The notes beneath the pieces are model-generated. The model worked only from the letters and a program-made list of their open reading frames with translations, did no database searches and was not told the DNA's origin. Shown here in pieces: positions 1-52,697 of a stretch of DNA of 52,697 bases. A program made the translations under genes and the position numbers. Within the stretch, counting starts at the first letter, position 1, and the number at the start of each line of letters is the position of its first letter. Source of the stretch: Clostridia bacterium (GTDB taxonomy: Bacteria; Bacillota; Clostridia; RGIG7378). The stretch covers positions 1 to 52,697 of the forward strand of contig JAFVXO010000117.1 in NCBI GenBank assembly GCA_017501105.1. Reading direction: 5' to 3'.

Positions 1-717
1 CTTGCTGTCTCCTACTATGGGGCACCCCAGGGCCGCCATCTGGGCTCTGATCTGGTGTGTTCTGCCTGTATAGAGCGTCACCTCTACCTCATATACAGCC
101 GGTGTGTCATTGACCATGCCTACCACCTTGTAGCCGGTTATTGCCTGCAGCCTGTTGGGGCCTGGTTGGTTATATACTTTGACCATTCCCCTCTTGGCAT
201 CCTTCTCCATGTAGGATACTACCTTGTCGGACTCCTTGGGTGGTCTGCCAAACACCTTAGTCCTGTATTTCTTTGTAATATCCCTATCTCGAATCAGGGC
301 GGTTATCCTGTCCCTCTGCTCCTCTGTCTTTGCAAATATGACAAGGCCTGCGGTGTTCCTGTCCAGTCTGTGACAAGGCTGCAACTCGCCGGGCATAATA
401 TCCACCAGCGTCAACTCGTTTTCCGGACCATCGCACACGCAGATTCCAGCCGGCTTATTCACGATGGCAATGTTGTTGTCCTCATATGCAATCTGAGGTT
501 CCTGAATGCCCATCAGGACATAATCTGCTATGTAGGCCTGTACAGAATCGCCCGCATACACAACGTGGCTAGCATCTACTCTCTTGCCATTTACCTTAAT
601 ATCCCTTTGCCTAAAGGCCTTGTGCAGGGCGGATTTTGGCATCCTGTCAAAAGTTCCCGTCAGGAACCTATCAACAGTCACGCCATTATGCTTATCTGTA
701 ACAGTAAATATCCTCAT
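1..717 (-). CDS. RluA-family pseudouridine synthase with S4-like N-terminus; the C-terminus runs off the left window edge
   Basis: Not in the ORF track. My manual translation of the minus strand from ATG 717-715 gives MRIFTVTDKHNGVTVDRFLTGTFDRMPKSALHKAFRQRDIKVNGKRV... It contains the catalytic-Asp motif HRLDRNTAGL and the motif GRTHQIRAQ. The frame stays open to position 1. Its ATG overlaps the trmFO stop as ATGA (714-717). The listed plus ORF 55..756 is its antisense shadow. Confidence 0.85.
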   Translation of the reverse strand, partial: MRIFTVTDKHNGVTVDRFLTGTFDRMPKSALHKAFRQRDIKVNGKRVDASHVVYAGDSVQAYIADYVLMGIQEPQIAYEDNNIAIVNKPAGICVCDGPENELTLVDIMPGELQPCHRLDRNTAGLVIFAKTEEQRDRITALIRDRDITKKYRTKVFGRPPKESDKVVSYMEKDAKRGMVKVYNQPGPNRLQAITGYKVVGMVNDTPAVYEVEVTLYTGRTHQIRAQMAALGCPIVGDSK

Positions 718-2030
718 TCTGTGATCATCTGCTGGATAATGTCCAGGCTGTTTTGAGCAATGAGCTGGTATCTCTCCATCTTGGACTGCCTGCGCACCTT
801 GGGAAACTTTTCTGTATCCACAATGCCAAAATTGGCCTTCATGGGCTGGAAGTCTCCTCCCGCATAGTCTGAGGCATGATGGGCCAAAGCTCCAATAACA
901 GTACATGCCGGGAACTCTACAGGCTCCTGACCCAGTACTGCTCTGGCAGCGTTGATTCCTGCTACAAGGCCCGAGGATGTGGATTCAATGTAACCCTCGA
1001 CACCTGTTATCTGTCCTGCAAAGTAGATGTTTGGCTTGGTTTTGAGCCTATATGTGGAGTCAAGTCTGCCCGGAGACTTGATGAATGTATTGCGGTGCAT
1101 TACGCCATAGCGCAGGTATGCTGCATCCTTGAGTCCTGGAATCATGCCAAATACTCTCTTCTGTTCCGGCCATTTGAGATTGGTCTGGAAACCAACCAGA
1201 TTGTACATGGTGCCTGCCTTGTTCTCCTTGCGCAGCTGTACGCAGGCATAATCCTCTCTGCCTGTTCTGGGGTTGGTCAGTCCTACCGGCTTAAGGGGGC
1301 CAAAGCGCATGGTGTCCTCTCCTCTGGAGGCCAAGGCCTCGATGGGCATACATCCCTCAAAGTGGATCATGTTCTCAAAGGAGTGGAGCTCCACCTGCTC
1401 AGCCTCCAACAGCGCATTTCTAAACTCAATGTACTGCTGCTTGTCCATGGGACAGTTCAGGTAATCCCCGTCTCCCTTGCCATATCTATCGGCACAGTAG
1501 ACTATGCTCATGTCGATGGAGTCTGCATCCACAATAGGGGCAGCAGCATCGTAGAAATACAAGGCTGTATCTCCGATTAACGTCTTGATATATTGGGGCA
1601 GTTCTCCGCAGGTCAGTGGGCCTGTGGCAATTATCCATATGCTGCCGTCGTCTGGAATTGTATCTACTAACTTGTTGATAACAGTTATATTGGGGTTGCT
1701 CTTGATAGCATCTGTTACGTACTGGGTAAACTTGTGCCTATCTACGGCCAAAGCACCTCCTGCAGGTACTGCAGAAGCATCTGCTGCAGACAAGATCAAG
1801 GAGTCTAACTTTCGCATCTCGTGTTTCAATAGACCGGATGCGTTTTCTATATTGTCCGCCCTCAGGGAATTGCTGCACACAAGCTCGGCAAAGGACTCCA
1901 GATGGTGTGCCGGAGACATATGTGTAGGCTTGCACTCGTACAGATTGACCTTGACGCCGCGTTTCGCTGCCTGATAGGCGGCTTCGCAGCCCGCCAGTCC
2001 TGCTCCAACAATATTAATTGTCTGATTCAT
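714..2030 (-). CDS. trmFO: Methylenetetrahydrofolate--tRNA-(uracil-5)-methyltransferase TrmFO (Gid)
   Basis: N-terminal FAD dinucleotide fold MNQTINIVGAGLAGCEAAYQ and TrmFO-like length. I moved the start from 2075 to ATG 2030 because a GGAGAGG RBS lies about 10 nt upstream. The new start overlaps the topA 3' end by 17 nt. Confidence 0.9.
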   Translation of the reverse strand: MNQTINIVGAGLAGCEAAYQAAKRGVKVNLYECKPTHMSPAHHLESFAELVCSNSLRADNIENASGLLKHEMRKLDSLILSAADASAVPAGGALAVDRHKFTQYVTDAIKSNPNITVINKLVDTIPDDGSIWIIATGPLTCGELPQYIKTLIGDTALYFYDAAAPIVDADSIDMSIVYCADRYGKGDGDYLNCPMDKQQYIEFRNALLEAEQVELHSFENMIHFEGCMPIEALASRGEDTMRFGPLKPVGLTNPRTGREDYACVQLRKENKAGTMYNLVGFQTNLKWPEQKRVFGMIPGLKDAAYLRYGVMHRNTFIKSPGRLDSTYRLKTKPNIYFAGQITGVEGYIESTSSGLVAGINAARAVLGQEPVEFPACTVIGALAHHASDYAGGDFQPMKANFGIVDTEKFPKVRRQSKMERYQLIAQNSLDIIQQMITE

Positions 2031-4137
2031 CTTGAGTTGCCTCTCCGTTGGTTGCTTCCTTGGCCCTGGATGCACACAATGGGTTACCGCACTTGACCAG
2101 GCGCCTGCGCTTAAAGTAGTTAGTCACCATAAAGCCACCACAGGTAGGGCAGGTTTTGTTATTCACAACGGTTCCCCATTCCATGTAGTCGCAGCTGGGA
2201 TTGTGCTCGCAGACCAGGTACTTCTTGCCCTTCTTGGTGGTGCGCTCCAGTACACTGCCTCCGCACTTGGGACAGTTGGCTCCGGAATCCACTCTGATAG
2301 GCTTGGAGTTCTTGCACTTGGGGTATCCGGGGCATGCCAGGAACTTGCCATTCCTGCCTGTCTTGACCACCATATTACGACCGCACTTGTCGCAGACCAC
2401 GTCGGAAACCTCCTCCTTGATCTCCATGGTGCTGATTTGAGTCTGAGCCTTGAGTATGGAATCCGCAAATGGACCATAGAAATCTCTGAGGATTTCCTTC
2501 CAGTTAGCGTCGCCCTCAGAAATGGAGTCCAACTTGTTTTCCATATCTGCAGTGAAATTCTTATCTACTATCTCTGTAAAGTTGTCCACCATAAGTTCGT
2601 TGACAACAGAGCCCAATTCCGTGGGAACCAGGTACTTCTTATCTCGCTCCACATAGGTTCTGGACACAATGGTGGCGATGGTAGGTGCATATGTGCTGGG
2701 ACGGCCGATACCCTCCTCCTCTATTGCCTTGATGAGGGTCGCCTCTGTGTATCGCTGAGGAGGCTGGGTGAAGTTCTGCTTGTCCTCCAATTTGTTAAGA
2801 GTCAAACAATTGCCCACCTCTAATGCGGGCAGCTTAACTGCAGTGTCGTCCTCCTTGGCATCGTCGGTGGTCTCCTCGTAGAGTGCCAGATATCCGGGGA
2901 ATGTAACCTTGCTGCCGGAGGCCTTAAATGTGTGGCCGTTGCAGTCGATATCCACCTGCATAGTGTCGTAGGTGGCTGAGGCCATAAGGCTGGCCAGGAA
3001 TCTATCCCAAATCAGCTTGTACAGCTTATACTGCTCACTTGTCAGAGATCCCTTGATATCCTCGGGGTGCAGGTCCAGATGGGCAGGTCTGATGGCCTCG
3101 TGGGCGTTTTGGCTGCCGGACTTGTTCTTGTAATAACGATCCTTGGCAGGCAAATACTGGCTGCCATAGGTGCTGCGTATAATCTCTTTGCCTGCTGCTC
3201 TGGCCTCGTCTGCAATACGGGTAGAGTCTGTTCTGATATATGTTACCAAACCTGTGGAGCCATGGCCCTGTATCTCAACGCCCTCGTAGAGCTGCTGAGC
3301 AATCTGCATGGTGCGTCCACTGGTAAATCCGTACTTGCGGGATGCGTCCTGCTGGAGAACACTGGTGGTAAATGGCGGTGCAGGGTTGCGGGTCTTGGTA
3401 CCCTTCTTGATACCTGATACTGTAAACTGCTGACCATTAATATCTGCCAACACCTTGTCTACTGCGGCCCTGTTGGGCAGAGCCTTCTTCCGGCCTTGTT
3501 CGCCGTAGTATTTGGCGTCAAAGGAAACACTCTCTCCTACAGGCGATAGGTTTGCTGTAATTGTCCAGAACTCCTTGGGCTCAAAGGACTTTATCTCCTT
3601 CTCCCTGTCACAGATCATACGGACCGCCACAGACTGTACTCTGCCTGCGGATAGTCCCTTCTGCACCTTGTTCCACAAAATTGGACTGATCTTGTACCCC
3701 ACAATGCGGTCCAGAATACGCCTGGTCTGCTGTGCGTCTACCAGGTGCATGTCTATGGCCCGAGGGCTCTGCAGTGCGGCCTTAACCGCATTGCCGGTAA
3801 TTTCGTTAAAGGTAATACGGCAGGGAGATTGGGGATCTATGCCCAAAATAGTGGCAGTATGCCATGCAATTGCTTCTCCCTCGCGATCAGGGTCCGATGC
3901 AATCAGAACCTGCTTGGCCTTGGATGCGTGCTTCTTCAGATTAGTAATAACGTCTGCCTTGCCTGTGATATTCACATATCTGGGCTTAAAGTCTCTGTCT
4001 ACATCTACGCCCAGCTGATTGGTAGGCAAATCTCTGATATGGCCTACTGTGGCCTCAACGTCAAAAGAGCCATCAAGAAACTTCTTGATAGTCTTAACCT
4101 TGGTTGGGGACTCTACAATTATCAAACACTCAGACAT
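2014..4137 (-). CDS. topA: DNA topoisomerase I
   Basis: TOPRIM start MSECLIIVESPTKVKTIKKFL, DPDREGEAIAWH, active-site region YIRTDS, and C-terminal Cys4 zinc ribbons (CDKCGRNM..CPGYPKC, CPKCGG..CEHNPSC, CPTCGG). Confidence 0.95.
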   Translation of the reverse strand: MSECLIIVESPTKVKTIKKFLDGSFDVEATVGHIRDLPTNQLGVDVDRDFKPRYVNITGKADVITNLKKHASKAKQVLIASDPDREGEAIAWHTATILGIDPQSPCRITFNEITGNAVKAALQSPRAIDMHLVDAQQTRRILDRIVGYKISPILWNKVQKGLSAGRVQSVAVRMICDREKEIKSFEPKEFWTITANLSPVGESVSFDAKYYGEQGRKKALPNRAAVDKVLADINGQQFTVSGIKKGTKTRNPAPPFTTSVLQQDASRKYGFTSGRTMQIAQQLYEGVEIQGHGSTGLVTYIRTDSTRIADEARAAGKEIIRSTYGSQYLPAKDRYYKNKSGSQNAHEAIRPAHLDLHPEDIKGSLTSEQYKLYKLIWDRFLASLMASATYDTMQVDIDCNGHTFKASGSKVTFPGYLALYEETTDDAKEDDTAVKLPALEVGNCLTLNKLEDKQNFTQPPQRYTEATLIKAIEEEGIGRPSTYAPTIATIVSRTYVERDKKYLVPTELGSVVNELMVDNFTEIVDKNFTADMENKLDSISEGDANWKEILRDFYGPFADSILKAQTQISTMEIKEEVSDVVCDKCGRNMVVKTGRNGKFLACPGYPKCKNSKPIRVDSGANCPKCGGSVLERTTKKGKKYLVCEHNPSCDYMEWGTVVNNKTCPTCGGFMVTNYFKRRRLVKCGNPLCASRAKEATNGEATQDESDN

Positions 4138-4196
4138 CAGTAATTACTCCTTTGCACGAACATGTATATAACATACTTTGCCTGTGCAGGCAACCG

Positions 4197-5294
4197 CTAA
4201 CCGGTTTTGCCAACAAACCAACCGGGTGTAACCTCGGTAACTTCCCCGAATAAAGTCAGGAACGTCAGAGACTGGGCTACGGTTCCCGGATCAAGTGACA
4301 GTGTGTCGCTCAACTGTTCTACCGTGCAGGGAGTAGACTTTATCTCAGCTAACAGCCGTTTGTCAAGATTGCTCAGTTCTATCCCCTGGGCTGTATAGCC
4401 GCTGTGTCGTCTGGCAAATACCCCTAATCCGCTATCCAGCATAAAGTCCTCATAGGAGGTATACACATGAGCCCCTTGCTGAATCATTTTGTTTGTACCC
4501 GTGCTCTTGGAACCGGTTATGTTGCCCGGTACGGCATATGTATCCCTGCCTATGTCATTCATATAATCCACTGTAGAGAAGCACCCGCTCTTTGTTCCCG
4601 CCTCTACCACCACCAGCACCGTGCCCAAACCCGCAATAAGTCTGTTTCTCAGTATAAAATCAGACCTGAATATTGGCTTGCCCGGAGGTACCTCTGTCAA
4701 CAGACAGCCCTCCGCCTTCAGAATAGGATTTATCAGATTACGATTTTCTACAGGATACGGCTTGTCTATGTTTCCTGCCAAAACTGCTACTGTGCGCCCT
4801 CCGTTTTCACAGGTGCTGCGATGGATCAGCCCATCCACTCCGCTGGCAAATCCACTGACAGTAGTTAGTCCATGGGTACCGCATTTGCGGCCCAGTTCCT
4901 CTGCCACAGCCATTCCGTAGTGAGAGCAGGCCCTGGTACCTATTACAGATACTCGCCTCTCCTTGGCCAACATCTTGCCCCTGTAAAACAGAGCAGGCGG
5001 CGGGTTTTGTATATCCATCAGAGACTGAGGATAATCCGAGTCTCCCATGAGGCAGACACCCACATTCTCCCTGCGTATTATTTCCATGGACTTGTCCGTA
5101 TACTCTGTAACTGCTCCCTCCGTCATTGCCTCCTTAGCCTTGTGAGACAGAAACTTCAGTCGTCCTATCTGATCTGCCGTTAATGCCCTTATATTTTCAA
5201 AGCTGCCAAACATGCGGAGCAACTTGCCAATTCCAGCCGGACCTATTTCAGGGATCATCAGGGTGTATATAACGTCATATATTTTCCTATCCAT
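4197..5294 (-). CDS. dprA: DNA-processing protein DprA (Smf)
   Basis: DprA Rossmann-like core (VSVIGTRACSHYG, SGFASGVDGLIHR, VVVEAGTKSGCFSTVDY). I moved the start to ATG 5294 (MDRKIYDV), which has AGGGGGA about 9 nt upstream. It overlaps the comM stop by 8 nt. Confidence 0.85.
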   Translation of the reverse strand: MDRKIYDVIYTLMIPEIGPAGIGKLLRMFGSFENIRALTADQIGRLKFLSHKAKEAMTEGAVTEYTDKSMEIIRRENVGVCLMGDSDYPQSLMDIQNPPPALFYRGKMLAKERRVSVIGTRACSHYGMAVAEELGRKCGTHGLTTVSGFASGVDGLIHRSTCENGGRTVAVLAGNIDKPYPVENRNLINPILKAEGCLLTEVPPGKPIFRSDFILRNRLIAGLGTVLVVVEAGTKSGCFSTVDYMNDIGRDTYAVPGNITGSKSTGTNKMIQQGAHVYTSYEDFMLDSGLGVFARRHSGYTAQGIELSNLDKRLLAEIKSTPCTVEQLSDTLSLDPGTVAQSLTFLTLFGEVTEVTPGWFVGKTG

Positions 5295-6798
5295 CTGAAC
5301 ATATCCCCCTATAGGACAGGGCACCCAATATGTGGTTCCTGCCAACGGTTTCATCCCCGTCTAGATCAGCCAGAGTTCTGGCCACTCTCAACATGCGAAA
5401 ATATGCCCTGTTGCTAAAGCCGTATTTTTCCACAGCCCTGTCGTACAAGGCACAGGTTTCCCTGTCCAGAGCACAATAGCTGTTTACCTCAGACGGAGTC
5501 ATCTGGGCGTTGTATCTGCCCTCTACGCCAAATCTCTCCTGCTGTATGCGGCATGCCATCATCACCCGCTGGCGCATTTCTTGGGAAGTCATACCCGATT
5601 GTCCTCTCATCTTCTCTGGAGGTTGTGTTGTCATCTTTACGTGCAGGTCTATTCTGTCCAAAAGTGGCCCGGATAATCTGTTCAGGTAGGTGCGCCTCTC
5701 TCCGGATGTACAAGTGCACTTACCCGGATCGTCCAACAACTTGCCGCATTTGCAGGGATTGGCTGCCAATACACATAGCAAGTTGGCCGGAAATACTACT
5801 CTGGTATTTTGACGCAGCAGATGTATAGTTCCCTGTTCCAATGGTTCCCTGAGTGTATCCAGACACTCCCCAGGGATCATCGTGGCCTCGTCCACAAACA
5901 GTATGCCATTATGGGCCAGAGAAGCTGCTCCGGGCACAGGTATTCTGCCTCCACCGGTCAGGGCTGCCTTGGTAGTATTGGAAGACACCTTGACAACAGG
6001 CCTGGTGCTGATCCATCCCTTGTCTTCTCCTAGCTTTCCTGCTGCACTGTATATGCCTGTGGTCTCAAACATCTCCTGCCTGGACATTGGAGGCATAATA
6101 GAGGGCAACCTCTCAGCCGCCATAGTCTTGCCACAGCCTGGGCTGCCGATGAGCAGCGTATGATGTCTGCCCGCCGCCGCAACCATCATGGCAGTTTTTG
6201 CCTCTGCATTGCCATATATATCCCCGTAATCAGGTGCATCTTCCTCCTCTGTCCACCTGATCTTCTGGGCGGCCGGTTCTGCCTCCACCCCATCCACGAT
6301 GCAATGCAGCACCTCTGAGAGGGTTGCCCCATAATGGACTCGCCGATTTCTCATCAGCTCTGTCTCGCCCGCATTGCCAGCAGGGATCAATATCTCCTTG
6401 TCCGTCTCCCTGAGGCAATAGTCCACCATGCTAATGGCGCTTCTGCAGGATTTGATTCTGCCATCCAGTGACAACTCTCCCACCAAGACAAACCTCTCCA
6501 AAACCTCCTGGGGCAAATTGTACATATGGGCATAGATCGCCACTGCCAGCGCCAGGTCGATGGCCGCACAGCTTTTGGGCATGTCTGCGGGGGCAAGATT
6601 CACCGTAATATGCCCCTTGGGGAAGCTGTAATTGCCATTTTTAAGGGCAATGCGCACTCTCTCTGCTGCCTCCTTTTCGTAGCTTCCAGCACAGCCCAAT
6701 ACGTCAAAATCCGGCAAGCCGTTGCGCAAATCCACCTCTCCGTGTATTAAAAATGGCCTCATGCCGTAACACCCACAGGAATAGACCCTCTTAATCAT
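5287..6798 (-). CDS. comM: YifB/ComM-family Mg-chelatase-like AAA+ ATPase
   Basis: Lon-protease-like N-domain, then Walker A LLIGSPGCGKTM and Walker B-like GILFVDE. The C-terminal Mg-chelatase subunit ChlI-like tail follows. This is the typical comM-dprA-topA order. Confidence 0.85.
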   Translation of the reverse strand: MIKRVYSCGCYGMRPFLIHGEVDLRNGLPDFDVLGCAGSYEKEAAERVRIALKNGNYSFPKGHITVNLAPADMPKSCAAIDLALAVAIYAHMYNLPQEVLERFVLVGELSLDGRIKSCRSAISMVDYCLRETDKEILIPAGNAGETELMRNRRVHYGATLSEVLHCIVDGVEAEPAAQKIRWTEEEDAPDYGDIYGNAEAKTAMMVAAAGRHHTLLIGSPGCGKTMAAERLPSIMPPMSRQEMFETTGIYSAAGKLGEDKGWISTRPVVKVSSNTTKAALTGGGRIPVPGAASLAHNGILFVDEATMIPGECLDTLREPLEQGTIHLLRQNTRVVFPANLLCVLAANPCKCGKLLDDPGKCTCTSGERRTYLNRLSGPLLDRIDLHVKMTTQPPEKMRGQSGMTSQEMRQRVMMACRIQQERFGVEGRYNAQMTPSEVNSYCALDRETCALYDRAVEKYGFSNRAYFRMLRVARTLADLDGDETVGRNHILGALSYRGICSDG

Positions 6799-6802
6799 AA
6801 AA

Positions 6803-6831
6803 AATCCTCCCGAAACTCCTTCGGGAGGATT
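6803..6831 (-). terminator. Perfect 12-bp hairpin plus T6, ending directly at the comM ATG; its 3' arm contains the comM Shine-Dalgarno sequence
   Basis: The minus strand reads AATCCTCCCGAA-GGAGT-TTCGGGAGGATT-TTTT-ATG. The arms are 6820-6831 and 6803-6814, and GGGAGGA lies at 6805-6811, 6 nt from ATG 6798. Confidence 0.55.
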
Positions 6832-6956
6832 ATATTCTCTCTATAAACAGGTATTTTGCCCAAGAAACCCTGAGGCCGTTGAATTTTAGGGGATTAGAAA
6901 AATTATAGCCTTAACCTCTGTCATCAAATCACTGTTGTAATTCGTCGAAAATTATT

Positions 6957-7703
6957 TTATTTTGGCTGTCCGTAATTTACGTTCCACAGACACAGTCCCC
7001 TGGCCGGAGCCTTGTACCCCTTGATGTCGGCATTTCTGTCATGCAGCGCCTCTGCTATCTGATCCCTGTCGATATGGCCCATAACGCACCCCATGGCCAC
7101 TCCAACTATGTTTCTGACCATGTTGTGCAGAAACCCATCACCGGTTATATACACCTTGAGCAGATCTCCCTCCTCCAGGGCCTGCACCTTAGTAATGCAA
7201 CGAACAGTGTTTTTGTTGGAAGATCTGGTGGCAAATGGATTGAAATCGTGGGTGCCCAGAAACATATTCAACACCGACTGCAGCTGTTCTACCTGGACCT
7301 TCTGCCCAAAGGCCACTGCCACGTCGCTGTACATGCCGGGATTGGTGTTGCTGTTCCAAATTGTGTAGCAATACGTCTTGTCTACTGCGTGAATTCGGGC
7401 GTTGAAACGGTCCTCCACCTGTTCCATATCCAGCACAGAAATAGTCCTGGGAAGTATACTGTTTACTCTCTCTGTAAATCGGGCTGCATCTACTGCCTCG
7501 GTACAGGAAAAACTGCACACCTGAGCCCTTGCGTGAACCCCGGCGTCGGTTCTGCCTGAGGCTGTTACCTCAATATCACAATCCAGCACGTCGGAAATAG
7601 CATTCTCCAATATGCCCTGGATGGTCTTGCGGCTATCCTTGAGTCTCTGCCAGCCGTCAAAATCCCGGCCGTTATATGAAACTGTTATCCTGTAGGTCGC
7701 CAT
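6957..7703 (-). CDS. truA: tRNA pseudouridine(38-40) synthase TruA
   Basis: MATYRITVSYNGRDFDGWQRL..., catalytic motif SGRTDAGVHA, TruA-like length. Confidence 0.9.
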   Translation of the reverse strand: MATYRITVSYNGRDFDGWQRLKDSRKTIQGILENAISDVLDCDIEVTASGRTDAGVHARAQVCSFSCTEAVDAARFTERVNSILPRTISVLDMEQVEDRFNARIHAVDKTYCYTIWNSNTNPGMYSDVAVAFGQKVQVEQLQSVLNMFLGTHDFNPFATRSSNKNTVRCITKVQALEEGDLLKVYITGDGFLHNMVRNIVGVAMGCVMGHIDRDQIAEALHDRNADIKGYKAPARGLCLWNVNYGQPK

Positions 7704-7705
7704 GA

Positions 7706-8788
7706 TTACGCCTTAACGCAGCTGTTGATTATATCCAGGATGGCATGGATAGTGTCCTTGGAGCCGAACTTGTGCATGGCCTCGATATGCTTAGGCCTGT
7801 TGCTATAGAGCTTCATCACCGCATTGTAGAGGTCCGCGGGTTCGTTGATGTCGGATTCTCTCAGCATGTCGCTATATCCCTTGGCGGTAAACTCCTCTGC
7901 ATTCAGCACCTGGTCTCCTCTGGAACCTGCCTCCAGGGGAACCAACAGCGCAGGCAATCCAATAGACAGATACTCGAAAATAGCATTTGCTCCGGACCTG
8001 GAAACTGCAATATTGGCGGCATGAAGCACGTCAGGCAGTTCCTTGTTGATATACTCATACTGCCTGTATCCTGCCAGGTTATCCAATGCGGCGTCCAGAT
8101 TCCCCTTGCCGCAGCCGTGGACTACGTCAAATGTCTCCAGTAGCATGGGCAGTGCATCTCTGACGGCCTTGTTCAGCCTCTGGGAACCCTGGCTTCCGCC
8201 CAAAACCAACAGAATAGGCTTGCCTCCATCAAAGCCCAGGAACTGTCTGCCTGCTGCTGCATTTCCATCCAGAACTGCCCTGCGGACAGGACTGCCCACA
8301 TATACCCCCTTGCCCTGGGGCAGGTGCTTGAGGGTTGCCTCAAAGGAAGTCAGCACCTTGGGAGCGAACTTTGCGGAAATCTTGTTTGCCAAGCCGGGTG
8401 TGTAGTCTGACTCATGGCATATACAGGGAATTTTGAGCATTTTGGCCGCAATAACTACTGGTACAGCCACAAATCCACCCTTTGAAAAAACCACATCAGG
8501 GCGTGCCTTGCGAAGCACCCTACGAGCCTGAAAAATGCCTGCAACAACTCGAAAGATGTCGGTAAAGTTCTTGAGGTCAAAATACCTGCGGACCTTGCCC
8601 GAGGAAATAGGGTAGTATGTTATGCCCTCGGCCTCTATGAGTTGCCTCTCAATGCCCTGTTTGGAGCCAATATAGCGCACCTCATATCCCTGCTCTGTGA
8701 GCCCGGGAATTAAAGCAAGGTTGGGGGTAACGTGACCTGCCGTACCCCCACCGGTTAAAATTATCAGTTTTTGTCTGCTATCTGCCAT
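7706..8788 (-). CDS. murG: Undecaprenyldiphospho-muramoylpentapeptide beta-N-acetylglucosaminyltransferase MurG
   Basis: LIILTGGGTAGHVTPNLAL N-terminal G-loop, GGSQGS motif, GT28 length. Confidence 0.9.
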   Translation of the reverse strand: MADSRQKLIILTGGGTAGHVTPNLALIPGLTEQGYEVRYIGSKQGIERQLIEAEGITYYPISSGKVRRYFDLKNFTDIFRVVAGIFQARRVLRKARPDVVFSKGGFVAVPVVIAAKMLKIPCICHESDYTPGLANKISAKFAPKVLTSFEATLKHLPQGKGVYVGSPVRRAVLDGNAAAGRQFLGFDGGKPILLVLGGSQGSQRLNKAVRDALPMLLETFDVVHGCGKGNLDAALDNLAGYRQYEYINKELPDVLHAANIAVSRSGANAIFEYLSIGLPALLVPLEAGSRGDQVLNAEEFTAKGYSDMLRESDINEPADLYNAVMKLYSNRPKHIEAMHKFGSKDTIHAILDIINSCVKA

Positions 8789-8792
8789 TTTA

Positions 8793-11177
8793 TTATCTCA
8801 GCTTATATCCATCCAACTGCATATATGCAATGAGTCCACTTTGATATTCATCAATTTCCTGTCCAGACAATGTGTGATCATTGCTGCCGATGGTAACATT
8901 GAATGTAAGGCTCTTGTAGCCCTCCTCGATACCTGCTCCTCTGTACAAGCTGACGAACTGCAGTTCCTTGAACAGGGGTGAATCATATCCGGAGATCTTG
9001 TCCGCAACTGTCTTGAACTGGGTGCTGCTGGGCACTACAAAGTTAAAGTCCAGCTTAACCTCCTGGTAGCGGGCGGCCTCCTTGTATACTGCCACCACAG
9101 CCTGCAACTTGGACAGAGCTGTAATATTGAGTTCCATAACTGCACAGGCAGATCTACGTGTAATCTTCTGCTTAAGGGAGGGATGCAACACTGTAATGTA
9201 ACCCAATGTCTCTCCCTGATACTTGATCAGTGCGCACTTAACGGGATGCAGCCAGTTGTAGCCCAACTCGGTATCCTTGACATACTCCAGAGTGATGTTC
9301 TTGAAGTTCCACATCATGGAATCTGCCAGACCCTTGAGCTTGTAGAACAGCTGGTCCTCGGAGCTGCCTGCAGAACAGGTTACAACTGAAAGAACACGGT
9401 TCTCAATGGACTTGTTGTCCTCTCCCAGCCTCATTGTGCTGCCGATCTCGTAGATGCTGAATGTGTCTGTGTGCTTAACGTTTGTTGCAGCTGCATACAG
9501 CATAGAGGGTGCCATAACCTCTCTGATAGTGCCGTGCTCAGGGCTGCTGGGCTTGAGCAGGTGAATGCTGCCGTGAGGCTGCAGACCGTAGCTGTGATTC
9601 AGGTTATCGTCGTACCACACATAGCTGTTGACCTCGTACATTCCGTAGCCGTCTGTCAGCATAGCCTTGATGTCGTTCTCCAGAACAGACACCTGGTTCA
9701 CGACACCTGGCATAACAGATGTCTTAAGGGGTTCAGGCTGAATGTTGTCGTAGCCGTAAACTCTGGTAATCTCCTCGATAATATCTACCTTGATAGTCAC
9801 GTCCTTGGTGGAACGGAAGCTGGGAACATCTACGGTGATGGTGTCCCCCTCCAGAGTTACTCCGAACTCAAGGGCTGTCAATGTCTTAACAACCATATCC
9901 ATGTCGATGTCCATACCTGTGTATCTCTCGATATATGCCTTGTCCAGGACTAACTGAACGGGCTTCAGGGGGCTGACATTTACGTCGGACAGGCCTGAAA
10001 CAATAGTTGTGCCGGGATCCTCCTGCATGGCCAGGTACAGAACTCTCTTGATAGCTGTAATGGCATACTCTGGATCCAGACTCTTCTCATATCTGGCGCT
10101 GGCATCTGTTCTGAGGCCCAGCTTAATGGAGGCTCTGCGGATAGAACCGCCGTTGAAGCTGGCAGACTCCAGCAATATAGCCTCTGTCTCCTCTGTTACC
10201 TCAGACTCTGCGCCGCCCTTGATACCTGCAATGGCGGTGGGCTTGTCTCCGTCGCAGATAAACAGCGTACCTGCAGGAACTGTTCTTGGAGCATCGTCCA
10301 GTGTGACGAACTCCACATCCTTGTCAAAGGACTTGACGCAGATTTCGCTGACTGTGTTGCGGTCAAAGGCGTGCATAGGCTGACCCAAATCCATCATTAC
10401 ATAGTTTGTCAGGTCTACCAGGGCGTTAATTGCTCTCATGCCACAGTAGTAGAGTCTGATTCTCATCCATACGGGGGAAACCTTTGCGTGGAAGTTGCCA
10501 AAGGCAATACATGCATACCTGTAGCACTTGTCCTCATCCACAATAGAAACGGGAACTGTGGGCAACGCGGTCAGGTCCTGGGACTCCAGGTCATAGAGAG
10601 GCATAGGTCTCAGCGGTCTGTTGAGAATAGCTGCCACCTCTCTGGCAATACCATAGTGTCCCCACAGGTCAGGCCTGTTGGTAAGGGACTTGTTGTCTAC
10701 CTCGATAATTGTGTCGTTAATGGGCAACAAATCGTGCACATCTGTGCCAACCACTGTATCCTCAGGGAATTCCATAAGTCCGCTATGGTTGTCGGAAATG
10801 CCCAATTCCTTCTCTGAGCACATCATTCCGTAGCTGGTTACTCCCACGAGCGTGGCAACTCCGATGCCATCAATTCCGGGAAGCTTGGCTCCCACTGTAG
10901 CCAGAGGCACAATCATGCCGGGCCTAACATTAGGTGCACCGCAGACAATCTGAACTGTCTCGTCTCCCTTGTCCACCTGGCAAATGTGGAGCTTCTTGGA
11001 CTCAGGATGCTCCTCTACAGTCAAAACCTTGGCTGCGACAACGCCGGAAATGTCTGTACCCTTGGTCTCGTATCCCTCAACCTCGGCTGTTGTCATTGTA
11101 AATCTGTGAACCAACCAGGCTACATCTACGCCGGTCAAGTCCACATAGTCGTTAATCCAATTTAATGAAATATACAT
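8793..11177 (-). CDS. pheT: Phenylalanine--tRNA ligase beta subunit
   Basis: MYISLNWINDYVDL start, tRNA-binding (EMAP-like) domain, B3/4 and B5 domains, C-terminal FDX-ACB-like domain. It lies immediately downstream of pheS. Confidence 0.95.
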   Translation of the reverse strand: MYISLNWINDYVDLTGVDVAWLVHRFTMTTAEVEGYETKGTDISGVVAAKVLTVEEHPESKKLHICQVDKGDETVQIVCGAPNVRPGMIVPLATVGAKLPGIDGIGVATLVGVTSYGMMCSEKELGISDNHSGLMEFPEDTVVGTDVHDLLPINDTIIEVDNKSLTNRPDLWGHYGIAREVAAILNRPLRPMPLYDLESQDLTALPTVPVSIVDEDKCYRYACIAFGNFHAKVSPVWMRIRLYYCGMRAINALVDLTNYVMMDLGQPMHAFDRNTVSEICVKSFDKDVEFVTLDDAPRTVPAGTLFICDGDKPTAIAGIKGGAESEVTEETEAILLESASFNGGSIRRASIKLGLRTDASARYEKSLDPEYAITAIKRVLYLAMQEDPGTTIVSGLSDVNVSPLKPVQLVLDKAYIERYTGMDIDMDMVVKTLTALEFGVTLEGDTITVDVPSFRSTKDVTIKVDIIEEITRVYGYDNIQPEPLKTSVMPGVVNQVSVLENDIKAMLTDGYGMYEVNSYVWYDDNLNHSYGLQPHGSIHLLKPSSPEHGTIREVMAPSMLYAAATNVKHTDTFSIYEIGSTMRLGEDNKSIENRVLSVVTCSAGSSEDQLFYKLKGLADSMMWNFKNITLEYVKDTELGYNWLHPVKCALIKYQGETLGYITVLHPSLKQKITRRSACAVMELNITALSKLQAVVAVYKEAARYQEVKLDFNFVVPSSTQFKTVADKISGYDSPLFKELQFVSLYRGAGIEEGYKSLTFNVTIGSNDHTLSGQEIDEYQSGLIAYMQLDGYKLR

Positions 11178-11188
11178 GTCTGCCTCCC

Positions 11189-12238
11189 TTAGTAGATAAC
11201 CTTGTTGAACTGCTCCATAACTCTGATGTCTCCGGAGTTAAGTACGCGGATGTCTCTGATTCCGTAGCGCATCATGGCAAGTCTGGTCAGGCCTCCGCCA
11301 AAGGCAAAGCCTGTGTATTCCTCTGGGTCAATTCCGCCGGCTCTCAGTACGTTGGGGTGAACCATGCCACAGGGCAGCAGCTCAATCCATCCGCTCTGCT
11401 TGCATGTAGGGCAACCCTTGCCGCCGCAAATCATGCACTTAAGGTCCAGCTCAAAGCCGGGCTCAACGAAGGGGAAGAATCCAGGTCTCAGTCTGACCTC
11501 AACATCCTTCTGGAAGAACTTGGAAAGCAGCTGCTTCATGCAATAAATCAGGTTTGATATGGAAACATCCTTGTCAATTACCATGCCCTCAAACTGGAAG
11601 AAGGTATTCTCGTGGCTGGCATCGATGGACTCGTTGCGGAAGCATCTGCCGGGGGCGATAATTTTGAGAGGTGCACCAAACTTCTCCATAGCCCTGATCT
11701 GGCATGTGGATGTCTGTGTCCTAAGCAACTGTCCGTTGTCGCACCAGTAGGTGTCCTGCATATCTCTGGCAGGGTGGTCTGCTGGAACGTTCAGCGCCTC
11801 AAAGTTGTAATATTCGCTCTCCAACTCAGGACCATCTACCACGTTGAAGCCCATGGATGTAAAAATCTGTGTGAGCTCCCTTGCAACGATTGTAATGGGG
11901 TGCATAGATCCTTTGAGACCATAGTCACCGGGCAGTGTGATGTCAAATCCACCTGCGGCCTCGATTTCTCTGGCAATATCCAGGTTAACCAGTTCGGTTT
12001 CCCTGGACTTGATAAATCGCTCAACGTTCTCCCTAAAGGCACTTGCTCTTGCACCCATAACCTTGCGAGCCTCAGGTTCCATGTCCTTAAGTCCCTTGAG
12101 TACGGAGTTGATCTCACTCTTCTTGCCCAGGAATCTGACACGGATTTCCTCAAGCTTGTCCTTGGAATCGACCAGAGCTGCCTGAGCATTAAAGTCCTGT
12201 TCCAATGCGGTAAGCAAATCGAAAACGTTGTCTGACAT
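11189..12238 (-). CDS. pheS: Phenylalanine--tRNA ligase alpha subunit
   Basis: Class II aaRS motifs (GRCFRNE, FGGGLTRLAMMRYGIRDIR). An AAGGAGA RBS lies upstream of ATG 12238. Confidence 0.95.
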   Translation of the reverse strand: MSDNVFDLLTALEQDFNAQAALVDSKDKLEEIRVRFLGKKSEINSVLKGLKDMEPEARKVMGARASAFRENVERFIKSRETELVNLDIAREIEAAGGFDITLPGDYGLKGSMHPITIVARELTQIFTSMGFNVVDGPELESEYYNFEALNVPADHPARDMQDTYWCDNGQLLRTQTSTCQIRAMEKFGAPLKIIAPGRCFRNESIDASHENTFFQFEGMVIDKDVSISNLIYCMKQLLSKFFQKDVEVRLRPGFFPFVEPGFELDLKCMICGGKGCPTCKQSGWIELLPCGMVHPNVLRAGGIDPEEYTGFAFGGGLTRLAMMRYGIRDIRVLNSGDIRVMEQFNKVIY

Positions 12239-12280
12239 ATCTTTCTCCTTAATCCTATAGCCGGTGGCTATTGTAATTCG

Positions 12281-13114
12281 TCATTTGCGAGCCATAACGA
12301 CTCGGTCATTATTTCCGTAGTCCTTGACTACTCGTATATCCCTGAGGCCCGCTTGGCTAAACAGCGCCGCAACCTCTTGGCCTTGGGTATCTCCTATTTC
12401 CACCATCAGCTGTCCACCCTCCCTCAAGTAGGCGGGGGCCTCCTTGGCCAATCTCTGGTAGAAATACAGCCCTCTGTTATCTGCGTACAGAGCCATATGG
12501 GGCTCATACACCGTCACCTCCGGTTCCAGTTCCGACTCCTGCGCCGGATCTATGTATGGAGGGTTACAAACTATTAGATCAAACATACGGCCCGGCTCAA
12601 TTGCCCGGAACATATCACCCTGACAAAACACCACATCTGCCCCTAGGCTGTCTGCGTTGTGTCTTGCCACCTGCAGGGCTTCTGCGGACAGATCTGTAGC
12701 CAACACCTGTAATCCCGTTTCAGCAGCTATAGTAATTGCCACACAGCCGCTGCCTGTGCATATGTCCACGACCCTGGGGTTGTCCATGCCAGCTATGGCA
12801 TCTATGGCCTCCCGGCACAGTATCTCTGTATCAAAGCGAGGTATGAGGCATCTGCTGTCAACTGCATAGGGCCTGCCGTAAAACCAAGCCTGTCCCAGTA
12901 TGTACTGCAGCGGTCTCCTGGTATCGGCTCTCTCCTCTGCTATAGCCATAGCCGCCTCTGCCTTGGGTCCCAGTTCTATACTTGGGTCTACAATGGCCTG
13001 GGTGCGAGACACTCCAATATGCTCCAGTATAATACGGCACTCGGGTTCCGCCTCTGCTATACCGGCCTCCGTCAACCTGCGATGAATATATCCCCTGAGC
13101 TCAGCGATAGTCAT
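12281..13114 (-). CDS. prmC: Peptide chain release factor N5-glutamine methyltransferase PrmC (HemK)
   Basis: SAM motif DICTGSGCVA and catalytic NPPY (VCNPPYI). I moved the start to ATG 13114 (MTIAELRGY) because AGGTGG lies about 5 nt upstream. The track start 13138 has GGAGG abutting the ATG with no spacer. Confidence 0.9.
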   Translation of the reverse strand: MTIAELRGYIHRRLTEAGIAEAEPECRIILEHIGVSRTQAIVDPSIELGPKAEAAMAIAEERADTRRPLQYILGQAWFYGRPYAVDSRCLIPRFDTEILCREAIDAIAGMDNPRVVDICTGSGCVAITIAAETGLQVLATDLSAEALQVARHNADSLGADVVFCQGDMFRAIEPGRMFDLIVCNPPYIDPAQESELEPEVTVYEPHMALYADNRGLYFYQRLAKEAPAYLREGGQLMVEIGDTQGQEVAALFSQAGLRDIRVVKDYGNNDRVVMARK

Positions 13115-13115
13115 G

Positions 13116-14144
13116 CTACCACCTGTCTGCCTCTGCATCCTCCGGAATTACATTCTGCATGGCCTTGATGGCCACCTCCAGCATGCTGTCGTCGGGCTCC
13201 TTGGTGGTGAGCTTCTGGAACAGCAGACCGGGCTTGCTCAATGCGCTGCAGAACTTGTTCTCGTGGCTGCCCGCATACTTAATCACTTCATATGAAATAC
13301 CTGCAACAATGGGGATCAATGCCAGTTTCACCAGCATGTTGAGCCATCTGCCCAGGTCAGGTACCAGAGAAAACACTAAAATGGCGATAATCATTACCAG
13401 GAACATAAACGAAGTACCGCATCTCTTGTGCTCCTTGGGGAACTTGCGGCAATTCTCCACGGTCAGTTCCTCTCCTGACTCGTAGCAGTATATGGTTTTG
13501 TGCTCTGCTCCGTGATACATCCATACTCGGCTCATCTCATTCATCCTGTTAACCAAGGAGAGGTATGCCACAAAAATACCTATACGAACGCATCCCTCCA
13601 GCAAATTGCTGAGGACGTGAATGGCAGTAATGCTCCTATCCCAGGGGATAAATGAAACTAAGAAGCTGGGAAGCAGGATAAACAGACAAATGCTAAGTCC
13701 CAGTGCAAACACCACTGTCAGCACCAGTGCCCAGCCTGGCAGGGATTCCTTCTCCTTTTTCTCGGGTTCCTCGGTGGCTGCAACCTCGACAGCCTCTGTT
13801 TCGCCGCTCTCCGTAGCCTCTGTCTCCACTGTCTCTACAGGTTCCTGGTCAACCTTGGCATTATCTTTAGGTTCATCCTCGGAAAGGTCGATTTGCTCTG
13901 CAGAATACATGAGCTCGCCAATGCCTATCTTCATCTGGGTAAACAGATTAACTACGCCACGGATGAAGGGAATCTTGGCTGCCTTAGGGGCCTTGGGCCT
14001 GTCCATTGTCTTCTCCAAAATCTCTCCGGAGGACAATCGTACACAGGTGGATATCTTGTAAGGACCCATCATCATCAGACCCTCCATCAGGGCCTGGCCG
14101 CCAATACTAGTTTTCTTAACTTCCTTGCAGTTCTGATCTGACAT
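13116..14144 (-). CDS. DUF1385-family membrane protein (YqhQ-like) with an acidic insertion
   Basis: SIGGQALMEGLMMMGP start and the HGAEHK motif, with multiple transmembrane segments. It holds the conserved position between rpmE and prmC. The insert reads DLSEDEPKDNAKVDQEPVETVETEATESGETEAVEVAATEEPEKKEKE. Confidence 0.75.
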   Translation of the reverse strand: MSDQNCKEVKKTSIGGQALMEGLMMMGPYKISTCVRLSSGEILEKTMDRPKAPKAAKIPFIRGVVNLFTQMKIGIGELMYSAEQIDLSEDEPKDNAKVDQEPVETVETEATESGETEAVEVAATEEPEKKEKESLPGWALVLTVVFALGLSICLFILLPSFLVSFIPWDRSITAIHVLSNLLEGCVRIGIFVAYLSLVNRMNEMSRVWMYHGAEHKTIYCYESGEELTVENCRKFPKEHKRCGTSFMFLVMIIAILVFSLVPDLGRWLNMLVKLALIPIVAGISYEVIKYAGSHENKFCSALSKPGLLFQKLTTKEPDDSMLEVAIKAMQNVIPEDAEADRW

Positions 14145-14156
14145 ATCTATACTCTC

Positions 14157-14192
14157 TCAAAAAAAACAAAAGGTCGTGTTGTGCACGACCTT
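14157..14192 (-). terminator. Rho-independent terminator after rpmE
   Basis: 9-bp stem AAGGTCGTG/CACGACCTT (14170-14178 and 14184-14192). On the minus strand it is followed by TTTTGTTTTTTT. Confidence 0.75.
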
Positions 14193-14196
14193 GCGT

Positions 14197-14412
14197 TTAT
14201 TCATCTCTTCCGGTATAACCGTACTTCTTTCTGAACTTGTCTACGCGTCCGCCGGCTGTATCAACTAACTTTTGCTTGCCGGTAAAAAACGGATGGCACT
14301 TGGAACAAATTTCAACTCTGAGTTCAGGCTTTGTCGATCCTGTCTCGAATGTGTTACCACAGGCGCACTTAACTACTGCCTTCTGATAATTCGGATGAAT
14401 GCCCTCTTTCAC
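14197..14412 (-). CDS. rpmE: 50S ribosomal protein L31
   Basis: [26 protein letters not shown]...[11 protein letters not shown] prefer the GTG start at 14412 (MKEGIHP), which has GAAGGTGA 6-7 nt upstream. The track starts at GTG 14421. Confidence 0.9.
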
Positions 14413-14486
14413 TTCGTTCACCTTCTTTCGATATATTGGCTCGCCTAAATCGACGAAAACTTATTTTTCAAAAATAGCCATGGACT

Positions 14487-14515
14487 ATAATAACACAGCC
14501 ATTATTCTTGTTCAA
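14487..14515 (-). promoter_or_regulatory. Sigma-A-type promoter candidate for rpmE
   Basis: Minus strand: TTGAAC (14515-14510), a 17-nt spacer, then TATTAT (14492-14487). Confidence 0.5.
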
Positions 14516-14523
14516 GTACTTTT

Positions 14524-16329
14524 TTATACCTTTACAGTCATCAGGAAACTGTTGTTATTTGGAGTCTTGAGCATCTGATTTATGACCATTTCGGTACATT
14601 CTGCAATGCCCATCTGAGAGAATGCGCGCCTGATCTTGTCTGCGGCCTCCTTCTCTGCAGGAGCCAACAGCAGGTCGTCACGGCGAGTACCAGACTTGTA
14701 GATGTCGATGGCGGGGAAAATGCGCCTCTCAGACAGCTTTCTGTCCAGGTGAATCTCCAGGTTGCCTGTTCCCTTGAACTCCTCGTAAATCAAGTCGTCC
14801 ATCTTGGATCCAGTGTCCACCAGGGCTGTGGCAATAATAGTCAAGCTGCCACCAAACTCAATATTTCTGGCTGCACCCAGGAACTTCTTGGGCTTAATGA
14901 GTGCTGCCGTATCCATACCACCTGACATGGTTCTGCCGGAGTTGGTAATTGTCAGGTTGTAGGCTCTGGTGAGTCTTGTCAGCGAATCCATCAGAACGAC
15001 CACGTCCTTGCCCTGCTCAACCATACGCTTGGCATGCTCCTGTACCATTTCAGATACCTTTACATGGTGCTCGGGTTCCTCGTCAAAGGTGGAATATACA
15101 ATCTCGCCCTTGATAGAACGCTGCATGTCCGTAACCTCCTCGGGACGCTCGTCGATCAACAGAACAATCAGGTGAACGTCGGGATGGTTGGTGGTGATGC
15201 CGTGGGCAATCTTCTTGAGCAACTCTGTCTTACCGGCCTTGGGGGGAGAAACGATAAGGCCTCTCTGTCCCTTGCCGATGGGAGCCATAATGTCCAGCAG
15301 TCTAGACGTAATTTCCTTGGAACGGTTGTTGGCATCCAGAGTCTCCAGCATAAGCTTACTCTCAGGGTATATGGGAGTCAATGTTTCGAATCTGGGCCTC
15401 TTCTCCATGGTGGCGTAGTCGTCTCCATTGAGCAATCCTATATAGCTAAGAGCCCTGAACTTCTCTCCTCTGGCAGGGCGACGGGCCTTGCCTGTGACTC
15501 TGTCGCCGGGGCGCAGGCCGAACCGCTTGATCTGAGAGGGAGAAACGTATATATCGTCGCTGCCTGACAGGTAATTTCTGGTTCTCAGGAAGCCGTATCC
15601 GTCGGCCATAATCTCCAAAACACCCTCGATGTCGTCATCGGGAATCGGCTCCGGCTTGGGAGGCTGGGCGGGTGTCTCTGCGGACTCCGCATCCTGCGCA
15701 GGGGCCTCTGCCTCTGTAACAGCACTATCTGTAACAGACTCTGCCTCGGTAGCCTCAACCTTCTTCTGGGCAGTCTTGCGACGGGAGTAGCTCCTGCGAC
15801 CCTTGGGGGTCTCTGTAATCTGTACCTGTACCGTCTCCTCTGTAGCCTCGGGTACCACCTCAGCCTGAGTCTCCTGTGGCTTAACCTCAGCGACCTCCGA
15901 CTCAGCAACCGGTTCAGCCTTGGGTTCCTCTGCCTTGGCTGCCTTGGGCTTGCGTCCGCGCTTGGCTGCCGGCTTCTTCTCCTGCTTTGCAGGGGCGTCT
16001 TCTGTGACGGGTGCCTCTGCTACTACCTCAGCTACAGGAGCATTCTCTGCCTCTGTGACTACGGTAGTCTCTGCTGCATTATCTGCAACAGGCTCAGAAT
16101 CGCTCTTGGCCTTCTTGGTTCTGGTGGATGTGGGCTTGGCCTTAGCCTTGTCAGCTGTTTTCTTCTGTTTTTTTGGAGTCTCTGCAACAGGAGCAGCGTC
16201 TCCTGTAATTGCAGAAATGATCTGGCTCTTGCGCATTTTGTCGCAACCTGGGATGCCCATTTGTGTTGCAATTGCACGCAAATCTACAAGGCTCTTGCCT
16301 TCAAGAATCGACGAAAAATCATTTGTCAT
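14524..16329 (-). CDS. rho: Transcription termination factor Rho with a roughly 190-aa low-complexity insertion in the N-terminal region
   Basis: Rho_N-like start [41 protein letters not shown] and CSD-like domain [14 protein letters not shown]. Walker A is SPPKAGKT, followed by [10 protein letters not shown] and the C-terminal ATPase. I chose ATG 16329. The track TTG start at 16416 coincides with the -35 box of the predicted rho promoter. Confidence 0.9.
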
Positions 16330-16387
16330 TGGAAAAATACCATTCGAAAAATATAAATTTTGTGTGGGGGTTGTTTTTAACGGGTTC

Positions 16388-16416
16388 AATTTAACACCAA
16401 CCATTTTTAATGTCAA
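16388..16416 (-). promoter_or_regulatory. Sigma-A-type promoter candidate for rho
   Basis: Minus strand: TTGACA (16416-16411), a 17-nt spacer, then TAAATT (16393-16388). Confidence 0.5.
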
Positions 16417-16420
16417 TACC

Positions 16421-16441
16421 TATGTGAATAACATTCACATA
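16421..16441. promoter_or_regulatory. Perfect inverted repeat (candidate operator) in the rho / dnaD-like divergent region
   Basis: TATGTGAA-TAACA-TTCACATA has 8-bp arms and a 5-nt spacer. It abuts the rho -35 box. Confidence 0.35.
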
Positions 16442-16487
16442 TGATTTTTGATAAGTCCATTTATTTGTTTTATTTTGAATATATAGA

Positions 16488-16516
16488 TTTACGATTTGCG
16501 ATTTAGTCCGTATAAT
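16488..16516 (+). promoter_or_regulatory. Sigma-A-type promoter candidate for the DnaD-like/DnaI-like operon
   Basis: TTTACG (16488-16493), a 17-nt spacer, then TATAAT (16511-16516). An AGGGGA RBS precedes ATG 16543. Confidence 0.5.
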
Positions 16517-16542
16517 GGTTTTACTAAACAAAGGGGATATTT

Positions 16543-17520
16543 ATGAAGGCAAGCCAGTCTACATCGTCTTTTTTCAATCAGATATCGGTTCCGGAGACCT
16601 TTTTATCATCTATTATGCCCCGTTTGGCCGGAGATAGTGTCAAGCTGTACATGTATTTGCTGTATTTGTCGGACAAGGGCATTAGCTTTACCCAGAGAGA
16701 TCTCATGGGTTCACTGTCCTTTACCCAGGACCAGCTGAGTGGATGTCTGCTGGAGCTGGAGACTGCTGACCTGATTGTTAAGTCCAGGGACACTATAACT
16801 ATTAACAACATTTCCGAGATGCGTCTGCATTCACTGTATCGTCCCATGGAGTCAGTTTCCCCGGACCAGGTTTCAAAACATCCTGCCCGTATGGCTGCCA
16901 TCGACACCATCAACAAGCTGCACTTCAAGGGCTTTATGTCCACCACCTGGTACACAACCATCGACCAGTGGTTTACGCTGTACGACTTTGACCCGGAGGT
17001 CATGGTTATGCTGTTTAATCAGTGCAGCAAGTATAACAAGCTCACCAACGCCAACTACGCAGCCAAGATTGCAGAAAACTGGCATGCCAACAGGATACGC
17101 ACCATTTCCGATCTGGAGGAGTTCGAGAACCGCTTTAGCGCACAGCGCCTCCTGGGCGACAAGATTGCCTCCGCCCTCAAATTGGGCCGTCAGCTGACCG
17201 ACTTTGAGTCTGCCCTGGTGGCCAAATGGCATACTACATACGGATACGACTACAGCGTAATAGAAATTGCACTGTCCCGTTCCCTGCGCTCCACCCGCCT
17301 GTCCTTTGGCTTTTTCGACAAGATTTTAACCGAATGGTTCAACGCAGGTCTCAAGACCCCTGAGCAAATCAGGGAGTACGAGGCCAAGACCAAGCAACCT
17401 GTCCCCTCATATCCGAGCCGCAAATCCCCAGGTGGCAACTTTGCCGACAGGGATTCCGGCATCAAGGAGTCAGATCAGGATGTTATCAAGAGCCTGATCA
17501 GAAAGGATAAGCAGTCATGA
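16543..17520 (+). CDS. DnaD-domain replication initiation / helicase-loading protein (B. subtilis DnaB/DnaD type)
   Basis: N-terminal winged-helix-like region, plus a C-terminal DnaB_2/DnaD-like domain (LVAKWHTTYGYDYSVIEIALSRS...FFDKILTEWFNAGLKTPEQIREYE). It is paired with the loader ATPase that follows. Confidence 0.8.
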   Translation: MKASQSTSSFFNQISVPETFLSSIMPRLAGDSVKLYMYLLYLSDKGISFTQRDLMGSLSFTQDQLSGCLLELETADLIVKSRDTITINNISEMRLHSLYRPMESVSPDQVSKHPARMAAIDTINKLHFKGFMSTTWYTTIDQWFTLYDFDPEVMVMLFNQCSKYNKLTNANYAAKIAENWHANRIRTISDLEEFENRFSAQRLLGDKIASALKLGRQLTDFESALVAKWHTTYGYDYSVIEIALSRSLRSTRLSFGFFDKILTEWFNAGLKTPEQIREYEAKTKQPVPSYPSRKSPGGNFADRDSGIKESDQDVIKSLIRKDKQS

Positions 17521-18521
17521 CAAGGCAGGAGATTAGTTCATTAATACGAGAGACCCTCTCCAACCGCCGTCTCTCTGCAGAGGCCGAGGCGGCAGACAGG
17601 CGCAGCAGGATTTATGCGGAGTATCCCGAGGTACAGGAACTGGACACGGAAATTAAGCTGTGCAGACTGTCTATTGCCAGAGCTCTCCTCCAGGACAGCA
17701 AATCCCTTGCAGTACAAAAGGACGACGAACTCAACACCCTGATTTCCCACCGGGATGCATATCTGGACGAGCAACATATTCCCGGAGACTACGATCAGCC
17801 TCGATACTACTGTCGTCGCTGCAACGATACCGGATTTATCACTGTGGACAACCAGTATCACAAGTGCTCCTGCGCCATCGAGATCGAGAATCAACTGTAC
17901 GCTGAGGTTACAGGTATACACCCCTGCAACTTCACCACCTTTGACGACTATGACCTGAGCCTGTTCTCCGACAAGATAATGCCCGACAGCATTACAGAGC
18001 TATCCCCCAGGGACAATATTGCCTCTATCCTGTCCAAATGCAGGACCTTTGTGGACTCCGATTCTGCAACTGAGCCGGGCAACCTGCTGTTTATGGGAGC
18101 CACCGGCACAGGTAAGTCCTACATGGCCAAAACCATTTGCTCGGAACTGCTTTCCGCTGGAACTATGTGCATCTACCGCACTGCTCCACAGCTCTTTGAC
18201 TGCCTGCTGAATCACCGCATGCACAGAGATGACACCGAGTCCGTGGAGGCCATGACTGCAGACAAGATATACAATGCTCCTGTGCTCTGCATTGACGACC
18301 TGGGCACAGAGGTTCCCTCTCCTGCCAAGTATGCAGATATGATTTCTATACTGGACAGCAGAGCGGAATACAACGGCCGCTACCCACGCAGGACCATTGT
18401 GGTAACAAACCTGAGGCCCGGCGACCTGAAAAACACCTACGACGAACGCATCACCTCTCGCCTGCTGGGCAACAATTTTACCCTCTGCTACTTTGAGGGC
18501 GACGACATCAGGCGCAGATAA
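17517..18521 (+). CDS. DnaI/DnaC-like helicase loader AAA+ ATPase
   Basis: ATGA overlap with the upstream gene. Cys-rich zinc module CRRCNDTGFI...HKCSC, Walker A GATGTGKSY, Walker B LCIDDLGTE. Confidence 0.8.
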   Translation: MTRQEISSLIRETLSNRRLSAEAEAADRRSRIYAEYPEVQELDTEIKLCRLSIARALLQDSKSLAVQKDDELNTLISHRDAYLDEQHIPGDYDQPRYYCRRCNDTGFITVDNQYHKCSCAIEIENQLYAEVTGIHPCNFTTFDDYDLSLFSDKIMPDSITELSPRDNIASILSKCRTFVDSDSATEPGNLLFMGATGTGKSYMAKTICSELLSAGTMCIYRTAPQLFDCLLNHRMHRDDTESVEAMTADKIYNAPVLCIDDLGTEVPSPAKYADMISILDSRAEYNGRYPRRTIVVTNLRPGDLKNTYDERITSRLLGNNFTLCYFEGDDIRRR

Positions 18522-18538
18522 ACAGGATAATGAATGCT

Positions 18539-18567
18539 AAAATCCACAACATTAAGTTGTGGATTTT
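18539..18567. terminator. Bidirectional Rho-independent terminator between the convergent dnaI-like and mfd genes
   Basis: AAAATCCACAAC-ATTAA-GTTGTGGATTTT is a 12-bp stem flanked by an A-run and a T-run, so it can work on both strands. Confidence 0.75.
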
Positions 18568-18634
18568 CATATACCTAAATAACAAATTTCACTACCAGTA
18601 GATTGTGTCCATTGTTTTCCCCAGCAGTTTACTC

Positions 18635-21600
18635 TTAGTTATTAACTAAAACCAGCTTCTCCAGCAGTTCCTTAACCGACCGCACCGCAGCTGCATTGTC
18701 CATGGGCACCCGCAAGGTGATACTGGGGTGTTCGCTGGCATTGAATCTCAATTTATCCCCATAGTCTCCCACCAACTGCAGCAATGCCTGAGGCTTTAGC
18801 TTGCCCTTGGCCTCGAACCGCAACTCCGCATTGCCCTTCTCTATGTGCACTGTAGTAAACCCGCAGCTTGTAGCCAGGGCCTTGACCAGCGCTACCTGTA
18901 TCAGGTTTTCCGTCTCCTTTGGGATGTCGCCAAATCTGTCTATCAACTCGTCCCTCATGTCCATGGCATCGTCCTCTCCGGACAGAGACGCAATTCTCTT
19001 GTAGATATCCAACTTTGCAGAATCGTTGGGCACATATTCGGGATCGATATAGGCGTCCACAAGCACCTCGATGGTGGCCTCCGGAATTTCCTCCCTGACA
19101 GGCTCTCCTGTGAGCTCCGCCACCGCCTGGTTCAACAGCTTGCAGTACATGTCATATCCAACGGATGCCATATGTCCATGTTGCTCCGGACCCAACACGT
19201 TGCCGGCGCCCTGATCTCCAGGTCTCGCAAAGCTATTTTGTAGCCTGCGCCAAATTCGGTAAACTCCTTGATTGCCTTAATTCTGGCCTCTGCGGCCTCG
19301 TTCATCACCTTATCTCTGCGGTGCAGGATATAGGCATATGCCAGTCTGTTGCTACGACCCACTCGGCCGCGAATCTGATACAGCTGGGCCAATCCCAACT
19401 TGTCTGCATCCTCTACGATAATAGTGTTGGCATTGGGATAGTCCAATCCCGACTCGATAATAGTGGTAGACACCAGCACATTAAACTCGTTTCTGTAGAA
19501 GCTGTGCATTTTTGCCTCCAGCTCCCTCTCCTCCATCTGGCCGTGAGCATAGTCCACCATGGCCTCAGGCACCAGTTGACGCAGTTCCTCTGTCTTGCGC
19601 TCAATGTCGGATACGCGGTTGTACAGGTAGAACACCTGACCGTTGCGGGCCAGTTCCCTGCATATAGCCTCCCTGACCACATCCTCGTCCTGCTCCATTA
19701 CAAAGGTCTGCACGGGATAGCGCTCCTCCGGAGGCTCCTCGATTATGGATATGTCCCTGATGCCGCTCATGGACATATGGAGAGTCCTCGGGATAGGTGT
19801 GGCGGTCATAACCAATGTGTCCACGTTTGGTTTCAGAGTCTTGATCCTCTCCTTGTCGGCCACGCCAAATCTCTGCTCCTCATCGATGACAAAGAGTCCA
19901 AAGTCCGAAAATTTCACATCCTTGGACAGTATTCGATGGGTGCCAACCAATATGTCGATCTGGCCTTTGGATAACCTATCCAATATGTCTGCCTGCTGCT
20001 TCTTGCTCTTGAATCTGCTTAGGCTCTCAATCCTGACAGGGTAATCCTGTATTCTGCGCTCCAGGGCCTCAGTCTGTTGTTGACACAGAACTGTAGTAGG
20101 CACCAGGTATGCCACCTGCTTGCCGTCCATAACGGCCTTGAACATGGCACGAGTGGCTACCTCTGTCTTTCCATAGCCCACGTCTCCACACAGGAGTCTG
20201 TCCATGATTCTCTCGGACTCCATGTCTGCCTTTATTTCCTCAATGCACCTCAGCTGGTCATCAGTTTCGGCAAATTCGAACTTATCCTCGAACTCTCTCT
20301 GCCATGCAGTGTCCTTGGAGAAGGCATGGCCCTTGGTGGTACGGCGCTTTTGGAACAGCAAAATGAGTTCTGATGCCAGTTCTTTTAGGGACTCCTTGAC
20401 CTTAGCCTTGGTTTTCTGCCATTCCTGACCTCCCAGCTTGTTTACCTTTGGCCCTGCTCCACCTGTACCTATATACTTCTTGATCAGATCCAACCTGTCC
20501 GAGGGCAGGTAAAGCACGTCGGTACCGCTATACTTTACCTTGATGTATTCTCTGGTAGTCTTGTCGATGGTCAGCTTTTCCAGGCCCTGGTACTGGCCGA
20601 TTCCGTGGATATTGTGAACTACGTAATCGCCGATGGACAACTCCGCAAAGTCTGTTATTGTCTTGGCATCCTTGTTCTTGGACTTGCCGCCCGTGCGAAC
20701 CGCCTTTCCCGTCAGTTCCTTGTCGGTAATCACCACTAATTTGGCGCCGGGATACTCAAATCCGTTGCCCAGCTGTCCCAATATAATAGTCACCTCGCCG
20801 GGAGTAGCCGCAAAGTTGTACTCTCTCTTGATGGATACCTTCAGGGTCTCTCTGGTTTGAAGCATAGACTGGATTCCCTTGGCTCTGGTGCTGCCATTTG
20901 CCACCACCACAATGCGATACCCGAGTGTAGCCCAGTTTGTCAAATCCTCCAGCAGCTGGGTCTCTCTGCCTGAATAGGGGGACAGCAGTCTGACTGGCAT
21001 GGCGTAGGTCTTGGTATCCCTCTCGGACATAACCGAGTTGATGATTATTCTGTTGCGCCTCTCCAGCTTAGTCAGCAGGTCATCTTTGGAAAGCAGGTTT
21101 CCCTCTGCGGAGGGCAATACACTGCCCTTCTCCCTCAGAACTCTGACCAGCTCGCCATATTCCATAGCATAGTTCGCAAAACGGTCGTATACCCTGGCCC
21201 GTTCGTCCAGCACCACAATTGCTTCCCTGTCCAGATAGTCAAACAGGTCTGCCTCCATGCCCGGAATCAGGCGAATGTACCTATCCATGGGACTGGTCCA
21301 TCCGGATGCCTCGTACCTCTCAAAATCGCTGTCTATGGCCTCGCCAACAGCCTTGATTCTGTCTGCGTAGTGGGCATCCCTGTGGGAAGCGGCGTATATG
21401 TCCAGCTCTGCCAAGGCATTCTCCCTGACCAATTGTCGATGGTCAGGATTTAGGATAATGTCCGTAGCAGGCAATATGGTAATCCGATCCACGCTGTCGA
21501 TGGACCTCTGGGTAAATCTGTCAAAATAGCGGATGGTGTCGATGTCGTCGCCCCAATACTCCATACGTATGGCATTGTCGGAACCCACAGGGAAAATGTC

Positions 21601-22134
21601 CACAATGCCGCCTCGCACTGCAAACTGTCCCTGGCCGGAAACCTGGGCCTCCCGCACATATCCTGCGGTGATCAGGGACCTCATCAGGTCATCCACTGAC
21701 AACGTCATGCCTGCCTGGAGTTCAATCCTGGCGTCATAGAACACCTCCCTGGTTGGCAACCTGTGGAACATTGCTTCAGGAGATGTAATTACAAATCTAT
21801 ACGCATTTTTTGAGAGAGTGTTTAATGCCGCGATTCGGCTGCGCACATTGTCTCTGGTAAAGCCATCCACACTGTGCATCAGAATTTCCTTGGACAGGAA
21901 CAGACAGGCCTCACTGTCGAAGAATCTGAAGTCCTCAAATATCCTCTTAGCTGCCAATTCGTTGGCGGCCACATACACCATTCGGCGGCCTGTAATTACG
22001 GAAATTGCATAGCAAATATGGGCCTTCTCCGACGCGGAGGGGCCTGTCAAAGCAGCCTTACCGTCTGTCTCCATAGCGTGGATTAGTCCGGTAATTGCAG
22101 AAATATTCCGTATTGGCTCTACAAAAGCCTGCAT
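18635..22134 (-). pseudogene. mfd: Transcription-repair coupling factor Mfd, split into two ORFs by a 1-nt frameshift (or an assembly homopolymer error)
   Basis: ORF 19132..22134 is Mfd up to ...KIALRDLEIR. ORF 18635..19198 continues in another frame with LGPEQHGHMASVGYDMYCKLL... Adding one G to the GGG run (plus-strand CCC 19209-19211) restores the conserved DLEIRGAGNVLGPEQHGH block. The total span is 3500 nt, and 3501 nt would give 1166 aa. Confidence 0.9.
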
Positions 22135-22755
22135 TTACTTTCTGCTTTCGTTATATTTATTCATCGCCTTTTCGACGCCTGAATCCAGTATTTCAAGTGC
22201 AGCATCAGCTGCCTTCTCAAGGGCTGGGTTGAGGGCCTGTCTGTCCTCCTGGGAGAACTTACCCAAAACATAGTCCTTGGCATCTATCTGACCACGGCGG
22301 CCAATTCCCACACGAATCCTGGGGAAATCCTCGCTGGACAGACATGTAATGATAGACTTCATTCCATTATGGGAGCCGGCGCTGCCCTTCATACGCATGC
22401 GAAGGCGACCCAAATCCAAGTCCATATCGTCATAAATTATAATAATGTTGGCTGTTGGGATCTTAAAATAGCCTGCCAAATCCCTGACGGCCTGACCACT
22501 GAGGTTCATGTAGGTAAGGGGCTCCAGCAGGTACAGCTCCTTGTCGTTATAGTTAACCTTGGTGTAAATACCGTTGAACTTCTTGAGGTTGAGAGAACAG
22601 TGGAGCTTATCCATCAGGCAATCGATAACCATATAACCCACGTTGTGCCTGGTGTTGGCATACTGACTGCCCGGATTTCCCAAACCAACTATAAGGTATC
22701 TGTTGTCAGATACCTTAGCTGTAGACTTGGTTGTTTTCTTTCCAAAGTTAAACAT
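22135..22755 (-). CDS. pth: Peptidyl-tRNA hydrolase
   Basis: YLIVGLGNPGSQYANTRHNVGYMVID motif and the conserved pth-mfd adjacency. Its start shares 1 nt with the upstream stop (TAATG). Confidence 0.9.
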   Translation of the reverse strand: MFNFGKKTTKSTAKVSDNRYLIVGLGNPGSQYANTRHNVGYMVIDCLMDKLHCSLNLKKFNGIYTKVNYNDKELYLLEPLTYMNLSGQAVRDLAGYFKIPTANIIIIYDDMDLDLGRLRMRMKGSAGSHNGMKSIITCLSSEDFPRIRVGIGRRGQIDAKDYVLGKFSQEDRQALNPALEKAADAALEILDSGVEKAMNKYNESRK

Positions 22756-23492
22756 TACTTTCTGTTGCTCATTATGCTCTCTGCTGTTGCCAGCTGCTCG
22801 GGCGTATTGATGCCCAATGTCTCGGTATAGTCAGCACACTTGAAGATGCCCACCTTGCCTCCAAAACCCATGATAATCTTAAGGGCATCCGGCAGATAGT
22901 ATTCCTTCTGAGCGTTGTCGTTTGTGATAAGGGGCAGTGCCCTGTCCAGGGATGCTCTATCAAAGCAATATACGCTGGCGTTAATCTCGCGAATCTCCAA
23001 TATCTCAGGAGTTGCATCCTTGTGTTCCCGGATTTCCTTGAATGTGCCATCTGCATTGCGGACAACTCTGCCCAGACCTGTTGCGTCCGGAACCTCTGCT
23101 GTCAGCACTGTTACGCCGTTGTTGTCGGCCTGGTGAACTGCCATCATATCCCTGAGAGTGCCCGCTGTGATGAGGGGGTTATCTCCACAGAGAACGATAA
23201 CGTCTGTAACGTCTGCGGGGACCTCAGGCATTGCCATCATTGTGGCGTGGCCTGTGCCCTTCATCTCGTGCTGCCATGCAAATCTGCAGCAATCGTCACC
23301 CAGAAGCTCCTTGAGTTCCTGGCCCTTGAATCCAATTACGGTAACAATCTCCTGTGCTCCTGCATCGGAAGCCGCCTCAATAACCCAGTTGATCATAGGC
23401 TTGCCCAGGACCTTGTGTGCAGTCTTGGGAATGGGGGAATTCATGCGCTTGCCCTCGCCTGCTGCCATAATTATTGCTGCGTACTTTTTCAT
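22755..23492 (-). CDS. GlmU N-terminal-domain-like sugar-phosphate nucleotidyltransferase (no LbH acetyltransferase domain)
   Basis: MKKYAAIIMAAGEGKRMNSPIPKTAHKVLGKPMI signature. It is 245 aa and ends cleanly at the pth start. I moved the start to ATG 23492 because the track TTG-GAG-GAC codons are actually the GGAGGA RBS. Confidence 0.7.
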   Translation of the reverse strand: MKKYAAIIMAAGEGKRMNSPIPKTAHKVLGKPMINWVIEAASDAGAQEIVTVIGFKGQELKELLGDDCCRFAWQHEMKGTGHATMMAMPEVPADVTDVIVLCGDNPLITAGTLRDMMAVHQADNNGVTVLTAEVPDATGLGRVVRNADGTFKEIREHKDATPEILEIREINASVYCFDRASLDRALPLITNDNAQKEYYLPDALKIIMGFGGKVGIFKCADYTETLGINTPEQLATAESIMSNRK

Positions 23493-23520
23493 ATTGTCCT
23501 CCAACAGATATTATCTAACG

Positions 23521-23552
23521 CAAAAATCTGCCGCATTTTTATCTGCGGCAGG
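23521..23552 (-). terminator. Rho-independent terminator after yebC
   Basis: Minus strand: CTGCCGCA-GATAAAAA-TGCGGCAG followed by ATTTTTG. The arms are 23544-23551 and 23528-23535. Confidence 0.7.
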
Positions 23553-23566
23553 GAATCAATTCTTAA

Positions 23567-24310
23567 TTAGTCCTCGTCCTCAACCTCTGGCATATCCCAG
23601 TTGTGGTAGACATTCTGTACGTCATCGTTCTCGTCGAACATGTCCAGCATCTTCTCCATCTTGGCGATCATCTCAGGGTCGTCCAAAGTTGTATATGTAG
23701 AGGGTACCATTGCAACCTCAGCAGACTCGAACTCATAACCTGCGTTGGCCAGAGCCTCTCTGACTCCGTCGAAGCTGTCGGGATCTGTGGTGATCTCGTA
23801 CATATCCTCCTCCATCTGGAAGTCTTCGGCGCCTGCATCCAATGCCTGCATCATGAGTTCCTCCTCATCTGCAACATTGGCACTGTCGATAACCAACACG
23901 CCCTGTCTGTTGAACATAAAGGAAACGCATCCGCTGGCTCCCATGTTGCCGCCACACTTATCAAATATATGCCTTACGTCGCCGGCTGTTCTGTTGGCAT
24001 TGTCGGTAAGGCACTCTACGATAACTGCTACGCCGCCTACTCCGTAGCCCTCATAGACTTTGGAGTCGTAGTTGGTGCTGTCGGAACCGGCCGCATTCTT
24101 GATGGCACGCATAATGTTGTCATTGGGAATGTTGGCTGCCTTGGCCTTAGCTACGATGTTCTTGAGCTGAAAGTTTCCGTCGATGTTGGGACCGCCGGCC
24201 TTAACTGCAACTGCAATCTCTCGCGAAAACTTGGTAAACAGATGGCCTCTCTCGGCGTCTGCCTTGCCCTTTTTCCTCTTAATATTATTCCATTTTGAAT
24301 GTCCTGACAT
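23567..24310 (-). CDS. yebC: YebC/PmpR-family DNA-binding transcriptional regulator
   Basis: MSGHSKWNNIKRKKGKADAERGHLFTKFSREI is the canonical family N-terminus, and the length matches. Confidence 0.9.
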   Translation of the reverse strand: MSGHSKWNNIKRKKGKADAERGHLFTKFSREIAVAVKAGGPNIDGNFQLKNIVAKAKAANIPNDNIMRAIKNAAGSDSTNYDSKVYEGYGVGGVAVIVECLTDNANRTAGDVRHIFDKCGGNMGASGCVSFMFNRQGVLVIDSANVADEEELMMQALDAGAEDFQMEEDMYEITTDPDSFDGVREALANAGYEFESAEVAMVPSTYTTLDDPEMIAKMEKMLDMFDENDDVQNVYHNWDMPEVEDED

Positions 24311-24356
24311 AATATATCTCCTCTAACGGCCTGATCTGCCGAAAATTGCCTATAAG

Positions 24357-24385
24357 ACTATAATCCACCTACAGAATATTGTCAA
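24357..24385 (-). promoter_or_regulatory. Sigma-A-type promoter candidate for yebC
   Basis: Minus strand: TTGACA (24385-24380), a 17-nt spacer, then TATAGT (24362-24357). Confidence 0.55.
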
Positions 24386-24415
24386 ATTCAATGGGAATCA
24401 ACAGTAATCGTCACA

Positions 24416-25798
24416 TCATTTTGCAAAGTAATCTGCAATCTTGTACACATCTCCGGCTCCCATGGTTATCACCGTCATTTCCTGGTTGGCAACTGACAGC
24501 ATGTATTCCTGAACCTCCTCAAATGATGCCATATAGGTAGAATTGCCACCTCTCCTGCTGATAAGGTCGGAAACCATCTGAGAGTTGACATCCCCAGGAT
24601 CCTCCTCTCTGGCAGCGTAGATGTCCACCAGAATAACCTGATCCGCCAGGGACAACGCCGCGGCCTCGTCCTTCATCAAATGCTTGGTTCTGGAGAAGGT
24701 GTGGGGCTGGAACACAACCAGCACCGGTTTGTTCAGACGCTTGGCTGTGTTAATAGACGCCCTGATTTCTGAGGGATGGTGTGCATAGTCATCATAAATG
24801 GCCAGGTTACCCAGATTGCACTTGTAGTCAAATCTGCGGCCCGAGCCGTGGAAGTGCAAAATGCCGTCAACAATCTCGCCCCAACTGAGTCCGGCAGCTC
24901 TCATAGCTGCACATGCACACAGTGAATTGATTATGTTGTGGTCTCCGGGAATTCTCAGCCTAACCTTTGCTGCAGGTTTGCCCTGCTCATGAATGGTGTA
25001 TGATGCACAGGCATCCTCGTCGTACTCCACATTGGTGGGATAATAGTCTGCTGTTGCATCCGTTGCGCTGCAGGTAATCACCTTAACATCCGGGCGAACG
25101 TGATCTGCCACCAGGCGGGTATTCCTGTCGTCCATGTTGATAACCAGTTTTCCTCCCTGGGACAGGTTGTCTGAGAACTTGCCAAAGGACTTGAGTATCT
25201 GATCAATATTGTGGAAGTAGTCCAGATGCTCCAGCTCGATATTGAGAATAACCGCCACATCTGAGTGGAAGCTCAGGAAGCTATCTCTGTACTCGCAGGC
25301 CTCAAACACAAAGTAGTCCTCTCCGGCGGATACAGGCATATCCACATCTGCTCGGATTATGCAGCCCACGTTGTAGGAGAACTGCTTGGCACTGTCTGCC
25401 ATACATGTGGCAATCATAGAGGAAGTTGTGGACTTTCCGTGGGTACCTGCCACACCGATTCTGGTGCCAAAGCAGTCAATCACCCTGCCGAGAAACTCTG
25501 CCCTGGACAATATCTCTATGCCTCTCCTGCGAGCCTCAATAATCTCAGGGTTGTTGCTGTCTACTGCGGCTGTATAAACCAGAATGTCACAGTTGGCGGG
25601 AATGTTCTCTGCCGCATGGTTGTTGTAAACCTTAATCCCTCTCGATTCGAAGGAAGCCACGTCCTTGGGAAGGCTCCTGTCAGATCCGCTGACGGTGCAA
25701 CCGATATCCGACAGGATGAATGCGATTCCGCTCATGCTGGAACCTGCAATACCTGTCATATAGATGTTTTTCCCTTTGAGTCCGTTATCGTAGCTCAT
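24416..25798 (-). CDS. murC: UDP-N-acetylmuramate--L-alanine ligase MurC
   Basis: NIYMTGIAGSSMSGIAFIL, the Mur ligase P-loop GVAGTHGKSTTSSM, and DDYAHHPSEI. I moved the start to ATG 25798 because AGGAGA lies 5 nt upstream. The track start is GTG 25816. Confidence 0.9.
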   Translation of the reverse strand: MSYDNGLKGKNIYMTGIAGSSMSGIAFILSDIGCTVSGSDRSLPKDVASFESRGIKVYNNHAAENIPANCDILVYTAAVDSNNPEIIEARRRGIEILSRAEFLGRVIDCFGTRIGVAGTHGKSTTSSMIATCMADSAKQFSYNVGCIIRADVDMPVSAGEDYFVFEACEYRDSFLSFHSDVAVILNIELEHLDYFHNIDQILKSFGKFSDNLSQGGKLVINMDDRNTRLVADHVRPDVKVITCSATDATADYYPTNVEYDEDACASYTIHEQGKPAAKVRLRIPGDHNIINSLCACAAMRAAGLSWGEIVDGILHFHGSGRRFDYKCNLGNLAIYDDYAHHPSEIRASINTAKRLNKPVLVVFQPHTFSRTKHLMKDEAAALSLADQVILVDIYAAREEDPGDVNSQMVSDLISRRGGNSTYMASFEEVQEYMLSVANQEMTVITMGAGDVYKIADYFAK

Positions 25799-25904
25799 AT
25801 TGTCTCCTATGTTCACTTTCAGTCTGCGCCTATGGCAACACCGTATATTATCCTACTAACAAATGTCTGTATCCATTGAACTTTGTCGCAACAGCTTCGG
25901 ATAC

Positions 25905-26936
25905 TTATTGGGGCAACTCCTTACCCATATGCCTGTATGCGTTGAGGGTAGCCACTCTGCCCCGTGGAGTCTTTTTCACAAATCCCAACTGCATAAGATA
26001 GGGTTCGTAGATTTCCTCGATGGTATCGGGTTCCTCTCCTGTACATGCAGATAGTGTTTCAAGGCCTACGGGACCGCCGTCGAACTTTTCAATAATGGCT
26101 CCGAGTATGTTTCTATCTGTGTTGTCCAGGCCCAGGCTATCCACCTCCATAGCATCCAGAGCCATCTTGGCAACCTTAAGGTCGATCTTGCCCCTGTTCA
26201 TTACCTGGGCAAAGTCTCTGACTCTGCGGAGAAGTCTGTTTGCAATACGAGGTGTACCTCTGGACCTCATTGCTACTTCCATAGCCGCATCGTCAGTAAT
26301 CTCTGTGTCGAAAATCCTGGCTGTACGACGTACGATGCTGCACAAATCCCCTGGTGTATAGGGCTCCAGCCTGTTGATCATGCCAAATCTGTCTCTCAGA
26401 GGAGCGGCCAACATACCTGCTCTGGTTGTAGCGCCAATCAAGGTAAACTTGGGCAGTTGCAGTCTCATGGATCTGGCTCCGGGACCTGTACCCATAACTA
26501 TATCAAACTGGAAATCCTCCATGGCGGGATACAGAATTTCCTCAGCTGTCCTGTTAAGTCTATGTATCTCGTCGATAAACAGCACATCCCTCTCCTCCAG
26601 GTTGGACAGAATGGCCGCAATATCTCCCTGCTTCTCAATGGCAGGTCCGGAAGTAACTCGAATGTTTACTCCCATCTCGTTTGCAATAATGTTTGCCAGT
26701 GTGGTCTTGCCCAGTCCGGGAGGTCCATACAGCAGCACGTGATCCAGTGCCTCTCCTCTGGACTTGGCTGCAGAGATGAATATTCTCATATTCTCCTTGA
26801 CCTTATCCTGACCCACATAGTCATCCAGAGTGGCTGGGCGCAGTTTTTCCTCGGACTGGTCTCCCGGCCCGTAGTTATAGTCCATGAGTCTGGTGCCCTC
26901 AACATCAAAATCGAACTTCTTGATTGTGTCGCCCAT
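25905..26936 (-). CDS. ruvB: Holliday junction branch-migration helicase RuvB
   Basis: [18 protein letters not shown], Walker [12 protein letters not shown], Walker [10 protein letters not shown], and a winged-helix C-terminus. I moved the start to ATG 26936 (MGDTIKKF). It shares 1 nt with the upstream stop (TAATG). The 54-codon extension in the track is Arg/Gln-rich out-of-context sequence. Confidence 0.95.
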
Positions 26937-28633
26937 TATTTGATCACCACCCCGTAAATCTTCTGTCCTCTGGTACCTACCACAATTGTGTTGCCATATA
27001 CGGCAGGTGAGCCCTCTACGTTGGCCTCCAGGTTGAGTTTGTATATAGTCTCTCCTGTCTCGCCGTCCAGGAAGTACATATATCCCATTGAATCGCACTG
27101 GATAATGTATCCCTTACCGTCCTCGGTGTATACGGCAGTGGGGGAACTCCAACAATAATACGGCAGATCCTTGGACCAAACTACTGCTCCGGAGTTCTTG
27201 TCCATGGCATACAGTCTGCCTCTGTAGGTTCCGTCAGTACGTGCTACCGAGAAGTAAACCAGGTTATCGATGTTGCACTTGCCCACCAGGGGACATGCCA
27301 GAGTACCGCCAGTAACGGCCTTGTCCAAAGAGCAGTAAACATACTTGCTCCACAGAACCTCTCCTGTCATGGCGTCTATCTTGCGCAGGATACTGTAGCC
27401 GTCCTTGTTCTGCTTCTCTACCTCGTTGGCGGTATACAGGGCCAGGGAGTTGTCTGACTCCACTTCAAGCACCAGGGCGCAGTCGGAGTCGTCGGTAACA
27501 TCCAGTACCCAAAGGGGCTCAAAGGTGTTGACGTCTATGCACTGCAGTGTGCCGTTGTTGTCCTGAATATACATGTAGTTCTTGAAAAATCCAGGTGTGG
27601 CCTCAATGCCGTATGTGCCACTAATCAGGGGCTCATAGAAATACTTGACGGTATCGGGCTTGATACTGATGGTGTATTCCTCCTCGTCAAACTGGGAATT
27701 AAGTTTGAGGGAGTAAATCAATCCATTCTCTCCGCAGATAAACGCGGTATCTGAGTCCTTGTCGACCTTGACTGTAGCATCAGATGCAGCCCAGGATCTG
27801 TTTGCAATGCTCTCCTCCATGTTGATGGTGTGCAGGAGAGAAAAATCCACCAGGCTGTAAATCCTGAACTTAAATGCAACATAGCTGCCGCCGTTCAGGT
27901 TGTCGCCCTGTCCTACAAACAAAATGGGATATCCTCGGGGATCCAGAGTAACTGTACCCTTGATAGGGGCTCCGATATCGATTGTGCCTGTTCTGGTGTA
28001 TTCGCCTGTCTCGTAGTCCAGGAAATAAACCTTGCCGTCCAGAGTGCCATAGATGACCTCAACCAATGACTCAGCGGACTTGTACTTGTCCTTGAAGTTC
28101 TGTCCCTGCAGGTCCTCTGCGTCCCACTTTACGATCAATGGCTGACCATTCCAACCTACGCCGGTCCAGTCGTCGATATTTCCGATATTGGTGCTCCAGG
28201 CTACCTCTAGTTCTCCTGTCTCCACCGTAACCAATCCATATGCAGCTGTGTTGTTAAAGTTGTTTCCACGGAAGCAGGTGATGCCCTCCACGGAGGAATA
28301 GAAGTAAGGTGCTCCAAAGCTCACCGGAGTCTCTCTGGTATAGTCGTTGATAATCTTGTTGTCCGAAGAATAGACCCTATACAGGAAATCGTATTTTGCG
28401 GGAGTATTGGATATGGCAATAGTAGACAAATCCACAAACAAATCGGGAATCTGTCTCTCCACTCTGTCCTCTACACTGCCGTGCTGCACAACGCTCTCCA
28501 CCGGCGGCTTGTACACCTCCTTGAGGGGATCACGGGTCACAAAAATAAAGTTCTTGTACATGAACGAGAACAGGGTAACAAATGCCAAAACAACAGTGAC
28601 ATATATGGGCCAAAAAATCTTGGAATTAGCCAT
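26936..28633 (-). CDS. Membrane-anchored PQQ-like (BamB-like) beta-propeller repeat protein
   Basis: N-terminal transmembrane segment [19 protein letters not shown]. Recurring propeller motifs: [55 protein letters not shown] chose ATG 28633 (GAGG RBS). The track start 28663 lies inside the asnS terminator hairpin. Confidence 0.65.
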
Positions 28634-28643
28634 AATACCTCGC

Positions 28644-28682
28644 AAAAAACAGACATGATGCATTATGTGCAGTCATGTCTGT
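28644..28682 (-). terminator. Rho-independent terminator after asnS
   Basis: Minus strand: ACAGACATGA...TCATGTCTGT, a 10-bp outer stem (28673-28682 and 28649-28658) with an inner TGCA/TGCA extension. It is followed by TTTTTTG. Confidence 0.7.
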
Positions 28683-28711
28683 ATTATACCAATTTATAGC
28701 CAATATGAAAA
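28683..28711 (-). promoter_or_regulatory. Extended -10 promoter candidate nested against the asnS terminator
   Basis: Minus strand: TTTTCA (28711-28706), a 17-nt spacer ending in TGg, then TATAAT (28688-28683). The predicted transcription start falls inside the 5' arm of the terminator hairpin. Confidence 0.4.
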
Positions 28712-28717
28712 GTGAAT

Positions 28718-30112
28718 TTAGAATTCCGCAGAACCCGTTGTTCTTGGGAAAGGCAGTACGTCGCGGATGTTTGTGACGCCTGTGATGTACATCAATGCCC
28801 TCTCAAAGCCCAAGCCATAGCCTGCATGCTTAACAGAACCGTACTTGCGTGTATCCATGTACCAGCTGTAGTCCTCGGGGTTGAGTCCCAGCTCGTTAAT
28901 CCTATCCATGAGTACATCATAGCGTTCCTCTCTCTGGCTGCCTCCGACAATCTCGCCAACGCCGGGAACCAACAGGTCAGCTGCCGCAACGGTCTTGCCG
29001 TCCTCATTTTGCCTCATGTAGAAGGACTTGATGGCCTTGGGATAATCTGTAACAAATACAGGCTTGCAGAAAACCTTCTCCGTCAGGAATCTCTCGTGCT
29101 CGGTCTGGATATCTGCTCCCCATTCCACCTTGTAGTCAAAGGAATCGTTGTGCTTCTTGAGAATCTCAACTGCCTCAGTATATGTGATACGTCCAAACTC
29201 TGCGTTAACCAATGCATTCAGTCTGTCAAGCAAGGTCTTATCCACAAAGCTGTTGAAGAAATTCATCTCATCCGGGCACTTCTCCAGCACGTATTTGATG
29301 ATAAACTTCATCATATCCTCTGCCAGATCCATATAGTCGGACAAATCGGCAAAGGCAATCTCGGGCTCTACCATCCAGAACTCTGCAGCATGTCTGGGAG
29401 TGTAGGACTTCTCTGCTCTGAATGTGGGGCCAAAGGTATAAATCTTGTTAAAGGCCATGCAGAAGGTCTCTCCCTCCAGCTGTCCGCTAACAGTGAGGTT
29501 TGTAGCCTTGCCAAAGAAATCCTGAGACCAGTCCACCTTGCCGTCCTCTGTCATGGGAGGAGTCGTGGGGTCCAATGTGGTAACCCTGAACATATCTCCT
29601 GCACCCTCGCAGTCACTACCTGTAATCAAGGGTGTGTTTACGTAGACAAATCCCCTTTCTTGGAAGAAGGTATGAATAGCAAATGCCAATACAGACCTGA
29701 CTCTGAATATCGCAGAGTACAGGTTGGTTCTGGGTCTCAGATGTGCAATGGTACGCAGAAACTCTACAGAGTGGCGCTTCTTCTGCAGTGGGTAATCGGG
29801 AGCACACTGGCCGAGAATCTCAGCAGATGTAGCTCTCAGCTCGTATGCCTGCTTAGCTCCGGGAGAAAGCTGTACAATACCTGTAGCAGTAAGAGAAGCA
29901 CCTGTGGATGCGCCTGCAATATCCTTGTAGTTAGAGAGAATCTGGCTATCTGCAAAAATCTGCAAATTCTTGAAGCATGTACCGTCATTGACCTCTACAA
30001 AGCCAAAATTTCCGTTGTCTCTGGATGTCCTGACCCATCCGCTGATGGTGACTTCCTGGCCCAAATACGCCTCGTATTGCTGGTTTAACTCTCTAATGTC
30101 CATTCTGCTCAT
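28718..30112 (-). CDS. asnS: Asparagine--tRNA ligase
   Basis: OB-fold N-terminus [24 protein letters not shown]. Class II motifs [21 protein letters not shown] and [15 protein letters not shown]. Confidence 0.95.
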
Positions 30113-30130
30113 ATAAAACTCCGTTTGGAT

Positions 30131-31228
30131 TTATTTATCAAAAGGTGATTTGTATCCCGATCCGCCAAACAGACCTGTGTCTGCTGGCTTTGAGGGACGG
30201 GCGGGAGTAGCAGCTCCGGTTCCGCGGAACAGATCCTCCTGCTTGTAGCTATCCTTGTATCCCCTGTCAGACGTGCCTACATCGGGATTCCTGTGAAATT
30301 CTCTTGATGCAGGTCTGACCACCTCATCGGTGTTGGCAACCCTCTCAGGCTCTGTAACCTTTGCCGTTGCAGGTTCCTCATCGTCAAGGCTGGGTATGCT
30401 AAAGGGCTTTGTTGTAGAAAATACTGTCTCTCTGACCGGCTTGGCTGTCTCCTGCGCCTCGGGCTCCTCGTTTGAATATCCTGCAAAGCCACCCTGGAAC
30501 AGGTTATTGGTTTCTCTTGCCGGCTCAAATGTTGTGCGGTGCTGGGTCGGACTCTCTGTCTCCTCGTCAAACACCTCTGAGGGACGATTATCCAAAGTAC
30601 GGGTAAATCCACGGAAAGCAGGCCGCTCAATAGGTCTGCGCTCATAGCGAGGACCGTTGTCTTCCTCTGCAGCATCCTGTGTGTATCCAAAGGAAACTGC
30701 AGCGCCAACGGGTTGCTCCTGAGGTTCGGGAATCTCTTCCATCTCAAGCTGGTAGTCCTCAAAGTCTCCCTCGCTGGGATCCTCCCTGCGGATTATAGAT
30801 GCATCGGCAGGCCTGCGCGCTCTGTTGGTATCAAACGCCATGGGCTCATCGTCCATGACGAACATATTGTCAGCATCACTTGTCTCTGCATCATACTCAT
30901 AAGAATATCCATGAACCTCCACAGTGTCTGTATTGGGTTCATCATCATCTGCAGAAAACTCGGTGCGGAGAGGCATCCTGCGGCGCAAAATAGCCTCCTC
31001 CTGGTCGGGATCCTCTTTCTGTTTTTCCTTCTCTGCCTGACGGAGGCAGTAAATGAAATATCCACACAGTGCGATAATGGAGAACAGCAGCAGGATAATC
31101 AAAAATCTACGAATGTTCTGTCTCGATAAAAGTGCGGATATAACTACAAATATCAAAAATGCACCCACGGCGATCATGGGAGTTAGATATTTCTTTGGCT
31201 TCTGTTTATTATCTTCTCTATACGACAT
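30131..31228 (-). CDS. Hypothetical membrane protein: two N-terminal transmembrane helices plus a long acidic disordered tail
   Basis: A GGAGGA RBS precedes ATG 31228. The transmembrane helices are MIAVGAFLIFVVISALL and FLIILLLFSIIALCGYFIY, followed by about 280 aa rich in E/D/P/R/T. I recognise no family. Confidence 0.6.
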   Translation of the reverse strand: MSYREDNKQKPKKYLTPMIAVGAFLIFVVISALLSRQNIRRFLIILLLFSIIALCGYFIYCLRQAEKEKQKEDPDQEEAILRRRMPLRTEFSADDDEPNTDTVEVHGYSYEYDAETSDADNMFVMDDEPMAFDTNRARRPADASIIRREDPSEGDFEDYQLEMEEIPEPQEQPVGAAVSFGYTQDAAEEDNGPRYERRPIERPAFRGFTRTLDNRPSEVFDEETESPTQHRTTFEPARETNNLFQGGFAGYSNEEPEAQETAKPVRETVFSTTKPFSIPSLDDEEPATAKVTEPERVANTDEVVRPASREFHRNPDVGTSDRGYKDSYKQEDLFRGTGAATPARPSKPADTGLFGGSGYKSPFDK

Positions 31229-31257
31229 AGTTGTCCTCCAGAAATATAGATAGGGGC

Positions 31258-31286
31258 ATTATATCACCATAAGTCGAGTTTTTCTA
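31258..31286 (-). promoter_or_regulatory. Extended -10 promoter candidate for the 30131..31228 gene / asnS
   Basis: Minus strand: TAGAAA (31286-31281), a 17-nt spacer ending in TGa, then TATAAT (31263-31258). Confidence 0.4.
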
Positions 31287-31291
31287 TCAGT

Positions 31292-31984
31292 TTAATTTGC
31301 AAATACCGCCACAAAGTCCGGTTTTTTCTCAAACCTCATGAGTTTGCGGTCTCCTACGGGATGCCTGAATTCCAAAATTCCCGCAAAAAGGCACAAATCT
31401 CCTTGACTGTAGGCCCTGTGTCCAGGTCTATTTGCATCTGGGCCGTATTTTTCATCTCCCAAAATGGGATAGCCTCTGTGAGAAAGCTGCACTCTGATCT
31501 GATGGGAGCGTCCTGTTATAAGTTCGATCTGCCACAAGACCAGATTGTCGTTTGTCCTACCTATAATGTTATATGCCAATTCCGAGAGCTTTCCGCTGTG
31601 GTCCACTCTCGAAATGTTAGTTTCTCCGTCCTTGGATAAAATATCCTTGAACACGCCTTTGTCCGCTGCGGGGCCGCCACGGGTTAATGCGTAATATTGT
31701 TTGTTGACTTTGTGGTTTCGGATATCCTCCGACAACCTGGAAGCCGCCTTGGACGTCCTGGCAAATACCATTATGCCGGCAGTGGGCATATCCAGTCTAT
31801 GTACCAGTCCGAGAAAAACCTCTCCCGGCTTGTTATATTTGTCCGCAATATATTCCTTGAGTATTGTAAGCATATCCGGCCTATCCGAGCCATCAGACTG
31901 GGACAGCACCCCTGCAGGCTTAATCGCCACAATCAGGTGATTATCCTCATACAATATTTCCGGAATCACGGTCGACTTCTTCAT
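31292..31984 (-). CDS. RluA-family pseudouridine synthase (no S4 domain)
   Basis: LVHRLDMPTAGIMVFA catalytic motif and GRSHQIRVQL. I moved the start to ATG 31984 (MKKSTVIPEILYED). It forms an ATGA overlap with the upstream methyltransferase stop. Confidence 0.85.
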   Translation of the reverse strand: MKKSTVIPEILYEDNHLIVAIKPAGVLSQSDGSDRPDMLTILKEYIADKYNKPGEVFLGLVHRLDMPTAGIMVFARTSKAASRLSEDIRNHKVNKQYYALTRGGPAADKGVFKDILSKDGETNISRVDHSGKLSELAYNIIGRTNDNLVLWQIELITGRSHQIRVQLSHRGYPILGDEKYGPDANRPGHRAYSQGDLCLFAGILEFRHPVGDRKLMRFEKKPDFVAVFAN

Positions 31985-32844
31985 TTGGTCCACCTGGCAT
32001 ATGCGCCACATGGCAAAACTATGCCCGAAGATGTGACGGGCAGTCCGATTTCGTCGCAGACAACCTTGCCTCCGAATTTCTTGACCAGTGTCAACTCCAG
32101 GATGTTTGCAGAAACTGCGGGAGAAAAGCCCGTCGTGTATGAGTTCAGGAGGAAAAACAGTGGTTTTGGAGTCATTACTCCACACGTATCCTTTACCAGA
32201 TTGTACAGACAGTCCTCCAGCTTCCAGACTTCTCCATTGGTTCCCCTGCCATAGCTGGGAGGATCCATGATAACTCCATCATACAGGCTGTTGCGGCGAA
32301 TTTCTCTGGCTACAAACTTGTTTACGTCGTCTACAATATATCTGACAGGCCTGTCGGACAAGCCTGACAGGGCAACATTTTCTTTAGCTTTAGCCACCAT
32401 TCCCTTGGATGCATCCACATGACATACCGACGCGCCTGCCTCTGCAGCTGCAACTGTAGCTCCGCCTGTGTATGCAAACAAATTGATAACTCTGACGTTG
32501 TTCTTGCCCTCGTTGCGGATAAGTTCCCTCATCCAATCCCAATTGGCAGCCTGTTCCGGAAACAGTCCTGTGTGCTTAAAACCCATGGGCTCAATGCCAA
32601 ATCTCATGTTGTCATAGGAAATGGTCCACTGTTTGGGAATGTTTCTCTTATAGTTCCAACCACCACCGCCGGAACTGGCACGACTATAAACTGCATCCGC
32701 AGACGCCCACTTTTCCGGATGACTCTTAGGCCAGATAACCTGGGGATCAGGTCTGACAAGGATGTAGTTCTTCCAGCGTTCCAGCCTCTGTCCGTCGCCG
32801 GTATCGATTAACTCGTAGTCTGTCCACTTGTCGGCTGTCGTCAT
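31981..32844 (-). CDS. Class I SAM-dependent rRNA (RlmI/RlmK-like) methyltransferase
   Basis: YELIDTGDGQRLERW PUA-like start. SAM fold VINLFAYTGGATVAAAEAGASVCHVDAS and DGVIMDPPSYG. I moved the start to ATG 32844, which has GAGAGAGAGGA about 8 nt upstream. Confidence 0.75.
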   Translation of the reverse strand: MTTADKWTDYELIDTGDGQRLERWKNYILVRPDPQVIWPKSHPEKWASADAVYSRASSGGGGWNYKRNIPKQWTISYDNMRFGIEPMGFKHTGLFPEQAANWDWMRELIRNEGKNNVRVINLFAYTGGATVAAAEAGASVCHVDASKGMVAKAKENVALSGLSDRPVRYIVDDVNKFVAREIRRNSLYDGVIMDPPSYGRGTNGEVWKLEDCLYNLVKDTCGVMTPKPLFFLLNSYTTGFSPAVSANILELTLVKKFGGKVVCDEIGLPVTSSGIVLPCGAYARWTK

Positions 32845-32849
32845 GTAGA

Positions 32850-35123
32850 CTATCCTCTCTCTCTGTTCTTGTTGATAAGGCAACCTGCCAAGATAATCTT
32901 GCGCTCCTCCTCGGTGAGTCCGGGCAGTGAGAACTCAATCTGTCTCTTTATCTCGCCTGTTGCAGACACCAGATATCCATTAACCATTTCGTTGTAGTCT
33001 GTAAGTGCACTCCTGACGCCATTCAGCACCAGAACATCGCCCACTTCAATATATGCAGCATCTTCGTCCTTGGCCTGTAAGGGCAGCATTCCCCAGTTAA
33101 TCAGGTTGGAACGATACCTCTTGGTAGCATACTCGGAAACCACATTTGCCCATCCTCCCAATACCTTCTGGCAGGATGCGGCCTGCTCTCTGGCAGAACC
33201 GTCTCCAGGACGAACTGCATAGATAAAGCTGCCTACGCCTGTATTTTCGGCGTTAAATCCATATGCACTGACCAACTCCTGGGGCAATCTTGCGGAAATG
33301 TATTCCTCTACTGCAGCAGCTCCCTCAGCAGTATCTCTGGCAACCTCCATATTGCGGGTAACCTTGGCTGCCGCAACGTACTCGGGAACTCTGCGGGACA
33401 GTGTAAACTCGGCCAATCTATAGGGATTGGATCTGTAGGAAGATGTCTCTCCGGAAGGAATCAGCTCGTCTGTTGTAGTGACGCTGTCTCTGATGTCAGC
33501 AGCGCACTCCAGCACCAGATTATCGGGCAATGCGTGCATCTTGGGCCAATCTGCAATGTTGGGTCCCATAACCAGTTCTCTATCTGTGTTTCCCTTGCCA
33601 TAGCCGTTGTATACCCTGTTTTCGTAAACCTTGCTGTCAAAGTTATACTCCGGAGCCTCGTATGCGCTCCAATCCAAATCCTCGGCGGATGTAAGTCTGC
33701 CTCCACGGGCTGCTGTGGCAGCAATAGATCTGGCGTCCATCAGCGCTACAGAGGCAATCTGTCCCTCGCCGGGCTTAGATCCCTCTCTGCTGGCAAAGTT
33801 TCTGGTAGAGTGGCGAATGGACAGTCCCTTGTTGCCTGGAACATCTCCTGCTCCAAAGCAAGGTCCACAGAATGCTGTGCGCATAATAGCTCCTGCTGCT
33901 GTCAGTTCTGCTGCAGCGCCGTTCTTCATCAGCTCGAGCAGTATAGGCTGAGATGCGGGGTATACGTTGAGGGCACATGCGCCGTTGCCTGTGCTCTTAC
34001 CCTTGAGGGCATAAGCTGCAGCGCAGATATTCTCAAACGTTCCGCCGGAGCAGCCTGCAATCTCACACTGATCAACATAGAAGTTGCCGTCGATCAGCTT
34101 GTCAGTCAGGTTGAGCGTAACCTTGTCTCCAAGCTGGGCGTTGCACTTCTTCTCCGTCTCCTTGAGGATGTCCATTGGGTTAGCCAGGAATTCCCTGATC
34201 TCGTATGCATTGGAGGGGTGGAAGGGCAATGCTATCATGGCGTGAACTGTGCTCAGATCGATGTCTACCACTCTGTCGTAGATAGCTCCCTCAGCAGGGT
34301 GCAGTGGGCTGTATGCCTCTCCTCTGCCGTGAAGCTTGAGATATGCCTGGGTCTTGTCGTCAGTCTCCCAAATAGAGGACAGACAAGCAGTTTCTGTTGT
34401 CATAACGTCGATGCCGATTCTGTAGTCCATGGACAGTTTCTCGACGCCGGGGCCGATGAACTCCAAAATGCGGTTCTTAACAAATCCGTTTCCAAACACG
34501 GCCTGTACCAATGCCAGCGCCACGTCCTGTGGACCAACACCGGGCAGTGGCTCTCCGTGGAGGTAAACAGCAACAACCTCAGGGCGTGCAATATCATAGG
34601 TCTGGCCCAACAGCTGCTTAACCAGCTCAGGTCCTCCCTCGCCCATGGCAATGGTTCCCAGTGCGCCGTAGCGTGTGTGGCTGTCGGAACCCAGCAGCAT
34701 CTTGCCGCAGCCTGCCATCATCTCCCTCATGTACTGGTGGATAACAGACAGATGTGCCGGGACAAATATTCCACCATACTTCTCTGTAGCAGACAGGCCA
34801 AACAGGTGGTCATCCTCGTTGATAGTGCCTCCTACAGCACATAGGCTGTTATGGCAGTTAGTCAGAACATAGGGAATGGGGAATTTCTCCATACCGCTGG
34901 CCCTTGCTGTCTGTATGATACCTACGTATGTAATGTCGTGGGATGCCAAACCGTCGAATTTGATACGGAGATTGTCTCCGCATGACTGTCCGTCTACACA
35001 GTGTGCAGACAGAATTCCCCAGGCCATTGTCTTGTCGGCAGTTCCCTGAACCTCCGCTGCTGCGGATACAGGAACCAGCTTGCCTGCAGTGAGAATGTGT
35101 TTTTCGTTAATGCACTTTACCAT
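32850..35123 (-). CDS. Aconitase-family hydratase (putative aconitate hydratase)
   Basis: GSDSHTRYG, Fe-S ligand region [20 protein letters not shown], and a C-terminal swivel-like domain. It is 757 aa. The substrate cannot be fixed from sequence alone. Confidence 0.8.
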
Positions 35124-35731
35124 TATTTTACCTCGTTCCCTTTCACATTGCTGTTTACCAGCTCGGAATAATATTTTTTCGTTTTGATGGACGCAGGGTG
35201 AACCGTTACGCCCTTGGCTTGGTTATACCGGATAACATTATCCAAAATGTGCAGCGCAGCCCGTTGCAGATTCCGGCCCAGCACCTCCCGTGCCACTACC
35301 GCATCTCCATGGGTCCTGCCAACCTCGCAGTAGTCTGCTGAAAATACCAGCAGTTCCAGATCGGACATCCCAGGTCTGCCACAGGTGTGGTTGGCAATGG
35401 CGTTGAGTATGTCCTCATCCTCCACTCCGAATTCCTCCCGGGCAATAAAGCTGCCCACAATGGGATGCAACAAGTGTGTGGCCTGCATCTGAATGGCATC
35501 CGGTTGGTATCCGCGATCTATGCAAATAGCCACCATCTGCTCTCCATCTATATACTTGGCACAATCGTGCAGCAGTCCGGCCGTCAAAGCCTTGTCCCTA
35601 TCTATACCGTATCTGGGTGCCAGTTGTCCACACAGTTCCATAACATTGAGCGAATGCGTGAATCTTTTTGGCGGCAAAGTCTCACTAAGCCGTACCTTGG
35701 CCTCCTGGTAGCTCATATTCATGTACATCAT
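35123..35731 (-). CDS. yqeK: HD-domain bis(5'-nucleosyl)-tetraphosphatase YqeK
   Basis: [12 protein letters not shown] and [11 protein letters not shown] motifs, and the conserved nadD-yqeK pairing. I chose ATG 35731, which forms an ATGA overlap with the nadD stop. Confidence 0.8.
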
Positions 35732-36327
35732 CGGTACAGTCCTCGCTCCCGGATATACTGCAAAACCGCCTCCGGCACCAATCCCTGGCAACTCTCGCCA
35801 CAGGCCAGTCTGCGTCGGATATCCGTGGAGGAAACCTCAGGCAAATCCATGTCGGCATACTCCATATCCAGATGCAGGGTTTCGGTCAGCCGGGCAATCC
35901 TGTCCTCAAGCTGTGCGGTGGGATATCCTCTCCTGGCGGCTATTGCAAAACTGCAGTATTTGTGAAGCTCCTCCGCCCTATGCCACTTGTGCAGCTCATT
36001 GGGAATGTCTGCGCCCTGGATAAATACCAGACTGTCATTGGGATGCAGCAGGCTGAGTCTATGCAGAGTGTCGATGGAGTAGCTCACTCCATCCTCCCTG
36101 ACCTCCATGTCGGATACCAAGACCTGCACATTGTCTGCAAATGCCAGCTGCGCCATCTCATATCTCTGTCGGGCAGTGACAGGTGTAGCCCCTTTGAATG
36201 GGTGATTCCCGGATGGAACAACAATCAAAGCGTCCAGTTTAAACGCCTCCAGACTCCCTGTGCCGAGAGCCACATGTCCCATATGTATCGGGTTAAATGA
36301 CCCACCTAAAACACCTATTCTTTTCAT
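35728..36327 (-). CDS. nadD: Nicotinate-nucleotide adenylyltransferase
   Basis: MKRIGVLGGSFNPIHMGHV (the (T/H)xGH nucleotidyltransferase motif) and the ISSTDIR-like VSSTDIRRR. Confidence 0.9.
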   Translation of the reverse strand: MKRIGVLGGSFNPIHMGHVALGTGSLEAFKLDALIVVPSGNHPFKGATPVTARQRYEMAQLAFADNVQVLVSDMEVREDGVSYSIDTLHRLSLLHPNDSLVFIQGADIPNELHKWHRAEELHKYCSFAIAARRGYPTAQLEDRIARLTETLHLDMEYADMDLPEVSSTDIRRRLACGESCQGLVPEAVLQYIRERGLYR

Positions 36328-36371
36328 GGGTTACATTATAGCACGGGCAGGCAGATTATCTACTGTTTTTC

Positions 36372-36400
36372 TTGTAAAGGATATACCAAAGTGTTATACT
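36372..36400 (+). promoter_or_regulatory. Sigma-A-type (extended -10) promoter candidate for serS
   Basis: TTGTAA (36372-36377), a 17-nt spacer ending in TGt, then TATACT (36395-36400). The leader is only about 30 nt. Confidence 0.55.
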
Positions 36401-36435
36401 TCGGGGATATAAGACGAACAATTGGAGGTTCTTTC

Positions 36436-37716
36436 ATGTTAGATATTAATGCCATCAGATCAAAACCCGAAGCCATTCAGGCCAAGCTCGCCAAGAAGGG
36501 CTGTAATGTGGATTTCTCCGATTTCCTCAAATTGGATGCCGAGCGCAGACAGTTGCTGCAGGAGGTTGAGGCTCTCAAGGCCCGCCGCAACAAGGTTTCA
36601 TCCGAAATTCCCGCCCTTAAGAAGGCCGGCCAGGATGTTTCCGCAGTACTTGACGAGATGAAGGCCACCTCCGACAAGATTAAGGAGATGGACGACCAGG
36701 TCAAGGTTGTGGATCAGCGCATTTTCGACTTTGTTTCCTACCTTCCCAACCTGCCTGCTGACGACGTTGTTGCAGGTGGCAAGGAGAACAACCAGCTGGT
36801 TCACGAGTGGGGTTCCAAGCCCAGCTTTGACTTCCCTCTCAAGGACCATGTAGAGTTGGCCAAGGATCTGGGCCTCATAGACTACGAGCGCGGAGCCAAG
36901 CTTAGCGGCAACGGTTTCTGGATGTACCGCGGCAACGGTGCCAAGCTTGAGTGGGCTCTGCTCAACTACTTCATTGAGACACACATCAATGATGGTTACG
37001 AGTTCATCCTGCCTCCCCACATGCTGGGCGCACGCTGCGGATTTACAGCAGGCCAGTTCCCCAAGTTTGCCGACGAGGTTTACTACATTGGAGAGCGCAC
37101 AGGTGACGATTCCGACAAGTTTATGCTGCCCACAGCTGAGACAGCACTTATCAATATGTATCGCGACGAGGTTTTGGAGGAGGCACAGCTTCCCCAGAAG
37201 TTATTTGCATATACCCCCTGCTTCCGCAAGGAGGCCGGCAGCTACCGTTCCGACGAGCGCGGTATGATTCGCGGACACCAGTTCGACAAGGTTGAGATGT
37301 TCCAGTACACCACACCTGAGACCTCCGAGGATGCTCTCCAGGAGCTTGTATCCAAGGCAGAGGCCCTGCTTCAGGGATTGGGCCTGCACTACCAGCTGTC
37401 CAAACTGGCCGCCGAGGACTGCAGTGCTTCCATGATGAAGACATACGACATCGAGGTCTGGATTCCCAGTATGGGCATTTACAAGGAGGTTTCCTCCTGC
37501 TCCAACGCCGGCGATTATCAGGCCCGCCGCGGCAACATCCGTTTTAAGCGCAAGGCCACCGGCAAGAACGAGTTCATCCACTCCCTCAACGGTTCAGGTC
37601 TGGCTACATCCCGCGTTATCCCTGCTCTACTGGAACAGCATCAGCAGGCAGACGGCAGCGTAGTGATTCCTGAGGTTCTCCGCAAGTGGATGGGTTGCGA
37701 TGTGCTGAGACCCTGA
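36436..37716 (+). CDS. serS: Serine--tRNA ligase
   Basis: MLDINAIRSKPEAIQAKLAKKG coiled-coil arm, and class II motifs (FRKEAGSYRSDERGMIRGHQFDKVE, GSGLATSRVIPALLE). I moved the start to ATG 36436 because GGAGG lies 7 nt upstream. Confidence 0.95.
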   Translation: MLDINAIRSKPEAIQAKLAKKGCNVDFSDFLKLDAERRQLLQEVEALKARRNKVSSEIPALKKAGQDVSAVLDEMKATSDKIKEMDDQVKVVDQRIFDFVSYLPNLPADDVVAGGKENNQLVHEWGSKPSFDFPLKDHVELAKDLGLIDYERGAKLSGNGFWMYRGNGAKLEWALLNYFIETHINDGYEFILPPHMLGARCGFTAGQFPKFADEVYYIGERTGDDSDKFMLPTAETALINMYRDEVLEEAQLPQKLFAYTPCFRKEAGSYRSDERGMIRGHQFDKVEMFQYTTPETSEDALQELVSKAEALLQGLGLHYQLSKLAAEDCSASMMKTYDIEVWIPSMGIYKEVSSCSNAGDYQARRGNIRFKRKATGKNEFIHSLNGSGLATSRVIPALLEQHQQADGSVVIPEVLRKWMGCDVLRP

Positions 37717-37750
37717 TTTTAACCCCACCAATACAATAAGCCGTTATTCG

Positions 37751-37784
37751 ATGACACCTTCAGATTTTGAGGGTGTCATTTTTG
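37751..37784 (+). terminator. Rho-independent terminator after serS
   Basis: ATGACACC...GGTGTCAT stem (37751-37758 and 37772-37779) followed by TTTTTG. Confidence 0.7.
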
Positions 37785-37793
37785 CACTAGAAA

Positions 37794-37819
37794 GGAGTTT
37801 GGCGGTTTTGCCAAACTCC
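37794..37819 (-). terminator. Hairpin downstream of the LRR gene (weak terminator candidate)
   Basis: GGAGTTTGGC-GGTTTT-GCCAAACTCC is a 10-bp stem. On the minus strand only a short TTTCT tract follows. Confidence 0.45.
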
Positions 37820-37876
37820 CGTGTTTCTCTAACATTATTTAGATCCTATATGGCTGAATACCTCTGATCTATGTTG

Positions 37877-39565
37877 TTACTTGTGTCCGGCTCTTAATTT
37901 CTTCTGTCGCCTGTTCCAAATAACCATAACTCCGCCGACAAGCAGGATAGATCCAACAAGCGCAGAAACAATAATCAGTGTCAGTGTACCAAGTCCAATT
38001 CCTAGTCCATTGGTGGTGCCGGTAATAATGTACTGCACACCATCCTCGTCCGTCAGAGTGGACCCATCATAATCTATGCCATACTCCTTGGCCAGTGTCT
38101 TAGGAATGTTAACTTTGTCATCCTCAATGCCCGAGACATTAAGGGCAATCAAGTACTGTCCAGATACAGTGCCTGCCACATTATATGCGGCCATTCCCTC
38201 ATCATCCACAATGACGCTGGAAAGCTCCGTTAACTTTTTACCGTTTATGCTGTATAGAGTAGCCACTTGTCTTGCAGCATCTAACCCCAAGGGGAATCTT
38301 ACTGTTGTATTGTAGGTATTGCTGCCTAAAACAGCAGTATACGTAACAACGTCTCCCAGTAGATTTGCAAAGGATCCGGCCTCGTTGCGCACAATGGCAA
38401 CACTCAAGTTCTGCTGCCCGCTAATGGAGCTTGACGTCTGATCCTTAAACACAACATCCCAATAAACGTTGTCTGACGTATGAATTGTTACTGTAATGTC
38501 TAATTCAGAAAGCTCATCAAGCACGCCCTGCTCTATTACATCATAGTCCTGAATCTGGACCATTACATTAGGCTTCTCTCCTGAAGACAGAACATCTATT
38601 ATCTCATCAATAAGATCATCCCATCCTGATGAGTCCTTAATATTAGCACTAATGGTTGTTCCATACTCCTGCTCTGGCAGATATTCATTTTCTCTTATAG
38701 GCAGCTTATTGACTGTGGTTATGATTGCGCCATCTGTCTCCGAATATGTAATATCATTCCTAAAGGTCTCGTCGTCTCTAAGGACACATTCCTCGTCAAG
38801 CTGTTTTTGCAACTCCTGCTTAACCTCTTGTGTTCCGCCATAATCTACAAAATACAGGTTGGGACATTCGGATACAGCGTTATACTCAACAGTCTCAATA
38901 GTCTCCGGAAGATATAATTCCCAAAGAGCCCTACAGCCATAGAAGGTCCAGTAAGGAAGCACATCTAACCTACCTAAAACCCTGGCATATACCAGGTTGC
39001 TGCAATATGAAAAAGCACTATTTCCCAAATACGTTACGCTCTCAGGGATGGTAATGCCAGCAAGACTCTTGCAGCTGTAGAAGGCTTTGTCTCCAATAAC
39101 CTCCAGTGTGGATGGAAGATTAAGGTTTACCAGAGCCTTGCAGTCATAAAAACAGGCCCAACCTATCTCCTTCACTGCCGGCATATATATCTGAACTAAG
39201 CTATAGCAGTCCGAAAAGGCCAGGTTGCCCAATGAAACTACGCTGCTATCCATTTTAACAGTGGTAAGATTAACGCACTGGTAAAAAGCCATGTTGCCAA
39301 TGGACCTAACACCATCTGATACAACTACTCTCTGAATATCAGAGGCGAAACTGAACCATGGCGCCGGATATACCTCGGAATAATCTGCCATATCTCCTGT
39401 TCCTGAGACAGTAAGGACACCGCAATCATAGGACCATGTTACATTGTCGCCGCAGGAACCAGAGGCTTCTTCTGCCAGACCAACCACAGAAAAAGACAAG
39501 ACAAAGCTCGTAAGTATAGCCAATGCCATAATCAATGATATTAACTTGTGAGTACGAACAGTCAT
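37877..39565 (-). CDS. BspA-type leucine-rich-repeat surface protein with a signal peptide and a C-terminal transmembrane anchor
   Basis: Signal/TM segment LISLIMALAILTSFVLSFSVVGLA. Repeats of the form IGNMAFYQCVNLTTV / LGNLAFSDCYSL / IGDKAFYSCKSLAGITIP / LGNSAFSYCSNL. C-terminal LTLIIVSALVGSILLVGGVMVIW followed by a basic tail. Confidence 0.75.
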   Translation of the reverse strand: MTVRTHKLISLIMALAILTSFVLSFSVVGLAEEASGSCGDNVTWSYDCGVLTVSGTGDMADYSEVYPAPWFSFASDIQRVVVSDGVRSIGNMAFYQCVNLTTVKMDSSVVSLGNLAFSDCYSLVQIYMPAVKEIGWACFYDCKALVNLNLPSTLEVIGDKAFYSCKSLAGITIPESVTYLGNSAFSYCSNLVYARVLGRLDVLPYWTFYGCRALWELYLPETIETVEYNAVSECPNLYFVDYGGTQEVKQELQKQLDEECVLRDDETFRNDITYSETDGAIITTVNKLPIRENEYLPEQEYGTTISANIKDSSGWDDLIDEIIDVLSSGEKPNVMVQIQDYDVIEQGVLDELSELDITVTIHTSDNVYWDVVFKDQTSSSISGQQNLSVAIVRNEAGSFANLLGDVVTYTAVLGSNTYNTTVRFPLGLDAARQVATLYSINGKKLTELSSVIVDDEGMAAYNVAGTVSGQYLIALNVSGIEDDKVNIPKTLAKEYGIDYDGSTLTDEDGVQYIITGTTNGLGIGLGTLTLIIVSALVGSILLVGGVMVIWNRRQKKLRAGHK

Positions 39566-39586
39566 ATGCTTGTCCTTTCTGTTAGA

Positions 39587-40258
39587 TTAGGTTAATTCCT
39601 GTACCTTTGAGGAATTCTTCTTAATAGTGCTCAGCCAAACAATTCCAATAATTATTGAAACAATGGACCACACAGTTCCCCAGGGAGGGAATCCACCTTT
39701 GTATAGGTCATATTCTTGCCTGAAGAAATTCAGGAAAAACCTTGTCACTCCATAAAGCACCATAAACAAAGGATACAATTTCCCTCTATGCTTTCTTGAT
39801 ATTGCTAATGTCAACAAAATTGCCATAAGAATTACCGCGTTTATAAATTCTGCCTGCTGACTTGGGAAGTTATAATTTATTCCAAACAAGGATATATCTC
39901 TTCCACCACAGCAACCTGACATACAACAATTAATCTTCATAGCCGCTAACATTACGCAAATGCAAACGGAAAACTCATCTAGCAAATCACTCATCTTTTC
40001 TCTAACAACAAAAGATTCAGCTATTGCTGCTAATGGCATTATAAATACACAACCAAAAAATGATATCCCATCGAATCTACCATTTTCAATAAAATGCCAA
40101 AAAGATGCGCTAAGCAATCCTATAACTGACGACAAAAAAACTATAAGAGGCAACTTATATATCCTTAGCCTATAGCTTTTAGCAACTATTCCCATAGGAA
40201 GCAGCATGCTTACTGCACCTATGAGAACGTATAAAAGAATTGCACCTAAACGTTCCAT
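39587..40258 (-). CDS. Lgt-family (prolipoprotein diacylglyceryl transferase-like) polytopic membrane protein
   Basis: FPSQQAEF resembles Lgt HPSQLYE. LYPLFMVLYGVTRFFLNFFRQE resembles Lgt LYLxxYGxxRFxxEFxR. INCCMSGCCGGRD resembles the GCCYG-type loop. It has about 6 transmembrane segments. At 223 aa it is shorter than housekeeping Lgt. Confidence 0.6.
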   Translation of the reverse strand: MERLGAILLYVLIGAVSMLLPMGIVAKSYRLRIYKLPLIVFLSSVIGLLSASFWHFIENGRFDGISFFGCVFIMPLAAIAESFVVREKMSDLLDEFSVCICVMLAAMKINCCMSGCCGGRDISLFGINYNFPSQQAEFINAVILMAILLTLAISRKHRGKLYPLFMVLYGVTRFFLNFFRQEYDLYKGGFPPWGTVWSIVSIIIGIVWLSTIKKNSSKVQELT

Positions 40259-40266
40259 ACAAGCTA

Positions 40267-43200
40267 TTAGGATGGATTATTAATTACAATGTCTGCAATA
40301 TCAAAAATATAGGTGCAATTTGCAGAATCTGTCAACTCAAGATAAGAACCTGTCAATATAAGAGCTGCTTCCTTAGACTGATCGTTTGAATACAGTCTAC
40401 CAATATTTCTCATGACATCACCATCTGATTTCCATTCAAATGAATCAGTCTGTACACCATCTGCATACATATATACTCCAGCTGCATTGTCAGTCTCAAA
40501 CTTAATCTTAGCCCCTGTAGCTGATCCCATACCAGCAAGGTTCATAGTAACAGAGGGATGGTGATACTTTGTGGTCTCACTACATCCATTTGATTCGGTA
40601 TACTTGTGGAAATATATAGTTGTGTTTGTATCCGTTATGGTTGCGGAACCTTGAGAGCTTTCTGAGGCATACGAAGCGGACGTAATTTTCACTGTAGGTA
40701 TTTTGGATGCAACAGTCAAAACATTATTTTCCCTATACTCATAGCTTGTGCCATTAGACAATGTTACCTTAATTGTTCCATTATATGAGCCAGCCAAACC
40801 AGTCGTCATTCCACTCTCAGGAATATACATATGACCTGTAGTTGCATTTTGCCATGTATAGCTCAAAGACTGGTATCTGGATGTACCAGAAATGGTATAT
40901 CCACCCTTCTCTAGGCTGTCTCCGCTATGAGTTAACGTAAGAGTTACGCTCTGAATAGTTACTCCAGCCTCTGCCATGGTGAAACCAATCTTTTCTCTGA
41001 TGTTAATCCACAGACCGTTCTTGGAACCATCTGAATTATCTGTATACTTGCCAAGATCAACCTCAGTCATAAAGTCGATTCCACTGAAAGTTATAGGATT
41101 AATATCCATGGTGAATCCTTCAAAAATGCTCATCTGGTGGCCCACATTCAACTTATAGTACTGGGCGATAGCATTTTCATCATCTGTACCATAGTAATTG
41201 CCCTGCGGATCGTATACGCCATCAATCAGGATCTCCCTTACAGTCCATATTCCGTGTCTGCTGCCATCTTCTTTAGGCACGGGGAAGTAGTAATTTCCAT
41301 CCTCCACCTTATCTACGGACACCTCATATGTTTTGCCTGTTGGACTATTTACAAATACTGCCTTAACAGAGGCTGCACCATCTGCATTAGTAATATTTGC
41401 GGCAAAATCAACCGATGCACTTGTCTGCACAAAATAGCTGTTCTGGGAGGTTGTTCCTAAATATTCTGGTGGATCAATGGATCTTGCGGCAATGCCTGGA
41501 GCCCCTGTAGCAATCGTAATGGTATTAGTACCTACCACCAACTTAGTGAAGTTAAATACACCAACTTTATCAATGTTAAATGTGCCTTCGTAGCTACCTT
41601 CACTCCATGTTAAGGTTGTCTGAAGTCCATTAGCAGATACAGTTGATCCCCTCTTGCCATAATACAAGGTTATATCGTATGGCAAAGAATTCAACGCATT
41701 GCCTGTATTAGTCAATATCTGTACACTAACGCCAATGGTCCTTGCCCCCTGGTAATCGAATGAAATATCCGAACTACCATTGTCTAAGTAAACACGAGCC
41801 TGTAATCCCAAGTATGCAGTAAATGTAGACTGGAATGCCTCATCCAGCTCGTAATAAGCCTCCTCGTATGTAGCCCCCTCTCCAACACCAATTACCAGGT
41901 ACTGAATAGTATAAGTACCACTGGTTGTAAAGCCTGCATTGCCTGTCCACTGCCTTGTCAATGCATCATAGGCAAGGTCGCAGGTAATATATGTACCCTC
42001 TGCAGAAACAATTCTTGCAGAAACTCTAGTTGGCATCAGGTTAGAATCAAACTTAACCGCAACAGATCGGGTTACATAGTTCTCAGCGGTCAACGCTATC
42101 TCTTCGCCAACGAGATTACAGAAATTTACAGCTTCTACTGCAAATCCAGACACCTCAACTGTAATCCAATACTGCTGTGGCAGCGCATACTCAACGCCTC
42201 CTACCCATAAACTCTTTAATACATAGGTTCCGGGCATTGTAAAGTTACATTCTCCTGACCAAACAGTACCGGAAGTATTGGTAAGAGTAATTGGATTGGT
42301 ACGCATTCCCTGACTGGAGTTAATCTGTCTCTGGAATATTGCCTGAACCAGGGTTCCTTCTCCGATAGAGAGTCCTTCAATATAGGCGGTTAAAACAGGA
42401 TTCTTGGCAACTCCATCGTATGTGAACTTATTGTCACTAATCTCTGCTGAAAAGCTCATTGTCTGCATGGACAAATCGGTATTTTTGAGAGCAGTCAAAT
42501 CTGCAGATGAGCCAAATTGGAAGTTCAAATTGCCCTGAATGCTACCGTTAGACATAGCCATGCTATTGTCTAAATCAGTACCCTCCAGGTACAGTACTAC
42601 GCTAATCCTGGTAGCAACATTCTTCTCAAGCTTAACGATACCGTTGCTAATATTTCCGTTAGCATCAGTATATTCACATCCCAAACTTGAAACATAAATA
42701 GGAACAATGTACTTACCGCTGTCAGCAAATACCATATCCACGTCGAATTCGGCCTCGGCTAACAGTTCTCCCTCTGCGCAAACGAAGGCAATCTTGAGAT
42801 TTTTTAGCATCTCAAGTGAAGCAGCTGCGCTCTCCGGTGTATCTGCGTAGAAAATAAAGCAACTGCCGGATCCCTGTGTGGCACTTGTCTCACCAGACTC
42901 TACGTAAAGGTCATCATATACACGATTAGATCCATTAAATCCAGTAACTATTACTTTGGAGTCCATCTTTGGTGTAACATCCTCAGAGGTAATTGGATCA
43001 GTTTCCTCTACTACCTTTATTGTAGTTGGATTTCCATTTTCATCTAGAATTGGATTTCCATTTTGATCTTTAGTATATTCCTTAACAACAGCCCTTTTTA
43101 CTAATGTCCTATCAGAAATAGTATAATATTGACCATCCTCTGCAAGATAAACCAAAACTTCTTCGGTGGCTTCTATCCCGCCAACTACTTCGCCAGTAAT

Positions 43201-44835
43201 TCTATTATAAACAAATACTTCTCGAGATACAGACTCACCACTCAATACAACTTTTCTCTGCTCAGAAATTGTCTCTGTAGAAACAAGACCATCTAATGTG
43301 AGCACGGAATCCTCAGCGTTTGTGCGGAACCACAGGTCGAGCACCATGCCATACGTATCCTGAGCCACCATACTGGATGCAAAGTTAGCATCCATTTCCA
43401 TTGTTTTTTGAACTAGGCCCAGGAATTCGTTTGTATTAGAATTGGTCGTCAAATGTCCTGTCAGCTTTTTTCCGCCTCCGCCAATACCAAGAATCTCAAC
43501 CTTAAGATTAAGTGGATACAAACTTACATCCATACGTACGCCAGTCATGTCCTCAAACTGCTTAAGAGAACCATTGGTCGCCACTACCTCTAGTACTTGA
43601 TCGTCCTTTGTGATGTCTCCTAAGAAACTAAGAGCAACATCTACACCACCACTCATCAAGGCAGCAACCGACTGGGTTTGCACACCATTATTAATAGTTA
43701 CTGTATCGATATCCAGGAGGGTATTTACAATAAGCAAAAGTTCAGTCTCATCTCTCAGCTCAATGGTATCGCCATTATTGACCCTTTGAAGATATGTCTC
43801 CATTGTACCTAAATCAGCAAAGAAATGAGCTTCTAAGTCCTTATATGTTTTTAGAACCGTACCAAGTTCGACACCGTTGGCCTTAAGGGATGCTTCACTG
43901 GCATTCATTAATGACTGACGAGTATATTCAGTATACTCTGTTCCCTTAAGAGACTGCTGGATGTTTGCAAGGTATGCCAATGCGTCGCCAAATGGATATA
44001 TGGCATTGTTGTACAACTCAAAAAACATATTGTACAGTTGTGTGATTTGAGCCTTGGATAACGTACTATCTTTAGATATTCCAAGGGATGGAAGAATTAA
44101 TCCAGCTAAACCACCATATGTCGGATGATTGGCTACAACATCGTATATATTATAGTGCAAATAAATCTGAACCACGTCACGAATTGTATCCACGTATCCC
44201 TTATTGTTCATTACGGCCTGATATCCATCTGTTGCAATTTTTGCCTTATCCTTTGCAACCTCTAATTTATCCTGAAGAATAGTCAAACCTGTATTTGCAT
44301 AGGCTACAGAGGAAATAGCCCTGACTCCATATGTTGTGGTGCTGGGCACAACAAAGTCATAGTACCCCAACTGGGCGTCAACAACAGTCCACTGGGTGAA
44401 ACCAAAATTAGTTGTTTCTCCCTCTACTCTGCCGCCGTCAGTATAGGAAACACTGGACAAAAAGTACTTAGAGCTAGTTGTAAATGTGGCAGGACGCAGT
44501 ATCAAGTTCTCGATACCATAGTTGCCGCTTAGGTTAAGCAAGTTGCTCCAGGCAAGATTGGATTCCATAACTCCCTTTTTAGAATCGCCAATCTTAGTAC
44601 TGTCTGGAGCCAAACCATCCAAATCGGACAGGGCAATTTCCAGGTTGCCGTTTGCAGAAACAGTAGTTGAAACATTAGAAACCTCTGGAGCAGAAGCCAT
44701 CGTGTACCAGGCGTAACTGGTTGCAGAAATCATGACCAAAGAAAGCACTAACATAAATGCCACTGCTGCAATTCGTTCCTTAAGCCCCGGAAGTGCTTTC
44801 CTTAATTCTAATATATTCTTTTTGGTATCTGTCAT
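40267..44835 (-). CDS. Giant (1522 aa) secreted beta-rich protein with a TasA/camelysin-style, SipW-cognate-type signal peptide
   Basis: N-terminus KERIAAVAFMLVLSLVMISATSYAWYTMAS...VSANGNLEIALS. For comparison, TasA has ...GGGTWAAFND...FASGTLDLSA. The rest is long Thr/Ser/Gly/Val/Asn-rich beta-type sequence with no LPXTG and no lipobox. A GAGAGGGA RBS is present. Confidence 0.7.
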   Translation of the reverse strand: MTDTKKNILELRKALPGLKERIAAVAFMLVLSLVMISATSYAWYTMASAPEVSNVSTTVSANGNLEIALSDLDGLAPDSTKIGDSKKGVMESNLAWSNLLNLSGNYGIENLILRPATFTTSSKYFLSSVSYTDGGRVEGETTNFGFTQWTVVDAQLGYYDFVVPSTTTYGVRAISSVAYANTGLTILQDKLEVAKDKAKIATDGYQAVMNNKGYVDTIRDVVQIYLHYNIYDVVANHPTYGGLAGLILPSLGISKDSTLSKAQITQLYNMFFELYNNAIYPFGDALAYLANIQQSLKGTEYTEYTRQSLMNASEASLKANGVELGTVLKTYKDLEAHFFADLGTMETYLQRVNNGDTIELRDETELLLIVNTLLDIDTVTINNGVQTQSVAALMSGGVDVALSFLGDITKDDQVLEVVATNGSLKQFEDMTGVRMDVSLYPLNLKVEILGIGGGGKKLTGHLTTNSNTNEFLGLVQKTMEMDANFASSMVAQDTYGMVLDLWFRTNAEDSVLTLDGLVSTETISEQRKVVLSGESVSREVFVYNRITGEVVGGIEATEEVLVYLAEDGQYYTISDRTLVKRAVVKEYTKDQNGNPILDENGNPTTIKVVEETDPITSEDVTPKMDSKVIVTGFNGSNRVYDDLYVESGETSATQGSGSCFIFYADTPESAAASLEMLKNLKIAFVCAEGELLAEAEFDVDMVFADSGKYIVPIYVSSLGCEYTDANGNISNGIVKLEKNVATRISVVLYLEGTDLDNSMAMSNGSIQGNLNFQFGSSADLTALKNTDLSMQTMSFSAEISDNKFTYDGVAKNPVLTAYIEGLSIGEGTLVQAIFQRQINSSQGMRTNPITLTNTSGTVWSGECNFTMPGTYVLKSLWVGGVEYALPQQYWITVEVSGFAVEAVNFCNLVGEEIALTAENYVTRSVAVKFDSNLMPTRVSARIVSAEGTYITCDLAYDALTRQWTGNAGFTTSGTYTIQYLVIGVGEGATYEEAYYELDEAFQSTFTAYLGLQARVYLDNGSSDISFDYQGARTIGVSVQILTNTGNALNSLPYDITLYYGKRGSTVSANGLQTTLTWSEGSYEGTFNIDKVGVFNFTKLVVGTNTITIATGAPGIAARSIDPPEYLGTTSQNSYFVQTSASVDFAANITNADGAASVKAVFVNSPTGKTYEVSVDKVEDGNYYFPVPKEDGSRHGIWTVREILIDGVYDPQGNYYGTDDENAIAQYYKLNVGHQMSIFEGFTMDINPITFSGIDFMTEVDLGKYTDNSDGSKNGLWINIREKIGFTMAEAGVTIQSVTLTLTHSGDSLEKGGYTISGTSRYQSLSYTWQNATTGHMYIPESGMTTGLAGSYNGTIKVTLSNGTSYEYRENNVLTVASKIPTVKITSASYASESSQGSATITDTNTTIYFHKYTESNGCSETTKYHHPSVTMNLAGMGSATGAKIKFETDNAAGVYMYADGVQTDSFEWKSDGDVMRNIGRLYSNDQSKEAALILTGSYLELTDSANCTYIFDIADIVINNPS

Positions 44836-44850
44836 TTGTACTGTCCCTCT

Positions 44851-45312
44851 CTATCTCAGCCGTCTCCTGATCCCGGCAAGGCACCTGCCACAAAAATGGC
44901 GAATGCCTCGTGAACAATGCCAGATCCGGCTGTATAGTAGATATCCCATATTATTTACAGAATAATACTTTGTACCACGATAAAAACCTGTGACTATGGC
45001 AATAATCTGGTCATGTCGGATGCCATGCTCCAGATTGAACTGATTATCGCCAATGCAAGTATATGTCTTCCCTACTTTAACCACTCTGTGTAGAACAAAA
45101 CAGCCATCGTCTCTCCTGTACAGAGGAATATCATATTTTCTAGGTACGCCCTTATACGATTCTAAAATTACACTGTCTACCCCTTGACGCAACATGGGTA
45201 ACATACTGATACCCCGTGGGGAGAATTTGACAGGTTTGCCTTGAGCTAAATATTCCTCTATCAACGGCATCAGTTGCTCGAGATGTATCTCGTTCTCAAA
45301 TGAGCAATCCAT
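44851..45312 (-). CDS. S24/S26 (clan SF) serine-peptidase-like protein without a transmembrane segment
   Basis: PRGISMLPML matches the GxSMxP nucleophile motif. FVLHRVVKVG...CIGDNQ resembles the HR / GDN boxes of SipW/Sec11-type signal peptidases, or the K of LexA-type S24. There is no hydrophobic anchor, and the C-terminal tail is basic and Cys-containing. Its start overlaps the PqqD-like gene by 17 nt. Confidence 0.65.
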   Translation of the reverse strand: MDCSFENEIHLEQLMPLIEEYLAQGKPVKFSPRGISMLPMLRQGVDSVILESYKGVPRKYDIPLYRRDDGCFVLHRVVKVGKTYTCIGDNQFNLEHGIRHDQIIAIVTGFYRGTKYYSVNNMGYLLYSRIWHCSRGIRHFCGRCLAGIRRRLR

Positions 45313-45556
45313 TGTCTTTTAGCTTATTTACAAAGCGCTGGACACCTGCCCTGGCAGTCGCCTCGTCTACGCTATATTCTCTAAGTAATGCAGCAACCAA
45401 TCTGTCCTCATCTGTATCCTGCTGCAATTCCTGCCACAGAAATTTTCCTGTGTCGTTTAGTTTAATCATCTTGGTAAGATCCAGATCGTCACCGGTTGGC
45501 AGGACAACAGTTGTTCCTGCGACCTCTCTTACAATATAACCATCTTTAATCTTCAT
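45296..45556 (-). CDS. PqqD-family protein (RiPP recognition element-type peptide chaperone)
   Basis: 86 aa: DGYIVREVAGTTVVLP...MIKLNDTGKFLWQELQQDTDEDRLVAALLREYSVDEATARAGVQRFVNKLKDNGLL. This is the typical PqqD/RRE pattern (beta-strands followed by a winged helix). It overlaps the kinase gene by 11 nt. Confidence 0.8.
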   Translation of the reverse strand: MKIKDGYIVREVAGTTVVLPTGDDLDLTKMIKLNDTGKFLWQELQQDTDEDRLVAALLREYSVDEATARAGVQRFVNKLKDNGLLI

Positions 45557-46262
45557 TTGAATCCTCCAACTTACGACCAGACATGGCCTCGTAGGATAGA
45601 CGAACTGCCTCCGGTTCCATATTACATTTGAGTTTCCATACAGGCACCTTAGTCAACAGTTGGTCCAATAACTCCAGTATCTTAATACGGTGCTCCACTT
45701 CAGTCGACTTAGTTGACTGTTTAAGTATAGCTCCTATGGCCTGCACTCCACCAAAAGGCTCTATAGTGTTAGTCTCACCTCTCTCCAGACAGGCAATGCC
45801 TGCCAGAGGAACTCTCTTGTTTACACTAATATCGTGCTTACCACTCCATGGTGTACCATATACGTACCAGATGCCATCCTCTAATCGAAGAGCCGGCTTA
45901 TCGTCATTGATAATATAGGCTCTCTGGCCAAAATGTTGTAGCCATAGACTAGTATGGGTGGATTTGCCCGTACCACTGTTTGCTGTAAATAGATATGCCT
46001 TATTGTCCACCACCACAGCGGAAGAGTGAAGCATAAAGCCATCAAAATTAAAGAGCTGGGTATAAAAGGATTTGCCTGTAGATAAATACTCACAATCGTC
46101 ATCAGACAAGCGGGGAAACAAATTCTTTACATATTGGATATCAGAATGAACCTTAATATCTATGCCAGGACAACTATCTATCTGGTATGGTATGCTTTGT
46201 TCCAGAGTCCTACCATAGCTGTCCATCTCAACATATAACCCAGCAATCTTGTAAATTCCCAT
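45546..46262 (-). CDS. HPr-kinase-C-terminal-like P-loop kinase (HprK-related)
   Basis: FMLHSSAVVVDNKAYLFTANSGTGKSTHTSLW is a P-loop in the HprK-like context, followed by GTPWSGKHD. It is 238 aa with no recognisable N-terminal HprK domain. Confidence 0.7.
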   Translation of the reverse strand: MGIYKIAGLYVEMDSYGRTLEQSIPYQIDSCPGIDIKVHSDIQYVKNLFPRLSDDDCEYLSTGKSFYTQLFNFDGFMLHSSAVVVDNKAYLFTANSGTGKSTHTSLWLQHFGQRAYIINDDKPALRLEDGIWYVYGTPWSGKHDISVNKRVPLAGIACLERGETNTIEPFGGVQAIGAILKQSTKSTEVEHRIKILELLDQLLTKVPVWKLKCNMEPEAVRLSYEAMSGRKLEDSNED

Positions 46263-46306
46263 AAGTTACTTACGCAAAAGTAAAATAATCCTCTAATAGA
46301 ACTATT

Positions 46307-46328
46307 CCCCCCAGTGAAGACTGGGGGG
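46307..46328 (-). promoter_or_regulatory. GC-rich hairpin between the small ORF and the kinase gene (attenuator / processing-stabiliser candidate)
   Basis: CCCCCCAG-TCTTCA-CTGGGGGG on the minus strand, an 8-bp stem (46307-46314 and 46321-46328). It begins 15 nt after the small-ORF stop. No clean U-tract follows (AATAGTTCTATT). Confidence 0.5.
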
Positions 46329-46343
46329 ATAATCTAATTCAAG

Positions 46344-46439
46344 TTAGACGAGCTCGCTGGTCTCCCAAGGATCATTAACCATAACTTCCTCTGTCTCCAG
46401 AGAGATTACCTCAATCTCAGGATTCTCATAATTCTTCAT
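46344..46439 (-). CDS. Unlisted 31-aa acidic small ORF, candidate precursor or signalling peptide
   Basis: My manual translation gives MKNYENPEIEVISLETEEVMVNDPWETSELV*. AGGAGG lies 8 nt upstream of ATG 46439, which is 21 nt after the stop of the 1734-aa gene. A hairpin follows, then the kinase/PqqD/peptidase genes. It falls below the ORF-track length cutoff. Confidence 0.55.
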   Translation of the reverse strand: MKNYENPEIEVISLETEEVMVNDPWETSELV

Positions 46440-46460
46440 GTATAAATACCTCCTAAAAAA

Positions 46461-49400
46461 TTATTTACCAAAGTAGATTCTAGCATATTCGCCGTAGATT
46501 ACCATCCTTCTACATGCCTCTGCCAAGTCGCCACCACTATTTCTGTCAATAACAACTCTTGTATACTCTTCAGGGCTGAATGCAATTACATCACTGTAAT
46601 ACTCATTGCCTTCAGCATCCTCAAAGTATGCACAAGCATATATTGTCTTAGAGTAGAGAGCGGCGGGATAAATGTCAGACTTACCCTTATAGCGTCCATT
46701 GTCCTCAAGATCCATATCTACGGTATATGATACATTACCTGTAGTAAGTTGTCCACTTACTCCATCCCAAACCAACAGCTCATGCACTGTAGCCTCGCCA
46801 CTGAATGTGAAATAGTAGTTAATCTCAGTTGCTGCATCCAGAGACAATGTCTTACCAATATGTACTACCTCTGCATCACCTGTGATGTTTGTGTCTGCAG
46901 CGACAAGATCTGTCAACAAATCTGCATTCCATTCCTCAGGTGGATACTGAGCTACAATACTTGCATTTGCAAGGTCATCAGTATTGTGGTTGAAATTAAT
47001 CTGTGCCGCTGTACCATAGTGCAGCAATGCAATACATGTGTCTACAAGAGCAGGATTATTGTTCCTTGCAATTACAGACTCGCAGTAATCCTGAACACTG
47101 AACTCCTTGAGTTCGCTGTAGTAGTAGTTATCTCCTACCTTAACGTAGCCTCTGATGTAGATCTCGTCTGCAAACTCAGCCGCATCAAAGCCATCTGTCT
47201 GACCGCCCCAGCCCCAGTTTGCATTTTCTGATAATACCAGGCCTACCTTGTTAATTGCGTCTGTATTGGTAATAACTGCATCCTCCAGGTTAGGCTCACT
47301 GTACCAGACAAGCATACCACTGTTGGTGGACATATCTACTCCATCAAAGCCTGTGACCTTAAAGTAAGAGTTAATGAATACCTCTGCCTCCAGAGACAAT
47401 GTAGAACCGTTGTATACGATGGTACCATTGGTCTCGTCTACAACAATAGTTACATCGTAGTTATCGTTGTCGTATGTAACCTCTCCGTCAGCATACTGAA
47501 GGTTAAGTACATCAACGCCCTCTCTGGCAAGAACATCATCATCGAACTCAACGTCCTTAATCACGCCATTTTCAACAATAACCTTAATATTTACCGGACG
47601 AGCTACAATCTCGAATACACCTGTCTCTACATCTACCTCGTAGTAACCGGAATTCTCAGTTACATCTGCGAAGATAGTGTACTTACCGACATTTTCTCCC
47701 TGCACTCTCTGGATCTCCACAAGGATGTCATACAAGCTGGACTCGTCATCCATTGTGTAAGTGAACTCCGGATCTGCGTCGCCATAGTACTTCCAGTCGT
47801 CATCAACAATTACATCGGCATGAATCTCATAATCCAGAGCCTTAAGAATCTGCTGTGAAATATATGCATGACCTGTTGCATTCGGATGCAGTGCAGAGCC
47901 GCCTGTTGCTAAGGTTTCGTACAAGTACTCAGGAACCTTGATTGTAATGGGTTTACCGTGTACAGAAACTGTCTTCCAATCTGTAAGATCCACAAGATTC
48001 TTGTTTGCATCTGTGTCAGAAATGCACAGTTCTGTGTCGGGAATGGCAACCGTTACAATGCGGCTACCACTGTCTGCAGCAGTATCATTGCCAGCATAGT
48101 CGCCTACAAAGTTTGTAAGGAAGCGATTTGACTCCTTAACAACCAACTCTGTAATAGCAGATGTGTTAATGACAAACTTGGAAAGATCAACTGTATGCCC
48201 CTTAACCTCAACTACTTTGTTCACCTTAACATATGTGTCCTCGAGAGGATTGTAGAATCCAACAAGAACGATTGTAGCGTCCTTATTCATTTCAGCAATA
48301 GTCTCTACTGCAGCATCAAGGTTGGCCACATAGCCAATACATCCATATGCAAAGGACTCAACAGCTACAAAGAATGTCTCCAAAGCTCTCTTGCACTCAT
48401 CATATGCAGAAATGCCGGTTTCGTCCTCGAGACGACTATCTGCGTTGTCTACCAGATAGAGGAGCATATCCATAGCAACATCTTTACCCTTTTCAAATCT
48501 TGCTACATTTCTGGTGGAGAAGTACTGAGTCCAATCCATCTCGTAGATATCCTCTCCGTTGTAGGCAAGCAGTGCCTGAGTCATGGGGTATGTCACGAGA
48601 TTGTTGATACCAACCTCCAGTGTTATCAGCTCAGCGTCAACAATAGCTGCCTGATACTGAGCCTTAATGCCGGCAATATTAAACTTAGCATCTGTATATG
48701 CATCGCCGGAGTAGTTGTTAGATACGATAGCCAACAACTCCTCTGTTCTCATGCCATTAATAGCAAGGTTGTTAATCTTGTCATTATCGTAGTTGGCGAT
48801 ATCCTTGTACTCCATAGCAAGAGCATCTGCCAACATATCTACATATGTCTTGTCTCCACTATTGAGTGCTGTGCCGCTGGTAACATTGTCACCAAGAGCT
48901 ACAAATGCCTCGGGATTAATAATTGTAGCGGCCTGACCAGAACCTGTTGTGGGCAAGGACAGGTACTTCTTAGTAATGTGATAGATGTCCTTGGCACCAT
49001 TTACAACCTTATCAATAAGGCTGTTTGCAAGGCTACCAGCTGTGGACTCCATATCCTCACCGTTAATAGCGGCAACAATACGATTTGCAATGTACTGATG
49101 ACCATTTGCGCTAGGCATTATCATCATACCATCTGCCAAATAGTATCTAAGTGCCAGATATGCAACTGTCATCTCATCATCTTCAAGAGTCTGGTTAACA
49201 AGCAGATTGTCTACCATATCAAGGATATAGGACTGACCTCCGGCAACAACCTTCTTTCCAACGGAGATAATGTCATTAAGGCTGATAACTTCAATCTCTG
49301 CCAGATCCTTAAGCATTTCGTAAACAGGATCCAGGTACTCATTGATTGTATCTGCACTGCTCATTGCAAGATCAATGGCCTCAACATACTTGTCATATCC

Positions 49401-51665
49401 CTCAAGTATCTTGGAAATTGCTGTCTCGCGAAGCTCATCAAAGTTACCAAAGTTTCCTACATTAAGCTTGCCATCTGCGTCGCAGTTCTCATTGTAAACC
49501 TTGAGAATCTCTGCAACTGTTGTTTCCTTAATCTCAACAAAGTCTGCACAAGCTTCTGCTGCTGTATCTACACTCTCCAGATATAACTTAACCGCATCAA
49601 TAGAAGATTCGGCTGCATCAGAATAAATCTCATATGCTTCATTAAATTCTGTAACAAGCACATCATAAACTGCTGGTACTCCAATCAAGTTATCCCAGTC
49701 ATTCGCAATCAAAACACTATCAAGCCATGTCTTAAGGGCTGTGTCCTTATCTACTGCATTATCCATAGATAGGAATAAACCATAGATGTCTTCTGAAGAA
49801 ATTTTATTTCCAAAGATATCTATAATCATCTGATATGTCTTTGCCTTAGCTGCAGCAGCTGCGCGAATCTCATTTCGTACAATATCCTCTGCCGCTTCGC
49901 CATTAGGTGCTGTCTCTATAGCTGTAACAAACGCATCAACAGAACTATATGTGGCTATATTAAGCCCATTTGAGTTATAAGACTCCTCTACCTTTGAGAC
50001 AATATAGTCGTGGAAAATATCATTGATGAGGTACTCTCTTGCAACAGCCCCAGGATTGTTGGAAGCCTCCATAGCAAGAAGCATAGCAATTGCCTTGTCT
50101 TTTGAATATGTACCCTCTCCAACGATACTCTCGACCTTTTCAACAATCTTGTCTGCGGCAAGTTCACGAACCCACTTGTTAGCAACGTCCTCTCTCTCTG
50201 CCTCAGTGCCACATGCTCTCAGGTCCTCAATCAACTGTTCTACATTTTCTACTGTTACGTATCCTGACAGTTCGTAATCCTCGATATATCCGTAGATAAC
50301 CTTAGCTGCAGCCTGATTCTGCAGGGTTTCATCCTCAATAAGGGAGTCAACAAAATCCTCAGCTACCTGCTGACGAGCTGCCTCATCTGCAGCGGCCTCA
50401 AGATCGGCCAACAGGTCAGAAATGTCCTCTGGATCAATTACCTCGTTCTCCTCATCAGCAAACTGTCCAAGGTACTCGAGAAGTTCTCTTTGGAACTGAT
50501 CCTCGATCTCTGCTATAACGTAACCCTGCAACTCGCTCTTGATGAACTCCTTCTCTGTGCCATTTTCCTTGGCCTCAATGAGTTCCTCAAGGAAACCAAG
50601 AGCCTCAATCTGAGTCTTGGAAATACCATATTCTGCAAAAATGTCAATTACCTCATTAACAGCCGCATCGCCGGAAAGGTTAACGAGTTCCATGATAAGT
50701 CCCTCGGGAATACGCTCATTATCAGTAAGCTTTGTGTTGCCCATCTGATCGATAAGGAGCTCCGGAGCTCCCGGATCAACATAAGTATAGTTATATGCTC
50801 TGGGAGCAAGAACCTGAACATATGCATTGGCAATCTCTACCAAGCCTCCAAAGAAGTCGCCAACAGGCAACTCTATGGGCCTGCCACCCTTGGAAAGCTT
50901 ATCGTAGGTAAGAACCTCACCCTCAGCAGGGTTGTAAATTCCAACAATGTACAACTCCACATCAGGGTTCAGCTCGTAGATTGTAGAAACCATTGCGTTA
51001 AAGCTGGTAACATAGCTAAGCACTGCATATGTGGAAACCTCTGCGATAAAGTCAATAAGCTCGATAGCCACATCAACATCATCGTTTGCTGCGCTTAACA
51101 TAAGGTTCTTGATAGTAGCCTTAACCTTCTCAAGGGCGGACTGAACATCCTCCTCAAAGAATGCATCGAAGCTGTAGCTGTACTTGACCTCTCCGTCATT
51201 CTCCAAATAATGCATCATCTGCTCCACAATGTACGTGGAGAAGTTGTTAACACCGGCATTAATTGTGATGACCTCTGCACCGGCAATCCATCTCCTGACG
51301 GTTGCGGTGTTACGCTCCATTTCACCTACTACGCTTCTAGTGTATCCGTCACCATTATAGCTGTCATCCATCAGGTAGCGAATCTCCTCAACTCTGTAGC
51401 GCTTATCTGCCTTAATACGATAGTCATCTTCTCCATCGATAAGACCAGCAGTTGCCAATGCCTGGGCGACCAGCACATAGTATGCCTCCTGCTCTGGATA
51501 CTCCAATCCAGTGCCTAGGGACATGGCGTCACCCAGTGCCAGATAGCCTGCCTCATCGAGCTCTGGTGTAGTGATAGCTGCCAAGGTCGGACTCATGACA
51601 TTAAACACCATCGCAAGAGCCAAAAGCAGTGCGCTGCACTTCCTTAAACACTTACCAATACGCAT
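46461..51665 (-). CDS. Giant (1734 aa) secreted protein: two degenerate SGNH/GDSL-like domains, a long acidic helical insertion, an MBG domain and a duplicated C-terminal module
   Basis: Signal peptide MRIGKCLRKCSALLLALAMVFNVMSPTLAA. SGNH-like blocks occur twice: LGDAMSLG / GVNN / VGIYNP / MPSANGHQYIA, and LGDNVTSG / GINN / VGFYNP / LHPNATGHAYIS. MBG-like segment KYYGDADPEFTY...GENVGKYTI (47595-47792). I moved the start to ATG 51665 (AAGGAGA RBS), because the track start 51713 lies at the predicted transcription start. Confidence 0.7.
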   Translation of the reverse strand: MRIGKCLRKCSALLLALAMVFNVMSPTLAAITTPELDEAGYLALGDAMSLGTGLEYPEQEAYYVLVAQALATAGLIDGEDDYRIKADKRYRVEEIRYLMDDSYNGDGYTRSVVGEMERNTATVRRWIAGAEVITINAGVNNFSTYIVEQMMHYLENDGEVKYSYSFDAFFEEDVQSALEKVKATIKNLMLSAANDDVDVAIELIDFIAEVSTYAVLSYVTSFNAMVSTIYELNPDVELYIVGIYNPAEGEVLTYDKLSKGGRPIELPVGDFFGGLVEIANAYVQVLAPRAYNYTYVDPGAPELLIDQMGNTKLTDNERIPEGLIMELVNLSGDAAVNEVIDIFAEYGISKTQIEALGFLEELIEAKENGTEKEFIKSELQGYVIAEIEDQFQRELLEYLGQFADEENEVIDPEDISDLLADLEAAADEAARQQVAEDFVDSLIEDETLQNQAAAKVIYGYIEDYELSGYVTVENVEQLIEDLRACGTEAEREDVANKWVRELAADKIVEKVESIVGEGTYSKDKAIAMLLAMEASNNPGAVAREYLINDIFHDYIVSKVEESYNSNGLNIATYSSVDAFVTAIETAPNGEAAEDIVRNEIRAAAAAKAKTYQMIIDIFGNKISSEDIYGLFLSMDNAVDKDTALKTWLDSVLIANDWDNLIGVPAVYDVLVTEFNEAYEIYSDAAESSIDAVKLYLESVDTAAEACADFVEIKETTVAEILKVYNENCDADGKLNVGNFGNFDELRETAISKILEGYDKYVEAIDLAMSSADTINEYLDPVYEMLKDLAEIEVISLNDIISVGKKVVAGGQSYILDMVDNLLVNQTLEDDEMTVAYLALRYYLADGMMIMPSANGHQYIANRIVAAINGEDMESTAGSLANSLIDKVVNGAKDIYHITKKYLSLPTTGSGQAATIINPEAFVALGDNVTSGTALNSGDKTYVDMLADALAMEYKDIANYDNDKINNLAINGMRTEELLAIVSNNYSGDAYTDAKFNIAGIKAQYQAAIVDAELITLEVGINNLVTYPMTQALLAYNGEDIYEMDWTQYFSTRNVARFEKGKDVAMDMLLYLVDNADSRLEDETGISAYDECKRALETFFVAVESFAYGCIGYVANLDAAVETIAEMNKDATIVLVGFYNPLEDTYVKVNKVVEVKGHTVDLSKFVINTSAITELVVKESNRFLTNFVGDYAGNDTAADSGSRIVTVAIPDTELCISDTDANKNLVDLTDWKTVSVHGKPITIKVPEYLYETLATGGSALHPNATGHAYISQQILKALDYEIHADVIVDDDWKYYGDADPEFTYTMDDESSLYDILVEIQRVQGENVGKYTIFADVTENSGYYEVDVETGVFEIVARPVNIKVIVENGVIKDVEFDDDVLAREGVDVLNLQYADGEVTYDNDNYDVTIVVDETNGTIVYNGSTLSLEAEVFINSYFKVTGFDGVDMSTNSGMLVWYSEPNLEDAVITNTDAINKVGLVLSENANWGWGGQTDGFDAAEFADEIYIRGYVKVGDNYYYSELKEFSVQDYCESVIARNNNPALVDTCIALLHYGTAAQINFNHNTDDLANASIVAQYPPEEWNADLLTDLVAADTNITGDAEVVHIGKTLSLDAATEINYYFTFSGEATVHELLVWDGVSGQLTTGNVSYTVDMDLEDNGRYKGKSDIYPAALYSKTIYACAYFEDAEGNEYYSDVIAFSPEEYTRVVIDRNSGGDLAEACRRMVIYGEYARIYFGK

Positions 51666-51718
51666 ATAATTTCTCCTTCTAAAATAATACGGATTCTTAT
51701 TAAATTTAACCATAGTTT

Positions 51719-51746
51719 ATTATAACTCAAAATACCAACAAATCAA
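51719..51746 (-). promoter_or_regulatory. Sigma-A-type promoter candidate for the 1734-aa gene and the downstream cassette
   Basis: Minus strand: TTGATT (51746-51741), a 16-nt spacer, then TATAAT (51724-51719). Confidence 0.5.
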
Positions 51747-51794
51747 TGTCGAAAACGCTCTTTTTTGATAATAATTAAAGAAATACGGATGTTT

Positions 51795-52697
51795 TTAATT
51801 TGAGTTAACAAATATGTTCATTACACCTCCTGAAACCACCGTTTCGTTCCATACCCAACTGTACAAAATGCGATATGTCCCCGGTTCCACAGTCTCTGAT
51901 GAATCTATTCCCAAATGAACTCCATCTGTCTGAACATCCGCAGTCAAAGATTCGTCTGCTATGAAGCTAATGTGCCCCTGTTCGTCAAGAATGAGCCTCT
52001 GAATCTCAACAATCTCCAGCTGAGCCTGCCCCCACCTGGGATTAATCTTAATATCGTAAGGCATCGAGTCCAGCCTCACAACCATATCCGGCAATTCCGG
52101 CCTGGATGAGAGGGTTGGACAAATTTCTCTCCTGTCGTAACCTGTGGCTTCAAGCACAACTGTAGGTCTTTGCCCTGACTCCAAACTATCTGAAAAGTCA
52201 AAGAAAATAGTACCATCCCAGTTTTCAGCATATGGGCACTTAATATCCAGTGATCCCTGGTCGTACAACAGGGTATAATGAACCCCATCCAAACTCCATT
52301 TGACACGCTCTATAGCTTTTCCTTCAAACAAAAACGAAAAAGCGAAATCCGAATAGGTGTCCAGATTGAGTTTTAGACAAATGATCAGATCTCTGGAGTC
52401 TACCGCATCGTTATAACTAACCAGATTGAGATTAGGAACAACAAGCCTATCTACCACTTGTCCTCCTTCTCCTGCTACATCCCCATAGGGCAGGGCATTA
52501 AACACAACTGTTCCCTCCAGAGTATACCATTCAATATGTATGGACATTTCTGTGGCAAATTGCAACTGTTGCCCTACTCTGTCTATTATTATTGTGATTG
52601 TTTCTTCTCCAACCTCTGTCCTGCAGGAAAAATGCTCAGACGTCACATCACTTAATGTAATGACTACCTCTGCGTTCAAATCATCTTGTACATCCAC
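51795..52697 (-). CDS. C-terminal 300 aa of a further beta-rich, probably large surface protein (the 5' end is outside the window)
   Basis: The frame is open from the window edge to the stop at 51795. The leading M in the track is an edge artefact (an internal GTG codon). The composition resembles the neighbouring giant proteins. I recognise no family. Confidence 0.6.
   Translation of the reverse strand: MDVQDDLNAEVVITLSDVTSEHFSCRTEVGEETITIIIDRVGQQLQFATEMSIHIEWYTLEGTVVFNALPYGDVAGEGGQVVDRLVVPNLNLVSYNDAVDSRDLIICLKLNLDTYSDFAFSFLFEGKAIERVKWSLDGVHYTLLYDQGSLDIKCPYAENWDGTIFFDFSDSLESGQRPTVVLEATGYDRREICPTLSSRPELPDMVVRLDSMPYDIKINPRWGQAQLEIVEIQRLILDEQGHISFIADESLTADVQTDGVHLGIDSSETVEPGTYRILYSWVWNETVVSGGVMNIFVNSN

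Follow-up and report, generated by a model that had tools for sequence, protein, structure and literature searches.

Linear polyphosphorylated peptide (LPP) clusters, with the gene order lppA-K-B-S-D-N, were described in May 2026, in Bacilli alone, and studied in Paenibacillus alginolyticus (Popov et al., Nat Commun 2026; PMC13381572). In this pathway the kinase LppK polyphosphorylates a Ser of the core peptide, and deletion of lppK abolishes a +80 Da series; deletion of lppS abolishes leader cleavage by LppS, which needs the RiPP recognition element (RRE) LppB to present the leader, and the S29A, H68A, and D93A substitutions each inactivate LppS (PMC13381572). The phospho-Ser of LppA is core residue 3, and the precursor consensus is YxxPxVLxHQxIxFETxxS, with a Px9Fx[T/A] motif (PMC13381572). 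Clostridial peptidase-plus-RRE pairs of the same kind are already present in the LPP dataset (PMC13381572); apart from that study, a literature search for PqqD/RRE proteins with an HPr kinase or an S24 peptidase returned lasso peptide work alone. An earlier note on the DNA analyzed here had described a small ORF followed by kinase, PqqD, and peptidase genes and had proposed that this combination fits no known class. We find instead that it matches the central part of the LPP clusters as published (PMC13381572): the cassette is a divergent relative, in gut and rumen Clostridia, of the LPP pathway of Bacilli, and for this reason is not a new class.

The window, that is the whole stretch analyzed, comprises 52,697 nucleotides of contig JAFVXO010000117.1 from a Clostridia bacterium (assembly GCA_017501105.1). 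Re-reading of the sequence confirmed four co-directional minus-strand ORFs at 44851-46439, wedged between two giant surface-protein genes, with the 1750-aa gene (46461-51713) directly upstream and the 1522-aa gene on the other side (Table 1). The gene overlaps are as previously given, 11 nt between the kinase and PqqD genes (45546-45556) and 17 nt between the PqqD and peptidase genes (45296-45312), as is the 15-nt gap between the peptidase stop and the ATG of the 1522-aa gene (44836-44850); the AGGAGG upstream of the small ORF is present, although its spacing is 9 nt and not 8 as had been claimed. The spacer at 46263-46345 that separates precursor and kinase genes has a folding energy of -28 kcal/mol (z = -3.95), a stability that none of 200 shuffled sequences reached, and equivalent hairpins lie 3' of the precursor gene in the related loci L001, L002, L025, L039, L047, L050, L062, L037, and L054. 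No T-run comes after the hairpin, whose probable role is that of a partial terminator or transcript stabiliser favouring precursor over enzyme mRNA.

Table 1. Features of the cassette, in coordinates of the window.
Feature	Position	Strand	Description
lppA-like precursor ORF	46344-46439	minus	31 aa, MKNYENPEIEVISLETEEVMVNDPWETSELV
lppK-like peptide kinase	45546-46262	minus	238 aa; HprK/PEPCK-fold P-loop protein, Pfam PF27840 'ScmC'
lppB-like discrete RiPP recognition element (PqqD family)	45296-45556	minus	86 aa
SpI-like peptidase	44851-45312	minus	153 aa; predicted catalytic residues Ser36, His75, Glu95
Shine-Dalgarno AGGAGG of precursor ORF	46449-46454	minus	9 nt before ATG; sequence reading
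GC-rich hairpin CCCCCCAGU-CUUC-ACUGGGGGG	46307-46328	minus	in 81-nt precursor-kinase spacer

The order of precursor, HprK/ScmC-like kinase, discrete RRE, and SpI-like peptidase is that of the LPP clusters; in L081, the LPP reference locus, the genes follow one another in this way too, with small B/S overlaps. The synteny of the trio extends to other genomes: the kinase, RRE, and peptidase genes are collinear and share a strand at 57 of the 80 related loci, all Oscillospiraceae-type MAGs. The peptidase family as a whole is large, with at least 1,200 clusters at 90% identity in a word-limited search and 160 representatives (50% identity clustering) at E ≤1e-30 in a profile search. Related loci often lie among capsule/EPS genes (Wzz, CpsB, CapD, LCP). 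An MsbA-like ABC exporter directly follows the peptidase gene in 47 of the 80, and NTP_transf_5 (PF14907) occurs in 14; both functions belong to the LPP clusters as LppD and LppN, and both are missing from the window, where neither tblastn with representatives nor Pfam scans of the large ORFs recovered them. Some related loci, among them L006, L017, and L029, have the same leader, RRE, and peptidase beside a RiPP-type radical-SAM maturase, which is present instead of the kinase or in addition to it; in L006 its best match is ScmE. The c3 lipoprotein of related loci was considered as an alternative precursor but is an improbable one, as its conserved part is C-terminal and its N-terminal part variable, the reverse of a precursor. 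A reading of the cassette as a defence system was dropped because the PADLOC anti-phage models gave no meaningful match.

The absence of an exporter and NTP transferase from the window means that the pathway may be incomplete or completed elsewhere in the genome. It also raises the possibility that the cassette is in decay, the leftover of a larger LPP-type cluster that has lost both functions and makes no product, a reading with which its position between two giant genes would agree, as would the frequency of the exporter next to the peptidase in relatives. Against such decay, all four ORFs are uninterrupted, their overlapping starts are translationally coupled, their catalytic residues are conserved, and the ribosome-binding site and hairpin are retained. 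Moreover, a second genome (L001) keeps the same minimal architecture at 71-94% amino-acid identity, and comparison of the window with this locus gives pN/pS values of 0.17 (small ORF) and 0.19 (RRE gene), consistent with purifying selection on these sequences. We consider such a loss of function improbable.

The peptidase is a TM-less, archaeal-type signal-peptidase-I-like enzyme. That it lacks a TM segment, as the earlier note had stated, is borne out by a highest Kyte-Doolittle 19-residue mean of 0.71. The HMMs that the note had named for it, PF00717 and PF10502, do not match, nor does any other Pfam or NCBIfam model; single-sequence and A1/A2 profile searches of PDB sequences gave nothing useful, and hhalign comparison of the shallow alignment A1 with yeast Sec11 and E. 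coli LexA gave probabilities below 1%. Signal peptidases and LppS came within reach only with alignment A3, which is more diverse; for LppS the probability was 98.6% and the E-value 1.2e-15. PDB matches of the family profile were signal peptidases only, including SEC11A and SEC11C. The alignment to SEC11C, together with the matches of relatives, the structural matches, and the residue conservation given next, supports a clan SF fold with the Ser/His dyad in the SM-P and HR boxes. Relatives of the peptidase match TIGR02228 sigpep_I_arch (2e-6), Pfam Peptidase_S24 matches 32 of 66 diverse relatives, and Foldseek matches of the AF2 model (pLDDT 81) were LexA, lambda cI, UmuD, SpsB, LepB, and SipA. 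Residues G34, S36, P39, H75, R76, G88, D89, and E95 are invariant across the 66 relatives. The window protein is homologous to LppS (BLASTP, 22% identity, E 2e-9), and its S36, H75, and E95 align with S29, H68, and D93 of LppS, giving a Ser/His/acid triad in which the third residue is Glu where LppS has Asp. Among the selected table entries of the LPP study that were compared, on which any placement in its sequence similarity network (SSN) rests, the nearest is SCH01704.1 of SSN cluster 9 (40% identity, E 2e-34), and the match to LppS places the window peptidase outside SSN cluster 1, whose edges lie at E ≤~1e-23.

With SipW, Sec11, and archaeal signal peptidase I (MEROPS S26B) the peptidase shares the fold and the SM-P, HR, and GD boxes. 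It differs from them in having no N-terminal membrane anchor, in scoring below every curated family threshold, and in being encoded by a gene coupled to that of an RRE; it is predicted to cut a cytoplasmic RiPP leader and not a Sec signal peptide. The likeness to SipW and Sec11, together with the closeness of the peptidase gene to the 1522-aa gene and the presence of a large surface protein before the precursor in 24 of 80 loci, could suggest that the peptidase acts in a SipW-like manner on the neighbouring 1522-aa and 1750-aa surface proteins, with the kinase acting on a protein and the small ORF being incidental or regulatory. True signal peptidases, however, sit at the outer membrane face, where this enzyme cannot sit because it has no TM anchor. 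The 1522-aa type of neighbour recurs among the related loci solely in L001, most loci have the ABC exporter downstream instead, the small ORF, which has a leader of RRE type, is itself conserved, and LppS cuts its precursor only when the RRE is present. Such a surface-protein role is the least probable of the alternatives we weighed. The idea that the 1522-aa protein bears a SipW-type (TasA-like) signal and serves as the substrate was specifically set aside since the protein has no NCBIfam match and its type is found beside a related cassette only that once.

The kinase sits in PF27840 (ScmC), a new Pfam family that has a precomputed match on it and also matches LppK; this is a sister family to PF07475 (Hpr_kinase_C), the model named for the kinase in the earlier note, which gave no match in a Pfam scan. 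Its best NCBIfam match is ScmC, at 29 bits versus a cutoff of 125, and ScmC (best 3e-10) and HprK_rel_A match 25 of 25 aligned kinase relatives. BLASTP against an LppK orthologue gave 27% identity over 143 aa (residues 75-211, E 1e-12), a closer match than that to the adjacent lasso kinase (E 6e-7), and the top Foldseek matches of the AF2 model (pLDDT 90.7) were HprK/P and PEP carboxykinase (E from 2e-5, probability 1.0). The motifs SGTGKST (P-loop, around 97-102) and NDDKP (119-123) are invariant among relatives. The PF27840 match, the BLASTP result, and the HprK/P fold together place the protein among the LppK-type HprK-like kinases. For kinase and peptidase alike, the family identities in the earlier note are therefore upheld by folds, profiles, and relatives, and not by the Pfam models that it had named; its PqqD call passes Pfam directly, the window RRE matching PF05402 at 69.1 bits versus a cutoff of 23.4.

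The ScmC match also links the cassette to SynChlorMet (ScmC, ScmD, ScmE, and ScmF; TIGR04248-04251), which likewise pairs a ScmC P-loop protein with a PqqD-like protein. The window differs in having no radical-SAM/SPASM genes and in scoring far under the equivalog cutoffs; we know of no SpI-like peptidase in the SynChlorMet cassette, and ScmC has, to our knowledge, never been characterised biochemically. A ScmC-like protein need not be a Ser kinase, and could instead adenylylate the peptide, hydrolyse nucleotide, or act as a scaffold, leaving a linear product that is unphosphorylated or differently modified. The distance to LppK and the low ScmC score leave room for this, as does a window core without Ser at a place where many relatives have one. 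The invariant P-loop and acidic NDD and the fold match to HprK/P speak against it, as do the Ser kinase activity of LppK and the lasso kinases, its nearest homologues among characterised proteins, and the retention of at least one Ser in every predicted core. We regard a non-kinase activity as unlikely, and phosphorylation of the peptide as the expected outcome.

Although homologous to LppB (29% identity, E 1e-6), the window RRE is nearer to the Dehalobacter RRE WP_015045202.1 (40% identity, E 5e-26), which the LPP dataset places under 'RRE others' (PMC13381572). Its best NCBIfam matches are two lasso B1 models, both under cutoff.

The predicted ligand of this RRE is the 31-aa product of the small ORF, which has a net charge of -8. 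A leader HMM scores it at E 1.8e-10 and recovers the family from roughly 30 of the 80 loci, where the small ORF lies upstream of the kinase-RRE-peptidase trio and is in all cases preceded by GGAGG, AAGGAG, or GAGG; the synteny of the trio and the conservation of the small ORF, on both of which the earlier note's proposal hinged, are thus seen in the genomes compared. These precursor ORFs align without gaps around a Pro, with a conserved leader followed by a variable acidic tail, and the leader consensus is [YF]xxPE[IV]E[VI][IV]x[FL]xxE[DE][VI][IM]TxS. The lasso-type YxxP motif, as [YF]xxP, is present in 30 of 31 family peptides, with Phe/Leu at P+7 and Thr at P+14. In the window precursor the leader spans residues ~1-21 and contains Y4-x-x-P7-x-I9 (Y4-E-N-P7-E-I9), leaving NDPWETSELV as the predicted core; this boundary follows the example of LppA, whose leader is cleaved after T-1, and should be read as approximate. 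The YxxP motif is shared with LPP leaders, while Px9Fx[T/A] is missing, and core position 3 does not carry a Ser: in this family Pro and Phe/Leu lie 7 positions apart, not 10, and in the window peptide E17 stands 10 positions after P7, Val and Asp occupy P+14 and P+16, and Asp is found where many relatives carry Ser.

Predicted cores of the family are hypervariable and acidic, with a median length of 17 aa (10 in the window) and a median charge of -5, in contrast to the LppA core, which is 45 aa long, rich in Gly, Asn, and Pro, and has a charge of +4. Each of the 30 predicted cores contains at least one Ser, a pattern with a chance probability of ~8e-6. In the window core the sole Ser is Ser28, four residues from the C-terminus, which would be the only candidate phosphosite if the Ser-only specificity of LppK carries over.

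Phosphorylated lasso clusters (paeninodin, pseudomycoidin, Bsf) resemble the window in having an HprK-like kinase that acts on an RRE-bound precursor, a discrete B1/PqqD RRE, and a YxxPxL-type leader, and often carry an ABC exporter and a PF14907 nucleotidyltransferase. They differ in the remaining machinery. The Asn-synthetase SGGxDS PP-loop motif was found neither in the window nor in any of the 80 related loci, and the same holds for a transglutaminase-like B2 protease; in L081, an Asn-synthetase-like cyclase C and a transglutaminase-like B2 stand beside the lpp genes, whereas the window has neither and has no lasso cluster nearby. Lasso kinases target a C-terminal Ser, while the C-terminal residue of the window's precursor family is variable. 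As there is no cyclase or B2 protease, and leader removal would fall to a clan SF serine peptidase, the window product is predicted to be linear, and the lack of a macrolactam synthetase is a further feature shared with the LPP clusters. Pfam scans of the large window ORFs detected no radical-SAM enzyme, LanB/C/M, or YcaO protein, so that the earlier list of what the window lacks (lasso cyclase, B2 protease, radical-SAM, LanB/C/M, YcaO, and exporter) stood up to motif, Pfam, and tblastn searches.

Taken together, these comparisons argue that the four genes, in the order lppA-K-B-S, form a divergent LPP-type RiPP cassette of minimal size, a reading to which we assign a probability of roughly 0.78, and that it most likely makes a short, acidic, phosphorylated peptide. 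Its divergence is considerable, the window proteins being just 22-29% identical to the characterised LPP proteins, and its hosts are Clostridia (Oscillospiraceae-type gut/rumen MAGs) in place of Bacilli. In the proposed pathway, the 31-aa precursor would be translated and the Y4-x-x-P7-x-I9 region of its leader bound by the discrete PqqD-type RRE. The ScmC/HprK-like kinase would then phosphorylate the C-terminal core Ser, possibly several times, and the RRE would present the junction of leader and core, near V19-M20-V21|N22, to the soluble Ser/His/Glu peptidase, whose cleavage would remove the leader and free a linear acidic phosphopeptide of ~10 residues, NDPWET(pS)ELV. Leader binding by the RRE, phosphorylation by the kinase, and trimming by a clan SF peptidase had been put forward in the earlier note, and by homology they agree with experiments on the LPP system (PMC13381572). 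We infer that these activities carry over to the branch represented by the window, and the cleavage site, phosphosite, and fate of the product are predictions of the same kind.

The finding brings no new principle and extends a known one: the kinase-RRE-SpI-peptidase logic reaches a large group of uncultured Oscillospiraceae from gut and rumen. The hybrid radical-SAM loci point to an RRE-plus-peptidase pair that can serve more than one RiPP chemistry. More tentatively, and with slightly less than even confidence, we propose that a discrete RRE and a soluble SpI-like protease form a general, portable module for RiPP leader recognition and removal in gut and rumen Clostridia, tailored by a ScmC/HprK-like kinase in most loci and by radical-SAM/SPASM/B12-radical-SAM enzymes in others. 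The cassette in the window would then be the most compact representative of a very large family of short acidic (phospho)peptides, set apart from the LPPs of Bacilli by leader code and core chemistry and perhaps connected with cell-surface/EPS biology. The different leader code provides a natural setting for testing how RREs discriminate between leaders, a question addressed by the LPP study (PMC13381572), and since the cores of this family are short and acidic with one or few Ser, its products should be far easier to detect and to synthesise than the LppA core with its 45 residues.

Re-reading of the sequence placed the four minus-strand ORFs of the cassette exactly where the earlier note had put them, and confirmed the 11-nt and 17-nt gene overlaps and the 15 nt between the peptidase stop and the 1522-aa gene. 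The AGGAGG before the small ORF is present (46449-46454), but lies 9 nt from the ATG rather than 8. The cassette sits inside a small surface-protein island, itself amid housekeeping chromosome, and the window is otherwise ordinary (TopA, DprA, PheST, MurG, Rho, Mfd, Pth, MurC, RuvB, aconitase, SerRS); no ABC ATPase, Asn synthetase or capsule genes were found in it. In the NCBI annotation of the contig (a MAG, 'Clostridia bacterium'), the kinase is hypothetical and the RRE is a 'PqqD family protein'.

Features of the cassette, its surroundings and related loci (coordinates without a locus prefix refer to the window)
Feature	Coordinates	Strand	Remarks	Related loci
Precursor small ORF, 31 aa	46344-46439	minus	read from sequence	
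Kinase ORF, 238 aa	45546-46262	minus	read from sequence	
PqqD/RRE ORF, 86 aa	45296-45556	minus	read from sequence	
Peptidase ORF, 153 aa	44851-45312	minus	read from sequence	
GC-rich hairpin, strong	46307-46328	minus	3' of precursor ORF; without T-run	
1750-aa protein	46461-51713		two GDSL-lipase-like regions and MBG domain	
1522-aa protein	40267-44835		N-terminal TM segment; without family match	
Short Lgt-like protein, 223 aa	39587-40258		PF01790; after 1522-aa gene	
BspA-type LRR protein	37877-39565		after Lgt-like gene	
MsbA-like ABC exporter			directly 3' of peptidase gene	47/80
PF14907 NTP_transf_5 gene				14/80
Large surface protein			before cassette, upstream of precursor gene	24/80
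c3 lipoprotein family			without curated match	28/80
ScmE-like rSAM/SPASM locus	L006:2120-5954		without kinase; Cys in precursor core	
TIGR04463/PapB-like rSAM locus	L017:1821-5555		with kinase; Cys in precursor core	
ApyD-like B12-rSAM locus	L029:245-5751		with kinase	

The PqqD assignment was borne out by a Pfam match of the window RRE to PF05402 at 69 bits, while its top NCBIfam matches were two lasso B1 chaperone models, each under cutoff. The kinase gave no match in the local Pfam library and matched ScmC and HprK_rel_A in NCBIfam, both weakly; the same two models were matched by all 25 of the 25 aligned kinase relatives, and the precomputed annotation is PF27840, named 'ScmC'. Its AF2 model is confident (pLDDT 90.7) and retrieved HprK/P and PEP carboxykinase in Foldseek with E from 2e-5, and SGTGKST and NDDKP are invariant in the alignment.

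The peptidase had no match at all among the curated families of Pfam and NCBIfam. Its model (pLDDT 81) matched LexA, lambda cI, UmuD, SpsB, LepB and SipA in structure; Peptidase_S24 was matched by 32 of 66 diverse relatives and TIGR02228, a model for signal peptidase I of archaeal type, by three. From the PDB, the family profile retrieved only signal peptidases, five in all and human SEC11A and SEC11C among them, with alignment across the SM-P, HRV and GDN boxes, and no hydrophobic segment was found in the protein (highest Kyte-Doolittle 19-residue mean 0.71). Together these results show that 'TM-less S24/S26 peptidase' was the right label at the superfamily level, and the window peptidase is most like S26B. 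Residues G34, S36, P39, H75, R76, G88, D89 and E95 are invariant. The family is large, comprising at least 1,212 clusters at 90% identity in a word-limited search, and a profile search of a library clustered at 50% identity returned 5,350 representatives at E<=1e-3, 160 of them at <=1e-30.

Among GTDB species genomes, 80 related loci were identified, nearly all from Oscillospiraceae, Faecousia or Eubacteriales MAGs of animal guts. Of these 80, 57 have kinase, RRE and peptidase in collinear order, and the RRE occurs in 63. Clustering of neighbouring genes identified the recurring partners listed in the table, and capsule/EPS genes (Wzz, CpsB, CapD, LCP, sortase) are common near the related loci. 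Proteins of the c3 family (L044:5298-5957, L023:4682-5032, L016:1905-2582 and 25 other related loci, none in the window) have a lipobox or TM anchor, a low-complexity acidic linker and a conserved C-terminal domain of ~65 aa with the consensus ..TYEEY.AMS..EQ.AY..SF.S..DFF.WYNAAK.EYD.E.P.IEIG.DGSIDLGDI..; their genes are placed either immediately 5' of that for the kinase or in between those for RRE and peptidase.

The small ORF is likewise conserved, as a leader HMM search detected its family in ~30 of the 80 loci. The peptides align gaplessly around the Pro, with the consensus MK(K)x[YF]xxPE[IV]E[VI][IV]x[FL]xxE[DE][VI][IM]TxS, after which the tail is hypervariable. When the window was compared with L001, its closest relative, the precursor peptide had a pN/pS of 0.17 and the RRE one of 0.19. 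Shine-Dalgarno sites precede all related precursor ORFs, and 3' of each lies either a GC-rich hairpin or directly the kinase gene; for the hairpin region of the window, folding gave -28 kcal/mol (z = -3.95). Besides the window, the hairpin subgroup comprises L001, L002, L025, L037, L039, L047, L050, L054 and L062, while L015, L031, L051, L056, L071, L075, L078 and L079 have a precursor stop that overlaps the kinase start or lies no more than ~11 nt from it. Two near-identical precursor copies in L062 (3319-3438 and 4772-4891) differ at two tail residues (..GNPEWED versus ..GNTDWED), which gives this locus more than a single precursor. At the median, predicted cores are 17 aa long and carry a charge of -5. 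Each of the 30 has one Ser or more, and in 19 there is exactly one; the chance probability of a Ser in every core is ~8e-6, to be taken as approximate given the relatedness of the sequences.

The earlier note had held that the combination fits no known class, a statement now out of date given the Linear Polyphosphorylated Peptides (LPPs) defined by Popov et al. (Nat Commun, 20 May 2026; PMC13381572). LPP clusters encode a precursor with a YxxP leader (lppA), an HprK-like kinase (lppK), a discrete RRE (lppB), an SpI-like peptidase (lppS), an MsbA-like pump (lppD) and an NTP transferase (lppN), are without a cyclase and often lie inside capsule loci (PMC13381572). LppK adds up to four phosphates to core Ser3, rejecting S3T and S3Y variants; LppS, which requires LppB and is inactivated by S29A, H68A or D93A singly, cuts after T-1 and acts poorly on the unphosphorylated precursor (PMC13381572). 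LppS, LppB and LppA sequences for comparison were taken from Supplementary Data 1 of that paper, with L081 from P. frigoriresistens, whose LppS is 97% identical, as the reference locus. The peptidase family matched LppS with an hhalign probability of 98.6% (E 1.2e-15), and Ser36, His75 and Glu95 of the window peptidase align to S29, H68 and D93. The window kinase shares 27% identity with the LppK orthologue across 143 aa (E 1e-12) and matches it better than it does the adjoining lasso kinase (E 6e-7); the window RRE is 29% identical to LppB (E 1e-6). As gene order and the B/S overlap are also common to the window and the reference locus, the mechanism proposed earlier, namely RRE recruitment, phosphorylation and proteolytic trimming, is the one demonstrated for these homologues, and homology to a system characterised by experiment supports it. 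Cleavage would fall after about V21, with Ser28 as the predicted phosphosite.

The cassette nevertheless differs from LPP clusters in several respects. Identity is 40% between the peptidase of the window and SCH01704.1 (uncultured Ruminococcus, SSN cluster 9), scored among the 'RRE others' rows, and 40% between the RRE of the window and one from Dehalobacter under the same heading. The leader does not match the Px9Fx[T/A] motif of PMC13381572; cores are short and acidic here, whereas the LppA core has 45 residues and is Gly/Asn/Pro-rich and basic; the third catalytic residue is Glu rather than the Asp of LppS; and the exporter and NTP transferase are absent from the window and its closest relative. 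Only SSN cluster 1 was analysed in the paper, although the paper's table already includes RRE-adjoining peptidases from Clostridia, Planctomycetota, Acidobacteriota and Bacteroidota, each scored 'RRE others', with 0 as its number of LPP RREs and the precursor not determined (PMC13381572). Clostridia, radical SAM enzymes and acidic cores go unmentioned in the paper, as does the c3 family in the sections covered. Relevant only for reuse of Supplementary Data 1, row WP_052168594.1 gives the RRE ID SCH01659.1 for a Dehalobacter peptidase, but the adjoining sequence is the Dehalobacter RRE (= WP_015045202.1); the actual SCH01659.1 sequence is in the SSN cluster 9 row. The cassette would work like an LPP cluster, yet it falls outside several published family criteria: SSN cluster, precursor motif, and D and N genes.

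Seventeen loci (L007, L009-L013, L016, L020, L021, L026, L028, L043, L044, L052, L055, L067 and L077) carry the peptidase and the exporter, but tblastn detected neither kinase nor RRE in them. The order in several of them, including L011, L012, L016, L021, L044 and L067, is NTP_transf_5 (divergent strand), c3 lipoprotein where present, peptidase and ABC exporter. In three other loci (L006, L017 and L029), RiPP-type radical-SAM enzymes accompany this leader family together with the RRE and peptidase, a recurrence suggesting that RRE and peptidase form a portable module for leader processing.

Follow-up and report, generated by a model that had tools for sequence, protein, structure and literature searches.

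In a "Clostridia bacterium" MAG, a contig of 52,697 bp carries a 31-codon open reading frame (ORF) that is a genuine gene, conserved and under purifying selection. We consider it likely to encode the LppA-like precursor of a minimal clostridial RiPP pathway that resembles the one for linear polyphosphorylated peptides (LPPs) described in May 2026 (Popov et al., Nat Commun 2026;17:6633, PMC13381572). The kinase, RRE, and peptidase encoded next to it (K, B, and S) are members of the protein families of LppK, LppB, and LppS, respectively. The whole contig is called the window below, and the features discussed are collected in Table 1.

Table 1. Features of the small gene and its surroundings in the window
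Feature	Position	Strand	Details
1750-aa protein with GDSL-lipase and MBG domains	46461..51713	-	Pfam; upstream neighbor, pathway membership not implied
Shine-Dalgarno sequence AGGAGG	46449..46454	-	9 nt before the precursor ATG; read from sequence
Probable lppA-like precursor gene	46344..46439	-	31 codons plus stop; ATG at 46439, TAA at 46346-46344
GC-rich hairpin CCCCCCAGU-CUUC-ACUGGGGGG	46307..46328	-	15 nt 3′ of the precursor stop; clear U-tract absent
HprK-like P-loop kinase, lppK-like, PF27840 "ScmC," 238 aa	45546..46262	-	Pfam, motifs, fold
Discrete PqqD-type RRE, lppB-like, 86 aa	45296..45556	-	PF05402, E = 4e-19; 11-nt overlap with the kinase gene
Soluble SipW-type S26 (SpI-like) peptidase, lppS-like, 153 aa	44851..45312	-	17-nt overlap with the RRE gene
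1522-aa protein with an N-terminal transmembrane segment	40267..44835	-	No domain match; downstream neighbor

Conservation of the small ORF

A preliminary description, made from the letters of the window alone, had reported a 31-codon acidic ORF at 46344-46439, with 8 Glu and 1 Asp against 1 Lys and with an AGGAGG at good spacing. The ORF is borne out; it lies on the minus strand, which had been left unstated, and its translation, MKNYENPEIEVISLETEEVMVNDPWETSELV, has the composition that had been counted. The AGGAGG is also present, at the spacing given in Table 1. The ORF starts 21 nt past the stop of the 1750-aa gene and ends 81 nt ahead of the 238-aa gene. By themselves, an ORF of this length and its ribosome-binding site are at chance level: the last 12.7 kb of the window holds 139 ORFs of at least 25 aa, and AGGAGG-N5-10-ATG was observed 8 times in the window against an expectation of 5.0 ± 2.2, which is no enrichment. 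The case for a gene therefore rests on conservation in related loci.

The same small ORF precedes the same operon in roughly 27 of 96 related loci that carry the kinase; an HMM of the precursor N terminus, run over these 96 loci, found the peptide in 26 of them at E < 0.01. The distance from precursor to kinase is 80 to 280 nt in most of the ∼27 loci and 0.4 to 1.5 kb in a few. In the loci of close kinase homologues, the genes are arranged as giant protein, small ORF (31 to 35 aa), ScmC-like protein, PqqD, and ∼150-aa protein. Clustering the same-strand small ORFs of the 96 loci yielded only three real families: one consists of out-of-frame shadows of the kinase gene, another of the PqqD proteins, and the third of the precursor peptide. 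Another small-ORF family 5′ of the kinase occurred in two loci alone (L013 and L018).

The preliminary description had proposed a homologue search with a check of genomic context and a test for purifying selection, and it had named stop codons or frameshifts at orthologous loci as the finding that would speak against a gene. The search returned a profile family (described below) and synteny with the kinase/RRE/peptidase operon in related loci, and broken-frame orthologues of the ORF were not seen. Reading frame, start, and leader motif are kept across loci whose kinases are merely 45 to 78% identical. Between the window and L001 (kinase 78% identical), the ORF has 6 synonymous codon changes and 2 amino acid changes (pS = 0.40; pN = 0.066), and the WETSELV tail is identical in L093 (kinase 68% identical), with 3 synonymous and 0 nonsynonymous changes. 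Over the 18 codons of the leader (210 pairs), pN/pS is 0.54 in frame versus 0.84 and 1.15 in the shifted frames. Overall, changes are mostly synonymous in the frame of the ORF. These data bear directly on the alternative that a chance ORF lies between the giant gene and the kinase gene, with a fortuitous AGGAGG and a hairpin that is simply the giant gene's terminator. Such an ORF would agree with the chance frequency of these ORF lengths and AGGAGG-ATG pairs in the window and with the lack of a record under an NCBI source, but it is contradicted by the conservation of frame, start, and leader motif over this range of kinase identities, by the skew toward synonymous substitutions, by the absence of disrupted frames among the orthologues seen, and by a family of thousands of representatives. 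We regard it as extremely improbable.

Logan and ENA gene calls include the exact 31-aa product on 20 contigs; these come from several samples, and the context is the same in each. The exact sequence has no record under any NCBI source; the adjacent 238-aa protein of the same MAG has one. The description of the ORF as invisible to ORF tracks is therefore correct only in part. Contrary to the expectation that length-thresholded gene finders would pass over it, Prodigal-type programs predict it on other contigs, and its counterparts in L001, L095, and similar loci were likewise called, as genes of 31 to 35 aa. An annotation fix follows for the MAG, whose GenBank-derived records miss the precursor gene.

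Probable precursor family

In the window peptide, residues 1 to ∼21 make up the leader, with Y4-x-x-P7-x-I9, and an acidic tail follows that ends in WETSELV. The preliminary description had likened the N-terminal pattern to that of small leader-like peptides of many Clostridia. This likeness is borne out: a profile of the precursor collected 4,947 representatives at E ≤ 0.001 from 1.84 billion sequences clustered at 50% identity, and the motif is the YxxP RRE-binding motif of the lasso/LPP type. The precursor has thousands of unnamed relatives in gut Clostridia. Among the 150 matches listed, all are 32 to 73 aa long, and nearly all align from residue 1. No source has a name for these relatives, and no Pfam or NCBIfam model covers the family; scans of the peptide and of longer relatives with both collections gave just subthreshold touches to thiopeptide and paeninodin leaders. 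A match of the leader profile to the RIG-I C-terminal domain in the PDB (E = 0.002) was judged to be a chance beta-strand resemblance.

The leader consensus of the family is MKKxYExPE[IL]E[VI]xxFxVEDIIT-x-S-G, or, in a looser form, MKKxYxxPE[IL]E[VI]xxFxxEDIIT. The junction [IVLM][IVLM]-T/A-x-S was present in 196 of 273 sampled members. In this sample (n = 273), the median tail is 25 aa long; Gly, Asp, Ser, Glu, and Asn are abundant in the tails, and their mean net charge is −4.5 (negative in 268). Every tail contains Ser, 110 contain Trp, and merely 11 contain Cys. Tails are hypervariable, with peptides reaching 73 aa, and some loci have several paralogues. The window peptide is the shortest of the sample, and its subclade has V-N-D where the family has the T-x-S junction, leaving Thr27 and Ser28 as the only post-leader hydroxyls. 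The expected phospho-Ser is thus missing, so a phosphorylation site would have to lie elsewhere.

Kinase, RRE, and peptidase

The first gene downstream of the precursor encodes a PF27840 protein, as do all of its homologues (4,893 clusters at 90% identity). The motifs SGTGKSTHT (Walker A) and NDDKPA are invariant, and the AF2 model (pLDDT, 90.9) has its best Foldseek matches in HprK/P (1kkm and 2qmh) and ATP-dependent PEPCK (probability, 1.00). By family, motifs, and fold, the window therefore has the HprK-like kinase that is a feature of LPP loci. NCBIfam gave only sub-cutoff matches to ScmC and HprK_rel_A. The family PF27840 is named after the SynChlorMet cassette protein ScmC, and the kinase is like ScmC (TIGR04249) and HPr-rel-A (TIGR04352/TIGR04353) in being a small HprK-related P-loop protein beside a PqqD-family chaperone. 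It is unlike them in its scores (29.4 against a cutoff of 125 bits and 16 against 200 bits) and in the absence of an HprK-related kinase B. A SynChlorMet cassette was rejected on the sub-cutoff score and the absence of a radical-SAM ScmE/ScmF gene from the window.

The position of the ORF directly upstream of an RRE-containing operon, where the preliminary description had placed RiPP precursors, is supported by the PF05402 protein encoded after the kinase. Its NCBIfam matches are to lasso PqqD chaperones and below cutoff. By sequence, its relatives in the PDB are PbaB1 (9x90_B; E = 0.008), TbiB1, TfuB1, and LppB (9x8z_B; E = 0.25); the window RRE is hence not nearer to LppB than to the lasso RRE PbaB1. 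It is 44% identical (E = 5e-22) to SCH01659.1 of the LPP paper's supplement. LppB binds YxxP (crystal structure 9x8z; PMC13381572). Equivalents of LppB Y60 and F74 are conserved in the RREs (F in 67/71), and the position of D70, which binds the Tyr hydroxyl, is Asp in 30/71 and Gly in the window RRE. All 8 Phe-leaders are paired with non-Asp RREs, and all 5 Asp-RREs are paired with Tyr-leaders (2 entries were corrected by hand). This covariation of Tyr/Phe in the leader with Asp in the RRE is suggestive only (one-sided Fisher P of ∼0.05, computed by hand and uncorrected for phylogeny).

The 153-aa protein has no Pfam or NCBIfam match. A profile of its family aligned with LppS of Paenibacillus alginolyticus at an hhalign probability of 96.1% (E = 3e-9), pairing S35/H74/E94 with the catalytic S29/H68/D93 of LppS, and S35 (RGISMLP), H74 (LHR), D88 (GDN), and E94 are invariant in 26 homologues. 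The protein is 40% identical (E = 2e-34) to SCH01704.1, which belongs to sequence similarity network (SSN) cluster 9 of the LPP paper and not to the studied cluster 1. The best Foldseek matches of the AF2 model (pLDDT, 78.6) were weak (E ≥ 0.014) and all went to the superfamily of LexA, UmuD, and signal peptidase I, so it is the profile-profile match to LppS, together with the invariant residues, that carries the assignment. These make the protein a candidate leader peptidase, and the colocalization of an SpI-like peptidase with a discrete RRE, a feature of LPP loci, is found in the window.

LppS has been described as a SipW homologue (PMC13381572), SipW being an archaeal/ER-type signal peptidase I. 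The 153-aa protein shares the S26 fold and the Ser/His catalytic pair with SipW of the Bacillus subtilis tapA-sipW-tasA operon. It differs in having no transmembrane anchor, in its linkage to an RRE and a kinase, and in its substrate, presumed to be a cytoplasmic leader peptide rather than a secretion signal.

Comparison with LPPs

The lpp cluster of P. alginolyticus DSM5050 and other Bacilli, lppA-K-B-S-D-N, encodes a precursor (lppA), an HprK-like kinase (lppK), an RRE (lppB), a SipW-type, signal-peptidase-I-like leader peptidase (lppS), an MsbA-like exporter (lppD), and an NTP transferase (lppN) (PMC13381572). LppK places up to four phosphates on core Ser3, and LppS cleaves after T-1 in an LppB-dependent manner and acts poorly on unphosphorylated precursor; LppN was inactive in the heterologous host (PMC13381572). 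That description is based on 199 peptidase homologues, almost all from Bacilli, and among 9,173 Bacilli genomes, LPPs turned up in 80 (PMC13381572). The main text of the paper never mentions Clostridia. Its Supplementary Data 1 places the clostridial peptidases SCH01704.1 (uncultured Ruminococcus) and CDA64014.1 in SSN cluster 9, and this clade appears in the supplement only, with its RREs entered as "RRE others" and its LPP precursor as "ND" (PMC13381572).

The window matches LPP loci in gene order (A-K-B-S, as in lppA-K-B-S), in a short precursor with an N-terminal KKxYxxPx[VI] leader, in its combination of HprK-like kinase, discrete PqqD-type RRE, and soluble SipW-type S26 peptidase, and in having no lasso cyclase. 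As with LPPs, the loci are often embedded in stretches of cell-surface or capsule genes. No asparagine-synthase-like or transglutaminase-like gene was found among the window genes scanned by Pfam, and since no macrolactam cyclase is present, an LPP-type product would stay linear. In relatives, the resemblance extends further: their operon goes on to encode an ABC exporter (∼555 aa) and a PF14907 NTP transferase (∼400 aa), the counterparts of lppD and lppN. Across 80 species-representative loci, the region within 6.5 kb of K contained B in 53, S in 43, D (the exporter) in 22, N (the NTP transferase) in 15 (e.g., L021, L041, and L053), and a recognizable precursor (A) in 15.

The two differ in several respects. 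Exporter and NTP transferase are absent from the window: tblastn with three relatives' exporters and Pfam scans for an ABC domain found no exporter in its 52.7 kb, and tblastn gave no match to the PF14907 NTP transferase. The canonical LPP leader motif is YxxPxVLxHQxIxFETxxS (PMC13381572). Where LPP leaders have LxHQxIxFET as their second half, the family has ExxxxFxxEDIIT(xS) and the window peptide EVISLETEEVMV, and when the leader profiles of the family and of canonical LPPs were compared, only MKKxYxxPx[IV] aligned (10 columns; probability, 67%; E = 5e-5). An HMM of the canonical LPP leader had no match in the 96 loci, and the LxHQxIxFET/xxS half is missing from the window. Family cores are acidic (−4.5), whereas canonical LPP cores are mostly rich in Gly, Asn, Pro, and Lys (judged by eye from Supplementary Data 1). 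The window precursor has 31 aa against a published LPP range of 35 to 200 aa, its peptidase falls in SSN cluster 9 and the studied LPP peptidases in cluster 1, and its host is an uncultured gut-type member of the Clostridia instead of a member of the Bacilli. The locus is best described as a divergent and minimal representative of the LPP kind; it is set apart from a plain LPP member because D and N are absent and because the full leader motif and the RRE clade give a mixed picture.

Phosphorylated lasso peptides of Bacillota (paeninodin, with PadeK; pseudomycoidin, with PsmK/PsmN) are another system to which the locus can be compared. They likewise use an HprK-like kinase that acts on a precursor Ser, a discrete B1/RRE for a [Y/W]xxPx[L/V/I] leader, an ABC exporter, and a PF14907-type NTP transferase as a secondary tailoring enzyme. 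Unlike them, the locus has neither a macrolactam cyclase nor a transglutaminase-like B2 protease; an S26 serine peptidase would remove the leader instead, and the tail has no ring-forming features. We considered whether the ORF might encode a lasso precursor that is served by a cyclase and a B2 protease from another part of the genome. Two lasso hallmarks are present, the YxxPx[LI] leader motif and a discrete PqqD RRE; the best solved relatives of the RRE are lasso B1 proteins, and the leader weakly resembles the paeninodin family (E = 0.19). Against this reading, neither an asparagine-synthase-like cyclase nor a transglutaminase-like B2 was found, be it in the window (52.7 kb) or in the regions flanking the operon of relatives; MKNYENPEIEVISLETEEVMVNDPWETSELV, as read from the sequence, offers no junction that combines Thr(-2) with a Gly/Ala/Ser/Cys-1 core and Asp/Glu at positions 7 to 9; and the adjoining peptidase is of the S26 type, as in LPPs. 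A lasso product is therefore highly improbable.

A hairpin between the probable precursor gene and the enzyme genes

The hairpin 3′ of the precursor gene (Table 1) folds at −24.6 kcal/mol over 60 nt (z = −5.5). An equivalent hairpin follows the precursor stop in 18 or 19 of 21 distinct loci, at −20 to −31 kcal/mol per 60 nt (z, −4 to −8); stems of different loci are unrelated in sequence, with a U-run after the stem in some loci only. Scans of the window for sigma-70 promoters and for terminators stayed at chance level, the terminator scan missing this hairpin because it has no T-run, and an Rfam scan of the window gave no match. The hairpin is likely to be a partial terminator or a transcript-stabilizing stem between the precursor and enzyme genes.

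A strong hairpin past the stop in 18 or 19 of 21 loci could also point to a cis-regulatory leader peptide (uORF), in which translation and the hairpin attenuate K-B-S and the peptide itself has no function. The ORF is very short, and the kinase gene has no obvious Shine-Dalgarno sequence of its own, as such a role would suggest. However, the conserved part of the peptide is the YxxP RRE-binding motif and not a run of regulatory codons, selection at the amino acid level reaches into the C-terminal tail, and the hypervariable tails can be long (up to 73 aa), with several paralogues in some loci. In addition, RiPP operons usually have hairpins 3′ of their structural genes. We consider a purely regulatory role very unlikely.

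Proposed function

The following scheme is inferred by analogy with the LPP pathway of P. alginolyticus; this applies to leader binding and phosphorylation, to which residue is modified and where the leader is cut, to what the hairpin does, and to any biological function. The 86-aa PqqD-type RRE would bind the leader as an extended strand through Y4-x-x-P7-x-I9 and hand the peptide to the 238-aa HprK-like kinase, which would phosphorylate a hydroxyl of the tail, possibly repeatedly. The site would most plausibly be Ser28, the sole post-leader Ser, or the adjoining Thr27. The 153-aa S26 peptidase would then remove the leader around residues 21 to 23, and the predicted product is an acidic phosphopeptide of 8 to 10 residues ending in WETSELV. 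The hairpin probably ends or stabilizes a short, abundant precursor transcript, with read-through to the enzyme genes, and would in this way set the ratio of precursor to enzyme transcripts.

The same scaffold could serve a related but chemically different RiPP, in which the kinase-like protein acts on another residue or catalyzes another reaction, Thr or carboxylate activation being examples; in that case, the clostridial clade would form a class of its own rather than LPP. Several observations would fit: the second half of the leader and the core composition are unlike those of LPPs, the window peptide lacks the Ser that aligns with the LPP phospho-site, the kinase scores far under the cutoffs of curated HprK-related models, the LPP paper left the RREs of the clade out of the LPP RREs, and D and N were found in only 22 and 15 of the 80 loci. 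Relatives nevertheless have the same five-gene set in the same order, the kinase keeps the P-loop, the NDD motif, and the HprK/P fold, and Ser is present in all 273 sampled tails. Ser phosphorylation is also the simplest expectation, as for LppK, PadeK, and PsmK. On balance, a different chemistry seems unlikely, and an LPP-like precursor is the reading that we prefer.

It is conceivable, though rather unlikely, that the clostridial clade makes up a separate class, very large and composed of short peptides that are strongly acidic, contain Trp and Ser, and have a chemistry or role of their own. Such a class would have the leader/RRE/S26-peptidase scaffold in common with LPPs, and the window subclade, which has no dedicated exporter or NTP transferase, has lost the usual Thr-x-Ser junction, and lies between giant surface-protein genes, would be part of it. 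If true, this would fit a cell-surface or signaling role and not a secreted, antibiotic-like product.

Occurrence and genomic surroundings

In uncultured Clostridia of the gut and rumen, the kinase-RRE-S26 peptidase machinery has a far wider distribution: the kinase has at least 596 matches in a species-representative genome collection, and the peptidase forms 1,212 clusters at 90% identity. A scan of metagenome contigs with the kinase returned one distant locus only. For this clostridial clade, the precursor family supplies the substrate genes, as ∼4,947 unnamed acidic peptides of 31 to 73 aa (50% identity clusters), and it defines pairs of precursor and enzymes with which the effect of LPP-type phosphorylation can be tested; the leader motif can also be used for mining. 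Literature searches on the clostridial clade (ScmC plus PqqD, PF14907, and RRE-Finder plus HPr kinase) found no paper. Relative to the searchable literature, the scale of the clade, its acidic precursors, and the identification of the substrate genes are new; the LPP kind itself is published.

A giant ORF (1200 to 2350 aa) ends ∼20 nt before the precursor in eight of the related loci as well (L001, L002, L005, L021, L088, L090, L096, and L099). GDSL/MBG domains are recorded for most of these giant upstream proteins; the L005 protein has no Pfam match on record. On the other side of the operon, the 1522-aa protein sits where relatives have the ABC exporter, a layout shared with L001 and L095/L097 (one contig). 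An NCBIfam scan of the N terminus of this protein gave no support for a SipW-cognate (TasA-type) signal peptide, a possibility that had been considered. The rest of the window consists of housekeeping genes, including topA, pheST, rho, mfd, pth, ruvB, murC, an asnS/aspS-type synthetase gene, an aconitase gene, and serS.

Gene order upstream of the precursor gene

In the window, the 31-codon candidate RiPP precursor gene is preceded by a giant gene for a surface-type protein. The same spacing of ~20 nt between the giant-gene stop and the precursor start recurs in eight related loci with homologues of the window's kinase (L001, L002, L005, L021, L088, L090, L096, and L099). Among the closest relatives, the giant proteins 5′ of the precursor span 1,200 to 2,350 aa, with GDSL-lipase and MBG domains in most of them. 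Unrelated genes would not be expected to show synteny as close as this.

Leader recognition and other small ORFs

Where the RRE has an Asp at the Tyr-hydroxyl-binding position (D70 in LppB, the RRE of the published LPP cluster), the leader has Tyr (5/5), and Phe leaders are paired with RREs lacking that Asp (8/8), both counts coming from a small sample uncorrected for phylogeny. With the same limits, this pattern agrees with the published Tyr hydrogen bond. A PDB search with leader profile A2, built on the precursor family's N-terminal leader, matched a strand (21 residues; E = 0.002) in the C-terminal domain of RIG-I, a resemblance that we judged to be due to chance.

A second small ORF of 54 to 56 aa (pattern MA[ML]T.TEQ..YY.S[YF]...) is located 12 to 14 nt upstream of the kinase gene in two loci, L013 and L018, the latter also having a normal precursor farther upstream. 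Three precursor paralogues with differing tails occur in L081, a picture typical for RiPP clusters with several substrates.

Possible surface-protein island and mfd

The position held by an ABC exporter gene in relatives is taken in the window by the gene for a 1,522-aa protein that has no match in Pfam or NCBIfam. Its N terminus has a transmembrane segment followed by SYAWYT; by eye this resembles a TasA/SipW-cognate signal, a reading that found no support when residues 1 to 89 were scanned against NCBIfam. Between this gene and a BspA-type LRR_5 gene lies that for a 223-aa protein, which matches prolipoprotein diacylglyceryl transferase (Lgt) in its C-terminal part only (36 bits; cutoff, 118.9) and is perhaps an Lgt paralogue, either truncated or divergent, within a surface-protein island.

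Separately, mfd (transcription-repair coupling factor) seemingly occupies two overlapping ORFs; this apparent split comes from either a frameshift or an error in the assembly.

Coordinates of features in the window and in related loci
Feature	Location	Strand	Remarks
Giant surface-type protein gene	window 46461-51713	-	stop ~20 nt before precursor start
RRE Gly71	window, about 45344-45346		alignment column of LppB D70
1,522-aa protein gene	window 40267-44835	-	immediately 3′ of S26-like gene
223-aa protein gene	window 39587-40258	-	partial Lgt match
BspA-type LRR_5 protein gene	window 37877-39565		flanks 223-aa protein gene
mfd ORF, 1,000 aa	window 19132-22134	-	UvrB_inter, CarD, DEAD, Helicase_C
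mfd ORF, 187 aa	window 18635-19198	-	TRCF; overlaps 1,000-aa ORF
Second small ORF	L013 503-673		upstream of kinase gene
Second small ORF	L018 5815-5979		upstream of kinase gene
Precursor paralogues	L081 2254-2406, 2782-2880, 3667-3810		around one kinase gene
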